Positions 1 to 43,880 of a stretch of DNA of 43,880 nucleotides are shown in pieces. The stretch covers positions 1 to 43,880 of the forward strand of contig NYZP01000010.1 in assembly GCA_002687175.1 (NCBI GenBank), in the 5' to 3' direction. Made by a program: the position numbers and the translations under genes. The notes under the pieces were generated by a model, which was given only the letters and a program-made list of their open reading frames with translations, did no database searches and was not told the origin of the DNA. The stretch's first letter is position 1; every line of letters starts with the position of its first letter. Source of the stretch: Parcubacteria group bacterium. Lineage in GTDB: Bacteria > Patescibacteriota > Patescibacteriia > Buchananbacterales > UBA6539.

Positions 1-220
1 AGTTAAACGTGACTTACCAAATATAATCATGGAACAACTCCAAGAATTTCTGATCGGCAACGGTATTTCCGGATTGGCATTTATATCAGAAAGTGAATCG
101 TTTGGCACGAGCCGCGAGGTCTGGTTTGTCTGGGATGGAAATTTATTTCAGATTAGTACTTATATAGAGTCGCAAGATTTACTGCAAGAAATACTACGAA
201 CCTGGAGATTTAAAAATTAA
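1..220 (+). CDS. hypothetical protein, 5'-truncated by window edge
   Basis: Frame of ORF 29..220 is open back to position 2 (VKRDLPNIIMEQ...); ends LRTWRFKN*. Confidence 0.7.
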   Translation, partial: VKRDLPNIIMEQLQEFLIGNGISGLAFISESESFGTSREVWFVWDGNLFQISTYIESQDLLQEILRTWRFKN

Positions 221-270
221 AATCCTTCTACTTGTCATTACGAGTCCTGCAGAGATGCCCATGACTACTC

Positions 271-383
271 TGTCATCCCCGCGAAAGCGGGGATCCAGTT
301 TAAATCACTATTATGGATTCCCTCTAGAGTTTATCCCGCACTTGATGCGGGACGGGAATGACAATAGTAATGCGGGAATGACA
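271..383. repeat. REP-like palindromic element (GTCATCCCCGCGAAAGCGGGGATCCA ... TGGATTCCC ... CGGGAATGACA type)
   Basis: Hairpin ATCCCCGC-GAAA-GCGGGGAT in 271-298, inverted partner TGGATTCCC at 314, nested hairpin TCCCGCA-CTTGA-TGCGGGA, two CGGGAATGACA ends (353-363, 373-383). Confidence 0.75.
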
Positions 384-472
384 AATTCAACAATCTTGCT
401 AAAAACAACTCTATCTGTTAATATAAATGAGTTCTAATCACTCAAAATTAATTACTAACCAATACAAAAACT

Positions 473-2449
473 ATGTTGCCAATTGAACTATGGACCGGGG
501 TTGTTGCCCTCATCGGTTTAGCCTTTGCCGCCTACTTAGCGACTAATTTAAAAAAACAAAAAGTTGTTGATCAAAAAGCTAAAGAAATTTCAGATCACAT
601 CCACGATGGTGCAATGACTTTTTTAAACAAAGAATATAAGATTTTAGTAATTTTTGTAATCGTTGTTGCTGTTTTAATTTTACTGGCACCAGCCTTAAGC
701 TGGAAAACTGCGATTACCTTTGTCATTGGTGCGGCTTTTTCTATTGCCGCTGGTAACATTGGCATGCGCGTTGCCACCATGGCCAACGTTAGAACAGCTG
801 AAGCGGCCAAAAAAGATTTATCCAGTGGCCTAGAAGTTGCTTTCTCTTCCGGTAGCGTTATGGGTTTAACAGTGGTTGGGCTTGGCCTACTTGGCGTAAG
901 TGTTTTATATACTATCTTTAAAGATCCTCAAATTATTTATGGCTTTGGATTTGGTGCCTCTTCGGTGGCTTTATTCGCCCGGGTTGGTGGCGGAATTTAT
1001 ACTAAGGCAGCTGACGTCGGGGCTGATCTGGTTGGAAAAGTTGAAGCTGGTATTCCCGAAGACGATCCCCGAAACCCGGCCACTATTGCTGACAATGTTG
1101 GTGACAATGTTGGTGATGTCGCTGGCATGGGAGCCGACTTGTTTGAAAGTTATGTTGATTCAATTATTGCCGCCATGGCTCTGGGTATCTTAGGAGTAGC
1201 CACTTTTGGCGAACAAGCTGTTATTCTACCGTTAGTGTTAGCCGCGGTTGGTATTGTCTCAGCTATTTTGGGTAATTTTGTAGTTAAATTTTTTAAAAAA
1301 AGCAGTCCCCATAAAGTTCTTAATTGGGGCATTTGGTCAGCCTCTGGCTTTACCGCCATTGGCGCCTTTCCCGCCATTTATTACACCATTGGTCATATGG
1401 GAGTTTACTACTCGCTGTTGACCGGTTTAGTGGCAGGAATTGTTATTGGTTTAGTAACTGAGTATTATACTTCCGATAAAAGAAAGCCAGCCCAAGAAGT
1501 GGCCAAGGCTTCCGAGAGCGGGCCAGCCACTAATATTATTGCGGGCTTTGCTTTAGGGTTAATGAGTACTGTCGTGCCTGTCTTGGTTGTGTCAGCAGCC
1601 ATATTTTTGTCATCACAGTTTGCTGGACTGTTTGGTATTGCTATTGCCGCGGTTGGCATGTTAGCTACTTTAGGTATTACCTTAGCCGCTGACACCTATG
1701 GTCCTGTGGCTGATAACGCCGCCGGGATTGCGGAAATGGCGGGGATGGGACAGGAAGCCAGGGAACGAGCTGAGGAGCTGGACGCTGTAGGAAATACTAC
1801 TGCCGCTATTGGTAAAGGTTTTGCCATTGGCTCGGCAGCGCTTACTGCTTTGGTACTGTTGGTCAGTTTTGGTCAAGCAGTTAATTTAGAAATAGTTAAT
1901 CTTTTAGATTCAAATGTTTTAATTGGTTTATTCCTTGGGGCTTTGCTACCAGCCGTGTTTTCTGCATTATCCATGAAAGCCGTTGGTAAAGCGGCCTTTG
2001 AAATGGTTCAGGAAGTTCGACGACAGTTTAAAGAAATTCCCGGCATTATGGAAGGCACCGGTAAACCAGACTATAAGAAATGTATTGATATTTCAACTGC
2101 TGCTGCTTTAAAAAGAATGATTGCTCCTGGTTTGTTGGCGGTATCAGCCCCAATAATTGTTGGGTTAATTTTAGGAGCACCGGCTTTGATTGGTATGTTA
2201 TCTGGCTCGCTGGTGACCGGATTTTTATTAGCCGTTATTATGGCCAATGCCGGTGGTGCCTGGGACAATGCTAAAAAATATATTGAAGCCGGCAACTTAG
2301 GTGGCAAGGGTTCAGAGGCCCACAAAGCGGCCGTAGCTGGTGACACCGTTGGTGATCCCTTTAAAGATACTTCTGGTCCAGCCTTAAATATTCTGATCAA
2401 GTTGATGACTATTGTTTCGTTAGTTATCGCACCTCTGCTAGTACTATAA
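473..2449 (+). CDS. hppA: membrane-integral ion-translocating pyrophosphatase, K+-dependent, probably Na+-pumping
   Basis: Motifs [35 protein letters not shown] (Ala = K+-dependent), [22 protein letters not shown]; many TM helices. Confidence 0.97.
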
Positions 2450-2461
2450 ATTTATTTAATT

Positions 2462-2551
2462 AAACCGCCCCAAATATGAACTGGGCCCCGTTTAGTAGAC
2501 ACTTTTCGTGTCCACTTTTTGGGTCCCAGTTCAATACTGGGGCGGTTTTTT
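2462..2551 (+). terminator. intrinsic terminator of hppA with an insertion in its loop
   Basis: AAACCGCCCCA ... TGGGGCGGTTTTTT flanking the 57-bp element. Confidence 0.8.
2477..2533. mobile_element. minimal MITE / IS3-family end pair
   Basis: 26-bp imperfect terminal inverted repeats (20/26 match) with TG...CA ends, 5-bp spacer, flanked by ATA direct repeats. Confidence 0.7.
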
Positions 2552-2581
2552 GATTGATCACGTCGCTCGCGAGCGACGTGA

Positions 2582-2610
2582 TTGACATTACATTAATAAT
2601 TAACTATGAT
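2582..2610 (+). promoter_or_regulatory. sigma70-type promoter
   Basis: TTGACA-17 nt-TATGAT. Confidence 0.75.
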
Positions 2611-2651
2611 AATTGTGTTCATTGATTCTTAACAAAGCAGGAGGGCAGGAC

Positions 2652-3323
2652 ATGAAAACCATTCTGAAACATTGGCACTTGTTGGCTTTGTCTGGCGCCG
2701 GCCTGATGTCAATTATTGGAATTGTCGTTGTCGTTTTTTCCAGTATTCTTGAACCATTTGATGAGTTTGTGAGTGCTCAAAAAATCGCTGATCCAAAACC
2801 GGACACTGCGCCTGTAGTGGAAACCACCTCGATTAAGTACGAAACTGATATTCCGGTAACTTCTGTACCAGCCTACTACAAGTTCAATTCGGGCATTCCG
2901 GTTTTACGAAACAACGGTTTGATTCTGGAAATATCGATTACTGAATTATTCGATAATGGATCAATCAAGCAATTAAAGTCAAAATTCCTGGAGGGGACTG
3001 ACTTTAGTAGTTTCACCGATGTTCAAAGAAGGGTTATTGAACAGGCCAAGGAAAATGCCACTCATTTATTTAAGTTTAACTACGAGTGGATCCGAATCCA
3101 AACAATCGTCGATCCGACAAGACGTCAGCAGGAAACTGATATTTTAGTTGAAGGAATTCTCACCGCCCTTAGATATGGTGACATATCAAATACGTCCGTT
3201 GAAAACCTCATTGATAACCTCGAGCTGTTAGTTCGAGACAAGCTCCTTCAAATAAATTTTGACAACTATGATCAACCACCCGCTCGGCTCACTGAGCGGT
3301 TTTTTTTATTAAAAAATAAATGA
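2652..3323 (+). CDS. hypothetical protein with N-terminal membrane anchor
   Basis: ATG 2652 preceded by AGGAGG; hydrophobic N-terminus; last codons read through a terminator hairpin (3280-3307). Confidence 0.75.
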   Translation: MKTILKHWHLLALSGAGLMSIIGIVVVVFSSILEPFDEFVSAQKIADPKPDTAPVVETTSIKYETDIPVTSVPAYYKFNSGIPVLRNNGLILEISITELFDNGSIKQLKSKFLEGTDFSSFTDVQRRVIEQAKENATHLFKFNYEWIRIQTIVDPTRRQQETDILVEGILTALRYGDISNTSVENLIDNLELLVRDKLLQINFDNYDQPPARLTERFFLLKNK

Positions 3324-3350
3324 CTATTGTTTCACTTAGAATTGCGCCTC
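3320..3350 (+). pseudogene. degenerate duplicate of the hppA 3' end
   Basis: ATGACTATTGTTTC identical to 2405-2418; translates MTIVSLRIAP versus [10 protein letters not shown]. Confidence 0.65.
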
Positions 3351-3446
3351 ATTGTTATTATTATGATACTGTATTATATTTTTATTATTGACAAGAAAAA
3401 TTACAAGTATTAAAATAAATTTAATTTAATAGTTAATCTAAAAATT

Positions 3447-4037
3447 ATGTCAGAAACAATAACACCACCAGAGACTGCAAAAGAAGCACAAGAATCTCGT
3501 CATCAGTGGGTTAGTGATTATCATGAAAACGGCTACATGTGGGAACACTGGAACAAAATAGCAGACGAAGCAAAAGGTGCCGAAAAAGATGAGGCTATTC
3601 AAAAAGCGCTTGAATATAAAGAAAAGAAGGAAAAAGCTTGGTCAGAATGGCATGACAAGGGCGTCGCTGATCCTGATATTTTAAATGAATATGATCCGGA
3701 TCTTATGCAGAAGGATGAGAAGGGGGAAATTTTACAAATAAAAGTCAGCACTAATAAAGATAATCTAGGTACTAGAAGTCTTCTTACTCCAGAGGCAATA
3801 CGTCAATATCCGGGATTAGCAATGCGTGAATTGGATAGCCGCAACACTGCCCTAGCCAGAGATGAATTGAACGGTGGCGATGGAGGCCAAGCTGGGGTAG
3901 ATAGGGAAAAATTATTAGACTATTATCTAGAAGCTGGATTAACTCCAGAACAAGTCCAGGCAGCAGAAGAATTTTGGGGCAAGGGTGTATCAAAAACTGA
4001 CCATGTCAAGACTAACAGGCATTTAGGAAAAAATTAA
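3447..4037 (+). CDS. hypothetical acidic protein
   Basis: 196-aa ORF with upstream TTGACA..TAAAAT; no family recognised. Confidence 0.75.
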   Translation: MSETITPPETAKEAQESRHQWVSDYHENGYMWEHWNKIADEAKGAEKDEAIQKALEYKEKKEKAWSEWHDKGVADPDILNEYDPDLMQKDEKGEILQIKVSTNKDNLGTRSLLTPEAIRQYPGLAMRELDSRNTALARDELNGGDGGQAGVDREKLLDYYLEAGLTPEQVQAAEEFWGKGVSKTDHVKTNRHLGKN

Positions 4038-4110
4038 AAAATAAATTTAAATTAAAAAATCGTTGAGAAATATTCTTGGCGGTTTTTTTATTAAAAAAAC
4101 TCCCCAGTAT

Positions 4111-4833
4111 TTACCAGAGAGCGTCCCACATGCCTTGCCAGGCTTGGGGTAATTGCTTAAAGAGCCGATGTTTCCAGTCCGGCCACCGGTTGGAGTCTTC
4201 ACCAGCCATGGCACTAACGTTAATTGATAACGTTTGTACATTCAGGCCAAGTCGAACTGCTTTAACCAGAAGCCAAGTAGCAATCTGCCAATTAATGCGA
4301 CCATATTGACTGATCATTGGCATCATCTTCTGTAAAGCTTCAACCGTAAAAGCCTTGGGGCCAAATTGCCAGTCACCAATCTTTCGCATCATTACTGACT
4401 GTAAAATATTGGTGATGGTTTCCGGTAGCCAACGGCTAATCGGAAAATGAAATGTTGATCGCCAATTACGGGCTAAAGCAACGGCATCTGCTCCTTGTAC
4501 TAAAACTTTCACCAGCTGCAATAATTCATCAGTCACCTGATACTTATCACCTTCGGTGTAGATGATGATGTCAGCACCTGATGCGATACCGGCTAACCAG
4601 CATTGTTTGATTTGTCCACCAATACCGGCCGCTCCGTCTGCTTCGATAACCTCAACCCCTAATTCCTTAACTGATCCTTCCAAATTTTCCTGAAGATTCA
4701 GTCGACCACAGCGATTAACGGTTATTACTTGATGACCAGTGGCGGCAAACGACTCAAGAGCTTTTAACACCCTGGAGAGTTCGCCTAAGTCACGGACCAT
4801 GGTTGGCGTGACTATGACAACTTTTTTCTCCAA
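4111..4833 (-). CDS. divergent GT-A fold (GT2-like) glycosyltransferase
   Basis: VVIVTPT start, ADIIIYTEGD in place of DxD, DWQFGPKAF resembling GT2 D-x-Q-C-G-F-K; TTG start at 4833 after AAGGAG. Confidence 0.6.
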   Translation of the reverse strand: MEKKVVIVTPTMVRDLGELSRVLKALESFAATGHQVITVNRCGRLNLQENLEGSVKELGVEVIEADGAAGIGGQIKQCWLAGIASGADIIIYTEGDKYQVTDELLQLVKVLVQGADAVALARNWRSTFHFPISRWLPETITNILQSVMMRKIGDWQFGPKAFTVEALQKMMPMISQYGRINWQIATWLLVKAVRLGLNVQTLSINVSAMAGEDSNRWPDWKHRLFKQLPQAWQGMWDALW

Positions 4834-5005
4834 GGTTCTTCTCCTTATATTTAAATGTACTTCACAAATACCCAATAAAGCTTTATAGCATAAATACAGT
4901 TAACTGTCAAGTCTACTAAGTTAAATTTATTGACAACAAAAAAATAATCATCTACCATAACACCATTGTAAATATTCAATCTGCACATTAACTGGAGGGA
5001 AAATT

Positions 5006-5302
5006 ATGAGTACAGCAACGCTGCCTTTTGACAAAGATTTCTGGGTTCTCAAGGGACCACGTGGAGGTACTATTGGATACCAGCTGCGGACTGGGGCAAT
5101 TTTCCAGTTTGGAATAGGCTGGTTACAGCCGCCCAAACCTAAAAAGTCTGCTTATGATAGCTTGGTTCCTGCCAGGGCTCCTGACGGCGAATGCTATAAC
5201 TGTGGACATTGGCCCAATGAGACCAGATTTAAAAAACTGAATGGCCAGGCCGAGGAAGTTGTCATCTGCAGTAGATGCAGTACCATGATGCGACCATTCT
5301 AA
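5006..5302 (+). CDS. small protein with zinc-ribbon-like C-terminus
   Basis: GGAGG SD; CYNC...CSRC; terminator follows. Confidence 0.65.
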   Translation: MSTATLPFDKDFWVLKGPRGGTIGYQLRTGAIFQFGIGWLQPPKPKKSAYDSLVPARAPDGECYNCGHWPNETRFKKLNGQAEEVVICSRCSTMMRPF

Positions 5303-5414
5303 AAGATCATCCCCTCGTCCTGAACCCAGTTCAAGACGAGTTTTTCTTTAGAATTGACTTATAAGTAATTATTTGATAGACTAAAGAAACATTTTTTATT
5401 AATTATCAGAAACT

Positions 5415-6701
5415 ATGAAGGTAGAAACTAAAAAATTAGAACGCGGAGAAGTTGAATTAAATATTGAATTAACGGTTGAAGAATATCAACCCTTTTTGGA
5501 AATTGCTGCTAAAAAGATTTCCGAGACCAGCAAAGTTCCGGGATTTCGACCAGGTAAAGCTGGTTTTGAAATTATTAAACAAAAGGTTGGTGAAGGCCAA
5601 ATTTGGCAGGAAGCTCTGGAACCAGCAGTCCAAAAAACATTTTTAAAAGCCCTTGATGAACAAAAATTAGTAACTGTTGGTTCCCCGCAGATCGATGTGG
5701 TTAAATTAGCACCAGGCAACCCAGTAGCCTATAAAGTCAAGATCAGTTTACTACCAAATGTTGAACTTGGTGATTATTCCAAAATTAAAGTTACTAAAAA
5801 AGAAACTGTTATTAGTGACGAGCAGCTACAAAAAGTGTTGTCTGATTTACAAAAAAGACACGCTAAGGAAACTTTAACTGATAAAAAAATTGCCGTTGGT
5901 AATAAAGCCGAAATAGACTTTGAAATATTTTTAGATAAGGTTCCTATTGATAATGGAAAACAACAAAAATTCCCACTAGTTATTGGTGAAAAAACTTTTA
6001 TCCCGGGGTTCGAAGAAAAAATTATTGGCTTAGGTAAAGATGATACTAAAGAGTTTCAACTTGAATTCCCCAAAGAATACCATCAAAAAAACTTAGCTGG
6101 TAAATTGGCCGACTTTAAAGTTAAAGTAATTGCTGTTTATGATCTTCAAATACCAGAGTTAAATGATGACTTGGCTAAAAGCTTAGGAGATTTTAAAAAC
6201 CTCCAAGAACTAAAAGACAAAATAAAAGAAAATTTAACTGCCGAAACAAAAGCTAAAGAAGATCAAAAATTTGAGGAAGAAATAATTGATAAAATTATTG
6301 GAGAAAGTACTTTTGATGACATCCCTAACATCTTAGTTGATTCAGAAACTAAAAAAATGGTTGAGGAACTGGAACACAATTTATCCCATCAAGGTATAAA
6401 ATTTGAAGACTATTTAGGACACATCAAAAAGAAACGAGAAGATCTACTGTTGGACTTTGCCCCGCAAGCTATCAAGCGAGTTAAGAGCGCTTTGATTATG
6501 AGAAAGGTTGGTAAAACAGAAAATATCAAGTTAGAAGAGGCGGAGATTGATTTAGAAATTAAAAAAACTTTAGAAGCTTATGCTGGTAATGCTGAGGCGG
6601 AAAAAAATCTGAAACAACCAGCTTACCGCGATTACCTCAAAAATATTCTAACTGCTCGTAAGGTGATGGAGCACCTTAAAGCAACCATGGCTCAATCTTA
6701 A
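5415..6701 (+). CDS. tig: trigger factor
   Basis: VPGFRPGKA ribosome-binding motif, FIPGFEE FKBP domain, 428 aa. Confidence 0.97.
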   Translation: MKVETKKLERGEVELNIELTVEEYQPFLEIAAKKISETSKVPGFRPGKAGFEIIKQKVGEGQIWQEALEPAVQKTFLKALDEQKLVTVGSPQIDVVKLAPGNPVAYKVKISLLPNVELGDYSKIKVTKKETVISDEQLQKVLSDLQKRHAKETLTDKKIAVGNKAEIDFEIFLDKVPIDNGKQQKFPLVIGEKTFIPGFEEKIIGLGKDDTKEFQLEFPKEYHQKNLAGKLADFKVKVIAVYDLQIPELNDDLAKSLGDFKNLQELKDKIKENLTAETKAKEDQKFEEEIIDKIIGESTFDDIPNILVDSETKKMVEELEHNLSHQGIKFEDYLGHIKKKREDLLLDFAPQAIKRVKSALIMRKVGKTENIKLEEAEIDLEIKKTLEAYAGNAEAEKNLKQPAYRDYLKNILTARKVMEHLKATMAQS

Positions 6702-6714
6702 AAAAAATAAAAAT

Positions 6715-7554
6715 ATGAAATTTGGTACCCATGTATCAATTGCTGGTGGGGTGTTTAATGCACCGGAAAATGCCAAGCAAGTTGGTTGTGAAACTTTTCA
6801 AATGTTTACTCGGTCTCCGCGTGGCGGCGCTGCTCCTGAATTAACTCCCGAGATTGTTAAACAGTTTAAAAATAATTGTCAAGAACATGGTTTTAAAAAC
6901 TACTATGTTCACGCCCCCTATTACGTTAACTTAGCATCGGACAATCCAAAAATCGCTAAATCATCAATCAGAATTATTAGGGAGGAGTTGGAACGAAGTT
7001 CTAAACTTGATGTTAAAGCATTAATGATTCACGTTGGTAGTGCTCGTGACCAGGATCGAGATCAAGCTTTAACCAAAGCGATAACTGGGATAACTCAAAT
7101 TTTAAAAGGCTATACTGGTTCAACTCAATTTCTAATTGAAATTGCCGCTGGTTCGGGCAATGTTATTGGTGACACTTTCGAAGAAGTCAACCAGATGATT
7201 TCCGCAGTTCAGCCAAAAGTAAAAACCCCAATTGGGGTTTGTTTTGATACGGCTCATGCTTTTGCCTCGGGCTATGATCTTAGAACCAAAAAAGACGTTG
7301 AGACTACATTTGAAAAATTTAATAAAATTGTAGGCCTTAAAAAATTAGTGTTAATTCATGGTAATGATTCCAAAGTTGATTTTGACAGTCATGTTGATCG
7401 ACACTGGCACATTGGTAAAGGTAAAATAGGAACCGAAGGTTTTAAGGCTATAATCAATCACCCTAAACTAAGAAAAATAGACATGATTTTGGAAACTCCA
7501 GATGTTGACATGGATAAAAAAAATCTAAAAACTGTCAGGGACATGCAAAAATAA
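6715..7554 (+). CDS. nfo: endonuclease IV
   Basis: GTHVSIAGG, HAPYYVNLAS, CFDTAHAF, HGNDSK, DRH, ILETP. Confidence 0.96.
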   Translation: MKFGTHVSIAGGVFNAPENAKQVGCETFQMFTRSPRGGAAPELTPEIVKQFKNNCQEHGFKNYYVHAPYYVNLASDNPKIAKSSIRIIREELERSSKLDVKALMIHVGSARDQDRDQALTKAITGITQILKGYTGSTQFLIEIAAGSGNVIGDTFEEVNQMISAVQPKVKTPIGVCFDTAHAFASGYDLRTKKDVETTFEKFNKIVGLKKLVLIHGNDSKVDFDSHVDRHWHIGKGKIGTEGFKAIINHPKLRKIDMILETPDVDMDKKNLKTVRDMQK

Positions 7555-7555
7555 T

Positions 7556-8056
7556 ATGAAATTTGCCATCATCTCTGATTCACATGACAATGTTCCTAAT
7601 ATTGATAAAGCTTTAGCTCATATAAAAAAGCAGAATATTAAGACCATTGTTCATTGTGGTGATGTTTGCGCTCCCGGCGTAATGAAATATATCGCCGAAC
7701 AATATAATGGTGAAATACATTTAACTTATGGGAACGTTGACGGTGACCGTGAACTGATGGAAGAGCTGGCCGCTGATTTAGACAACATGACCATCCATGG
7801 TGAAGTTGGCAAAATTGAACTGGGAGGCAAAAAAATTGTTTGGAATCATTATCCCGAAGAAGCCAAAGATTTAGCCAAGGAAGGTAAATATGATTTATCT
7901 TTTTATGGTCATACTCACCAACCTTGGGAAGAAAAAATTGGTAATACTCTGGTGCTAAATCCCGGCACTTTGGCAGGACTTTTTGCCAAGGCTACCTTTG
8001 CCATTTATGATACTGCTGAAGACAAGGCTGAATTAATTATTCTCGAAAAAATTTAA
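7556..8056 (+). CDS. YfcE/MJ0936-family metallophosphoesterase
   Basis: SDSHDN, HCGD, GNVD, GHTH, NPG motifs. Confidence 0.92.
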   Translation: MKFAIISDSHDNVPNIDKALAHIKKQNIKTIVHCGDVCAPGVMKYIAEQYNGEIHLTYGNVDGDRELMEELAADLDNMTIHGEVGKIELGGKKIVWNHYPEEAKDLAKEGKYDLSFYGHTHQPWEEKIGNTLVLNPGTLAGLFAKATFAIYDTAEDKAELIILEKI

Positions 8057-8057
8057 T

Positions 8058-8090
8058 AAAAAACGGTTCAAAATTGAACCGTGTTTGTTT
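8058..8090. terminator. probable bidirectional terminator
   Basis: AAAAAACGGTTCAA-AA-TTGAACCGTGTTTG between convergent genes. Confidence 0.65.
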
Positions 8091-8105
8091 TACTAAAATT
8101 TCTGT

Positions 8106-9188
8106 TCAAAGATCAGTCGGAGAAAATTGATCAAGAAAATCAACTATAATCTGCCAATTTTCGGCTGACCACAACTCTTGGTTGCTACTTTGTCGAAAGA
8201 ACAAATCAAGACCATGTCCTGAATCAACCGTTTCCAGTTGTGAAAAAGCGCCAACCTCACGAAGAGCCAAATCAAGAGCATTCCCCTGTTCGGGTGGTAC
8301 CAATTGGTCCAACTCTCCTTGGAGGATTAAAATTGGTGGGTACTCTGTACCAGCTTGATTGATCATCACATGATACAGGGGCGACATTAATCTAAGTTCT
8401 TCTAGTGATAGACCAAGGCTGCTGTCTTGAGACGATATGACTGCCATCATTACTTGGAGTAATAAGCTTCGTAAACTAACTAATCGTTCAAACAATACAG
8501 TCGTCTCACCGGCTTGATCTGGAGAGTTAAGTATTGATACCATGTCCGTTGGTGCGGCCAAAAGGACAGCACAAGCAATTTGATCACGTGATACTTCTTC
8601 GTTAACTTCAGTTGACAATAAACCGGCTAGATGCCCGCCAGCGGAGTGACCACCAATTGCTACGCCATTTTCTATTTGGAGATCGTACCGTTCAACCACC
8701 GCGGGATTGAGAACCCAACTTAGGGCCAAGCGACAATCCTCAATCATTGCTGGCCAAGAATCAACAGGTGCTAAACGATAGTTAATCACAAAAACGACAT
8801 AACCCTTTTCCGCTAAATCTCTGGCGTCAGGTTCAAAGCTACTTTTATCACCACCTATCAAAGCACCGCCATGAATTAGAATAATCGGCGGACCAGGTCT
8901 GGTGTAATAAACATCGGCCACTAATTCCTTGCTCGAAAAAAAATCTGAATCCCTGATAGAACTAACCACCTCGTCGGTGATGTTCAAAATCCACGCTATA
9001 ACTTCATCTGTAGATTCTTCTTGCTTCAATTCCTCCTTCAACAACTTGGCTTCTACTTCAAGTTGATCTGCCAATTGCTGCAGCCCTTTGTTGTACAGAG
9101 TATCTTGAACTGTCTCTGACAAGTCGATTTCTACGAACTCGTCGTACCGAACGTTTCTTTCAATGGTGTAATTACTTGTCTGGGACAC
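8106..9188 (-). CDS. alpha/beta hydrolase (HSL-like esterase/lipase); signal peptide lies in another frame from 9250
   Basis: HGGA oxyanion motif, INYRLAP, GHSAGG nucleophile elbow, QGELD, GHG. Confidence 0.9.
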   Translation of the reverse strand: MSQTSNYTIERNVRYDEFVEIDLSETVQDTLYNKGLQQLADQLEVEAKLLKEELKQEESTDEVIAWILNITDEVVSSIRDSDFFSSKELVADVYYTRPGPPIILIHGGALIGGDKSSFEPDARDLAEKGYVVFVINYRLAPVDSWPAMIEDCRLALSWVLNPAVVERYDLQIENGVAIGGHSAGGHLAGLLSTEVNEEVSRDQIACAVLLAAPTDMVSILNSPDQAGETTVLFERLVSLRSLLLQVMMAVISSQDSSLGLSLEELRLMSPLYHVMINQAGTEYPPILILQGELDQLVPPEQGNALDLALREVGAFSQLETVDSGHGLDLFFRQSSNQELWSAENWQIIVDFLDQFSPTDL

Positions 9189-9417
9189 CCTAAACTAAAA
9201 AGAAGCAGGGCCGGAAAGATTAACAGTTGAACTGGTAACTTTTTTCTCATTTTCCCTCTCCTTCTCTAGGTTTGGCTATCAACCAATTTATTTAAAATGT
9301 ACAACAACAATTTAATAAAACTTAACAAAAAAAACTTTTTTAGTCAATTAAAAAAATGATCCAAATTTACAAATAGAAAAATGGCTCCGTCTTTAACAGA
9401 CAGAGCCAGATGCAATA

Positions 9418-9720
9418 TTATTGTGCGGGTCTTTTGATAACAGTTGGCTGCATTGCCTCGGCTACTTCTTCAGGCAGTAGGTTAACTGTAACGGCAGCGC
9501 CAGTTTTGGATTCCCGGCGAGCTTGCCTTTGAGCAAATTCAATTTCAATTTGATCAACTTCTCTTCCTACCTTTGCACCGGTTTTCTGATCTTCTTTGGA
9601 AATCAGATAGCGTGGATTTTTAGAGTCACCCATGGTAGCAATGATTACCCAGCCTGAGTCCAGCTTGTGAGTCTTGTTTCTGACGATTGGTACAACATCA
9701 TCCAGTTTAAATCGCCACAT
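9418..9720 (-). CDS. hypothetical protein
   Basis: ATG with AAGGAG SD; downstream hairpin near 9383-9408. Confidence 0.6.
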   Translation of the reverse strand: MWRFKLDDVVPIVRNKTHKLDSGWVIIATMGDSKNPRYLISKEDQKTGAKVGREVDQIEIEFAQRQARRESKTGAAVTVNLLPEEVAEAMQPTVIKRPAQ

Positions 9721-9944
9721 ATTGCTTCTCCTTGGACCACTTTTTGACTGAATTCCGCTTTTCAGCCAGAATTTAAACTACAATTTATAACTTGCATAAC
9801 TATCACAAATGAACTATGATGGTTAATACGTCAGCCTACCACAGAAAATCAAAAAAAGTCAATCAAAGTTAAAAGTCAAAAATAAATAAAAGTAAATAAA
9901 ATCGCTAATTCAAGCGGTTTTTTGGTTTTTTAAATTACACAATC

Positions 9945-9973
9945 TTGACAACATTACTGAATTATGATATTAT
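9945..9973 (+). promoter_or_regulatory. sigma70-type promoter pointing into the structured element
   Basis: TTGACA-17 nt-TATTAT with TG extension. Confidence 0.6.
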
Positions 9974-9996
9974 AGTTAGTTGTTTTGTTAATTGAA

Positions 9997-10381
9997 AATC
10001 TGCTCAAAAGCCTGCAGACAGCCCAAACAGGGTTCGAACTTCCTCCAGAAGTGCTTATTGTGCCATCTTAGGAGGGGGCTTATCGACCTGCAGAAAATGG
10101 ATAGCAAGTACAATTTTGTACCTTTCAATTACAAACCTCCTTTCACTTGTTATCCATTTTCTGCAGGCACGACAAGCACGGAGTTTATTTTTTGGAACAT
10201 CCGGCCTTGGCTCGATACTTCCTAAAAATAAACTTCTTGTCTGCAGACTTCTGAACAGATTGACAGAATAACCTGCTTAAAAATTTGCAAACACCAATGA
10301 TAAAACCCTTGTTCCGCCCCTCACCTTGAGTGAGCAAAGCGAACGAAAGGATGATGGGGTCTGCAGACTTCTGAGCAGATT
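9997..10381. ncRNA. unidentified highly structured element (ncRNA or tandem MITEs)
   Basis: Four copies of a 23-24-nt motif in alternating orientation, plus an internal 23-bp hairpin and further stems. Confidence 0.55.
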
Positions 10382-10403
10382 ATACTAAAATATAATATGC
10401 TTT

Positions 10404-10442
10404 AAAAAAATCACCGCCCTATAAAAAGGGTGGTGATTTTTT
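10404..10442. terminator. bidirectional intrinsic terminator
   Basis: A7-TCACCGCCCT-loop-AGGGTGGTGA-T6. Confidence 0.8.
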
Positions 10443-12261
10443 ACTCTCCAATGATTGATTCAATGTACTCTTCTTCACTAAGTTCTGAATCAGGATCCCG
10501 GCCGACTAGCCAAGTCTCCCGCCAGGCCACGTAATGCGAATAAAAATCTTCATCAACAACCTCACCGTCAGGATATTTTACTGAATATTGAAAATAAGTA
10601 TCAGCACCTGGATGAGAGGACTCAACTCGTTTTAACTCTCCAGGTGACAAGTCATCGGTTAAAACATAACGTGGTGGTCCGGGTTTGGTTACATTATAAA
10701 TAGATGGCGGATTAGGTTCAATGGTAACTTCACGTCCATCATCAGTGCCATAAAATTCAAACACTAACTCATCGCCTTCCATTCTGGCAATAAATAAAAC
10801 ATGGTAGCCAGTATCATTTAAAAACTTCATATCTGGTGCTGGATCATAAATTGTGGCGTCCATCCCGGCTGGTTCATAGTAACGAACTCTATAAGAGTGA
10901 TTACGTCTAGCGGTGATCGGTAGACCTGACCACAAGGCTGCTCTAAAAGTGGTACTGCCAATCTGACAAAGCCCACCACCGTATTCGGGAATCGTGCGGT
11001 CGCCCTTAATCACTAACTCTTTCAAATAGCCATTAACACCGTCAATATCACCCAGGGCGTCAATCAACGAAAACTCTTCGTCCGGAGCAATAAGCACTCC
11101 GTTCAAGCTGTCAACTCCTGTACCAATGTTGTGCCTACGATTTACCGGACTCCCGGAAAAATCTGATCTGCCACGTCCCAGTAACTCTTTGATCCCTAGA
11201 TCATTAAGGTCCTCGGTTGCCACTTTGGCCAGATCAACTTCAACCACTAAATCAATGAGTAAATGTTCACCCATGATAATATTATTATTTAAAATCTGGT
11301 AGCTACTTTCTAAATTTAACTGCAGACCATCACGGCTTGATTGAAATTCCGAAACTCTCTCACCTTCAAGTTCAAACTTAGCGTCAACAGTTTCCACATT
11401 TATTTCTTTGGCGATTGATTCTAAAAATTCAAAAACTTTTTCCTGATTTGCGGCAATAACTACACTATCATCAAAAAGCTGGAACTCTAGCCATGATGTC
11501 AATTTATCTTTAGTTACTGGCCAAAGATCATCTTCATATTTTAAATTTATTAATTCAACATCTAAAATCCTATCCAAATCTTCCAAGGCTAGATTAGTTT
11601 GTTCTTTTTTGATTTCTGGTTCTTTAAAATCTAAGTCTAAACTAACTGGTTTAAAATCCAAATGAGTGATATTGTCTCTTAACTTTTTAGTGGCCAGTAA
11701 ATAATCAAAAACTACACCAGATTCTTCACCAAGCACTTCGGCTTCGCCATCTTTAATAACTAACTGAGCATTGATTGGTGGTTTTTCTAATTCAGAAAAA
11801 CTGGTCTGCAAATGATCAATTAATTCAAATTCATCAAGAACATAAGATACTGGAACTGTTGTTCCAAAAGCCAGAGTTTTAAGTTGGCTTGCAAAATTTT
11901 GAATAAAATTTCCTGACCGACCAACGTTTAGGGCAGCGTCAACGGTTCGTTGCCAATCAAAAACTAAAATTTGTTGGGCTAAATCAGGAGCCGTAGAAAT
12001 AACAATCGGATTTACCGAAACTTCTTTTTCCATTGATTTAAAAATTAAACCAGTAGACTGTATTTCGTCTTCAATAGCAAAAAACTGATCTAATAATTCT
12101 TGTTGATTTTTATTGCTAACGTCAATACCATTAATTTTTACCCCCGGAAAAACTCTTTGGGCATATGACAAGTTATAACTAATTCCAAAACCAAAAATAA
12201 AAATTAAAAAAATAGCGGTCAAAACTAACCACCCTTTATTTATTTTATATTTGGAAAACAT
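10441..12261 (-). CDS. VanW-family protein with N-terminal anchor and putative peptidoglycan-binding repeats
   Basis: PGVKINGIDVS, NRRHNI, GGGLCQIGSTTFRAA, RRNHS, GMDATIY, DMKFLNDT. Confidence 0.92.
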   Translation of the reverse strand: MFSKYKINKGWLVLTAIFLIFIFGFGISYNLSYAQRVFPGVKINGIDVSNKNQQELLDQFFAIEDEIQSTGLIFKSMEKEVSVNPIVISTAPDLAQQILVFDWQRTVDAALNVGRSGNFIQNFASQLKTLAFGTTVPVSYVLDEFELIDHLQTSFSELEKPPINAQLVIKDGEAEVLGEESGVVFDYLLATKKLRDNITHLDFKPVSLDLDFKEPEIKKEQTNLALEDLDRILDVELINLKYEDDLWPVTKDKLTSWLEFQLFDDSVVIAANQEKVFEFLESIAKEINVETVDAKFELEGERVSEFQSSRDGLQLNLESSYQILNNNIIMGEHLLIDLVVEVDLAKVATEDLNDLGIKELLGRGRSDFSGSPVNRRHNIGTGVDSLNGVLIAPDEEFSLIDALGDIDGVNGYLKELVIKGDRTIPEYGGGLCQIGSTTFRAALWSGLPITARRNHSYRVRYYEPAGMDATIYDPAPDMKFLNDTGYHVLFIARMEGDELVFEFYGTDDGREVTIEPNPPSIYNVTKPGPPRYVLTDDLSPGELKRVESSHPGADTYFQYSVKYPDGEVVDEDFYSHYVAWRETWLVGRDPDSELSEEEYIESIIGE

Positions 12262-12264
12262 GTT

Positions 12265-12531
12265 TTACTCTTTTGATTTACGGTCTTGTTTTAAAATTTG
12301 ATTCAAAATTGTTTTAGCTAAAACCTCTCGTTCCTTTTGATCAGTGTCGGCAGTTGATAGCACTAGTCTTACTTTTTTTCCGACAGCAATGTCTTCTGGT
12401 AAATTCTTAATAGGCCAGGTTAATTTTTGACCATCAGCTGTTTCAATAATGGCATCTTTATCCTTAAACTGTTTAATCTTACCAGAGATAAAGTAAGAGT
12501 TATTTAATTTGTCTAAGTCTGCTTCTGACAT
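12265..12531 (-). CDS. conserved hypothetical protein (DUF3006-like)
   Basis: WPIKNLPEDIAVG pattern; 3 nt from next gene. Confidence 0.65.
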   Translation of the reverse strand: MSEADLDKLNNSYFISGKIKQFKDKDAIIETADGQKLTWPIKNLPEDIAVGKKVRLVLSTADTDQKEREVLAKTILNQILKQDRKSKE

Positions 12532-12611
12532 GCTTGCCCCGTACTTTAATTTTTATTTAAATTTACTTAAATCTACCATCTAAAATTAGTCCTTAAAAAT
12601 ATTACTATACC

Positions 12612-13049
12612 TTAGTCATCAGATACGGGGTCATCAGTTATTTTAATGGGTATATTACGTCGTTGATGGGATTTTGGTAAAGTAATAGTTAAGACTCCAT
12701 TTTTTAAATCCGCTGATATCTTATCACTTTGAACATCAGTTGGCAAGACAATTGACCGTGAAAAATTGCCCCAATAACATTCCTGGAAATAATAATCTTT
12801 TTCCTCAATTTCATGCTCCTGTTTTCGGCTACCACGGATAGTTAGAGTGTCATTGTGCATTGAAATTTCTATATCTTTGGGGCTAACTCCAGCAATGGTA
12901 GATTTAATATAAAGATTCTTGTTATCTTGAAAAACATCTAGTTGTAATTGACCCTCGTTATCACTACCCAACCAATTACCATCATAAAGTGAATCAGTAT
13001 CTTGATCATCAATGAAAATTTCTAAATTTTGTTTCTTTTTTCTGGCCAT
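12612..13049 (-). CDS. Hsp20/alpha-crystallin small heat-shock protein
   Basis: LTIRGSR, ECYWGNFSRSIVLP, ADLKNGVLTITLPK. Confidence 0.95.
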   Translation of the reverse strand: MARKKKQNLEIFIDDQDTDSLYDGNWLGSDNEGQLQLDVFQDNKNLYIKSTIAGVSPKDIEISMHNDTLTIRGSRKQEHEIEEKDYYFQECYWGNFSRSIVLPTDVQSDKISADLKNGVLTITLPKSHQRRNIPIKITDDPVSDD

Positions 13050-13205
13050 AATTTTTTATTTTATCCCTCCAGGCGTTATTATTATAGATAATTTTTTAGC
13101 TTAAATCAAGTCAGAAATTGATAACTGATTACCTAAATGTTATAATTTGTGTTAGTTCTTTATGCTCGCTCTTTACTAATTGAAACTCACATACGAGAGG
13201 ATAAA

Positions 13206-14927
13206 ATGATGTCTAGAGAATTGTTTAGGGTAATTGACCCAGGATACGGAAAAAGGAATATTTTCCGTTTCGCTGCCATGATCACTGTGTCTCTCGGACC
13301 AGTAGTTGTGGCAACGATAGCTAAATGGCTACTTCCTTGGCTTGATGCCGAGGTGGTTAGCGAAAATAACGTCAGCAAAAAACGTGGTGCTCCTCTAGAT
13401 GATGATGGCCTTATTGACCATATTGCCCTGCAAACACGAAATCGGGCAACAGTGGTTGGAATTTCTGCTAGTATCACTAACGCTGTACCACGAGCTCTAA
13501 GAATAATCGAAACATATGTTGGAATGTCAGATGACCTGCGACCAAAAGGCATTGTCGTTGGCGGCTGGCATGCCGGTGATGATCCTGAGCCTTTCCTTAG
13601 GGCTGGTGCAGATGTGGTTGTTCATGGCGAAGGTGAACTGATTATAGCGCAGTTAGTCGAGGCGTTAGCAACTGGTAAAAGCCTGGAAGAAATTCCGGGA
13701 ATTTCTTATTTTGATGGTGATGAGCTCAAGAGAAACTTGATCTCAAACCCAGCGCATCGAAACCTCAGCCAAGGCCAAGAAACCTTCCTGGCAGTTCCTC
13801 AAAGTGAGATAGAGTCCATGCCTGATCCGGATTTTGGTTTAGTGCGTTTTGCCAATATCAAACTGGTACCCGTAAGCCGAACTCGTGGTTGCACCGGACG
13901 CTGTAAATTCTGCCGCGTTAAAGGAGCAGCTCGCTACCTATCGCCGGAAAGATTGGTTGGTCAAATTCAAAATGGTTATAGCCAAGGGAAACGACGATTT
14001 TTCGTGGTTGATGACCGATGCGAAGAAGATATGATCGGTTTTATTGCTTGGCTCAAATTACTGGTCAACTGGATAGAGACCAACAACATCAAAGGATTAG
14101 ACATCAGTTGCCAATGTCGACTGTCACTAGCTGGTTTTAAACCATCAAGATCATCAGGCATTGAACTAACTGGGCCAGAAATCATGGCTCTGATGCGACG
14201 CGCATGTATCAACACGGTCTGCATTGGATTTGAATCGCCGATCAAAGAAGAATTAGACGCCATGTCCAAGCCAACCAAGCAGTCGATGATGTTGGAATGG
14301 GCGAAAACTTGGAAAAGCTTTGGTTTTCTGGTTCACGCCATGATGATCTTCGGATATCCAATCAGGAATGGAAGGCCTCTGCCACGCAACGCTAAAGGCG
14401 AGGTAATGACGGCAGCCGAAAGAGCCCAAGCCTTTTGGAGTTTTATCAAAAAAGCTGCTCCGACCTATCTCCAGGTGTTGATCTATTCACCGATTATCGG
14501 AACCGATGACCGTCAGTGGCTTGAAGTAGACGATCGAATCCTATCAGGCATTCCGCTGGAGCTTCATGATGGACTTCATGTTCTGTATCAGCCAGATGCC
14601 GGTAGCACTCCTCAGGAAGTTCAACACGAAGCAATTAATCTTTCGCGCAGGTTCTATGCCCGTCGAATCGCCAAATTTCAGTGGCTCGCCCTGGTTTGTC
14701 ATAGCCTTAAAGTGGCAAGCATCACCTGCTCGATGCCATTTATCTGGGCAGCCATCATGCCATTGCACGGCTTTAGATCTAGAGATGCCTGGCAATGGCC
14801 AAAGAGAATGAAACGGGTGGCAATCCGTCACTGGGGTGCCCAGTTCATTATTGTGAAGTTTCTCAAAAATCTTCATCCGTTTGAACGCTTATTAGCCAGA
14901 GTCAGCCATCAAGGTAACTCGGTTTAA
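13206..14927 (+). CDS. B12-binding-domain radical SAM protein
   Basis: VVGGWHA, DVVVHGEGE, TRGCTGRCKFC (CxxxCxxC), FVVDD, IGFES; start moved to ATG after GAGAGG. Confidence 0.9.
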   Translation: MMSRELFRVIDPGYGKRNIFRFAAMITVSLGPVVVATIAKWLLPWLDAEVVSENNVSKKRGAPLDDDGLIDHIALQTRNRATVVGISASITNAVPRALRIIETYVGMSDDLRPKGIVVGGWHAGDDPEPFLRAGADVVVHGEGELIIAQLVEALATGKSLEEIPGISYFDGDELKRNLISNPAHRNLSQGQETFLAVPQSEIESMPDPDFGLVRFANIKLVPVSRTRGCTGRCKFCRVKGAARYLSPERLVGQIQNGYSQGKRRFFVVDDRCEEDMIGFIAWLKLLVNWIETNNIKGLDISCQCRLSLAGFKPSRSSGIELTGPEIMALMRRACINTVCIGFESPIKEELDAMSKPTKQSMMLEWAKTWKSFGFLVHAMMIFGYPIRNGRPLPRNAKGEVMTAAERAQAFWSFIKKAAPTYLQVLIYSPIIGTDDRQWLEVDDRILSGIPLELHDGLHVLYQPDAGSTPQEVQHEAINLSRRFYARRIAKFQWLALVCHSLKVASITCSMPFIWAAIMPLHGFRSRDAWQWPKRMKRVAIRHWGAQFIIVKFLKNLHPFERLLARVSHQGNSV

Positions 14928-15124
14928 GTGTTCAATCCCGTCAACAAACTTACGAGTCTGTTGACGGTTTTTTTTAAATTAACTTCCACTACTTTTTTCT
15001 AAATAAAAAACCCGTCTTGTAACATTGTCAAAAGACGAGCAACAATTATCTTTAACCATGTTATAATGCGAATAATGCTCTTTGAAACAATCAAAAAAAG
15101 TCACAAAAAAATTTCTACATAAGG

Positions 15125-16243
15125 ATGAAAATTATGACAAATCTTGCTACAGAAAATATAGTTGCAGGACCATTGAGAGAAAAAATCGACATCATTGTCC
15201 TTTGTTCTCTCCATGTCCTTGGACTGACCATTGGAATGGCTCTTGGCTTAACAGCGGAGTGGATACTATTTGACGGTATTGAAGGTGGTATCATATCTAC
15301 TGCCGTTATTACCATCTGCTCAGTATTCTTTGGCCTAATACTAACCACCCGCTACTACTGTCAATTTACCAGTCAAGTATTGGAGCTCTTCAATATCAAC
15401 TTGATTGTGGCGGTGCATCTTATTGCTATAGTTGGCGGCAGCTACTACATGATTGCTCATTTTGCCTGGCAAAACATTGCATTAGGCGTGGCAATGTTTA
15501 TAATTTGTGGGCACGGCATTACTGCTGGCTATCATCGGCTATTCACTCACAGATCATACAAAACATTTCCTTGGATAGAAAAACTGCTTCTAATTGCTGC
15601 TGCCGCTTCAGTTCAAGGAAATGTAAAACAATGGTTATATGATCATCATCTGCATCATGGATCTGATAACAGACCTTCGGTTGTTAAAGATCCTTATGAC
15701 ATCAGGCGAGGATTGCTTTACGCCCATTTCGGATGGTTGTTCTGGAAAAGAAAATTGGCACCTGATAATATAATCCTTAGTCAATCAGCAGCCTGGCAGG
15801 TCAAATATTATGGCTGGCTAATGATCGGTTTTGGCTTTGGACTTCCGGGATTGATTGCTTGGCTATTATGGAACGACCCTTTGGGAGGCCTAATGGCCGG
15901 CGGATTTATCAGAGTTGTTTTGGAATGGCATGCCACTTGGTGCATAAATAGTGTTGCCCATAAGTTTGGCACTAATCCATTTAATCGACCTGATCAATCC
16001 CAGAACAGCTTTATCTTGTGTATTGTACTCCTGTTTTTAGGAGAGATGTGGCACAACAATCATCACGAATTTCCACCTGACTATCGTAGTGGCTTTAGCT
16101 GGTGGCAATTTGATTCCACTAAATGGCTTATTTGGACTATGTCCAAATTTGGACTTACCTGGGATCTAAAAAAAACCCCGCGTTGGAAAATTAAAAGAGC
16201 CCTTAAAAGAGCCAAAGGCCAAAGCCTTTCCTTGGGTTGCTAA
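15125..16243 (+). CDS. delta-9-type acyl-CoA/acyl-lipid desaturase with N-terminal TM extension
   Basis: His boxes GYHRLFTH, HHLHH, GEMWHNNHHEFP; DPY..RGLLYAHFGW; INSVAH. Confidence 0.93.
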   Translation: MKIMTNLATENIVAGPLREKIDIIVLCSLHVLGLTIGMALGLTAEWILFDGIEGGIISTAVITICSVFFGLILTTRYYCQFTSQVLELFNINLIVAVHLIAIVGGSYYMIAHFAWQNIALGVAMFIICGHGITAGYHRLFTHRSYKTFPWIEKLLLIAAAASVQGNVKQWLYDHHLHHGSDNRPSVVKDPYDIRRGLLYAHFGWLFWKRKLAPDNIILSQSAAWQVKYYGWLMIGFGFGLPGLIAWLLWNDPLGGLMAGGFIRVVLEWHATWCINSVAHKFGTNPFNRPDQSQNSFILCIVLLFLGEMWHNNHHEFPPDYRSGFSWWQFDSTKWLIWTMSKFGLTWDLKKTPRWKIKRALKRAKGQSLSLGC

Positions 16244-16421
16244 AAAATAAGCTAACAGCTCGCCTTCTTTCTAAGATTAAAGGTGAGCTCTTTTTTTTAG
16301 TGTAGGGGTAGAAAAAATAGGCCTGCCAATGGCAAGAGATTTGAAATAATAAGAGAGTTAGTGTAATGTAATAACAGAAAAAAACAAAAAATTACGTTCT
16401 TTTCAAGGAGGCTGTAGAAAA

Positions 16422-16751
16422 ATGTTAAGAAGCGAATTCTTAGAAGCAGTGGCAAAATTGGGTCGACGTCGCAATGTAACTTGCCGAGTATCCGAAAGAG
16501 GAGTAATCCTCTTTAAATTCAGTGGTGATGCTAAAGAACGGCAAATTCTTCGGGCAGTCTGTTTGGCTACTCTTAAAATTCCGGTAAGTGACTGGGTAGC
16601 TGCTTACCCCAAGTTGCAGCTTTCCCTCCATACTGCTGGAAACGTTACTCTGGCATCAAAGTTTCCACTAAAACGCTGCCGCACCAGAGGAATACAAAAT
16701 ACTCGAAAGGAATTATTCCGTCTGCTTCAGTTATCAAAGGAGAGGCTGTGA
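16422..16751 (+). CDS. hypothetical basic protein
   Basis: AAGGAGG SD, 109 aa, terminator downstream. Confidence 0.6.
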   Translation: MLRSEFLEAVAKLGRRRNVTCRVSERGVILFKFSGDAKERQILRAVCLATLKIPVSDWVAAYPKLQLSLHTAGNVTLASKFPLKRCRTRGIQNTRKELFRLLQLSKERL

Positions 16752-16898
16752 ATAAGGTTGTTGATTTGACTGACCTTGCACTTCCCGTTCAATAATCTTA
16801 ATTGATTAATGAATGGGTTTTTTCTTTATATAAAAGCTAGATAGTTGACAAAGTAACCAAAATATGCTAGAATTTAACATTGTTAAATATAATAAATT

Positions 16899-19106
16899 AT
16901 GAATTCAAATATCTCTAAAAAATCAATTAAATTAGCCAAAAAGCTTATATTTTATCAGCTAGTTATTGCTATGTTAGCTGGTTTTTTGGTGCCTTTTAAT
17001 CAGGTTTTAGCTGTTACTACAGTGCCACTAACTATCAGTAATATTACTATTACTCAAACAGATAATAGTGCCACCATTACTTGGCGTATGAATCGACCGG
17101 CTTTTGGTAAGATAGAGTATGGTATTTATACTAATGATTATAACTGGGAGGTTAACACCAACCAGAAAACAGACGTTCAAGCTATCACCATTTCTGGATT
17201 ATTTCCGGAAACTGATTATTTTTTTAGGATTACCGCTGATGACGAGACTTCTGAGGTAATCTCGTTTGAACAAAGATTTGAAACATTGGAACAAGGCAAT
17301 AATAAATCCCCACTAATCTCTGGGGTTCAGGCCGCTTATTTAACGGGAACCACGGCCACCATTCAATGGTTTACTGACGAAGATGCTACATCCGAAATTG
17401 AATATGGTTTAACTACTAATTACGGTTCAACCAAATCTGACGGTCGTAGAGTTAAAATTCATGATGTTACTATATCTGGCCTGGTTGATGGTACCACTTA
17501 TCAATTTCGTGTTAAGTCAAAAGACAAAGACAACAATGTTTCCATTTGGTATAACATGTCTTTTAGAACTAAGTTTGGCACTAACACTGACCTGGATGAA
17601 TTAATAGTTTATAATATTGAACCATCAGGTGAAAACTTTATTAATGTAAAAGAAACTACGGCTGTAATTTCTTGGCGTACCAACAAGTTAGCTGAAGGAT
17701 CAGTTCGTTATGGTGAAACAACTTCCTATGGAAAAACTATTTACTCAAATCCCCCTCGAGATTTTACCCAAGACATAACTTTGATTAATTTAAAGCCAGG
17801 CACCACTTATTATTTTGCGATTGAAGTAAAGGATGTTTTTGGTAAAACCGCTAAAAGCAATGGTTACTCATTTGTTACCAAGTCTAGTGCTGATGATTTT
17901 GTTCCTGGTGAAGGTTATTTCAATGCTGGTGAAGTTTTAGGAACTACCAGTTGTAGCATAGACTCAAATACCGCCTTTGGCTTTTACGGACTTTATTATA
18001 ATTTAACGTCTGATCATCCGGACTTTGATTCCTGGAAAACTAACAAGGACATCGTGCCTCCAGTCGGACGACAAAATGATTGGTACAATTCGGAATACTT
18101 CAGTTTTAGCCAGATTGATTCTTCATTAAGATTTGGCTCAAAATTTTTACCAGTGGATGAAGGCAAGCTTGGTGACCCGTTTGGTTTTGCCGTCAATTGG
18201 CGCTCTATTATTAATGTTCCTGAAACTAATACTTACAATTTTAGCATATCCTCAGATGATGATTCATGGTTACTAATTGATGATAAAGTAGTTATTAATT
18301 TTGGTGGATTTCATTCGGCTTCTGAATCCAAGAATAAAATTAATTTAAGTGCTGGTTTTCATAAATTAGAAATTTTTTATGCTGAAAGACAATCTCCAGC
18401 TGCCGCCTTTACTCTTAATACGGACTCCCGATTAAAATTTCATCCTTTACCAGACGGCTGTGATATTGACGATATCGACAACAATAACCAAACAGAAATT
18501 AATCAGCCAGGTCAAGTCTTGGGAGTTAAACAGCCAGCGCCAGCGCCCGCTCCCGCTCCCGCGTACGCTTGTAATCCTGATTTAGGCTATACTCGTATTA
18601 CTGATTTATATAAAACTACTAACAGCCCTGACATTTGGGCCATCTTAGAAACTGGTCAAAAGCATTACATTACTTCACCAGCCGCTTTTAATAAATATCA
18701 GTGTGACTGGTCCAGAATCAGAACTGTCTCTCAAACTACTTTAAATAGTTATGATAGTGCCACTTTAGTACGTACACCAGAAAATGCTACTATCTATCAT
18801 TTATTCCAAAGACCAGAACGTCAGTGGTTAAGAATTAACATTCCTTCACCAACTGTCTTTATTACTTATCCAAATAACTTTTGGGGTAATGTCGCTAGAC
18901 TTGATGCCTTGGACCTAAACTCTTATCCTGATGTCAGATTAATGAAAGCAATTGGTCTGCCAGAAGTTTACTTAATTGAAGGTAGCTTAAAACGACACAT
19001 TAAAACCGAAGCCGCTTTTGAAGGTTTAGGTTATGACTGGGCCGAAGTGGTTGAAATTAACGAGATTCACTTAGACAGTTACGAAGACGGTTTAGTTATT
19101 GACTAA
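16899..19106 (+). CDS. secreted/surface protein: three FN3-like repeats, PA14-like domain, Pro-Ala linker, C-terminal repeats
   Basis: Signal peptide; 3x A(T/V)IxW..(E/R)YG..L....YxF; HPDF and SSDDDSWLLIDDKVVI..H; PAPAPAPAP. Confidence 0.85.
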   Translation: MNSNISKKSIKLAKKLIFYQLVIAMLAGFLVPFNQVLAVTTVPLTISNITITQTDNSATITWRMNRPAFGKIEYGIYTNDYNWEVNTNQKTDVQAITISGLFPETDYFFRITADDETSEVISFEQRFETLEQGNNKSPLISGVQAAYLTGTTATIQWFTDEDATSEIEYGLTTNYGSTKSDGRRVKIHDVTISGLVDGTTYQFRVKSKDKDNNVSIWYNMSFRTKFGTNTDLDELIVYNIEPSGENFINVKETTAVISWRTNKLAEGSVRYGETTSYGKTIYSNPPRDFTQDITLINLKPGTTYYFAIEVKDVFGKTAKSNGYSFVTKSSADDFVPGEGYFNAGEVLGTTSCSIDSNTAFGFYGLYYNLTSDHPDFDSWKTNKDIVPPVGRQNDWYNSEYFSFSQIDSSLRFGSKFLPVDEGKLGDPFGFAVNWRSIINVPETNTYNFSISSDDDSWLLIDDKVVINFGGFHSASESKNKINLSAGFHKLEIFYAERQSPAAAFTLNTDSRLKFHPLPDGCDIDDIDNNNQTEINQPGQVLGVKQPAPAPAPAPAYACNPDLGYTRITDLYKTTNSPDIWAILETGQKHYITSPAAFNKYQCDWSRIRTVSQTTLNSYDSATLVRTPENATIYHLFQRPERQWLRINIPSPTVFITYPNNFWGNVARLDALDLNSYPDVRLMKAIGLPEVYLIEGSLKRHIKTEAAFEGLGYDWAEVVEINEIHLDSYEDGLVID

Positions 19107-19172
19107 GCAAGGTATTTAAGATATTATAATTTAGTTACAATTTAAATCCGCCTTCGGGCGGATTTATGGTAT

Positions 19173-19223
19173 GGGGCCATCGCTCGCCTCGCTTTGCTTA
19201 GGCGAAGCGGGTCTAGTGGTTAG
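19173..19223 (+). pseudogene. interrupted duplicate of the tRNA-Glu 5' end
   Basis: GGGGCCATCG + 29-nt hairpin + TCTAGTGGTTAG; flanks equal nt 1-22 of the tRNA at 19257. Confidence 0.8.
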
Positions 19224-19256
19224 TCTCAAAAATGTACTAAATTGAAAAGTAAATAA

Positions 19257-19328
19257 GGGGCCATCGTCTAGTGGTTAGGACACCAGGTTTTCATCCTGGC
19301 AACCGGGGTTCGATTCCCCGTGGCCCTA
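19257..19328 (+). tRNA. tRNA-Glu (anticodon TTC), CCA not encoded
   Basis: Acceptor GGGGCCA/TGGCCCT, anticodon arm CCAGG-TTTTCAT-CCTGG, T arm CGGGG-TTCGATT-CCCCG. Confidence 0.96.
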
Positions 19329-19422
19329 AAAATCCATTCAACACATATAGACCGCCTGAAATGGCGGTTTTATGGTAGAATAAATATATGAGAAAATTAT
19401 TTTTAACCATTACTACAAAAAT

Positions 19423-19743
19423 ATGAAATTTAGCAACAAGGGGCTTACTAAAGAATTTTACATTCTGTTAGCATCATTAGCTATTTCAATTGTGACACCT
19501 ATGATATTGCTGGCAGGAGCGGCTTTTTCTTTAGGAGGACCAACTACTGGCCCAATAGCCAAATATTTTGATTTGTTAGAAAAATCACTCAAGAGTGATA
19601 ATATAATTTGGTCAATTTTTTTCTTTTTATTGCCATATATATTCATTCAGTTTATAAGGTCAATTAACTGGCTGGTAAAAAGGCTTATAAGTGGTGAAGG
19701 TAAAAAGGCTGAAGTTGTTGATGAGTCTCAAAAAGATATTTAA
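19423..19743 (+). CDS. small membrane protein
   Basis: Two hydrophobic segments; directly downstream of tRNA. Confidence 0.65.
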   Translation: MKFSNKGLTKEFYILLASLAISIVTPMILLAGAAFSLGGPTTGPIAKYFDLLEKSLKSDNIIWSIFFFLLPYIFIQFIRSINWLVKRLISGEGKKAEVVDESQKDI

Positions 19744-20030
19744 GAAAAGAAAAGTTTACCCAATAATGGTTCTATTCTTGTAGGGTACTAGAGAGATTGT
19801 TATCAAAGATCTTAACTTAGCTTAAAATAATTGGTTCCCCAACCTGTTTACCCATCTCTTGCCATTGTTTAATCTCTAGGATAAGCTGGTTCCAAGAATT
19901 TCCCACGAGGGCTACCATTTAAAATCGCTTAATAGGCGATTTTTTAATTGAAAAAAATCCCCGACAGACGTGTAGTCGATCGGGGTCGTTTTGATTCGTT
20001 GATGAGAGGTTAGACTTTTTTTGCAGTAAT

Positions 20031-20243
20031 CTAGATACCCATTCCATCAAGGAATTCCAAGTAACAAGTCGAACACCCTCTATTTGAGGGCCCATGGTTG
20101 GATATACCATGCCAAGCACAATTAGCGCAATGGCCACAACTGAGTTTATTGCTAGAACCACAATCGCACGTTGGTCGCGAACATTTACAGCTATACCCTT
20201 CGAGGTCGGGAGCAGTTTCTCCAACTGATGCAGACGTGCACAT
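20031..20243 (-). CDS. Cys/His-rich small protein, metallothionein-like
   Basis: AAAGGAG SD at 20253-20259, 10 Cys + 3 His in 70 aa, terminator 19951-19985. Confidence 0.6.
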   Translation of the reverse strand: MCTSASVGETAPDLEGYSCKCSRPTCDCGSSNKLSCGHCANCAWHGISNHGPSNRGCSTCYLEFLDGMGI

Positions 20244-20470
20244 TCTATTTATCTCCTTTTATTCTAGTTTATTGTGAGTATTATAGTTGTATCGTATTCC
20301 ATGTGTGTTGTCAATAAGAACTGCCAAATTATCAGTTCTCTCCACCTTGACAAATAACGAAAAATAATATAGGATGCTAAGGCATTTTGTTGCTCGTTTG
20401 TATGAATGATTGCCCAAAGGCAAACAGGCAAACGAGCGAAAACGTACAAGCATAGCATAGGAGAAGCACA

Positions 20471-20668
20471 ATGACGGGAACGGTGAAGTGGTTCAGTGAC
20501 GAAAAGGGCTTTGGGTTCATAATCCCCGAAGAAGGCGGCAAAGACTTGTTCGTCCACGGCTCTCAAGTGGATGAGTCTAGTCGGCCCCTCAAAGATAGTC
20601 AACGTGTCTCGTACCGAGTCGGCGACGGTCGCAAAGGGCCGGAGGCCCAAGAAGTTCGCGCTGCCTAA
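20471..20668 (+). CDS. cold-shock domain protein (CspA family)
   Basis: GTVKWF, KGFGFI (RNP1), LFVH (RNP2), KGPEA. Confidence 0.96.
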   Translation: MTGTVKWFSDEKGFGFIIPEEGGKDLFVHGSQVDESSRPLKDSQRVSYRVGDGRKGPEAQEVRAA

Positions 20669-20789
20669 ATAAAGGCAGCCCCTCCTAGTACACCCCTGAT
20701 GGACAAAATTGTTCGTCGGGGGTTTTTATTTTAAAAAAAATCCCCCTATAGACATAATCTTTAGGGGGGGGTATTACATTCTTTTTGAT

Positions 20790-21233
20790 TTAAACTACAT
20801 TGGATGCGGATATCTTCCAAAATCGTTCTCTTTCAAAAAGAAGAATTGTGTACCATTTACTATTTTTTCGTAATTTTTTACGGGGTTCTTTTCCGCTCGT
20901 ACTATCTTTCGTAGTGTCAGGCAAAAAACAAGGAGTGCAGTATTCAATTTTTTCTACAACCCAGAACGTTGATGCGCTCGAGACATCTCTTTTTTTCGAC
21001 CCGGCTAAATAAACTATAGCTAACTTTTTCCCATTACAGAAGAAGTTAATGGTACGAGTGTAGGCGATTAAAGTATCGCTATAGTTTCTACATTCACTCG
21101 GGTCACCGCTGATCTCGTCGAAGAAAATAAAATTTTGCCACTCAGGCTTGTCAAAACCTTCGTGAAGACCTCTCAGCAGATCGTTCATTTCTCTAATTGC
21201 CAACATTACACTTCTAGTAATTTTAATGACCAT
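20790..21233 (-). CDS. hypothetical protein
   Basis: ATG 21233 after AAGGAG; terminator 20732-20770. Confidence 0.55.
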   Translation of the reverse strand: MVIKITRSVMLAIREMNDLLRGLHEGFDKPEWQNFIFFDEISGDPSECRNYSDTLIAYTRTINFFCNGKKLAIVYLAGSKKRDVSSASTFWVVEKIEYCTPCFLPDTTKDSTSGKEPRKKLRKNSKWYTILLFERERFWKISASNVV

Positions 21234-21353
21234 GTTTTCTCCTTGTGCTCGTAAAGAGCAGTGAGTCATTATAAGGATGGAGAACCTTACATGACGTGAG
21301 TTACGTCACGGACAATCCGCAACACAGAATTCTATCATACATATAACTGAATG

Positions 21354-22049
21354 TCAACTGCTGGACTTTACCTTGACCAACATAGTTTCAAAAATTCTAG
21401 AGTGCTTGTGTGCCTCTAGGCCGTATTCATGTAACTCCAGATGAATGTGATCCATATACCATCTAAAATAAGGGTATCTGCCCTCATGGTTTGATCCAAT
21501 AACGAAAGCTGAGATATCCTTGAGCTGTCCACCACTAGGATCTCTTCTTTTGTCCTTCCAGAGATACATATATGCCAGTAACTCGTTGAAGGTTGCCGGA
21601 ACGAACCCGTCACGCTCAAGAAATCCTTGTAGGATCTCAAAGCTTGGAACAAACCGGCTAAGTTCAAGAATACAATATGTTCCAACGTGATCCCTTGTTT
21701 CATATTTTTGAGAATCAAGGGAGATTAGTGCCGGTTCAATCACCTCACCACCATGTCTACCCCTTCGGTATACATGAAAATCAGAAAAATCTCTGAGATG
21801 AACATGGGTGTGATGAGCTTCTAGCTTGTGAGGATGGATCTCTTTATATGGTCTGACGCCGGTCGAGAGACAAAAAGCGTCTCTGTTGAATTGATCAGCG
21901 TCCATTTCCATGGAGTCAGATAACATCCCTGACCTAATAAGAAACTGTGCTTGAACCGAACTCATACCTTTCTGCGTCAATAACTGTAAAATCTGCATTG
22001 CTTGACCAGCGGTTGCTAGTCCTTCGCTGTCCTGGATTGTCGTACACAT
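21354..22049 (-). CDS. hypothetical protein
   Basis: AGGAGG SD; GFVPATFNELLAY segment; 231 aa. Confidence 0.7.
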   Translation of the reverse strand: MCTTIQDSEGLATAGQAMQILQLLTQKGMSSVQAQFLIRSGMLSDSMEMDADQFNRDAFCLSTGVRPYKEIHPHKLEAHHTHVHLRDFSDFHVYRRGRHGGEVIEPALISLDSQKYETRDHVGTYCILELSRFVPSFEILQGFLERDGFVPATFNELLAYMYLWKDKRRDPSGGQLKDISAFVIGSNHEGRYPYFRWYMDHIHLELHEYGLEAHKHSRIFETMLVKVKSSS

Positions 22050-22298
22050 GACAATTCCTCCTGTTGATTTTGGGTAACCAGCTGGTTATCCCGGTCGACT
22101 TTCCTCGTTATAAGGAAGCCATAAAGATCTATATGCACATTATTCTTATATAATAGAAATGTCAATCATCTTTACCACCACTATTGACAATTTAGATTAG
22201 ATATGCTAGGATAGATTTGTTAAGTATAGTTATTAAGAAATGAAGTCGAATTTCTGTTAACTAATACAATCTAATTCACTTGATTTCTTAATACACTC

Positions 22299-22496
22299 AT
22301 GCAAGGAACAATCAAAAAGTTGACTGACAAAAACTTCGGTTTTATCAGCCAAGAAGGCGAAGAAAAGGATTTATTCTTTCACGCCAATGAACTTGACGGA
22401 GTTACTTTCAGTGATCTAAGAGAAGGCGATGCAGTAACATTTGAAGTTACTGAAAGCCCTAAAGGTCCTGCAGCTACTCAAGTTAAAAAAGCTTAA
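22299..22496 (+). CDS. cold-shock domain protein (CspA family)
   Basis: KNFGFI, DLFFH, VTFEV..SPKGPAA; promoter TTGACA-17-TAGGAT at 22184-22212. Confidence 0.96.
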   Translation: MQGTIKKLTDKNFGFISQEGEEKDLFFHANELDGVTFSDLREGDAVTFEVTESPKGPAATQVKKA

Positions 22497-22520
22497 AATT
22501 TCTTTATAGAATTTAAGAAC

Positions 22521-22547
22521 AAAAAACCGCCTAACCGGCGGTTTTTT
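22521..22547. terminator. bidirectional terminator
   Basis: A6-CCGCC-TAACC-GGCGG-T6. Confidence 0.8.
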
Positions 22548-22598
22548 GATTTACTCAAAAGAAAAAAGCACCATTGAATGATGCTTTGTAACAAAGAA

Positions 22599-23915
22599 CT
22601 AAAATGAATATCGCCAACTGGCATAGACATTACTGTTTTCTTCCAGTTGACCAAAAGTGGTGTGATTGTCGTTCCCCCAAAATATATTAGCGCCAACGTC
22701 CACTTTCCAATTATCGTTGATTCGGTAACTCACCTTTGGTCGCAAGTAACCGTCTTGATCAGACGGACTGTAAAAAGCAAACAGTGAAGTTTCCAAATCT
22801 TGATTTAACCAGAACTTGGTTAACCGACTGGTTACCACGTGACGATCCTGATCACGATTTGGACCGATAAAATTTGTCCGACGGTAATTGTCATAATCAA
22901 CCATGTGCTCAAGATAATACTGAAAGCTACCCGTGAAATCCTTAGCTAACTCTTGCTCATAACCGATCAAAAAACGAAACTCGCTGTTATTGACCAAGGG
23001 ATTTGAACCACTGGAGTCATCAACCGAATCATAGTAACCAATCTCCAAGCTACCAATACCCTTGCCAATCGGGCCACGAAAACTGGCGCCATAGACGTTG
23101 AGCCGAGGAAAAGTGACTTGGCGGGGAAACAGCCGCTGTCCACCGTTACTTTTCCAGTAGCCAGAATAACCATAAAAGGCTAATTCATACGAACCGAAAT
23201 TACGATAAAGACGTAAAGCCCATTCGTCATTTGCAAACCAGCTACTCGGAACACTGAAGTCAAGCTCTTCGTCTTCTCCAGCAAAATCCTGAGTCAAAGG
23301 ATCCCAGAAACTGATTCGTTCTCCAGTGACATAACGATCTGGGGTGAACTGTGGAGCATAGACTAGATCTAGGTTCATCAACTTATTTCGCCAGGAGATG
23401 CGAACCGCGTCGGTTGGCGCTTTTAAGTATCCTACATCTCGACCCAGCAAAAACGACTGCCAATCTTTGGGAAACAGATCATTGATAAAAAGCTGATCAG
23501 CCGCTCCCCAAGTTATAACCTGTCTACCAACTGAGATGTCCAGGGATTCTATCGGTCTGAACAATAATCGAAATTGACGAAGATCGAACTCCGCTGACTC
23601 GGATACTCCATCCAAGTAGAAATCACCACGAGTTTCCAGAACTAGCTTGTCCCACGACTTTTCCCATTTTAACTGCAATCTGGTTTCCACCAAGGAACTA
23701 TCGCCTGACTGTGCTTGATTACCTCTGGTACGCAGTCCTAATCTGGTCTCCCAAAAACCGTGGAGACGTCTTGATTGTACTGGAGTTTCAACTGGTTGAG
23801 CAGAAACTTGTTCCTCACCTAAACCAATAGGTAATGGCGGTTCCTGAGCAAAAACCCAAATGGCTTTTGTCAGGAATAGAGTAATGACAAATCCTGATCT
23901 GACAAAGGCCATCAT
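22599..23915 (-). CDS. putative outer-membrane beta-barrel protein
   Basis: Signal peptide, GRQVITWG, amphipathic beta pattern, C-terminal YASWRYSF beta-signal. Confidence 0.8.
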   Translation of the reverse strand: MMAFVRSGFVITLFLTKAIWVFAQEPPLPIGLGEEQVSAQPVETPVQSRRLHGFWETRLGLRTRGNQAQSGDSSLVETRLQLKWEKSWDKLVLETRGDFYLDGVSESAEFDLRQFRLLFRPIESLDISVGRQVITWGAADQLFINDLFPKDWQSFLLGRDVGYLKAPTDAVRISWRNKLMNLDLVYAPQFTPDRYVTGERISFWDPLTQDFAGEDEELDFSVPSSWFANDEWALRLYRNFGSYELAFYGYSGYWKSNGGQRLFPRQVTFPRLNVYGASFRGPIGKGIGSLEIGYYDSVDDSSGSNPLVNNSEFRFLIGYEQELAKDFTGSFQYYLEHMVDYDNYRRTNFIGPNRDQDRHVVTSRLTKFWLNQDLETSLFAFYSPSDQDGYLRPKVSYRINDNWKVDVGANIFWGNDNHTTFGQLEENSNVYASWRYSF

Positions 23916-23938
23916 AAGAATAACCCTCCTTTCTGAAA

Positions 23939-24730
23939 CTATCCCTTGCCAATGGCGGGTGGGTTGCGCAATGATTGCTCCGAAAAAATGCCGTCGTCCA
24001 AGTCTAAATCATAAGTGACTGCTAAATACTCAATCACTGTATAACCACCAGACTTAACATCGGTAATTCTGATTTGGGTTACTGTTTGGTATCCCTCAAG
24101 CATTGCCACCGCTAAAGTTTCAACGGTCCGATAAACTTTGTTACTTTTGGAAAACTCCAATTTAACCGGAACCAGACTTTCTCGGTGTATCCAAGTCTGA
24201 TAAGAATCAAACTCCACTGAGCTTGTCTGCTTGGGCCGACTGTTCACAATGTAGTAAAGGTCGGTTGTCTCAGATAACTGATGACTATCAGCCTCAATAC
24301 TCCTGCCAGTGATGTCCTCATAAAAAAAGTTAGAGCCGACAAAACTGCTACGTTCGTTTGTTGCAGCAATTCGTCGGACCACATCCAAGGCCGGTAAATA
24401 GAGCCAGCGATCATCCGCCCGTTGACCATGTTTCCAGGTCAACAGGGCAGTGCCTAACACTTCAGACGGTGACGAAAAATAAACAAAAAAATTTTGTTCA
24501 TCGCCTTGCTCATCTTTATCTTGTCGCAACACCACAAACTCTCTTAGTCGAGTTCGTCCCCGACGGTTGGTAATTGTCATTTTGGCATTGGCCCGACTGT
24601 TCTCTCCCTGCGAATACATGACCTGATTAGCTTGACGAACAATCTGCTCCACGGTCAGGCTGTTTTCTTGAGCCATGACAATAGTGCCGAAAGTAATAAT
24701 GATTAACCAAGCTGTGGTAACTTTGCTCAT
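23939..24730 (-). CDS. LolA-like outer-membrane lipoprotein-sorting protein
   Basis: FSSPSEVLGTALL, DDRWLYLPALDVVRRIA, SFVGSNFFYEDI; ATG after GAGGAGG. Confidence 0.9.
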   Translation of the reverse strand: MSKVTTAWLIIITFGTIVMAQENSLTVEQIVRQANQVMYSQGENSRANAKMTITNRRGRTRLREFVVLRQDKDEQGDEQNFFVYFSSPSEVLGTALLTWKHGQRADDRWLYLPALDVVRRIAATNERSSFVGSNFFYEDITGRSIEADSHQLSETTDLYYIVNSRPKQTSSVEFDSYQTWIHRESLVPVKLEFSKSNKVYRTVETLAVAMLEGYQTVTQIRITDVKSGGYTVIEYLAVTYDLDLDDGIFSEQSLRNPPAIGKG

Positions 24731-24887
24731 TATAATCCTCCTCAGCAAAATATTGCCTTTGTTTTATTATTAAATTGTAGAGATCTTTGACAAGGTTACC
24801 TGATTGCCCCGTTCAAGTCAATAAAACTTTATCTCAGTAATTTATGGCTAGATAATGGATTTTTAATGTGTTATAATTAAGAAAAAT

Positions 24888-25598
24888 ATGGCCAAAAAAA
24901 AGAAAAAAGAAATTTTAAATTTACCATCGGTTAAATTACCAATAAAACCTTTAACCTCGCAAGATATTGATAAAGATATCCAGCGTCGGGTGTCAAAAAT
25001 AAACAAGGAGCTTAAAGGAGGATTTGATTTTATTAAATCTCATCCCAAGTCAGTTACTTTTTTCGGTTCTGCCAGGCTAAAAAAGGACAGCCCTTATTAT
25101 CAAAAAGCAATCAGGCTTGGTGAGCGTCTAGTCAAGCTAGGATATTCCTTGGTTACTGGTGGTGGCCCGGGTATCATGGAAGCTGGTAACCAGGGAGCAA
25201 TGAAAGGGTATGGTCAATCTGTCGGCTTAACCATAAAATTACCAGGTGAACAGGTAAGAAACCCCTACTTAACAAATTTTTTTAACTTTCACTATTTTTT
25301 CACTCGCAAGGTCTGTTTAACCTTTTCCGCCGAAGCTTATGTTTATTTTCCTGGAGGCTTTGGCACTTTGGATGAGTTTTTTGAAATTTTAACTTTAGTC
25401 CAAACTAATAAAATTGAAAAAGTTCCAATTATTTTAGTTGGTCGTGAATTTTGGCAACCACTTCACAGTTTTATGGAAAGGAATGTTTATCGGAAAAAAG
25501 CAATGATCAGCAAAGAGGACATGAAATTTTACCGGATAGTGGACGATGAAAATAAAATCATTGAAATAATAAAAAAAGCCCCGATAAGAAGAGGATGA
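24888..25598 (+). CDS. LOG-family (TIGR00730-type) nucleotide phosphoribohydrolase
   Basis: VTFFGSAR, TGGGPGIMEA, YFFTRK, PGGFGTLDE. Confidence 0.95.
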   Translation: MAKKKKKEILNLPSVKLPIKPLTSQDIDKDIQRRVSKINKELKGGFDFIKSHPKSVTFFGSARLKKDSPYYQKAIRLGERLVKLGYSLVTGGGPGIMEAGNQGAMKGYGQSVGLTIKLPGEQVRNPYLTNFFNFHYFFTRKVCLTFSAEAYVYFPGGFGTLDEFFEILTLVQTNKIEKVPIILVGREFWQPLHSFMERNVYRKKAMISKEDMKFYRIVDDENKIIEIIKKAPIRRG

Positions 25599-25807
25599 AT
25601 ATGCTACTTTTTGGACAACTGCTTGATGCCTTGGGTACTATCCTGATCGCCATCATGGCACTGCGGGTTCATCATCACGTAATCAAGGAACACAAAATTG
25701 ATGCCTCAGTTTTTAAAGAAATGAAACATGAACAAAAAATCGGCTTTTTAGGAATCTCTTTATTAGCTATTGGTTATCTGATACAGCTGTTAGTCCACTT
25801 GAATTAA
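25595..25807 (+). CDS. small two-TM hypothetical protein
   Basis: ATGA overlap with upstream gene; in operon. Confidence 0.7.
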   Translation: MNMLLFGQLLDALGTILIAIMALRVHHHVIKEHKIDASVFKEMKHEQKIGFLGISLLAIGYLIQLLVHLN

Positions 25808-25818
25808 TTTTTATATAT

Positions 25819-26304
25819 ATGAAAGTTTACCTTGGCGCTGATCATGCTGGTTGGCAACTGAAAGAAATTATCAAAAAATATCTGGACCAAAAAAAAGTTA
25901 GCTACCAGGATTTAGGTAATAAAGTTTTAGATAAAAATGATGATTATCCGGATTACAGTTTAAAAGTAGCAAATGCTGTAATCAAGGACAAAAAAAGTTT
26001 AGGTATTTTATTTTGTGGTTCCTCGGCCGGTGCCTGTATTACCGCCAACAAAGTTAAAGGCATAAGAGCGGCATCAGTCAGAAGTCTAGGAGAAGCAAAG
26101 CTAGCACGCTCGGATGACGATGCTAATATTATTTGTTTGGCTGGTGGTCAACAAGTTCAACAAAAAGTTAAAAATGTTGGAGTAAGCCCGGCCTTAGCAA
26201 AAAAAATTGTTACAACCTGGCTGGACAGCTCATTTTCAAATGCTCCAAGACATAAACGTCGAGTTGGTAAGATTAAAAAAATTGAAACAAAAAACTTCAA
26301 GTAG
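25819..26304 (+). CDS. rpiB: ribose-5-phosphate isomerase B
   Basis: GADHAG, DYPD, GILFCGS, ANKVKGIRAA, RHKRRV. Confidence 0.93.
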   Translation: MKVYLGADHAGWQLKEIIKKYLDQKKVSYQDLGNKVLDKNDDYPDYSLKVANAVIKDKKSLGILFCGSSAGACITANKVKGIRAASVRSLGEAKLARSDDDANIICLAGGQQVQQKVKNVGVSPALAKKIVTTWLDSSFSNAPRHKRRVGKIKKIETKNFK

Positions 26305-26305
26305 T

Positions 26306-26440
26306 ATGCCTGGTAGTGAAACTTTGATTAGTCTGACAAAGACGAGCAAAAAATACTACCGGGTAATAGCTTACGAAAAAAGATTTAATTAACTAATAAT
26401 TTTGATTTATTAAAAATATCAAAGTTCTACTACCGAGTAT
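26306..26440 (+). promoter_or_regulatory. structured intercistronic element copy 1 with 28-codon ORF (26306-26392)
   Basis: 26306-26328 pairs with 26418-26440; homologous to 27956-28094. Confidence 0.75.
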
Positions 26441-27116
26441 GGCTAAACAGATTGTGCCAGCAATTTTAACTGATGATATCAAGGATTTAAAAGCTAAGCT
26501 GACCAGCGTTGCCAAATTGACCGACTGGGTACAGGTTGATATTATGGATGGCAATTTTGTAAACAATACTTCAGTCAGTCTAACTGACCTGGCAAAGCTA
26601 CCTCACTCCTCAAATATTTCAGCTCACTTAATGGTCCTGAACCCAGAGAAATACCTAGCTGACTGCAAGGCTGCCGGAGTTAAAAGGGTACTGGTACATT
26701 TCAAGAGTTCTAAAGATATCGGAGTTGTTTTAAAAAAAGCAAAAAAAATGGGGTTTCAGGTAGGATTAGCAATAAGTCCTAAGGTATTTATAGAACAAAT
26801 TAAAAAATATATAGCTTTGGCAGATATAATTTTAGTCTTAGGGGTTGAGCCAGGCTTTGGTGGACAAAAATTAATTCCCGAAAGTTTAAATAAGATTAAG
26901 GAGCTTAAAAGAATTAGTCCAAAAAAACTGATTGAAATTGATGGTGGCGTTACTCTTGAAAACATCAGTGAAATTAGTGAAGCTGGAGCAGATATATTCG
27001 TTATTGGTAGTGGAATTTTTAAAACTGACAATATTAAAAAAACTATTAAGCAGCTAAAAAGAAAAGTTAATCCCAATTTATTAAATCTATGGGGTATATT
27101 CACGATAAAAAAATAA
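26439..27116 (+). CDS. rpe: ribulose-phosphate 3-epimerase
   Basis: VDIMDGNFV, HLMV, VEPGFGGQ, EIDGGV, GADIFVIGS. Confidence 0.95.
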   Translation: MAKQIVPAILTDDIKDLKAKLTSVAKLTDWVQVDIMDGNFVNNTSVSLTDLAKLPHSSNISAHLMVLNPEKYLADCKAAGVKRVLVHFKSSKDIGVVLKKAKKMGFQVGLAISPKVFIEQIKKYIALADIILVLGVEPGFGGQKLIPESLNKIKELKRISPKKLIEIDGGVTLENISEISEAGADIFVIGSGIFKTDNIKKTIKQLKRKVNPNLLNLWGIFTIKK

Positions 27117-27949
27117 AAAAGCTTGAGGTGATTGCCACCGATATTAGGCAAGACTTAATCAAGATGTTACTCGAGGCCGGTTCTGGTCATACTGCTGGTC
27201 CTATCAGTTTGGCTGATATTTTTACGGCCTTGTATTTTCACGTTCTAAACCATAAACCAAAAAAACCAAATTGGGATGGTCGTGATCGTTTAATTTTGTC
27301 GGCTGGCCATCTTGCTCCAATTCGTTATGTGGCCATGGCTTATGCTGGTTATTTCCCAAAGAAAGAATTAATGACTTTAAGAAAACTGGGGACTAGACTG
27401 CAAGGTCACCCAGAACGACTTGCTTTACCCGGTGCCGAGACAACATCCGGTCCCTTGGGCGACGGTATTGGCCAAGCCTGTGGCATCGCTCTAGCCGCCC
27501 TAATGGATAAGAAAAAATTTCGAGTTTACTGTTTAATGTCTGATGCCGAGCAACAAGCCGGAATTGTTTGGGAGTCAGCCATGTTCGCCGCCAAAAATAA
27601 TTTAAATAACATTACCGCCATTATTGATCGAAATAATATTCAAATTGGTGGTATGACCGAGAAGGTAATGCCAATAGAGCCATTGAGAAGAAAATACCAA
27701 GCTTTTGGTTGGCATGTTTTGGAAGTTGATGGTCATAATATTGAAGCGATTGTTGACGCCACAGAAGCGGCCAAGGCTATTTATGAAAAACCAACTTTGA
27801 TTATTGCCCACACTATTCCTGGCAAAGGTCTAAAAGAAATGGAATTTGATTACAAGTGGCATGGCAAACCACCGAAGAAGGATGAGGCCGAAAATTTTCT
27901 AAAAGAATTACGAACCCTTGAAGGCAAAATTAAAAGTGAACACGAATAA
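27089..27949 (+). CDS. transketolase, N-terminal (TPP-binding) subunit
   Basis: GSGH, RDRLILSAGH, LQGHP, TSGPLG, DRNNIQ, GKG, WHG. Confidence 0.95.
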   Translation: MGYIHDKKIKKLEVIATDIRQDLIKMLLEAGSGHTAGPISLADIFTALYFHVLNHKPKKPNWDGRDRLILSAGHLAPIRYVAMAYAGYFPKKELMTLRKLGTRLQGHPERLALPGAETTSGPLGDGIGQACGIALAALMDKKKFRVYCLMSDAEQQAGIVWESAMFAAKNNLNNITAIIDRNNIQIGGMTEKVMPIEPLRRKYQAFGWHVLEVDGHNIEAIVDATEAAKAIYEKPTLIIAHTIPGKGLKEMEFDYKWHGKPPKKDEAENFLKELRTLEGKIKSEHE

Positions 27950-27955
27950 AATATT

Positions 27956-28094
27956 ATGCCCAGTAGTGAAACTTTGATTAGTCCCAACAAGTTGGGACAC
28001 CATAGCCGGGTATTAAAAATTAATAAACGAATTTAAATAATAATATTATAAATAAATTTTGGTAATTAAATATCAAAGTTCTACTACTGGGTAT
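27956..28094 (+). promoter_or_regulatory. structured intercistronic element copy 2 with 26-codon ORF (27956-28036)
   Basis: 27956-27978 pairs with 28072-28094; homologous to 26306-26440. Confidence 0.75.
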
Positions 28095-29085
28095 GCCAAT
28101 AAATAAATCGGCAAAATTAGCTCGTAATCTATTTAACAAAAAAGATGTTAAACGTTTACCAACGCGTGATGGCTATGGTCATGGTGTATTAAAAATAGGG
28201 ACTAAAAATAATCAGGTGGTGGTACTTTGTGCTGACTTGATTGAATCAACCAGATCGCATTGGTTTAAAGAAAAATTCCCTGAACGGTATGTTGAGCTAG
28301 GAGTAGCTGAACAAAACTTAGTGGCCGTAGCCGCCGGCATGGCCATTGGCGGAAAAATTCCTTACATTACTTCTTATGCCACTTTTAGTCCTGGACGAAA
28401 TAATGAGCAGATCAGAACTTTGGCTTGCATCAGTGACTTGCCAATCAAAGTAATTGGCTCTCATGCTGGAGTATCAGTTGGACCGGATGGAGCAACTCAT
28501 CAAGCCTTAGAAGATATTGCTTTAATGCGCGTTCTACCACGGATGACCGTGCTAGTCCCTTGCGACGCAGTGGAGGCAGAAAAAGCTACTATAACAGCGG
28601 CCAGAATTAATGGCCCAGTCTACGTTCGTTTAGCTCGTGAAAAAACCCCCGTCATGACCACGTCAAAAACTTCTTTCAAGCCTGGCAAAGCCAATATTTT
28701 TTGGCGAGGGAGTGATGTCACGATTATAGCTTGTGGCCCGTTAGTCCACGAGGCACTCTTGGCTGCTAAAGTGTTGGAATCAAAAAAAATAAAAGTGGAA
28801 GTAATTAATAATTCGACAATTAAACCTTTGGACGAAAAAACAATCTTAAGTTCTGTTAGAAAAACTAAAGCTGTGGTTACGGTTGAGGAACATCAAGTTA
28901 ATGGTGGTCTAGGCAGTGCTATTGCCGAACTGCTTGGTAAAAAATTACCAACCCCAATTGAAATGATTGGCTTGCAGGATCGATTTGGTGAGTCGGGAGA
29001 ACCTGAAGAATTACTGAAACATTTTAAACTAATCAATCCTCACATAATTCAAGCAGTTAAAAAAGTAATTCGAAGAAAAAGATGA
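28093..29085 (+). CDS. transketolase, C-terminal subunit
   Basis: GVAEQN, VGPDGATHQALED, IKPLD, TVEEH..GGLG, DRFGESG. Confidence 0.95.
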   Translation: MPINKSAKLARNLFNKKDVKRLPTRDGYGHGVLKIGTKNNQVVVLCADLIESTRSHWFKEKFPERYVELGVAEQNLVAVAAGMAIGGKIPYITSYATFSPGRNNEQIRTLACISDLPIKVIGSHAGVSVGPDGATHQALEDIALMRVLPRMTVLVPCDAVEAEKATITAARINGPVYVRLAREKTPVMTTSKTSFKPGKANIFWRGSDVTIIACGPLVHEALLAAKVLESKKIKVEVINNSTIKPLDEKTILSSVRKTKAVVTVEEHQVNGGLGSAIAELLGKKLPTPIEMIGLQDRFGESGEPEELLKHFKLINPHIIQAVKKVIRRKR

Positions 29086-30062
29086 AAAAAGAATTTGATA
29101 TTATTTCGATTGGTGACTCAACCGTTGATTTTTTTTTAGATATTGAAGAAGCGTCAGTGAATTGTAAAATTGATGATAAAGATTGCCAGTTATGTTTTGA
29201 TTATGCTAATAAAGTACCCATCAAAAAAGTAACCAAAGTTTCAGGTGTTGGTAATGCTGCTAATCTTGCCGTTGGTTCATCAAGGCTTAAACTCAAAACT
29301 GCTTTATACACTATTTTAGGTAATGATGAATCAGGTCAAGAAATTTTTAATCATTTTAAAAAAGAAGGGATTAACCCAGACTACATAATATTTGATAAAA
29401 AAGGTGGGACCAATCATTCCACAGTTCTAAATTTTCAAGCTGAAAGAACTATTTTAGTATTTCACGAACATCGCAACTACCATCTACCAAAATTTGCCAA
29501 GACCAAGTGGGTCTATTTTTCTTCTTTATCAGCCGGACATGAAAAAATTCATCAACCCGTAATTAACTTGATTAAAAAAAACAAAATTAAGCTTGGCTTT
29601 AATCCCGGGACATTCCAACTTAAAGAGGGTTTAAAAGTATTAACACCGATTATGAAAGTAACGGAAGCGTTTATTCTTAATAAACAAGAAGCTCAACGTC
29701 TTTTAAAATCAAAGGAAGAAGATATTAAAAAACTTTTAGTAAAATTACATAAAGTCGGTCCCCGGATAGTAGTTATTACCGATAGCCAAAATGGGTCATA
29801 TGCTTATGATGGTCAGACAACATATTCTCAACCAATTTTTGACAGCCCCGTCGTTGAAAGGACTGGGGCTGGTGACAGCTTTTCAACAGGTTTTATCAGT
29901 GCCTTAGTTAGTGGTAATGATATACCAACGGCCATGAGATGGGGTACCGTAAATGCCTGTTCGGTGGTTCAAAAAGTTGGTGCTCAAGCAGGACTACTCA
30001 CTAGAAATGAATTAAAAAAATTACTTAAGAAATATTCAAAAGTAAAAAATAAGATTATTTAG
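29082..30062 (+). CDS. PfkB-family carbohydrate kinase
   Basis: GNAANLAVG, FNPG, ERTGAGDSF. Confidence 0.93.
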   Translation: MKKEFDIISIGDSTVDFFLDIEEASVNCKIDDKDCQLCFDYANKVPIKKVTKVSGVGNAANLAVGSSRLKLKTALYTILGNDESGQEIFNHFKKEGINPDYIIFDKKGGTNHSTVLNFQAERTILVFHEHRNYHLPKFAKTKWVYFSSLSAGHEKIHQPVINLIKKNKIKLGFNPGTFQLKEGLKVLTPIMKVTEAFILNKQEAQRLLKSKEEDIKKLLVKLHKVGPRIVVITDSQNGSYAYDGQTTYSQPIFDSPVVERTGAGDSFSTGFISALVSGNDIPTAMRWGTVNACSVVQKVGAQAGLLTRNELKKLLKKYSKVKNKII

Positions 30063-30066
30063 TATT

Positions 30067-30552
30067 CTAGTTTTGCTTAATAAGATGAGCGGAATGTAAG
30101 GCCGCCGATGTTGCTACAGAACCTGTGTTAACTCTTTCTTTGGCCTGTTCTAAATTATCAGTGGTTAAAACCCCAAAACCAATTGGTAAGTGATGTTCCA
30201 GCATCACTTTTAATATTCCTTCGGTTACTATTTTGGCCACATAATCAAAATGGGAAGTTTCTCCTCGCACCACTGCCCCTAAGGCGACCAAACAATCATA
30301 CTCCTTACTTTTAGCTAAGTGTTGGAGCATCAAAGGAATTTCAACACATCCAGCAACCTTAACCAGTTTAATATTTTTTTCAGCCACCTGATATTTTTCA
30401 AGGGCATCTTTAGCTGAATTAATTAAAGCACTGGTTATTTCCTCATTAAAATAACTGGCCACCAAGCCAACCTTATAGTCTAAGGCAACAAAAGTTTCTC
30501 CGCCAAAGACGGATCCGCCTCTGGCGGATAATTTACTTTTATCTATTTGCAT
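30067..30552 (-). CDS. ribH: 6,7-dimethyl-8-ribityllumazine synthase
   Basis: FNEEIT, VAGCVEIP, LGAVVRGETSHFDYV, PIGFGVLT; start at MQID. Confidence 0.95.
   Translation of the reverse strand: MQIDKSKLSARGGSVFGGETFVALDYKVGLVASYFNEEITSALINSAKDALEKYQVAEKNIKLVKVAGCVEIPLMLQHLAKSKEYDCLVALGAVVRGETSHFDYVAKIVTEGILKVMLEHHLPIGFGVLTTDNLEQAKERVNTGSVATSAALHSAHLIKQN
30499..30528. repeat. 30-bp double-hairpin repeat in frame within ribH
   Basis: TCCGCCAAAGACGGA + TCCGCCTCTGGCGGA; encodes SARGGSVFGG on minus strand. Confidence 0.8.
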
Positions 30553-31114
30553 ATAAATATTTGGCAATAATATCAAATTCTAAATTTACTTCTTCACCTT
30601 CTTTTTTTGATTTCAAATTAGTGTGATCTAGGGTATAGTCAATAATTGAAACGGTAAACTTATTTTCATTGACATCAATAACCGTAAGACTAACTCCATC
30701 AACAGTTATTGAACCTTTGGGTGTAATCAGATGACTAAACTCGTCAGGAAAAGAAATAGTAAAAATCTTGGTACTACCGTCTATATCAATTTTGGTAACA
30801 ATGCCAACCGCATCAACATGACCCTGCACCAAATGACCATCTAAACGATCACTTAACTTTAATGACCTTTCTAAATTAACTTCCTCGGGTACCTCTTTGC
30901 CAAAAACTGTTTTATTTTTAGTTTCTGGCATCAGTTCCGTTGTGTAGCTCTTATCGTCAACCTTTTTAACAGTTAAACAGACACCGTTGGTAGCTATCGA
31001 ATCTCCTGGTTGTAAATCCCATGACTCTGGTTTGGCAATAGTTAACACCAGCAAACCATCCTTGGTTTCTGATTTTTTAATTTGGCTAACTGATTTAATA
31101 ATTCCAGTAAACAT
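30539..31114 (-). CDS. ribE: riboflavin synthase (alpha chain)
   Basis: MFTGII start, GDSIATNGVCLTV, VNLERS, GHLVQGHVD, KGSITVDGVSLT. Confidence 0.97.
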   Translation of the reverse strand: MFTGIIKSVSQIKKSETKDGLLVLTIAKPESWDLQPGDSIATNGVCLTVKKVDDKSYTTELMPETKNKTVFGKEVPEEVNLERSLKLSDRLDGHLVQGHVDAVGIVTKIDIDGSTKIFTISFPDEFSHLITPKGSITVDGVSLTVIDVNENKFTVSIIDYTLDHTNLKSKKEGEEVNLEFDIIAKYLYANR

Positions 31115-31130
31115 ATTATGCCCCAAAATA

Positions 31131-32336
31131 TTAAGAAAGATGTCCCATTTTTTCTAATTTAGTATTTAAGTAGTTCTCATTAGCAGAATCCTTGTTAGTC
31201 CAATGAGATTGCCTTACTACTTTAATACCGCTTTGTTCAACGGCCTCAACTTTTTGTGGATTATTTGTCATCAGGGTAACCCTCTCAACGCCAAGGTCAT
31301 TTAAAATTTGACAGCCTGCGGAAAAATCTCGTTCATCAGCTTCGAAGCCTAACTTTTGGTTAGCCTCTACCGTGTCTAGCCCTTGATCTTGTAGAACATA
31401 AGCCTGCAATTTCGCCGAAAGACCAATGCCTCGACCTTCTTGATCTAAATAAACCAAAATACCAGAACCATTTTTACCAATCATTGCCATTGCTTGATCA
31501 ATTTGTGAACCACAATCACAACGCTTAGAGCCAAAGACATCGCCAGTTAAACAAGCCGAGTGAATCCGCACTGGAACTGATTTAGTAGTATTAGTAACGT
31601 CGCCTAGGGTTAAAGCTAGGTGTTCTTGATTATTTAAAATATCACGATAGAGATACAGGTCAAAATCACCATACTTGGTTGGCAAAACTGTTTTCAAAGA
31701 ATGGGTCATTTTATAATTTTCTGTTGTGATATTATTTTCTGCTTTACGATAGATGATTAAGTCAGCAATGGTAATGATACTCAAACCATAATCAATGGCA
31801 AATTTTGTAAGATTATCTCCGGTAGCCATGGTTCCGTCAGTAGCCATAATTTCACAAATAACTCCGGAATGATTCAGTCCGGCTAAAGCGGCTAAATCTA
31901 CGGCGGCTTCAGTGTGGCCAGGTCGCTTAAGTACTCCGCCTGTTTGAGCAGTTAACGTGGCGACGTGGCCAGGGCGAGTTAAATCATCAGCCGTGGTTTT
32001 TGGATCAATAGCAGTTAAAATTGTTTTGGCTCGATCATAAACTGAGATACCAGTAGTAACTCCTTCTTTGGCTTCAATAGGAATATTAAAATTAGTGTGA
32101 AATTTTGAGGTATTGTATTTAGTCAAAGGCTCTAACTCTAAATGGGCTATTCGTGCTTTAGTTAAGGCTAAACAAATTAAGCCCCGTCCGTGACTGGCCA
32201 TAAAATTTATTGCCTCGGGGGTAACCTTTTCAGCTGCGATGACTAAATCTCCCTCATTCTCTCTATTTTTATCATCAACAACAATGATCATTTTGCCATC
32301 TTTAAGGTCTTGAAGTGCTTGTTCAATAGTATTCAT
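31131..32336 (-). CDS. ribBA: bifunctional DHBP synthase / GTP cyclohydrolase II
   Basis: DDKNRENEGD, RPGH, GHTEAAVDL, RIHSACLTGDVFGSKRCDC, QEGRGIGL, TNNP. Confidence 0.97.
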   Translation of the reverse strand: MNTIEQALQDLKDGKMIIVVDDKNRENEGDLVIAAEKVTPEAINFMASHGRGLICLALTKARIAHLELEPLTKYNTSKFHTNFNIPIEAKEGVTTGISVYDRAKTILTAIDPKTTADDLTRPGHVATLTAQTGGVLKRPGHTEAAVDLAALAGLNHSGVICEIMATDGTMATGDNLTKFAIDYGLSIITIADLIIYRKAENNITTENYKMTHSLKTVLPTKYGDFDLYLYRDILNNQEHLALTLGDVTNTTKSVPVRIHSACLTGDVFGSKRCDCGSQIDQAMAMIGKNGSGILVYLDQEGRGIGLSAKLQAYVLQDQGLDTVEANQKLGFEADERDFSAGCQILNDLGVERVTLMTNNPQKVEAVEQSGIKVVRQSHWTNKDSANENYLNTKLEKMGHLS

Positions 32337-32337
32337 A

Positions 32338-33408
32338 TTAGTTATAAGGATAAGCCGTAATTAATATATTATTATCTATTTGTTCAACTTGTTTGATATC
32401 CCAATCCTTTAGGCTACTGGAATCATCAAGTGGCGGCAAAGCACCAGCTTCACCAAAAACCTTAGGTCCAATAAAAATATTTACTTTATCAATCAGTTTA
32501 TTGCGAAAAGCAGAACTTAAAATCTGATTACCCCCTTCAATCAAAATACTGGTGACGTGACGATGAGCTAACAGTTTAAATAGGGTTTTTAAATCAACTT
32601 GATTGTCTACTGATGAGACACGAATAACCTCAGCTCCTAAAATTTTATAACGTTGTTCTGTATCTAGACTCATTTTTTCAGTAGTGGCAATAATTGTTTT
32701 TCCTGGCATTGAATCTTTAAAAATATTAGAACTTAAAGGAGTGCGTCCAGTACTATCAATAATAATTCTAATTGGATGTGATGGATTAATATTTTCTAAT
32801 CTAACCGTCAATTGAGGATCATCCTTGATGATGGTATTAACCCCAACTAAAATAGCGTCGTACTCCTGACGAAGCCAATGTCCTCGTTGACGAGCAGCTG
32901 GTGTAGTAATCCACTGACGTTGACCACTGCTCGGGGCAATTTTACCATCAAGGGTCATGGCCCACTTGGCTGTAATAAACGGCAGACCGGTAGCAATATT
33001 TTTTATAAAAATTTCATTTAATTCCTGAGCCTTATTGCCTTGATCAACCAAAACTTTAATGCCAGCTTTTTCCAAATTCTTTTTGCCTTTACCATAAACT
33101 CTTGGATTAGGGTCAAGCATTGCCACCTCTACTTGTCTAACTCCGGCATTGATTATTGCTTCAGTACACGGTGGAGTTTTACCAACGTGGCAACATGGTT
33201 CAAGGTTAGTATAAAGCGTAGCTCCCACTGCCTTAGAGCCAGCCTGTTTTAAAGCAATAATTTCGGCATGGTCTTTACCGGCCTTTTGGTGCCAACCTTG
33301 TCCAACAATTTTGTCATCTTTAACCAAAACCGCTCCCACCATTGGGTTGGGGCTAACATGGCCCAAGCCATTTCTTGCCAACTTGATTGTGTAGTTTAAA
33401 TAATCCAT
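32338..33408 (-). CDS. ribD: riboflavin deaminase/reductase
   Basis: PNPMVGAV, HAE, LEPCCHVGKTPPC, AMTLDGKIA, DDPQLTVR, IEGG; start at 33408 just after the attenuator T-tract. Confidence 0.97.
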   Translation of the reverse strand: MDYLNYTIKLARNGLGHVSPNPMVGAVLVKDDKIVGQGWHQKAGKDHAEIIALKQAGSKAVGATLYTNLEPCCHVGKTPPCTEAIINAGVRQVEVAMLDPNPRVYGKGKKNLEKAGIKVLVDQGNKAQELNEIFIKNIATGLPFITAKWAMTLDGKIAPSSGQRQWITTPAARQRGHWLRQEYDAILVGVNTIIKDDPQLTVRLENINPSHPIRIIIDSTGRTPLSSNIFKDSMPGKTIIATTEKMSLDTEQRYKILGAEVIRVSSVDNQVDLKTLFKLLAHRHVTSILIEGGNQILSSAFRNKLIDKVNIFIGPKVFGEAGALPPLDDSSSLKDWDIKQVEQIDNNILITAYPYN

Positions 33409-33436
33409 AAAAAAATCCCCAAAATAAAAATGGGGC
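33409..33436 (-). terminator. riboswitch expression-platform terminator
   Basis: Minus strand CCCCA-loop-TGGGG-ATTTTTTT between aptamer and ribD. Confidence 0.65.
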
Positions 33437-33458
33437 ATTTCTAAAAACACTTGCTAAA

Positions 33459-33627
33459 AATATCTTTTACCATCCGGACTTTCTCGTTAAATATTAACGA
33501 GGTTTACCGTCGGTGCCTGAATTTCACAGGCTCAGTCCCAATTTTTTGTTGGGAGTCGTGGACTACACTCTTAAATAAATAAGAGGCTAACCACCGGTCG
33601 GGAGTTACACCCTGCCCCAAAGATATT
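33459..33627 (-). ncRNA. FMN riboswitch (RFN element)
   Basis: Minus strand ATCTTTGGGGCAGGGTGTAACTCCCGACCGGTGGT...AGTCCACGA...GTGAAATTC...CCGACGGT...AAAGTCCGGATGGTAAAAGAT, upstream of rib operon. Confidence 0.96.
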
Positions 33628-33733
33628 GTTGTATTAATAGCTTACCATAAACTTTTAAAAATGCAAGGTGGCTTAAATGATAATAAATATAAAATATGGT
33701 ATAATTTATTTATATAATAATAACTTTAAAAAT

Positions 33734-34186
33734 ATGCAAAAACTTTTCGCTTTCGAAAAAAAACATGCTGCGGTTAAACTGCTTCTCTTGCGCCTGGTGA
33801 TTGGCGCTATTTTTATTGCCCACGGCACCGCTAAGTGGGGAATGTGGCAGGCATCACCGTCTGAACAACTACCAGCGGCAATGATGTGGACTCTTAGGGC
33901 TCTGTCAATTGTTGAACCAATTGCTGGTGTCGCCATGATTTTAGGCTTATTTGTGCCAATTTTTTCGATTGTTTTAGCGTTAATTATGGTTGGTGCAACC
34001 TATTTTAGCATTACCAAATTTGGTAAACCATTCACTGGTGGCTGGGCCTATGAACTGTTAATATTAGTTTCCTCGTTAGTATTAGCCTCACATGGTGGTG
34101 GTAAATTTTCTTTAGATGAAATGATGGCTAATAAAAAATCAGCAAGTGTGTCAAATCAAAATCAAGCGGCTACTCCAACAACTTAA
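33734..34186 (+). CDS. DoxX-family membrane protein
   Basis: LLLRLVIGAIFIAHG..K, GWAYELL, GGGKFSLD. Confidence 0.9.
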   Translation: MQKLFAFEKKHAAVKLLLLRLVIGAIFIAHGTAKWGMWQASPSEQLPAAMMWTLRALSIVEPIAGVAMILGLFVPIFSIVLALIMVGATYFSITKFGKPFTGGWAYELLILVSSLVLASHGGGKFSLDEMMANKKSASVSNQNQAATPTT

Positions 34187-34206
34187 AAATAATCAAACAG
34201 TTAGCC

Positions 34207-34620
34207 ATGGTATCAATTTGGATTTTCCCTTTTGCCGTTATTGGTTTTATTATTTCTTTTTATATCTTCTTCAAAAAAAGCCGTCAGGAAAGTTTAGTTT
34301 GTTTTACCGGACAAGATTGTAACTTAGTAGTTGATAGTAAATATAATAAAATATTTGGTTTTCCTAATGAGATTTTAGGGATGCTTTACTACTTATTAGT
34401 TGTTGGCTTTATAATTTTAGGGTTAGAAGGAGTTACTGAAGTTGCTAATTTCTCACTTTCTTTAATTTTAGTATTTATTGCGACTGTTGCCGCTGGCTTT
34501 TCTATTTTTTTGATTTATGTTCAGGCTCTTGTTTTAAAACATTGGTGTGAATACTGTATTGCTACGGCGATAACAACCATTGCCATCTTTATAATTGAAC
34601 TATTTCATTTATATGGCTAA
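34207..34620 (+). CDS. vitamin K epoxide reductase (VKOR) family protein
   Basis: CFTGQDC..V..SKY..IFGFPN, WCEYC. Confidence 0.92.
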   Translation: MVSIWIFPFAVIGFIISFYIFFKKSRQESLVCFTGQDCNLVVDSKYNKIFGFPNEILGMLYYLLVVGFIILGLEGVTEVANFSLSLILVFIATVAAGFSIFLIYVQALVLKHWCEYCIATAITTIAIFIIELFHLYG

Positions 34621-35581
34621 AGCTAAAATATTTGTTACAAGAAAAATTCCTAATTCTGGCATTAAACTTCTTAAGCAAAAAGGCTACCAAGTAAAAGTTA
34701 GTAATGTTGATCGAGTGTTAACTAAATCTGAAATTAAAAAAGGCATCAAAGGAGCTGATGCCATACTTTGTTTGTTAACCGATGACATTGATGGTGACAT
34801 CATGGATGCCGCTGGCCCAAAACTAAAAATTATTGCTAACTACGCAGTTGGCTATAACAACATTGATGTTGCCGCGGCTAAAAAAAGAAAAATTTTAGTT
34901 ACCAATACCCCTGGCGTGTTAACAGATACCGTTGCCGAATTTGCATTTAGTTTAATGTTAACGATCAGTAAAAGAATTGTTGAGGCGGATACTTTCACCA
35001 GACAAAAAAAATATGAGGACTGGGCACCAATGCTTTTCTTAGGCAGTGATTTAAAAAATAAAACTTTAGGTATTGTTGGACCTGGCCGAATTGGTTCGGC
35101 CTTAGCCGAAAGAGCCATGCGCGGTTTAAGGATGAACATTGCGTATACCGCGACTAAAAAAAATGAACAGTTTGCTAAAAAGTTTAAAGCCAAATATTTT
35201 AATCTTAATAACTTATTAAAAAAAGCTGACGTGGTTAGTTTACACGTTCCACTTCTTCCTTCAACGAAACATTTAATTAGTACTAAACAATTTAAGTTGA
35301 TGAAAAATAGTGCTTACCTGATCAATACCTCACGTGGACCAGTGATTAATGAGAGAGCATTAGTTAAAGCTCTAAAAAATCAAGAAATTAGAGGAGCTGC
35401 TTTAGATGTATTTGAATTTGAACCTAAACTGACTGCTGGGCTTACTAATCTAAGAAATGTGGTTATTACTCCACATATTGCATCTGCCACTGAAGAAACC
35501 AGGAGCAAAATGTCAGAAATGGCAGCCTTGAATATTATTGCTGTGTTAAGCAAAAAATCACCACCAAATCCTGTTAATTAG
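34613..35581 (+). CDS. D-2-hydroxyacid dehydrogenase (glyoxylate reductase / D-glycerate dehydrogenase)
   Basis: AVGYNNID, NTPGVLT, GPGRIG, INTSRG, LDVFEFEP, TPHIASAT. Confidence 0.95.
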   Translation: MAKAKIFVTRKIPNSGIKLLKQKGYQVKVSNVDRVLTKSEIKKGIKGADAILCLLTDDIDGDIMDAAGPKLKIIANYAVGYNNIDVAAAKKRKILVTNTPGVLTDTVAEFAFSLMLTISKRIVEADTFTRQKKYEDWAPMLFLGSDLKNKTLGIVGPGRIGSALAERAMRGLRMNIAYTATKKNEQFAKKFKAKYFNLNNLLKKADVVSLHVPLLPSTKHLISTKQFKLMKNSAYLINTSRGPVINERALVKALKNQEIRGAALDVFEFEPKLTAGLTNLRNVVITPHIASATEETRSKMSEMAALNIIAVLSKKSPPNPVN

Positions 35582-35828
35582 TTAGAATTTAAATATCTGG
35601 AAATTTACTAATTTTCTAGATATTTTTTTATTATTTTAATCTAACAAATCAAGTCTTTTACTCAAAAGAGCTAGGTTGACAAACTTTTAAAATAGTGGTA
35701 AAAAATAATACTGAACTTTGACAATTAGGAGAGAAAAAATAACGCCTTAGAAAGAGGCGTTTTGCTCGTATAGAGAGAAAATTGAAGATTTGAAATGGTA
35801 GGTAACTGTAAAAATAGGAGGAGTTACA

Positions 35829-37583
35829 ATGGGTTGCAGGAAGATGAGTAGGTTAGTTTCAATGTTTTCTTGGGTGCTGGCATGCATGTTAATGGTGGGA
35901 TGTCCCACCACAACAGACACACCGGATACAACACCAGAACTGGAAACAGAAGAAATTGATAAACCCGAAGTAGATTTACCTTCGGACCCGATCAACTTAC
36001 CTCCCCCCAATGATAATTGCAGCTCTGCTGTTGTTATTACTGAAGGGGAGGTCATATTAGACTCAACTGTCGATTCGATCGACGGCACGGTCTGGTATGC
36101 ATTTACCCCGACAGTAAGCGGTGTGACAACCGTAAACCTGGAAAGCAATTTTGATGCTAGCTTAGCAGTTTCCGAAAACTGCGGCGACAGCAAAATAATT
36201 TATGGCACTGACGACAGGAAGGATGTTTATCAGGAAACAGACCCCGTGCGGTTGGCGCAAGCAGCGGCAACTTGTGGTGTTATTCCTGAACTGTACATCA
36301 GAGACAATGGTGATGGCGCTTTTCGTGTCTCCACTTATGCCTTTGAGTATCAATGTCTGCCTCCCTGCGCCGGTGAGCCATATGCTGACCAGTCAACCTC
36401 ACCAATCTGTACCGCCTTTCTGATTGGTCCAGACTTGGTAGCAACGGCCGGACATTGTTTTGATGCCACTAACCTAAGTGATCGCACTTTTGTTTTTGGT
36501 TTTGAAATGACCAGTCCGACAACAACGCGAACAACGTTTGACAACTCCTATCTCTATCGTGGAGTTGAAATTGTGGCCCAGCAGTACACCACTGAAATTG
36601 ATTACGCCGTTATTAGGCTTGATCGCCCGGTGACAGTTCCTGGTGCGGAGCCGCTACAAATTCGACGTAGCGGCATTATTGCCGAAGAAACTAACGTTGG
36701 TGCCATTGGTCATCCGAAAGGACTACCGTTAAAGCTTACCTTTGGTAATCAAACGGTAGTGACCGACAGTTCCAACGCCAATTGGTTCTCGGCTAATCTG
36801 GATATTTACAGTGGCAACTCTGGTTCACCAGTGATTAATGCCATCACCGGATTAGTTGAGGGTATTGCCGTACGTAGCATACCTGATTTTGATATCATTG
36901 GTGGTAGCTGTTTTAGCTCAGTTGTCCTACCCGATGCCTTTGGCTCGGAACAAGTCACTAAGTCAACGGTCTTTGCCCAGTACATTCCGGAGGTTATTTC
37001 CGGCGAGGGCGAAGGTGAGAACATATTCTCTATCTCCCTTAACTTTGACGTAGTGGCTGGACAGCAGTACCTGATTGAGGTGTCGGGAAATGCCGGTCAA
37101 GCTGGTAGTTTTGACATCTCGGTTTCTACTGAGGAAACAGTTGAATTAGGTGGCGAAGGTGAAGGCGAAGGTGAAGGTGAAGGCGAGGTTGTTCCTACTA
37201 TCTCCTTAGTCAGTCAAACTGCTGATGGTTTGGTAACGGCTCAAGTTGACGACATTCCAGCTGAACTACTTGACCAGTACGGCGTGGTTTTCTATCCGGA
37301 AATAAACGTCGCCACACCACCGTTTGAATTTATGCGGTGGGTCGCCAAAAGCAATGGCTGGCCGGACAACATGGTGACGCCAATCAACGTTGACGGTACG
37401 GCCAGTGTCTGGGCGTTCCAAAGTGACGTTGATATTGAGACTACGGTCATGTTCTATGCTGCCGTGGTACCAATTGGCACGGTTGTTCCAGAATCGGTTG
37501 ATTCTGACACTATCGCTACACCGTATTTCGATTCGGTAATTACTGAGGCCTTAGCCTTTGACTACATGGTCAGAGACTGCTAG
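35829..37583 (+). CDS. putative lipoprotein trypsin-like (S1) serine protease with accessory domains and GE repeats
   Basis: AGGAGG SD, MVG-C lipobox-like site, TAGHC, DYAV, GNSGSP. Confidence 0.88.
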   Translation: MGCRKMSRLVSMFSWVLACMLMVGCPTTTDTPDTTPELETEEIDKPEVDLPSDPINLPPPNDNCSSAVVITEGEVILDSTVDSIDGTVWYAFTPTVSGVTTVNLESNFDASLAVSENCGDSKIIYGTDDRKDVYQETDPVRLAQAAATCGVIPELYIRDNGDGAFRVSTYAFEYQCLPPCAGEPYADQSTSPICTAFLIGPDLVATAGHCFDATNLSDRTFVFGFEMTSPTTTRTTFDNSYLYRGVEIVAQQYTTEIDYAVIRLDRPVTVPGAEPLQIRRSGIIAEETNVGAIGHPKGLPLKLTFGNQTVVTDSSNANWFSANLDIYSGNSGSPVINAITGLVEGIAVRSIPDFDIIGGSCFSSVVLPDAFGSEQVTKSTVFAQYIPEVISGEGEGENIFSISLNFDVVAGQQYLIEVSGNAGQAGSFDISVSTEETVELGGEGEGEGEGEGEVVPTISLVSQTADGLVTAQVDDIPAELLDQYGVVFYPEINVATPPFEFMRWVAKSNGWPDNMVTPINVDGTASVWAFQSDVDIETTVMFYAAVVPIGTVVPESVDSDTIATPYFDSVITEALAFDYMVRDC

Positions 37584-37661
37584 ACGTTGATTATGCTGTT
37601 GTCGCTGAATACGAATTGATGCAGTAATATTTTTCATAATTTTTTAACAAAAAACTCTTAC

Positions 37662-37700
37662 AAAAAACCTGCTCTGATCTCATTTCAGGACAGGTTTTTT
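37662..37700. terminator. intrinsic terminator
   Basis: A6-CCTG..CTGA-loop-TCAG..CAGG-T6. Confidence 0.7.
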
Positions 37701-37736
37701 GCTTGTCCGCTTCAGGTAAGATATACTAAGTGATAT

Positions 37737-37800
37737 ATGATAATACTTGGAATTGAAAGCTCCTGCGACCCCGCTCTGCGGTGCGTGACGAGGCGACGAT
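37737..37800 (+). pseudogene. interrupted duplicate of tsaD 5' end
   Basis: Encodes MIILGIESSCD; 20 bp identical to 37831-37850; insertion flanked by GCGAC repeats. Confidence 0.8.
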
Positions 37801-37809
37801 TAAAATCCT

Positions 37810-38826
37810 ATGATTAAAAAAAATAGTGCCATAATACTTGGAATTGAAAGTTCCTGTGATGAAACCGCTGCTGCCTTAATTGAAAAAAAAGGCAGTCGTT
37901 TTAGTATTTTAGCAAACACTGTTTTGTCACAAGTAAAAATCCATCGTCAATTTGGTGGAGTGGTACCAGAAGTTGCCGCCCGTAATCATTTAGAAAATAT
38001 ACTGTCGGTAGTTAATAAAACTTTAATTGAGGCTAAAATTAAACCTAAACAAATTGATAAAATTGCGGTCACTCATGGGCCAGGTCTTATCACTTCACTA
38101 ATTGTCGGAGCAGAAACTGCCAAAAATCTGGCCTTTGCTTGGCAAAAGCCCCTCATCCCCATTAACCATCTTAAAGCTCATTTGTACGCTAACTGGCTCA
38201 AAAATAAAACAATAAAATTTCCCGCCATAGCCTTAATAGTGTCAGGTGGTCACACCGAAATTGTTTTAATGAAATCAAACATTAACTTTAAAAAAATTGG
38301 TGAAACAGTTGATGATGCCGCTGGTGAGGCCTTTGACAAAGTTGCAGCTCTACTGAATCTAGGTTATCCTGGTGGACCAGTGGTGTCTAAGCTAGCAGAC
38401 AAGGGTAATGCTCAAGCCTTTAAATTTCCACGACCAATGATGTATAAAGATAATTTTAACTTCAGTTTCTCTGGACTAAAAACCGCAGTGCTTTATGAGA
38501 TAAAAAAAATACCACGAATTAACAGTAAAATAAAATCTGACATGTGCGCTTCTTTCCAACAAGCAGCCATTGATGTTTTAGCTTTTAAAACTATCAAGGC
38601 TGCCAAACGATACAAAGCTAAGACAATTATTCTTTCGGGTGGGGTAGCCGCTAATAAACTACTTCGAAAAACTTTAGAGCAGCAAGCAACCAATAACCAA
38701 TTAGATTTCATGGTTCCCGAAATTAATCTCTGCACAGATAATGCAGCGATGATTGCAGCAGCTGGTTTTTTTGAAAAATCAATACCTTGGCAAAAGCTTA
38801 GGGTTAACCCAAATTTAGAAATATGA
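37810..38826 (+). CDS. tsaD: tRNA t6A threonylcarbamoyltransferase
   Basis: GIESSCDET, GGVVPEVAARNH, GPGL, NHLKAH, VSGGHT, DDAAGEAFDK, FSFSGLKT, TDNAAMI. Confidence 0.98.
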   Translation: MIKKNSAIILGIESSCDETAAALIEKKGSRFSILANTVLSQVKIHRQFGGVVPEVAARNHLENILSVVNKTLIEAKIKPKQIDKIAVTHGPGLITSLIVGAETAKNLAFAWQKPLIPINHLKAHLYANWLKNKTIKFPAIALIVSGGHTEIVLMKSNINFKKIGETVDDAAGEAFDKVAALLNLGYPGGPVVSKLADKGNAQAFKFPRPMMYKDNFNFSFSGLKTAVLYEIKKIPRINSKIKSDMCASFQQAAIDVLAFKTIKAAKRYKAKTIILSGGVAANKLLRKTLEQQATNNQLDFMVPEINLCTDNAAMIAAAGFFEKSIPWQKLRVNPNLEI

Positions 38827-39245
38827 AACATATTACCCATTCAGAAATTCAAACTTTTAACCTGGGTAAAAAAGTGGCCAGTCAACTTAAGGCCGGTGGT
38901 GTCATATCTTTAACTGGAGAATTAGGTGCTGGCAAAACCGTATTTGTCAAAGGCCTGGCAGTTGGGCTAGGTGTTGAACAAGTGGTCAATAGTCCTACAT
39001 TTGTATTAATGAAAATTTATCCCACTAAACATTCGACAGTCAAACAAATAGTTCATATTGATTGTTATCGACTTAAAGAGTCTGATGAAATAGTTAATGT
39101 TGGAGCATTAGAATATTTCAACCGGCCTGATACTGTAACCGTAATAGAATGGGCTGAAAAAATTAAAAAAAATCTGCCTCAAAGTAGGCAAAAAATATTA
39201 ATTGAAATAAAAAACGTAAACGATCGAGAAATTACTATAACCTAG
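38823..39245 (+). CDS. tsaE: t6A biosynthesis ATPase
   Basis: GELGAGKT, SPTF, HIDCYRL, IEW. Confidence 0.96.
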   Translation: MKHITHSEIQTFNLGKKVASQLKAGGVISLTGELGAGKTVFVKGLAVGLGVEQVVNSPTFVLMKIYPTKHSTVKQIVHIDCYRLKESDEIVNVGALEYFNRPDTVTVIEWAEKIKKNLPQSRQKILIEIKNVNDREITIT

Positions 39246-40971
39246 CCGTAATATCCTTGGCCACTCTAAAGACCTCATCAACAGTTGTAATACCATCTGA
39301 CGCCTTCAATAAACCATCTTGAATCATGGTTATCATGCCGTTTTTAATAGCAATATTTCTCATGTCATACTCGGAAACATGACTGGTTAGAATCAAGGTT
39401 TCCACTTCTTTATTCATGGTCATTACTTCAAAAATACCAACTCTACCTTTGTATCCAAGACCCTGACACTCTTCACAACCGCCACCTTTAAAAAATTTAA
39501 GATGTTTTAAATCTTCTTTTGATATCTTTACACCTGACTCATCAGGAATTTCTGATAAAATATCCATCACTCGTGAGATGGTTCGGTTGTCTAACTCTGC
39601 CTCTTCTTTACATGAGTCACAAATCTTTCTAACTAGTCTCTGACCAATCATCGCATTAATTGCCGGAGCTAAAAGAAAAGGTTTAACCTCCATCGAAAGC
39701 AAGCGAGGAATAGTACCAGCAGCATCATTGGTATGTAAAGTGGTAATTACTAGATGGCCAGTCAAGGCGGCGTTAATAGCCACTTCGGCGGTCTCTAAAT
39801 CTCTAACCTCACCAACCATCACAATATCAGGATCCTGCCGTAAAATTGACCGTAGGCCATTAGCAAAGGTATATTTTTTACTAGGATTAACCTGACTTTG
39901 ATTTATCCCTTCTAATTTATATTCAACTGGATCTTCAATGGTAATAATTTTTGTTCCCGGATCATTCAGTTTATTCAAAACGGCATAAAGAGTTGTGGTC
40001 TTACCAGAACCAGTTGGTCCGGTAGTAACAATCATGCCGTTAGGTTTAGTAATTTCAATTTTTAAAGCTTCAAATGCCTTACCGCGTAAACCTAAATCTT
40101 CAAAAGCTAGTCCAATAGCTGATGACATCAAAAGCCTCATCACAACACTCTCGCCATAAGCAGTTGGTAAGGTTGATGTCCTAACATCAATTTTTTCATC
40201 AGTCATAAAAATAGTGAAACGTCCGTCCTGTGGTCGATCTTCAATATTAATCTTTAATTTGGCCACCAGTTTAATCCGAGCTACCACTTGTGGCCAGAGC
40301 TTCGAGTCTAGTTGGGCCACTTCATGTAATATACCATCAACTCGAAAACGAATTTTAACTCCTTTTTCTTCTGATTCAATATGAATGTCTGATGACCGAG
40401 CCTTAATAGCAGCCGCCATAATCAAAGTTAACATGTCGGTAATAGATACTTCCTGTAGCCCTTGATTTAAGTCTTTAAAAGTTTCTATTTCCTTTTCATA
40501 TTTTTTAATATCTGCTTCAGTAATTTCCACACCACTGACAAATTTTCTAATTTTGGGAACTGACTTGTAAAGCTTAAAAGCTGATTCAAAACTGTGTGCT
40601 GAAGTTAAATAAACTTTAACATCTGCACGATGCTGCTTAGCTAATTTTTCGGCAATCTCTCTTAGCGCCGGATTGCTAGGATCAGTAGAACCGATTCGAA
40701 TGTCATTAGAACCACGAAAAAAACAGATAGCCTGAAGCTTAGTGGCTAAGCTCTCAGGAATAAGAGTTAGGGTTTCTGGGCTAATTGGAAAGCCTTTAAG
40801 GTCGATATATTGAATCCCACCAATTGAGGCCTTGGCCTGTGCTTCACGTTCCTTTTCTTTAATACCAATATTTTTCATCTTTTCTGTTAACTTGTCAGCA
40901 ACGTCAAGAGTAGCAATTTTAGGTTTTTTGCTTGAAGAAATTGGTTTAATTAAATTGTTATCTTCTGCCAT
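39235..40971 (-). CDS. type IV pilus assembly / T2SS ATPase (PilB/GspE family)
   Basis: SDIHIE, RFRVDG, PQDGR, GPTGSGKTTT, TIEDPVE, LRQDPD, TGHLV..TLH, CxxC pairs, GYKGRVG. Confidence 0.96.
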   Translation of the reverse strand: MAEDNNLIKPISSSKKPKIATLDVADKLTEKMKNIGIKEKEREAQAKASIGGIQYIDLKGFPISPETLTLIPESLATKLQAICFFRGSNDIRIGSTDPSNPALREIAEKLAKQHRADVKVYLTSAHSFESAFKLYKSVPKIRKFVSGVEITEADIKKYEKEIETFKDLNQGLQEVSITDMLTLIMAAAIKARSSDIHIESEEKGVKIRFRVDGILHEVAQLDSKLWPQVVARIKLVAKLKINIEDRPQDGRFTIFMTDEKIDVRTSTLPTAYGESVVMRLLMSSAIGLAFEDLGLRGKAFEALKIEITKPNGMIVTTGPTGSGKTTTLYAVLNKLNDPGTKIITIEDPVEYKLEGINQSQVNPSKKYTFANGLRSILRQDPDIVMVGEVRDLETAEVAINAALTGHLVITTLHTNDAAGTIPRLLSMEVKPFLLAPAINAMIGQRLVRKICDSCKEEAELDNRTISRVMDILSEIPDESGVKISKEDLKHLKFFKGGGCEECQGLGYKGRVGIFEVMTMNKEVETLILTSHVSEYDMRNIAIKNGMITMIQDGLLKASDGITTVDEVFRVAKDITARL

Positions 40972-41139
40972 AAATAAAGTAACATTCTTTTATATTATAA
41001 CTTTTTTTAACCATCACAACAATGTTACAAGTAAATTGTGACGTATCTGCTTGGAGTTTGTTCTAGAAAGAGCTAAAATTAAACCAGTTGCCTAATGAGC
41101 AACATGTTTTACCCCTATATATAGCGGAGCGTAGGGGTA

Positions 41140-41156
41140 AATCCCTCACGTCCCAC
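41140..41156 (+). repeat. tRNA-Lys 3' fragment (17 bp)
   Basis: AATCCCTCACGTCCCAC identical to 41625-41641. Confidence 0.8.
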
Positions 41157-41207
41157 TTGAAGAGACCATCTTGTTAGAAGATGGTTTTTTTGGTATAATA
41201 AGATTAT

Positions 41208-41564
41208 ATGAATAAAAAAATAATTTTAATAATCTTGGGAATAGTTATTTTAGGAGTAATTGCAACTTTAATTATTATAATCCTAAATAATTCTTCAATA
41301 CCACCTGAAGTCTTGGCTTCAAAAACAAATCAAACTAAAAAAATCGAAGCAGCTAAATGTGATTTCTGTGGCGAAGGTAGAGATGTTACAATATATAATT
41401 TTATTCGTGATGATGGAGCAATCTTAAAAAGAATACATAAAGATAATATTAGCAATTCGTATACATGTGGCGGCGCCATAGGTTGGAGCTGTCCAACAAA
41501 TCATAAATGTGATTACGGTGATACTGCCTTAAATGATGCTTTTGGTCTTTGTGTTAAGAAATAA
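41208..41564 (+). CDS. membrane-anchored Cys-containing hypothetical protein
   Basis: N-terminal TM helix; CGGAIGWSCP..C...GLC. Confidence 0.75.
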   Translation: MNKKIILIILGIVILGVIATLIIIILNNSSIPPEVLASKTNQTKKIEAAKCDFCGEGRDVTIYNFIRDDGAILKRIHKDNISNSYTCGGAIGWSCPTNHKCDYGDTALNDAFGLCVKK

Positions 41565-41573
41565 AAGCCCTTC

Positions 41574-41643
41574 TTTGCTCTGCGGTCTTGCGAAGCGCCT
41601 CTTAAGCAAACGGTCGGGGGTTCGAATCCCTCACGTCCCACCA
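41574..41643 (+). pseudogene. tRNA-Lys(CTT) remnant: disrupted anticodon arm through CCA, no 5' half
   Basis: GC-CTCTTAA-GCAAA, T arm GGGGG-TTCGAAT-CCCTC, ACGTCCC-A-CCA, then terminator. Confidence 0.8.
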
Positions 41644-41838
41644 GTAATCGCTCGTTGAGCGGTTTTTTGATATAATATAATTGTATGAAAAAACAATCTA
41701 AAAAAAGCCTAGCTACATTAAGTAAAGCCCTAAAAGCCAATCAGAAAAAGCAAAAAGGAATAGTTGACTCTACGAATAAAATAGTAGATAATACTATACT
41801 AAGTTTAATAAAGAAAAATATTACTAAAATATCTAAAT

Positions 41839-42699
41839 ATGACAGAAAATGAAAAACCACCAATCGACCTGGAAGAAGAAGGTCATGAAGGCGCTGAAAT
41901 AATTGATTTTAGTGAAATTCAAGCCGCTGCAAAATCCGAGCAAGAACAACCTGATTTAGAATCCGAGAAAAGTCGTTTAGAGGCCAAGATTCTTGAAGTA
42001 TGTAGTACTATTGAAACAAGAGCTCGCTCAATATCTGAAAGACTACAAGCTGCTTATAATAAAATTGATTCACCTGACATAGAAGAACTTAAAAAAGCCG
42101 CCACTGAAAACCACCAATCATTCTTCGGAGTTATAGACCAAGACCGTGCTTCTTTTTTAGAATTTGCTTCTCAAGCAGCATCTTCTGATGATATTGAACA
42201 AATAGAACAAAAATTAGAAACTGAAATGCTAGCGGGCAGTATGGCTAATTTGGATAATGCTGAAGCTCAGTTACAAGAAGTGGAAAGATTAGCGGAATCT
42301 CAAACAGCTGATAGTTTAACTGATAGATTCTTTGATAGCGGCGGTGTTAGAAAACCTACAGAAGAAGAATTAGCAGGTATGCCAGAATTTGTTAGAAATG
42401 AAGTTATGCATCAAATGGAACAGTTAGACCAAGACGCTTCTTCTTTTGAAACTGAAGCAGAAGGAAAAATTTCGTCACTTGAAACTCGTTATCGGGCTGT
42501 ACGAGACAGAGTTAAAGGTATTGTTGGCCAAGATACTTTCAGACAAATTGAAGAAGGTTTTGGCTTCTTGAGAAGAGCTATGGAAACATTAAAATCATTA
42601 CCTGAAGACCAAAAAAGAGGGCTGGAAGCTCAAGAAGTTAGAACAAACATTGATAGGATGCTTGGCAACCTAGACACCTTATCAGTAAGGTGGGGTTAA
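41839..42699 (+). CDS. hypothetical acidic helical/coiled-coil protein
   Basis: 286-aa E/A/Q-rich ORF. Confidence 0.8.
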   Translation: MTENEKPPIDLEEEGHEGAEIIDFSEIQAAAKSEQEQPDLESEKSRLEAKILEVCSTIETRARSISERLQAAYNKIDSPDIEELKKAATENHQSFFGVIDQDRASFLEFASQAASSDDIEQIEQKLETEMLAGSMANLDNAEAQLQEVERLAESQTADSLTDRFFDSGGVRKPTEEELAGMPEFVRNEVMHQMEQLDQDASSFETEAEGKISSLETRYRAVRDRVKGIVGQDTFRQIEEGFGFLRRAMETLKSLPEDQKRGLEAQEVRTNIDRMLGNLDTLSVRWG

Positions 42700-42725
42700 T
42701 TTTTTCATTTATAAAAAGTCTTTCT

Positions 42726-42768
42726 TTTGCCGAAGGTCGAGCTTGCGAGGCCTCTTAAGCAAACGGTC
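42726..42768 (+). pseudogene. second tRNA-Lys anticodon-arm remnant
   Basis: GCCTCTTAAGCAAACGGTC identical to 41597-41615, preceded by TTTGC and an insertion. Confidence 0.75.
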
Positions 42769-42822
42769 CCCGGCTAGTTGTAAAAATCGCCACTTAGGTG
42801 ATTTTTTGGTAAAATTAACGAC

Positions 42823-43224
42823 ATGAAAAACTTTATTGATAAACTATCACTGGTAGACATTAAAGACCGAAAAGTTTTAATGGCCAAAAGTTTTAATAAG
42901 GACAAATGGTTTAATCCAGGTGGCAAGAGGGAACCAGGTGAAACAGATGAACAAGCCTTAATTAGAGAGATAAAAGAAGAACTTTCAATTGATATTATAC
43001 CAGACACTATTAAGCTATATAATGTTTTTGAAGCACAGGCTCATGGAAAACCCAAAGGGACAATGGTCAGACTAGCCTGCTACACCGCGTCCTATAAAGG
43101 AACACCAAAGCCATCGGCTGAAATAGAACATATTGATTATTTTGATTATTCAAAAAAAGACCTAACCAGTTTAGTTAGTCAATTATTTTTTGATGATCTA
43201 AAGAAAAAAAATTTAATAGATTAA
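42823..43224 (+). CDS. NUDIX hydrolase
   Basis: PGGKREPGETDEQALIREIKEEL Nudix box. Confidence 0.95.
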   Translation: MKNFIDKLSLVDIKDRKVLMAKSFNKDKWFNPGGKREPGETDEQALIREIKEELSIDIIPDTIKLYNVFEAQAHGKPKGTMVRLACYTASYKGTPKPSAEIEHIDYFDYSKKDLTSLVSQLFFDDLKKKNLID

Positions 43225-43238
43225 AAATTTCTTTGTAT

Positions 43239-43271
43239 AAAAAAATATCCGTTTCTCTAACGGATATTTTT
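43239..43271. terminator. bidirectional terminator
   Basis: AAAAATATCCGTT-loop-AACGGATATTTTT between convergent genes. Confidence 0.8.
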
Positions 43272-43289
43272 GTAAAACTAAAAGTTTTA

Positions 43290-43880
43290 TTATCGCCTAA
43301 AGCCGGACTTCAAAATACTGACTAAAGTATGTTTTTTATTATCTAATAGCTCAAAAACTATTACCCAGGTTGCCCAATGAAAAATTGTCAGTAAAACTTG
43401 AACAGCTACGAATACCATAATGGCCAGTAAAACCAACAGGATCAAACCGAACAAAAAACCAACATAAAGTGTTAGGAAAGATATAATAATATTAGAGATG
43501 AAAAAAATCATCAGTGAATTAATCAGTAAAAAAATCAAAGAAATAATTAGAGCAATTTCCAGACTAAGTAACCAATTTTCAATAAATATTTTCCAAGCTT
43601 TACCTAATGACTGCTTAAATTTCCAATTTTTCAAAACCACACCAATGATTGCATATTTCAAAATAAAAGAAATTATAATTATCAGGAACAACAGAATATT
43701 AAAAACAACTATGAAAACTAAAATCTCGCCACTGAATTTTAAGCTAGCCAAAATAGCAATAATGAATAATAAAAACCAGATAAAAAATCTGGCTAAAAAA
43801 TTAAGGGCCAAAATTGACCAAAATTTTTGCAAACCAATGCTAAAGCTCTTTTGCCATTTAAGTTCTTGATTCCTAATAAT
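43290..43880 (-). CDS. polytopic membrane protein, 5'-truncated by window edge
   Basis: Frame open to the window end; several TM helices; SLGKAWKIF.ENW. Confidence 0.8.
   Translation of the reverse strand: MIRNQELKWQKSFSIGLQKFWSILALNFLARFFIWFLLFIIAILASLKFSGEILVFIVVFNILLFLIIIISFILKYAIIGVVLKNWKFKQSLGKAWKIFIENWLLSLEIALIISLIFLLINSLMIFFISNIIISFLTLYVGFLFGLILLVLLAIMVFVAVQVLLTIFHWATWVIVFELLDNKKHTLVSILKSGFRR

Follow-up and report, generated by a model that had tools for sequence, protein, structure and literature searches.

Several well-described bacterial RNAs and repeats share features with the locus reported here. 6S RNA and Ms1 are rods that are separately transcribed from a strong promoter and present at about one copy per genome, and SRP (4.5S) RNA is a hairpin of ~115 nt with a conserved internal loop. 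Yfr1 of cyanobacteria and RsaE/RoxS and RNAIII of Firmicutes are sRNAs with an ultra-conserved single-stranded seed or with C/U-rich anti-Shine-Dalgarno (anti-SD) loops. The 3' end of 16S rRNA, comprising helix 45 and the anti-SD tail, is bound by Era, KsgA and YbeY. Among DNA repeats, RUP, BOX and Correia are MITEs, elements with inverted ends and a strong foldback.

Patescibacteria (CPR) make up a very large and almost uncultured share of bacterial diversity and have tiny genomes. In one such genome, that of a Parcubacteria group bacterium, we analyzed a stretch of 43,880 nucleotides (hereafter “the window”; contig NYZP01000010.1) and found in it an element that is, we are nearly certain, a real, conserved RNA gene on the plus strand. 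The family to which it belongs is undescribed; in the window's class of Patescibacteria, nearly every genome has it, usually in a single copy. It is the family that is new; structured small RNAs as such are familiar in bacteria.

The likenesses to described systems are partial. The RNA shares the rod shape, copy number and strong promoter of 6S RNA and Ms1, but in place of the large central bubble of 6S RNA, open on both sides, there is just one bulge, of 10 nt facing 1 nt. It resembles SRP RNA in length and in its conserved internal loop, but its apical loop is variable and lacks the conserved GNRA tetraloop, and neither Ffh nor FtsY was found in the genomes examined. Like Yfr1, RsaE/RoxS and RNAIII, it lies between a promoter and a terminator of its own and contains an unpaired stretch that does not vary, as is looked for in a trans-acting sRNA, and its longer form has presumably exposed CCUCC-type loops complementary to the Shine-Dalgarno sequence. 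Unlike those RNAs, it is much larger, carries its putative seed in the bulge of a long rod and, in the long form, would cover the bulge with a built-in complement. The long form also recalls the 16S rRNA 3' end, in that a small hairpin is followed by ACCUCCUUUC; in one locus (L056), a GAAA-capped hairpin is followed by AUCCUCCUUUC. The mimic is, however, an internal loop and not a free 3' end, and the sequence of its hairpin is unlike helix 45. Finally, the inverted 23-nt ends and strong foldback are reminiscent of MITEs, but the element is single-copy, syntenic and under RNA-pairing constraint.

The element and its signals

The RNA gene occupies positions 9997-10261 of the plus strand, between a promoter (9945-9973) and a terminator (10405-10442). 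The features of the region are as follows.

9945..9973, plus strand: sigma-70-type promoter, TTGACA-17-TATTAT with a TG extension (11/12 consensus matches)
9997..10019, plus strand: closing helix P1, 5' strand (inverted repeat)
10042..10075, plus strand: CCUCC / GGAGG stem (10042-10046 / 10071-10075) of the predicted fold, enclosing the anti-bulge
10051-10064, plus strand: anti-bulge GUGCUUAUUGUGCC, inside the CCUCC / GGAGG stem; best duplex partner of the core bulge
10087..10167, plus strand: long hairpin of 23 bp (arms 10087-10109 / 10145-10167, 96% complementary)
10115-10120 / 10130-10135, plus strand: small hairpin UUUGUA / UACAAA with loop CCUUUCAAU, the apical part of the long hairpin
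10135..10144, plus strand: ACCUCCUUUC, a copy of the 16S rRNA 3' tail (anti-Shine-Dalgarno); the same 10-mer is in the genome's 16S
10152..10260, plus strand: class-wide core, an irregular rod hairpin (model R1, 62.9 bits, E 2.3e-14)
10170..10179, plus strand: 10-nt bulge CGACAAGCAC opposite a single U (alignment A4)
10235-10239, plus strand: conserved UCUUG on the 3' side of the core (at least 90% conserved, alignment A4)
10239..10261, plus strand: closing helix P1, 3' strand (inverted repeat, motif count, compensatory changes)
10262..10381, plus strand: lineage-specific 3' appendix (“unit 2”), with homologues only in loci L016 and L018
10405..10442, both strands: bidirectional intrinsic terminator, common to the RNA and the convergent VanW-type gene (arms of 16 nt that are 94% complementary, with an A run on one side and a T run on the other)
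10441..12261, minus strand: convergent gene for a 606-aa PG_binding_4 + VanW protein (VanW E 1.4e-36), a neighbor outside the RNA

The earlier note on this DNA had described a highly structured element with a good sigma70 promoter and a bidirectional terminator, and our analysis bears this out. The promoter departs from consensus at one of 12 positions, and the transcript should start near 9980. The terminator is a 16-bp hairpin at which the VanW-type open reading frame ends; this hairpin is absent from the output of a separate terminator scan of the window. Upstream, on the minus strand, the window encodes an alpha/beta hydrolase and a 100-aa open reading frame without a known family. The predicted RNA from 9980 to 10445 folds with -174.8 kcal/mol (z = -11.65), and none of 100 shuffled sequences folds as well.

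Most of the internal anatomy proposed in that note was likewise recovered: the 23-bp hairpin at 10087-10167, the anti-SD ACCTCCTTTC displayed in its loop at 10135-10144, the internal stem GGAGTTTATTTTT / AAAAATAAACTTC and the stem GGAGUUUAUUUUU / AAAAAUAAACUUC. CTGCAG recurs at 10012, 10088, 10161, 10241 and 10361, as had been claimed, and these are five of the ten such sites in the 43.9-kb window. Four copies of a 23-nt motif had been counted; three are sound, namely 9997-10019 (plus strand, two mismatches), 10239-10261 (minus strand, one mismatch) and 10359-10381 (minus strand, no mismatch), and 100 shuffles yielded none. The fourth, at 10270, is weak, being identical at 17/23 positions and equalled by six unrelated sites in the 1.1-Mb genome.

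The view that no convincing plus-strand gene is present also holds, because the small open reading frames overlapping the element match no Pfam family and the indels among its homologues are not multiples of three. Around the element (window 9000-11500), Rfam 15, its 6S model included, has no family at E values up to 10, and in 20 homologous loci it has none at E up to 0.1. In line with the note, which did not recognize it as either, the element is neither tmRNA nor RNase P RNA: these are encoded on other contigs (C21, 95 bits, and C30, 120 bits, respectively), as is 5S rRNA (C23, 90 bits), so that all three candidates were rejected.

A family carried throughout one class

The element is present in one copy in its 1.12-Mb genome. 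By BLAST, 17 of the 19 genomes in the same family have a homologue, as do a few others in the same order, at 71-84% identity, and the matches always span 9996-10261 only. A scan of the whole collection with the most conserved 18-mer gave at least 119 loci, where by our own arithmetic ~140 chance matches would be expected; 72 of the 119 loci listed carry the RNA, as judged by a 5' motif with its 3' partner and also by nhmmer. The carriers listed are labelled Candidatus Uhrbacteria, Buchananbacteria, Parcubacteria group or Patescibacteria group; we take Uhrbacteria and Buchananbacteria to be placed by GTDB in class ABY1. In these carriers, the RNA takes a short form, a single irregular hairpin of ~115 nt that corresponds to 10152-10260 of the window.

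We built a covariance model, R1, from 31 short forms. It matches the window at 10152-10260 (62.9 bits, E 2.3e-14), which is its only match in that genome. Among genomes sampled from the window's class, R1 matches 133 of 151 (125 of the 136 of high quality), nearly always once; the few with two matches have tandem copies. A second copy of the core in tandem is likewise seen at several short-form loci. In a sample of the phylum, 8 of 151 genomes have a match, comprising seven of the class (the window's genome included) and one of the 144 sampled outside it; this sole outside match, L161, is without the bulge. Beside the VanW-type genes of other classes (26 loci), R1 finds nothing significant (best E 0.12).

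Thus, the suggestion of a novel noncoding RNA is upheld by the Rfam result, the presence in 17/19 genomes of the family and 133/151 of the class, and strong covariation. A description of the family was not found in the literature searched, which took in few subscription journals and excluded supplements. The bulge motif, used as a search word, returned two primer matches only, and six terms sought in PMC11109978 (NAR 2024) had no occurrence there. No RNA run containing the element's sequence is listed among public sequencing runs.

The conserved core

The core (10152-10260) makes up the 3' ~110 nt of the element. It is a rod hairpin with an invariant 10-nt bulge, CGACAAGCAY. In alignments A2 and A3, the invariance of the bulge is by construction, because both were selected with the motif itself. 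For this reason we draw on alignment A4. Its 37 matches come from 35 loci, of which 33 belong to class genomes, one is the window's and one lies outside the class; the loci were chosen without the bulge motif, but were aligned to the model's structure. In A4, conservation reaches at least 90% in CACGACAAGCAYGG of the 5' strand and in UCUUG of the 3' strand, which jointly form the bulge. Next to the bulge stand a C-G and an A-U pair on one side, and a G-C pair and a conserved G-U pair on the other. Other parts of the core that are kept are a block of GG / CC pairs and an apical hairpin, GGY / RCU, with a conserved G-U.

Pairing in the rod is strongly supported. Of the 47 pairs in A4, 42 have changes in both partners; the share of cells that pair is 88.9%, which falls to 61.7% when shuffled (none of 500 shuffles being as high) and to at most 47.8% when the partners are slid. 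The corresponding figures in A3 are 88.6% and at most 48.8% with slid partners. An RNAalifold consensus of 19 homologues has compensatory changes in 27 of 63 pairs, concentrated in the outer half of the closing helix, many of them in the outer 13 pairs of P1. The CTGCAG palindromes are not conserved class-wide, and the part of P1 that corresponds to them covaries freely.

These comparisons also settle the strand. The G-U polarity had appeared mixed in the single sequence; it resolves to the plus strand, on which the conserved G-U pairs of the core lie in both A3 and A4. Further, an exact TTGACA-N16-18-TANNNT promoter precedes the RNA on its own strand, no more than 200 nt away, in 29 of 33 class loci, compared with 0/33 on the opposite strand. 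A U-tract directly follows P1 in 17 of the 33. The rod itself therefore probably terminates transcription, as judged from this arrangement.

Candidate partners for the bulge were sought by complementarity. No mimicry of 16S or 23S rRNA by the bulge was detected, nothing stands out among its complements genome-wide, with no clear target in the window's genome, and no complementary site with three or fewer mismatches lies in or near the VanW-type gene in 34 sampled loci and the window. The bulge is complementary over 9 nt to the 23S rRNA of the window's genome; we rejected this pairing, because the bulge is invariant while no more than 5 of 151 class genomes carry the 23S variant concerned.

The long form

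The window carries a long form of the RNA, in which a 5' add-on of ~150 nt precedes the core. Its occurrence is limited to the window's order and a few other MAG records. In this layout, the old 5' strand of P1 closes the new 23-bp hairpin (10087-10167), and the old 3' strand finds its partner in a new 5' strand (9997-10019). The earlier note had proposed two tandem units, processed at their closing stems, which is borne out only in part; the first of these is the conserved RNA, and the second, discussed below, is limited to the window and two relatives.

Within the add-on, the anti-bulge GUGCUUNUUGUGCC (10051-10064) is complementary to the bulge and to its 5' flank. In all 19 long forms, no other site makes a better duplex with the bulge; the duplex energies are -15.8 to -22.3 kcal/mol, and the means for shuffled sequences are -10.4 to -13.3 kcal/mol. 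Around short forms, a search of 200 nt yields no partner of similar strength and none that exceeds shuffles. One-sided changes keep the pairing, such as C to U opposite G in the core of L013 and UUGUGCC to CCGUGCC in L012 and L020; double compensatory changes are missing because the core side is invariant. The GGCA part of the anti-bulge would compete with neighboring helices.

The add-on also contains CCUCCUUU after the small apical hairpin, in 19/19 distinct long forms. The window's version, ACCUCCUUUC, matches the 3' tail of its own 16S rRNA (contig C2, from 43591) at 10/10 positions and is predicted by the fold to be single-stranded in the loop. This 10-mer occurs twelve times in the genome, the RNA and the 16S tail included; by their context, the other ten appear to be mostly the antisense of ribosome-binding sites. 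Two loci, L021 and L056, keep the combination of a hairpin and AUCCUCCUUUC though the sequence of the hairpin differs. An internal GGAGG (10071-10075) could occupy a CCUCC element, and the 16S mimic may therefore serve the RNA's own folding.

Genomic context

We inspected the surroundings of 33 loci sampled from the class together with the outside locus L161, 34 in all. A VanW-type gene lies convergently downstream of the RNA in 27 of them, with a gap of mostly 84-183 nt and, in 8 of the 27, of 0.7-1.1 kb; in at least one locus with a long gap (L165), the promoter and start codon of a same-strand gene come after the RNA. Three more loci have the gene adjacent in another arrangement, in L155 and L158 upstream and on the same strand as the RNA, and four have none within 1.5 kb. 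In the BLAST and 18-mer sets, a VanW-type gene is near the RNA in at least 53 loci. The gene itself is widespread in the phylum (112/151 genomes). Upstream neighbors vary: by Pfam, 7 of 29 loci have ClpP and 6 have RuvB, with trigger factor, NusB-NUDIX and more among the others.

An origin of replication was considered and rejected. Words resembling DnaA boxes had been seen by eye at some loci, yet they are not enriched (5 in the window versus 13 expected; 26 at the sampled loci versus 27 in shuffles). A riboswitch or cis-regulatory leader was set aside as well: in the window, the RNA is followed by a terminator and then a convergent gene, not by a co-directional regulated gene, and in 17 of 33 class loci P1 runs straight into a U-tract.

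Discussion

On balance, and with modest confidence, we hold that 9997-10261 (+) specifies a stable, structured small RNA that acts as RNA, and that it is the long form of a class-wide family. In such a molecule, the bulge would be the working surface, either a seed for base pairing or a site of protein recognition. That long forms have a complement built in argues for base pairing. The long form would hold the bulge in an intramolecular pseudoknot, and its add-on would expose a hairpin and ACCUCCUUUC in imitation of the 16S rRNA 3' end. Because of this imitation, the RNA could bind the Shine-Dalgarno regions of mRNAs or a factor that recognizes the 16S 3' end, and could thereby tune translation. 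We offer this mechanism, with a bulge that pairs and a long form that engages Shine-Dalgarno sequences or 16S 3'-end factors, only tentatively, and regard it as a possibility that may well prove wrong. Less likely still, in our estimation, is its stricter version: that the core is a new housekeeping RNA whose bulge pairs with a nucleic-acid partner, and that the long form is fused to a copy of the partner site and to a decoy of the 16S 3' end.

If the proposal is correct, the long form would be a switchable molecule that titrates Shine-Dalgarno mRNAs or a factor of the Era, KsgA or YbeY type, and it would do so in organisms from which SRP, along with much other machinery, has been lost. A single-copy RNA in about nine of ten class genomes, with an invariant loop and a strong promoter, likely has a central role. 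The family is a defined object for testing (~115 nt, one invariant bulge), and the two hints given by the long form, the anti-bulge and the 16S-tail mimic, make the mechanism testable in vitro. R1 adds a model for the annotation of Patescibacteria genomes.

The frequent company of the VanW-type gene raises the question of whether the RNA controls that gene in cis, as an antisense or riboswitch-like device whose fold decides between a stop at P1 with its U-tract and antisense read-through into the gene. The convergent arrangement in 27/34 loci at mostly 84-183 nt, the at least 53 loci of the BLAST and 18-mer sets, the U-tract in 17/33 loci and the resemblance of the invariant loop nucleotides to a ligand pocket all agree with such control. 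It is nevertheless improbable, since the gap reaches 0.7-1.1 kb in 8/27 convergent loci, a same-strand gene starts after the RNA in L165, the gene is upstream on the same strand in L155 and L158, and four loci are without it within 1.5 kb. In the window, a strong terminator stands between the two. Further, the gene is found in 112/151 phylum genomes, and a search of 26 loci in other classes did not find the RNA next to it. We give poor odds, too, to the RNA being the class's functional counterpart of 6S RNA (or Ms1), that is, an abundant rod-shaped RNA that binds RNA polymerase. Its rod-like shape, strong promoter and single copy per genome would suit that role. Indeed, the class's 6S slot looks empty, since Rfam 6S is found in 19 of 121 phylum genomes and in 0/6 class genomes of that sample; it is likewise found in 0/5 other carrier genomes. 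Against this stand the lack of a central bubble open on both strands (the sole large loop is 10 nt versus 1 nt), the class-wide invariance of the loop sequence, which is unlike 6S, and the failure of the 6S model RF00013 to match at E up to 10, either in window 9000-11500 or in the whole genome. Nor do real 6S loci of other classes lie beside a VanW-type gene (0/6).

Two further readings have already been contradicted. A divergent SRP RNA was suggested by the ~115-nt core hairpin with its conserved internal loop, and by the fact that the SRP models RF00169 and RF01854 find none in the window, the genome or five other carriers. The earlier note had not recognized the element as SRP RNA, and the protein side agrees: neither Ffh nor FtsY was found in the genome, the Ffh M domain (PF02978) is found neither there nor in the five other carriers, and no SRP54-type GTPase (PF00448) is present in the genome, with only short P-loop matches in 31 relatives and 81 phylum genomes. 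The apical loop, moreover, is variable and has no conserved GNRA tetraloop. Loss of SRP subunits from many CPR bacteria is stated in a part of the published account by Moreira et al. (2021, PMC8080830), and two TM7x transcriptome papers, in the parts covered, mention SRP genes for the host only. Barring a non-Ffh partner with an SRP-like role, the chance that this reading is right is very small. Smaller yet, to the point of being negligible, is the chance that the element is a pair of MITEs or another DNA repeat. The note had entertained tandem MITEs, and that appearance is indeed given by the inverted 23-nt motifs at the ends and the cluster of palindromic CTGCAG sites. A repeat of this kind, however, is at odds with one copy in the genome and usually one in each of 133 class genomes, with the syntenic location, with covariation that keeps RNA pairs and places G-U on one strand only, and with the lack of class-wide conservation of CTGCAG.

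Y RNA / YrlA was also tried and rejected. Ro60 (TROVE, PF05731) is rare in the class (1/61 genomes) and absent from the window's genome, and Rfam has no match.

The appendix at 10262-10381, the second unit of the earlier note, is missing from most relatives, in which the terminator comes directly after the RNA. It contains a weak look-alike of the 5' strand (10270-10292), and the P1 3' strand recurs in it as a second copy (10359-10381). The look-alike pairs with that copy at 19/23 positions and has counterparts in L016 and L018, the only relatives with a homologous appendix. In each of these two loci, the repeated closing strand has exactly the sequence of that lineage's own strand, and behind it comes another module closed by a stem. 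From the sequence, we infer that the appendix arose by a partial tandem duplication, has since decayed and still provides an alternative closing strand. In the window, the two copies of the P1 3' strand are 96% identical and 120 nt apart, and 9997-10019 pairs with the distal copy at 21/23 positions versus 20/23 for the proximal one.

Tandem duplication and variation of the RNA

Some of the genomes that carry the short form of the RNA, which consists of the core rod hairpin alone (about 115 nt), possess a second copy of the core in tandem with the first. Such copies were found at loci L052, L101, L033, L026, L082 and others, and in the sampled genomes G228, G246 and G286. The second copy directly adjoins the first in G246 and G286; otherwise, it lies about 230 nt downstream. 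In the second copies that we inspected, the closing helix P1 is altered to GGCUAGGCA / UGCCUGGCC, and the 10-nt bulge (CGACAAGCAY) is retained. At another locus, L173, a partial repeat of the 3' half of the core (GGGAGGAAGCAAUUGGCUUCGCUG...CUUCUUGAGUGCGAA) occurs some 15-80 nt downstream of the core, a further sign of tandem duplication of the RNA gene.

In the long form, to which the RNA of the window belongs, the long hairpin of the 5' add-on varies at its apical loop. An insertion of about 110 nt directly follows the CCUCCUU element of this loop in one relative (L017:1491-1874, minus strand), and an extra small hairpin occupies the same position in two more, L016 and L018. These three cases indicate that the apical loop tolerates insertions.

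The 23S rRNA of the window's own genome (contig C23, 14799-14820, minus strand) contains CUUGUCGUG, which includes 9 nt complementary to the bulge of the core. This 23S variant is present in only 5 of 151 genomes of the class, and the complementarity is thus probably a chance match.

Genomic surroundings and host

Two features lie upstream of the RNA in the window:

9418-9720, minus strand: open reading frame of 100 amino acids without a Pfam match
9898-9921, plus strand: terminator-like hairpin and T run, just upstream of the RNA promoter, with no plus-strand gene before the hairpin

A tblastn search revealed no counterpart of the 100-residue frame beside the RNA at the loci obtained by BLAST and among the 18-mer matches listed. 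In some Uhrbacteria-type records (L043, L058, L064, L080 and similar loci), the RNA is flanked by words that resemble DnaA boxes (TGTGGATAA); no enrichment of these words was evident across 34 sampled RNA loci.

Neither SRP RNA, an Ffh M domain nor an SRP54-type GTPase (Ffh or FtsY) was found in the window's genome, 31 relatives, five other carriers and 81 genomes of the phylum, the GTPase search returning short P-loop matches only. That SRP subunits are missing from many CPR bacteria is already stated in a published account (PMC8080830).

In a genome of another class (L161, on G178:C11), a promoter-driven hairpin RNA is convergent to a VanW-type gene. It is core-like but lacks the 10-nt bulge, and it may be a distant relative of the core outside the class.

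What the first reader, a model, noticed from the sequence alone, without database searches (positions are those of the whole stretch)
26305..28095. Twin ATG-to-ATG elements in the pentose-phosphate operon: short ORF plus covarying stem that buries the next start codon
Seen: related elements at rpiB-rpe (26306-26440) and between the transketolase subunits (27956-28094). Each begins with an ATG 1 or 6 nt after the upstream stop, and the next gene's ATG follows 133 or 137 nt later, with TATG at both ends. The first 23 nt (ATGCCYRGTAGTGAAACTTTGAT) pair with the last 23 (ATCAAAGTTCTACTACYGRGTAT). The copies show a compensatory G-C/A-U change and a U-G/C-G change, and share one A-C mismatch. Both encode alignable peptides, MPGSETLISLTKTSKKYYRVIAYEKRFN and MPSSETLISPNKLGHHSRVLKINKRI, with a frame-preserving indel and RV-x4-KR kept. 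Both have a GTC..GAC hairpin after the 5' arm and a conserved internal CCGGGTA. In copy 1, ACTACCGGGTA (26355-26365) can pair with the 5' arm instead, freeing the start codon; this pairing is weaker in copy 2. Inference: an undescribed translational-coupling or switch module in which ribosomes entering the short ORF, or a ligand, open the stem. Alternatively it is a MITE that targets start codons (TATG duplication) and stays harmless by relaying translation.
Basis: partly seen in the sequence, partly recalled or inferred. Interest (0 to 1): 0.9.

Follow-up and report, generated by a model that had tools for sequence, protein, structure and literature searches.

The report
Tiny transposon parked on start codons
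The two look-alike spacers in this sugar-phosphate operon are copies of a small jumping-DNA family of ultra-small (Patescibacteria) bacteria that lands on gene start codons; longer relatives carry a tiny nuclease gene that appears to borrow the host gene's start codon.

Summary
Both elements (26309-26437 and 27959-28091) have 20-nt inverted ends and are flanked by a duplicated TATG, so an ATG sits at each end.

They are not specific to the pentose-phosphate operon. The genome holds 9 copies, all abutting start codons of unrelated genes such as MurJ, FtsK, ParA, DNA pol III delta' and PilM. The family was found in 10 of 61 related genomes and in at least 119 stretches of genomes mostly labelled Patescibacteria.

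In 111 non-redundant copies the flanks are 4-bp target duplications. 56 are perfect TATG, and 79 copies sit exactly on a start codon. Other duplications (TCAA, TAAA, CAAG) show true transposition. Orthologous rpiB-rpe junctions in relatives are empty.

Copies of about 310 bp with the same ends encode a 95-100-aa GIY-YIG nuclease. Its reading frame runs out of the 5' end repeat and often has no start codon except the captured host ATG. The window's "MPGSETLIS" short ORFs are relics of this frame.

I found no Rfam match and no description in nine literature searches. How the host gene stays translated, whether by the short ORF opening the stem or by RNase III, is inferred and not shown.

The parts
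25819..26304 (+). rpiB, the upstream host gene of copy 1; stop codon TAG at 26302-26304
   Evidence: Pfam LacAB_rpiB, E=2e-41; ORF list
26305..26308 (+). Left target-site duplication TATG of copy 1. Its ATG (26306-26308) is the captured start of the relic short ORF.
   Evidence: Sequence; 56 of 111 family copies have perfect TATG/CATA duplications
26309..26437 (+). MITE copy 1 (129 bp), running from CCTG to CGAG. The 5' inverted repeat is 26309-26328 and the 3' inverted repeat is 26418-26437.
   Evidence: Covariance model hit at 117.3 bits, E=1.5e-21; alignment; fold
26306..26392 (+). Relic short ORF of 28 codons, MPGSETLIS.... Its first 8 codons are encoded by the 5' repeat and are homologous to the N-terminus of the GIY-YIG ORF in full-length elements.
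26331..26343 (+). Small hairpin (GTCT/AGAC) just inside the 5' repeat; function unknown
   Evidence: hairpins at the equivalent position with other sequences occur in other copies
26355..26365 (+). Internal degenerate copy of the outer part of the 3' repeat (ACTACCGGGTA). In other copies its CNGGG varies together with the arm's CCNN.
   Evidence: Read by eye from the sequences printed; not counted formally
26438..26441 (+). Right target-site duplication TATG of copy 1; it contains the rpe start codon at 26439-26441
26439..27116 (+). rpe, the host gene whose start codon was hit by copy 1
   Evidence: Pfam Ribul_P_3_epim, E=1.5e-47
27089..27949 (+). Transketolase N-terminal subunit gene, the upstream host gene of copy 2
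   Evidence: Pfam Transketolase_N, E=4.4e-54
27955..27958 (+). Left target-site duplication TATG of copy 2; the captured ATG is at 27956-27958
27959..28091 (+). MITE copy 2 (133 bp). The 5' repeat is 27959-27978 and the 3' repeat is 28072-28091. It has a hairpin at 27981-27998 and an internal CCGGGTA at 28006-28012.
   Evidence: Covariance model hit at 100.7 bits, E=5.6e-18; fold z-score -6.53
27956..28036 (+). Relic short ORF of 26 codons, MPSSETLIS...
28092..28095 (+). Right target-site duplication TATG of copy 2; it contains the start codon of the transketolase C-terminal subunit gene (28093)
28093..29085 (+). Transketolase C-terminal subunit gene, the host gene whose start codon was hit by copy 2
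   Evidence: Pfam Transket_pyr and Transketolase_C

Best explanation
The two elements are non-autonomous copies (MITEs) of a transposable-element family that is widespread in Patescibacteria.

Shown:
- The element has 20-nt terminal inverted repeats. The 5' end reads CCNNGTAGTGAAAnTTyGA and the 3' end reads TCrAAnTTCTACTACNNGG.
- It makes a 4-bp target duplication.
- About seven in ten copies sit exactly on a start codon with the duplication TATG. One ATG is therefore left at the upstream end, and the host gene keeps its ATG at the downstream end.
- Full-length family members (about 300-345 bp) carry a single ORF for a 95-100-aa GIY-YIG nuclease of the UPF0213/SLX1-like kind.
- That ORF is continuous with the 5' repeat and with the flanking ATG.
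- In many copies it has no other start codon.

Inferred from these:
- The full-length element borrows the host gene's translation start.
- The window's short ORFs (MPGSETLIS..., MPSSETLIS...) are what is left of that frame after internal deletion.
- The GIY-YIG protein supplies the mobility function in trans. It may act on the hairpin or cruciform that the paired ends can form.
- In mRNA the paired ends would bury the host start. Ribosomes starting at the captured ATG read through the whole 5' arm, keep the stem open and so let the host ATG be used.
For: Dispersal.
- The genome holds 9 copies. All 9 abut the start codon of an ORF of 123-820 aa.
- The host genes are unrelated: rpe, tktC, MurJ, a ParA-like gene, DNA pol III delta', PilM, FtsK, a response regulator and one unknown.
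- 10 of 61 genomes match, own genome included.
- 21 of 23 fetched copies from relatives abut ORFs of 67 aa or more. Read from the printed N-termini, with the protein names recalled, these include enolase, S16, L6, NusG, ParA and triose-phosphate isomerase.

Transposon hallmarks.
- Among 111 non-redundant copies, 41 have TATG/TATG and 15 have CATA/CATA duplications.
- Clean 4-bp duplications of other sequence also occur, such as TCAA, TGAA, CTCA, TAAA, TTTA, CAAG and AAAG.
- 79 of 111 copies lie exactly on a start codon: 58 with the 3' repeat next to the gene and 21 reversed.
- rpiB-rpe junctions in relatives are 3-15 nt long, lack the element and often read TATG.
- The ParA start is hit independently, in opposite orientations, in two genera.

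Coding relative.
- L172, L075 and L173 have the same repeats and the TATG duplication.
- The ORF matches Pfam GIY-YIG at E=1.4e-16.
- 36 of 80 metagenome loci have both repeats. 18 of the 36 are TATG/TATG. In 27 of the 36 the ORF is continuous with the flanking codon, which is ATG in 19.
- 39 of the best 120 homologues begin MPx(S/R)E, and 18 of those 39 have no Met before the GIY motif.
- The ORF stop lies mostly 20-21 nt before the host start.
- The nearest solved structures are UPF0213 BH0048 (E=1.1e-8) and SLX1.

Stem.
- 98.0% of cells are paired against 87.8% in shuffles, and 13 of 19 pairs show changes on both sides. 0 of 500 shuffles reach this.

Short ORF.
- 64 of 79 start-codon copies keep an upstream start, and all 64 ORFs span the whole arm.
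Against: - This genome has no full-length copy with these repeats. Its 9 small GIY-YIG ORFs sit in other contexts.
- No empty-site allele was seen. Contigs from other samples carry both copies unchanged.
- To my knowledge (recalled) no GIY-YIG nuclease has been shown to make TIR/TSD insertions. Its role as the mobility enzyme is inferred only from its being the sole ORF.
- 44 of the 80 metagenome homologue loci lack one or both repeat cores: 38 have neither and 6 have only one.
- 15 of 79 start-codon copies have lost the upstream start.
- Short-ORF stops lie a median of 66 nt before the host ATG, and 3 ORFs run past it. Simple termination-reinitiation is therefore unlikely.
- Covariation of the ends is also expected if one protein must bind both ends, so it does not prove an RNA role.
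- No RNA data were available.
Confidence: 0.8

Rival explanations
1. It is a dedicated regulatory RNA of the pentose-phosphate operon: a riboswitch or translational switch whose stem hides the next start codon until a ligand or a ribosome opens it.
For: - The stem is stable, with fold z-scores of -3.87 and -6.53.
- It covaries.
- In copy 1 an internal segment can pair with the 5' arm instead.
Against: - 7 of the 9 copies in this genome precede unrelated genes, and more than 100 copies elsewhere do the same.
- The interior is only 43-66% identical between most copies.
- No Rfam match was found, even at E up to 10.
- Target duplications and empty orthologous sites show insertion.
Confidence: 0.03
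2. The element is a MITE, but an unseen classical transposase moves it. One candidate is an IS family with CC ends and 4-5-bp duplications, such as IS1380 (recalled from ISfinder). On this reading the GIY-YIG ORF is only a passenger or a nested selfish gene.
For: - TIRs plus a fixed 4-bp duplication are the signature of DDE transposition (established knowledge).
- 38 of 80 GIY-YIG homologue loci have neither repeat core.
- This genome's own GIY-YIG genes lack the repeats.
Against: - In 5 genomes nearly all repeat cores pair at about 100-130 bp or about 300 bp. No pair encloses a 1-2-kb gene.
- A scan of the fetched loci found only the GIY-YIG-sized long form.
- The GIY-YIG frame is fused to the 5' repeat in 27 of 36 copies, which is not expected of a passenger.
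Confidence: 0.15
3. Start codons are not targeted. Insertion is nearly random or merely prefers TATG, and copies at start codons are simply the ones that survive. On this reading insertions inside genes are lethal, and copies in neutral spacers are quickly deleted from these streamlined genomes.
For: - TATG is the normal start context here: T stands at -1 in 402 of 644 starts.
- 5611 of 6905 TATG/CATA sites are coding.
- Non-TATG duplications exist.
- Some copies overlap the start codon in a shifted register, and the element's end base restores a start. L111, L094 and L081 are examples (read by eye).
Against: - Among TATG sites that do not lie wholly inside my crude ORF calls, 790 are intergenic and 504 lie at ORF boundaries. 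That predicts roughly 39% at starts.
- Observed are 9 of 9 copies in this genome and 79 of 111 overall, while only about 1% of intergenic 4-mers are TATG.
- The full-length element gains expression only at a start codon, which would favour evolved targeting.
Confidence: 0.2
4. The host gene stays expressed not through the short ORF but because the long double-stranded stem is cut out of the transcript. RNase III would do this, as with intervening sequences in rRNA, leaving a short unstructured leader before the host ATG.
For: - The stem is 19-23 bp with a conserved internal mismatch.
- 15 of 79 copies lack the upstream start and still precede intact genes.
- A paper on CPR rRNA insertions reports GIY-YIG ORFs in insertions that are not introns, and recalls RNase III-cut intervening sequences (PMC11270868; passages read).
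- The genome hardly uses Shine-Dalgarno sites: 100 of 644 starts have one.
Against: No RNA ends or reads were available, and no test of RNase III was made here. Cutting would also separate the gene from the upstream part of its operon transcript.
Confidence: 0.25

Closest known systems
Bacterial MITEs such as the Correia/NEMIS elements of Neisseria (recalled, not read here)
   Same: They are short, non-coding and dispersed, with terminal inverted repeats and a short target duplication. They are co-transcribed with neighbouring genes as a long hairpin.
   Different: - The target here is a start codon (TATG), not TA.
- The coding relative carries a GIY-YIG nuclease, not a classical transposase.
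- The relic reading frame starts at the duplicated host ATG.
Free-standing and intron-borne GIY-YIG homing endonuclease genes (background passages of PMC1564403, read)
   Same: Both are selfish elements whose only gene is a small GIY-YIG nuclease.
   Different: - Per that paper, homing endonucleases recognise an uninterrupted cognate site and do not recognise their own DNA.
- This element has inverted-repeat ends, makes 4-bp duplications and enters many different genes' starts.
- It has short non-coding derivatives.
UPF0213 small GIY-YIG proteins (BH0048, EF2693) and SLX1 structure-specific endonuclease
   Same: These are the best sequence matches among solved structures, at E=1.1e-8, 5.5e-6 and 4.5e-5. 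The GIY, YIG, Arg, His and Glu positions are invariant in the family alignment.
   Different: The solved proteins are not known to me as parts of mobile elements (recalled). The family here has an N-terminus encoded by a terminal repeat.
Mycobacterial interspersed repetitive units, MIRUs (recalled, not read here)
   Same: They are repeats at gene junctions within operons, and their small ORFs touch the neighbouring stop and start codons. This suggests that they preserve translational coupling.
   Different: MIRUs are direct tandem units without inverted ends, target duplications or a known nuclease-coding relative.
Rickettsia palindromic elements (recalled, not read here)
   Same: They are palindromic mobile repeats in reduced genomes that persist at sites where they interfere with coding sequence without killing the gene.
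   Different: RPEs insert in frame inside genes and become part of the protein. This family sits at the start codon and leaves the host protein unchanged.

Membership tests
MITE (non-autonomous TIR transposon) | Terminal inverted repeats | tested here: met
   The arms are 20 nt long. Across 145 distinct rows, 98% of cells are paired.
MITE (non-autonomous TIR transposon) | Target-site duplication of fixed length | tested here: met
   Direct repeats are 4 bp long. 56 of 111 copies have perfect TATG or CATA, and clean repeats of other sequence also occur.
MITE (non-autonomous TIR transposon) | Many dispersed copies without coding capacity | tested here: met
   There are 9 copies in this genome. 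Their short ORFs of 3-55 codons are not conserved beyond the arm.
MITE (non-autonomous TIR transposon) | A longer coding element with the same ends | tested here: met
   L172, L075, L173 and 36 of 80 metagenome loci have the same repeat cores around a GIY-YIG ORF.
MITE (non-autonomous TIR transposon) | Empty sites or insertion polymorphism | tested here: inconclusive
   Orthologous rpiB-rpe junctions in other genera lack the element. No empty allele was seen in the same population.
Rfam cis-regulatory RNA or riboswitch | Match to a curated family, or a conserved core tied to one pathway | tested here: not met
   No relevant match was found at E up to 10. The host genes are unrelated.
GIY-YIG nuclease superfamily (for the ORF of full-length copies) | GIY-YIG catalytic domain with conserved Tyr, Tyr-x-Gly, Arg, His and Glu | tested here: met
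   PF01541 matches at E=1.4e-16 and 3.5e-14. Invariant columns are Y14, Y16, Y28, G30, R38, H42, E62 and E74.
Homing endonuclease gene | Spreads by cutting the empty cognate allele; has no terminal repeats and makes no target duplication | tested here: not met
   The element has terminal repeats, makes 4-bp duplications and enters many different host genes.
DDE insertion sequence (for example IS1380, whose CC ends and 4-5-bp duplication are recalled) | A DDE transposase gene between the repeats | tested here: not met
   No repeat pair encloses a gene of that size in 5 genomes or in the fetched loci. The collections as a whole were not searched for one.
GIY-YIG protein acting as the transposase of this element | The protein binds or cuts the ends and the target, and moves the element | not testable with these tools
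   This is inferred only from its being the sole ORF and from its frame being fused to the 5' repeat.

The most novel reading that the evidence does not exclude
This is a previously unrecognised class of prokaryotic transposon.
- Its only protein is a GIY-YIG (SLX1-like, structure-specific) nuclease of about 100 aa, which acts on the hairpin or cruciform formed by its own ends.
- It homes to start codons.
- It has given up its own start codon and is translated from the host gene's start.
- It hands translation on to the host gene through the duplicated ATG.
- Its deletion derivatives, including the two in this window, keep the short ORF because that ORF keeps the stem open over the host start.
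Probability: 0.4. Interest if true: 0.9.

Novelty: new variant of a known kind. Interest (0 to 1): 0.8.

Why it matters
- It would add a GIY-YIG nuclease to the short list of enzymes that move TIR elements.
- It would show a parasite that solves both its own expression and its host's survival with one 4-bp duplication of the start codon.
- It explains a class of puzzling 'spacers with a short ORF' in Patescibacteria operons. It also explains many small 'GIY-YIG nuclease family protein' annotations that begin MPGSE.
- It warns gene callers that such ORFs start on host sequence.
- The copies sit in front of genes expected to be essential, such as FtsK, MurJ, DNA pol III delta', enolase and ribosomal protein genes. 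They are therefore a natural experiment on how organisms that use almost no Shine-Dalgarno sites find a start codon next to a strong hairpin.

Tried and rejected
- **Leaderless-gene idea.** I asked whether the target is the transcription start. A count of TATAAT-like hexamers showed no peak at 5-9 nt before the ATG: the summed frequency was 0.30 at element sites against 0.22 genome-wide. I dropped the idea.
- **Promoter or terminator inside the element.** The scan found 8 promoter-like sites against 8.6 in shuffles, and 0 terminators. This gives no support.
- **RNA evidence.** No RNA holder was listed.
- **Laid DNA contigs.** Contigs from 4 runs showed both copies unchanged in X2 and X3 and no contig joining across an empty site. 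One joint (26333 to 26415, side 29) probably comes from another family copy.
- **tktN-tktC empty site.**
  - By my reading of the spacers, the two halves are fused in L036 and L041. This was not verified for L039, L042 and L045.
  - In L040 the junction is occupied by a different palindromic element.
  - No empty site was therefore obtained for copy 2.
- **Viral contigs.** Only 1 stretch matched, so a phage vector is not indicated.
- **Second script for full-length copies.** mislocated some 3' repeats (for example L183). I use for the counts and only for the stop-to-start distance.
- **Literature.**
  - I made nine searches.
  - I read passages of three papers: PMC12455944, PMC11270868 and PMC1564403.
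  - None describes a TIR element with a GIY-YIG gene at start codons.
  - Supplements were not seen, and subscription journals are not covered.
- **Not run.** I did not run structure prediction, complex prediction or the protein atlas.


Full report
**1. The observation**

Pfam confirms the genes: rpiB (25819-26304), rpe (26439-27116), the transketolase N-terminal subunit (27089-27949) and the C-terminal subunit (28093-29085).

Copy 1 begins with an ATG at 26306, one base after the rpiB stop, and the rpe ATG follows 133 nt later. Copy 2 begins with an ATG at 27956, six bases after the upstream stop, and the next ATG follows 137 nt later. TATG stands at all four ends.

The arms pair over 23 positions.
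- Between the copies there is a G-C to A-U change and a U-G to C-G change.
- Both copies share an A-C mismatch.

The similarity is not chance.
- The arm core occurs 5 times in the window against 0.88 expected, and 0 of 100 shuffles reach that.
- The two-arm pattern occurs twice against 0.00 expected.
- Folding z-scores are -3.87 and -6.53 on the + strand, and -2.96 and -5.38 on the - strand.
- A permissive Rfam scan of 25800-28600 gave nothing relevant.

**2. It is a dispersed family, not an operon feature**

The genome is 1.116 Mb in 35 contigs with 36.7% G+C. It holds 9 copies. A covariance model built from the elements without their flanks (R1) finds the same 9 places and nothing else convincing.

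All 9 copies abut the start codon of a long ORF, at exactly the same distance from the arm. Eight do so on the 3' arm side and one on the 5' arm side.

The host genes are:
- rpe and tktC;
- MurJ;
- a ParA-like ATPase;
- DNA polymerase III delta';
- PilM;
- FtsK;
- a response regulator;
- one gene without a family.

The two window copies are not each other's nearest relatives. Their internal identity is 60%, whereas copy 2 is 83% identical to the copy at C1:222691. Their short peptides share only the arm-encoded MP(G/S)SETLI with the other copies.

**3. Distribution**

The model matches 10 of 61 genomes of the same family, order and class, the own genome included. The pattern is patchy and copy numbers differ.

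Of 23 copies fetched from nine other genomes:
- 17 have the ATG of an ORF of 67 aa or more next to the 3' arm;
- 4 have one next to the 5' arm;
- 2 do not.

Read from the printed N-termini, with the protein names recalled, the ORFs begin like normal enolase, S16, L6, NusG, ParA, triose-phosphate isomerase and phosphoglycerate mutase.

Of the 80 listed, 62 carry titles naming Patescibacteria lineages. The other 18 are labelled Gammaproteobacteria (6), Bdellovibrionales (7), delta proteobacterium (1) or just 'bacterium' (4). I could not check those labels.

In viral contigs there was 1 stretch.

Contigs from seawater and marine metagenomes of other years carry both window copies unchanged.

**4. 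Transposon hallmarks**

Among 111 non-redundant copies, the four bases outside the CCNN...NNGG ends are direct repeats.
- 41 copies have TATG/TATG and 15 have CATA/CATA.
- Many others are near variants.
- Clean repeats of unrelated sequence also occur, such as TCAA, TGAA, CTCA, TAAA, TTTA, CAAG, AAAG, TGGA, TTCA, CGTG, CTTG and CCTC.

The TATG is therefore a duplicated target and not part of the element.

79 of the 111 copies lie exactly on a start codon of an ORF of 50 aa or more. In 58 the 3' arm is next to the gene, and in 21 the element is reversed.

I read the flanks of the remaining 32 by eye.
- At least seven also overlap or abut a start codon in a shifted register (L017, L022, L116, L111, L094, L081, L104).
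- In three of these (L111, L094, L081) the element's terminal base restores a start codon.

Orthologous rpiB-rpe junctions in relatives are 3-15 nt long, carry no element, and in the nearest ones read TATG across the start. For the tktN-tktC junction I got no empty site. By my reading of the spacers the gene is fused in L036 and L041, which I did not check for L039, L042 and L045. In L040 the spacer holds a different palindromic element.

The ParA start codon is occupied in this genome and in another genus in opposite orientations. This indicates independent hits.

**5. Is the start-codon position more than survival?**

This organism hardly uses Shine-Dalgarno sites. An SD-like motif occurs at 100 of 644 starts, and T stands at -1 in 402 of 644. 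TATG is thus the usual start context.

By a crude ORF mask, the 6905 TATG/CATA sites divide as follows:
- 5611 lie in coding sequence;
- 790 are intergenic;
- 504 lie at ORF boundaries.

Suppose the element only required TATG and insertions inside genes were lost. Then about 39% of copies should sit at starts. The observed figure is 9 of 9 in this genome and the large majority elsewhere. This points to targeting, or to a strong retention bias. A test before selection is needed to tell them apart.

**6. The coding relative**

Among the fetched loci, one pair of repeats lay about 300 bp apart (L075). A search of five genomes showed three more such pairs.

These copies have the same repeats and the TATG duplication. 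They carry one ORF, which runs from the 5' repeat towards the 3' repeat. It is a GIY-YIG nuclease, matching PF01541 at E=1.4e-16 and 3.5e-14.
- In L172 the ORF of 100 aa begins at the flanking ATG and reads MPGSETS... through the repeat. It has no other Met before the GIY motif.
- L173 is the same element with an internal stop.
- L174 is degenerate and partly masked.

A protein search returned 287 homologues. Of the best 120, 39 begin MPx(S/R)E, and 18 of these have no Met before the GIY motif. Sources name them 'GIY-YIG nuclease family protein', 'putative endonuclease' or 'excinuclease ABC subunit C', from Patescibacteria.

I examined the best 80:
- 36 have both repeat cores, 294-346 bp apart.
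- 18 of the 36 have TATG/TATG.
- In 27 of the 36 the ORF of 93 aa or more is continuous with the flanking codon. That codon is ATG in 19, TTG in 1, GTG in 1 and a non-start codon in 6.
- 38 have neither repeat core, and 6 have only one.

The ORF stop lies mostly 20-21 nt before the host start.

By profile search, the nearest solved structures are two UPF0213 proteins (E=1.1e-8 and 5.5e-6) and SLX1 (E=4.5e-5). The catalytic positions are invariant in the alignment.

In G002 an intact full-length copy, a broken one and a dozen or so short copies coexist.

**7. How it most likely works**

Shown:
- The window's elements are short, non-coding members of a TIR/TSD family.
- Coding members of this family carry only a GIY-YIG nuclease, in a frame that runs out of the 5' repeat into the duplicated host ATG.

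Inferred:
- The nuclease moves both kinds of copy.
- Landing on a start codon gives the full-length element a translation start. It may also give it a promoter.
- The duplication returns a start codon to the host gene.
- In mRNA the paired ends would bury both ATGs.

In the short copies, 64 of 79 keep an upstream start, and every one of those 64 ORFs spans the whole proximal arm. Ribosomes entering there would hold the stem open.

Several points argue against a strict relay:
- 15 of 79 copies lack the upstream start.
- Short-ORF stops lie a median of 66 nt from the host ATG.
- 3 ORFs run past the host ATG.

Cutting of the stem by RNase III is a live alternative. It is consistent with GIY-YIG ORFs reported in non-intron insertions of CPR rRNA genes (PMC11270868; passages read).

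The ends covary strongly: 98.0% of cells are paired against 87.8% in shuffles, 13 of 19 pairs have changes on both sides, and 0 of 500 shuffles reach this. This fits pairing as DNA hairpin or cruciform, pairing as RNA, or one protein reading both ends. It cannot tell these apart.

**8. Comparison with what is known, and novelty**

The window's copies meet the tests for a MITE. They fail the tests for a riboswitch, a homing endonuclease gene and a DDE insertion sequence, as far as these could be tested.

Nine literature searches and passages of three papers gave no description of such an element. Supplements and subscription journals were not covered.

I rate it a new variant of a known kind. 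There is a substantial chance that the coding form is a new class of transposon.

Noticed in passing
Own genome: C15:213-500, C30:38640-38876 (-), C1:195914-196132: Three other small GIY-YIG ORFs sit against structured-RNA genes.
- One lies directly after tRNA-Val, with 13 bases of the tRNA 3' end repeated downstream.
- One lies directly upstream of the RNase P RNA gene, flanked by a 10-nt inverted repeat.
- One lies before tRNA-Ser, with the tRNA's 5' half duplicated upstream.
   Followed up: partly
Own genome: C34:68146-68361, C2:44941-45159, C32:5673-5873: A second family of small GIY-YIG ORFs is flanked by different inverted repeats of about 27 nt, each itself a hairpin (TTGTCATCCCTGCGAAAGCAGGGATCC). 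Here the ORF has its own ATG after the repeat.
   Followed up: no
L040 (rpiB-rpe and tktN-tktC junctions), L044 and L048 (rpiB-rpe junction): In other genera the same operon junctions hold different palindromic elements of 120-200 nt, just upstream of the next start codon. The one in L040 looks like the GTCATCCC family. Hairpin-forming insertions at gene junctions appear to be common in this order.
   Followed up: no
Whole own genome: Translation starts have an unusual context. T stands at -1 in 402 of 644 ORF starts, upstream regions are A/T-rich, and an SD-like motif is present in only 100 of 644.
   Followed up: partly
window 27089-27116: rpe and the transketolase N-terminal subunit gene overlap by 28 nt.
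   Followed up: no
L036, L041 versus window 27089-29085: Transketolase reads as one fused gene across the junction in L036 and L041, by my reading of the spacers printed. This was not verified for L039, L042 and L045. It is split into two genes in this genome and in L040.
   Followed up: partly
L011 (G010:C8), L027 (G002:C10), L015 (G030:C22), L246: Some copies stand directly next to another copy and share the 4-bp junction, either in tandem or head to head.
   Followed up: no
Short copies, e.g. window 26355-26365 and 28006-28012; L014, L022, L028: Inside most short copies there is a degenerate second copy of the outer 3' arm (CNGGGTAAT). Its variable base follows that of the 5' arm. Many copies also have a repeat of the inner 5' arm (AAYTTTGAT) near the 3' arm. 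This was read by eye and not counted. It may be an alternative pairing or a relic of a nested insertion.
   Followed up: partly
window 26333-26415 in runs X2 and X3: One contig in each of two seawater runs joins 26333 to 26415, skipping 81 nt, with only 29 letters on the shorter side. It most likely comes from another family copy and not from a deletion allele.
   Followed up: no
L263 (IMG/VR contig): The two-arm pattern has a single match in 2.9 million viral contigs. Its context was not examined.
   Followed up: no
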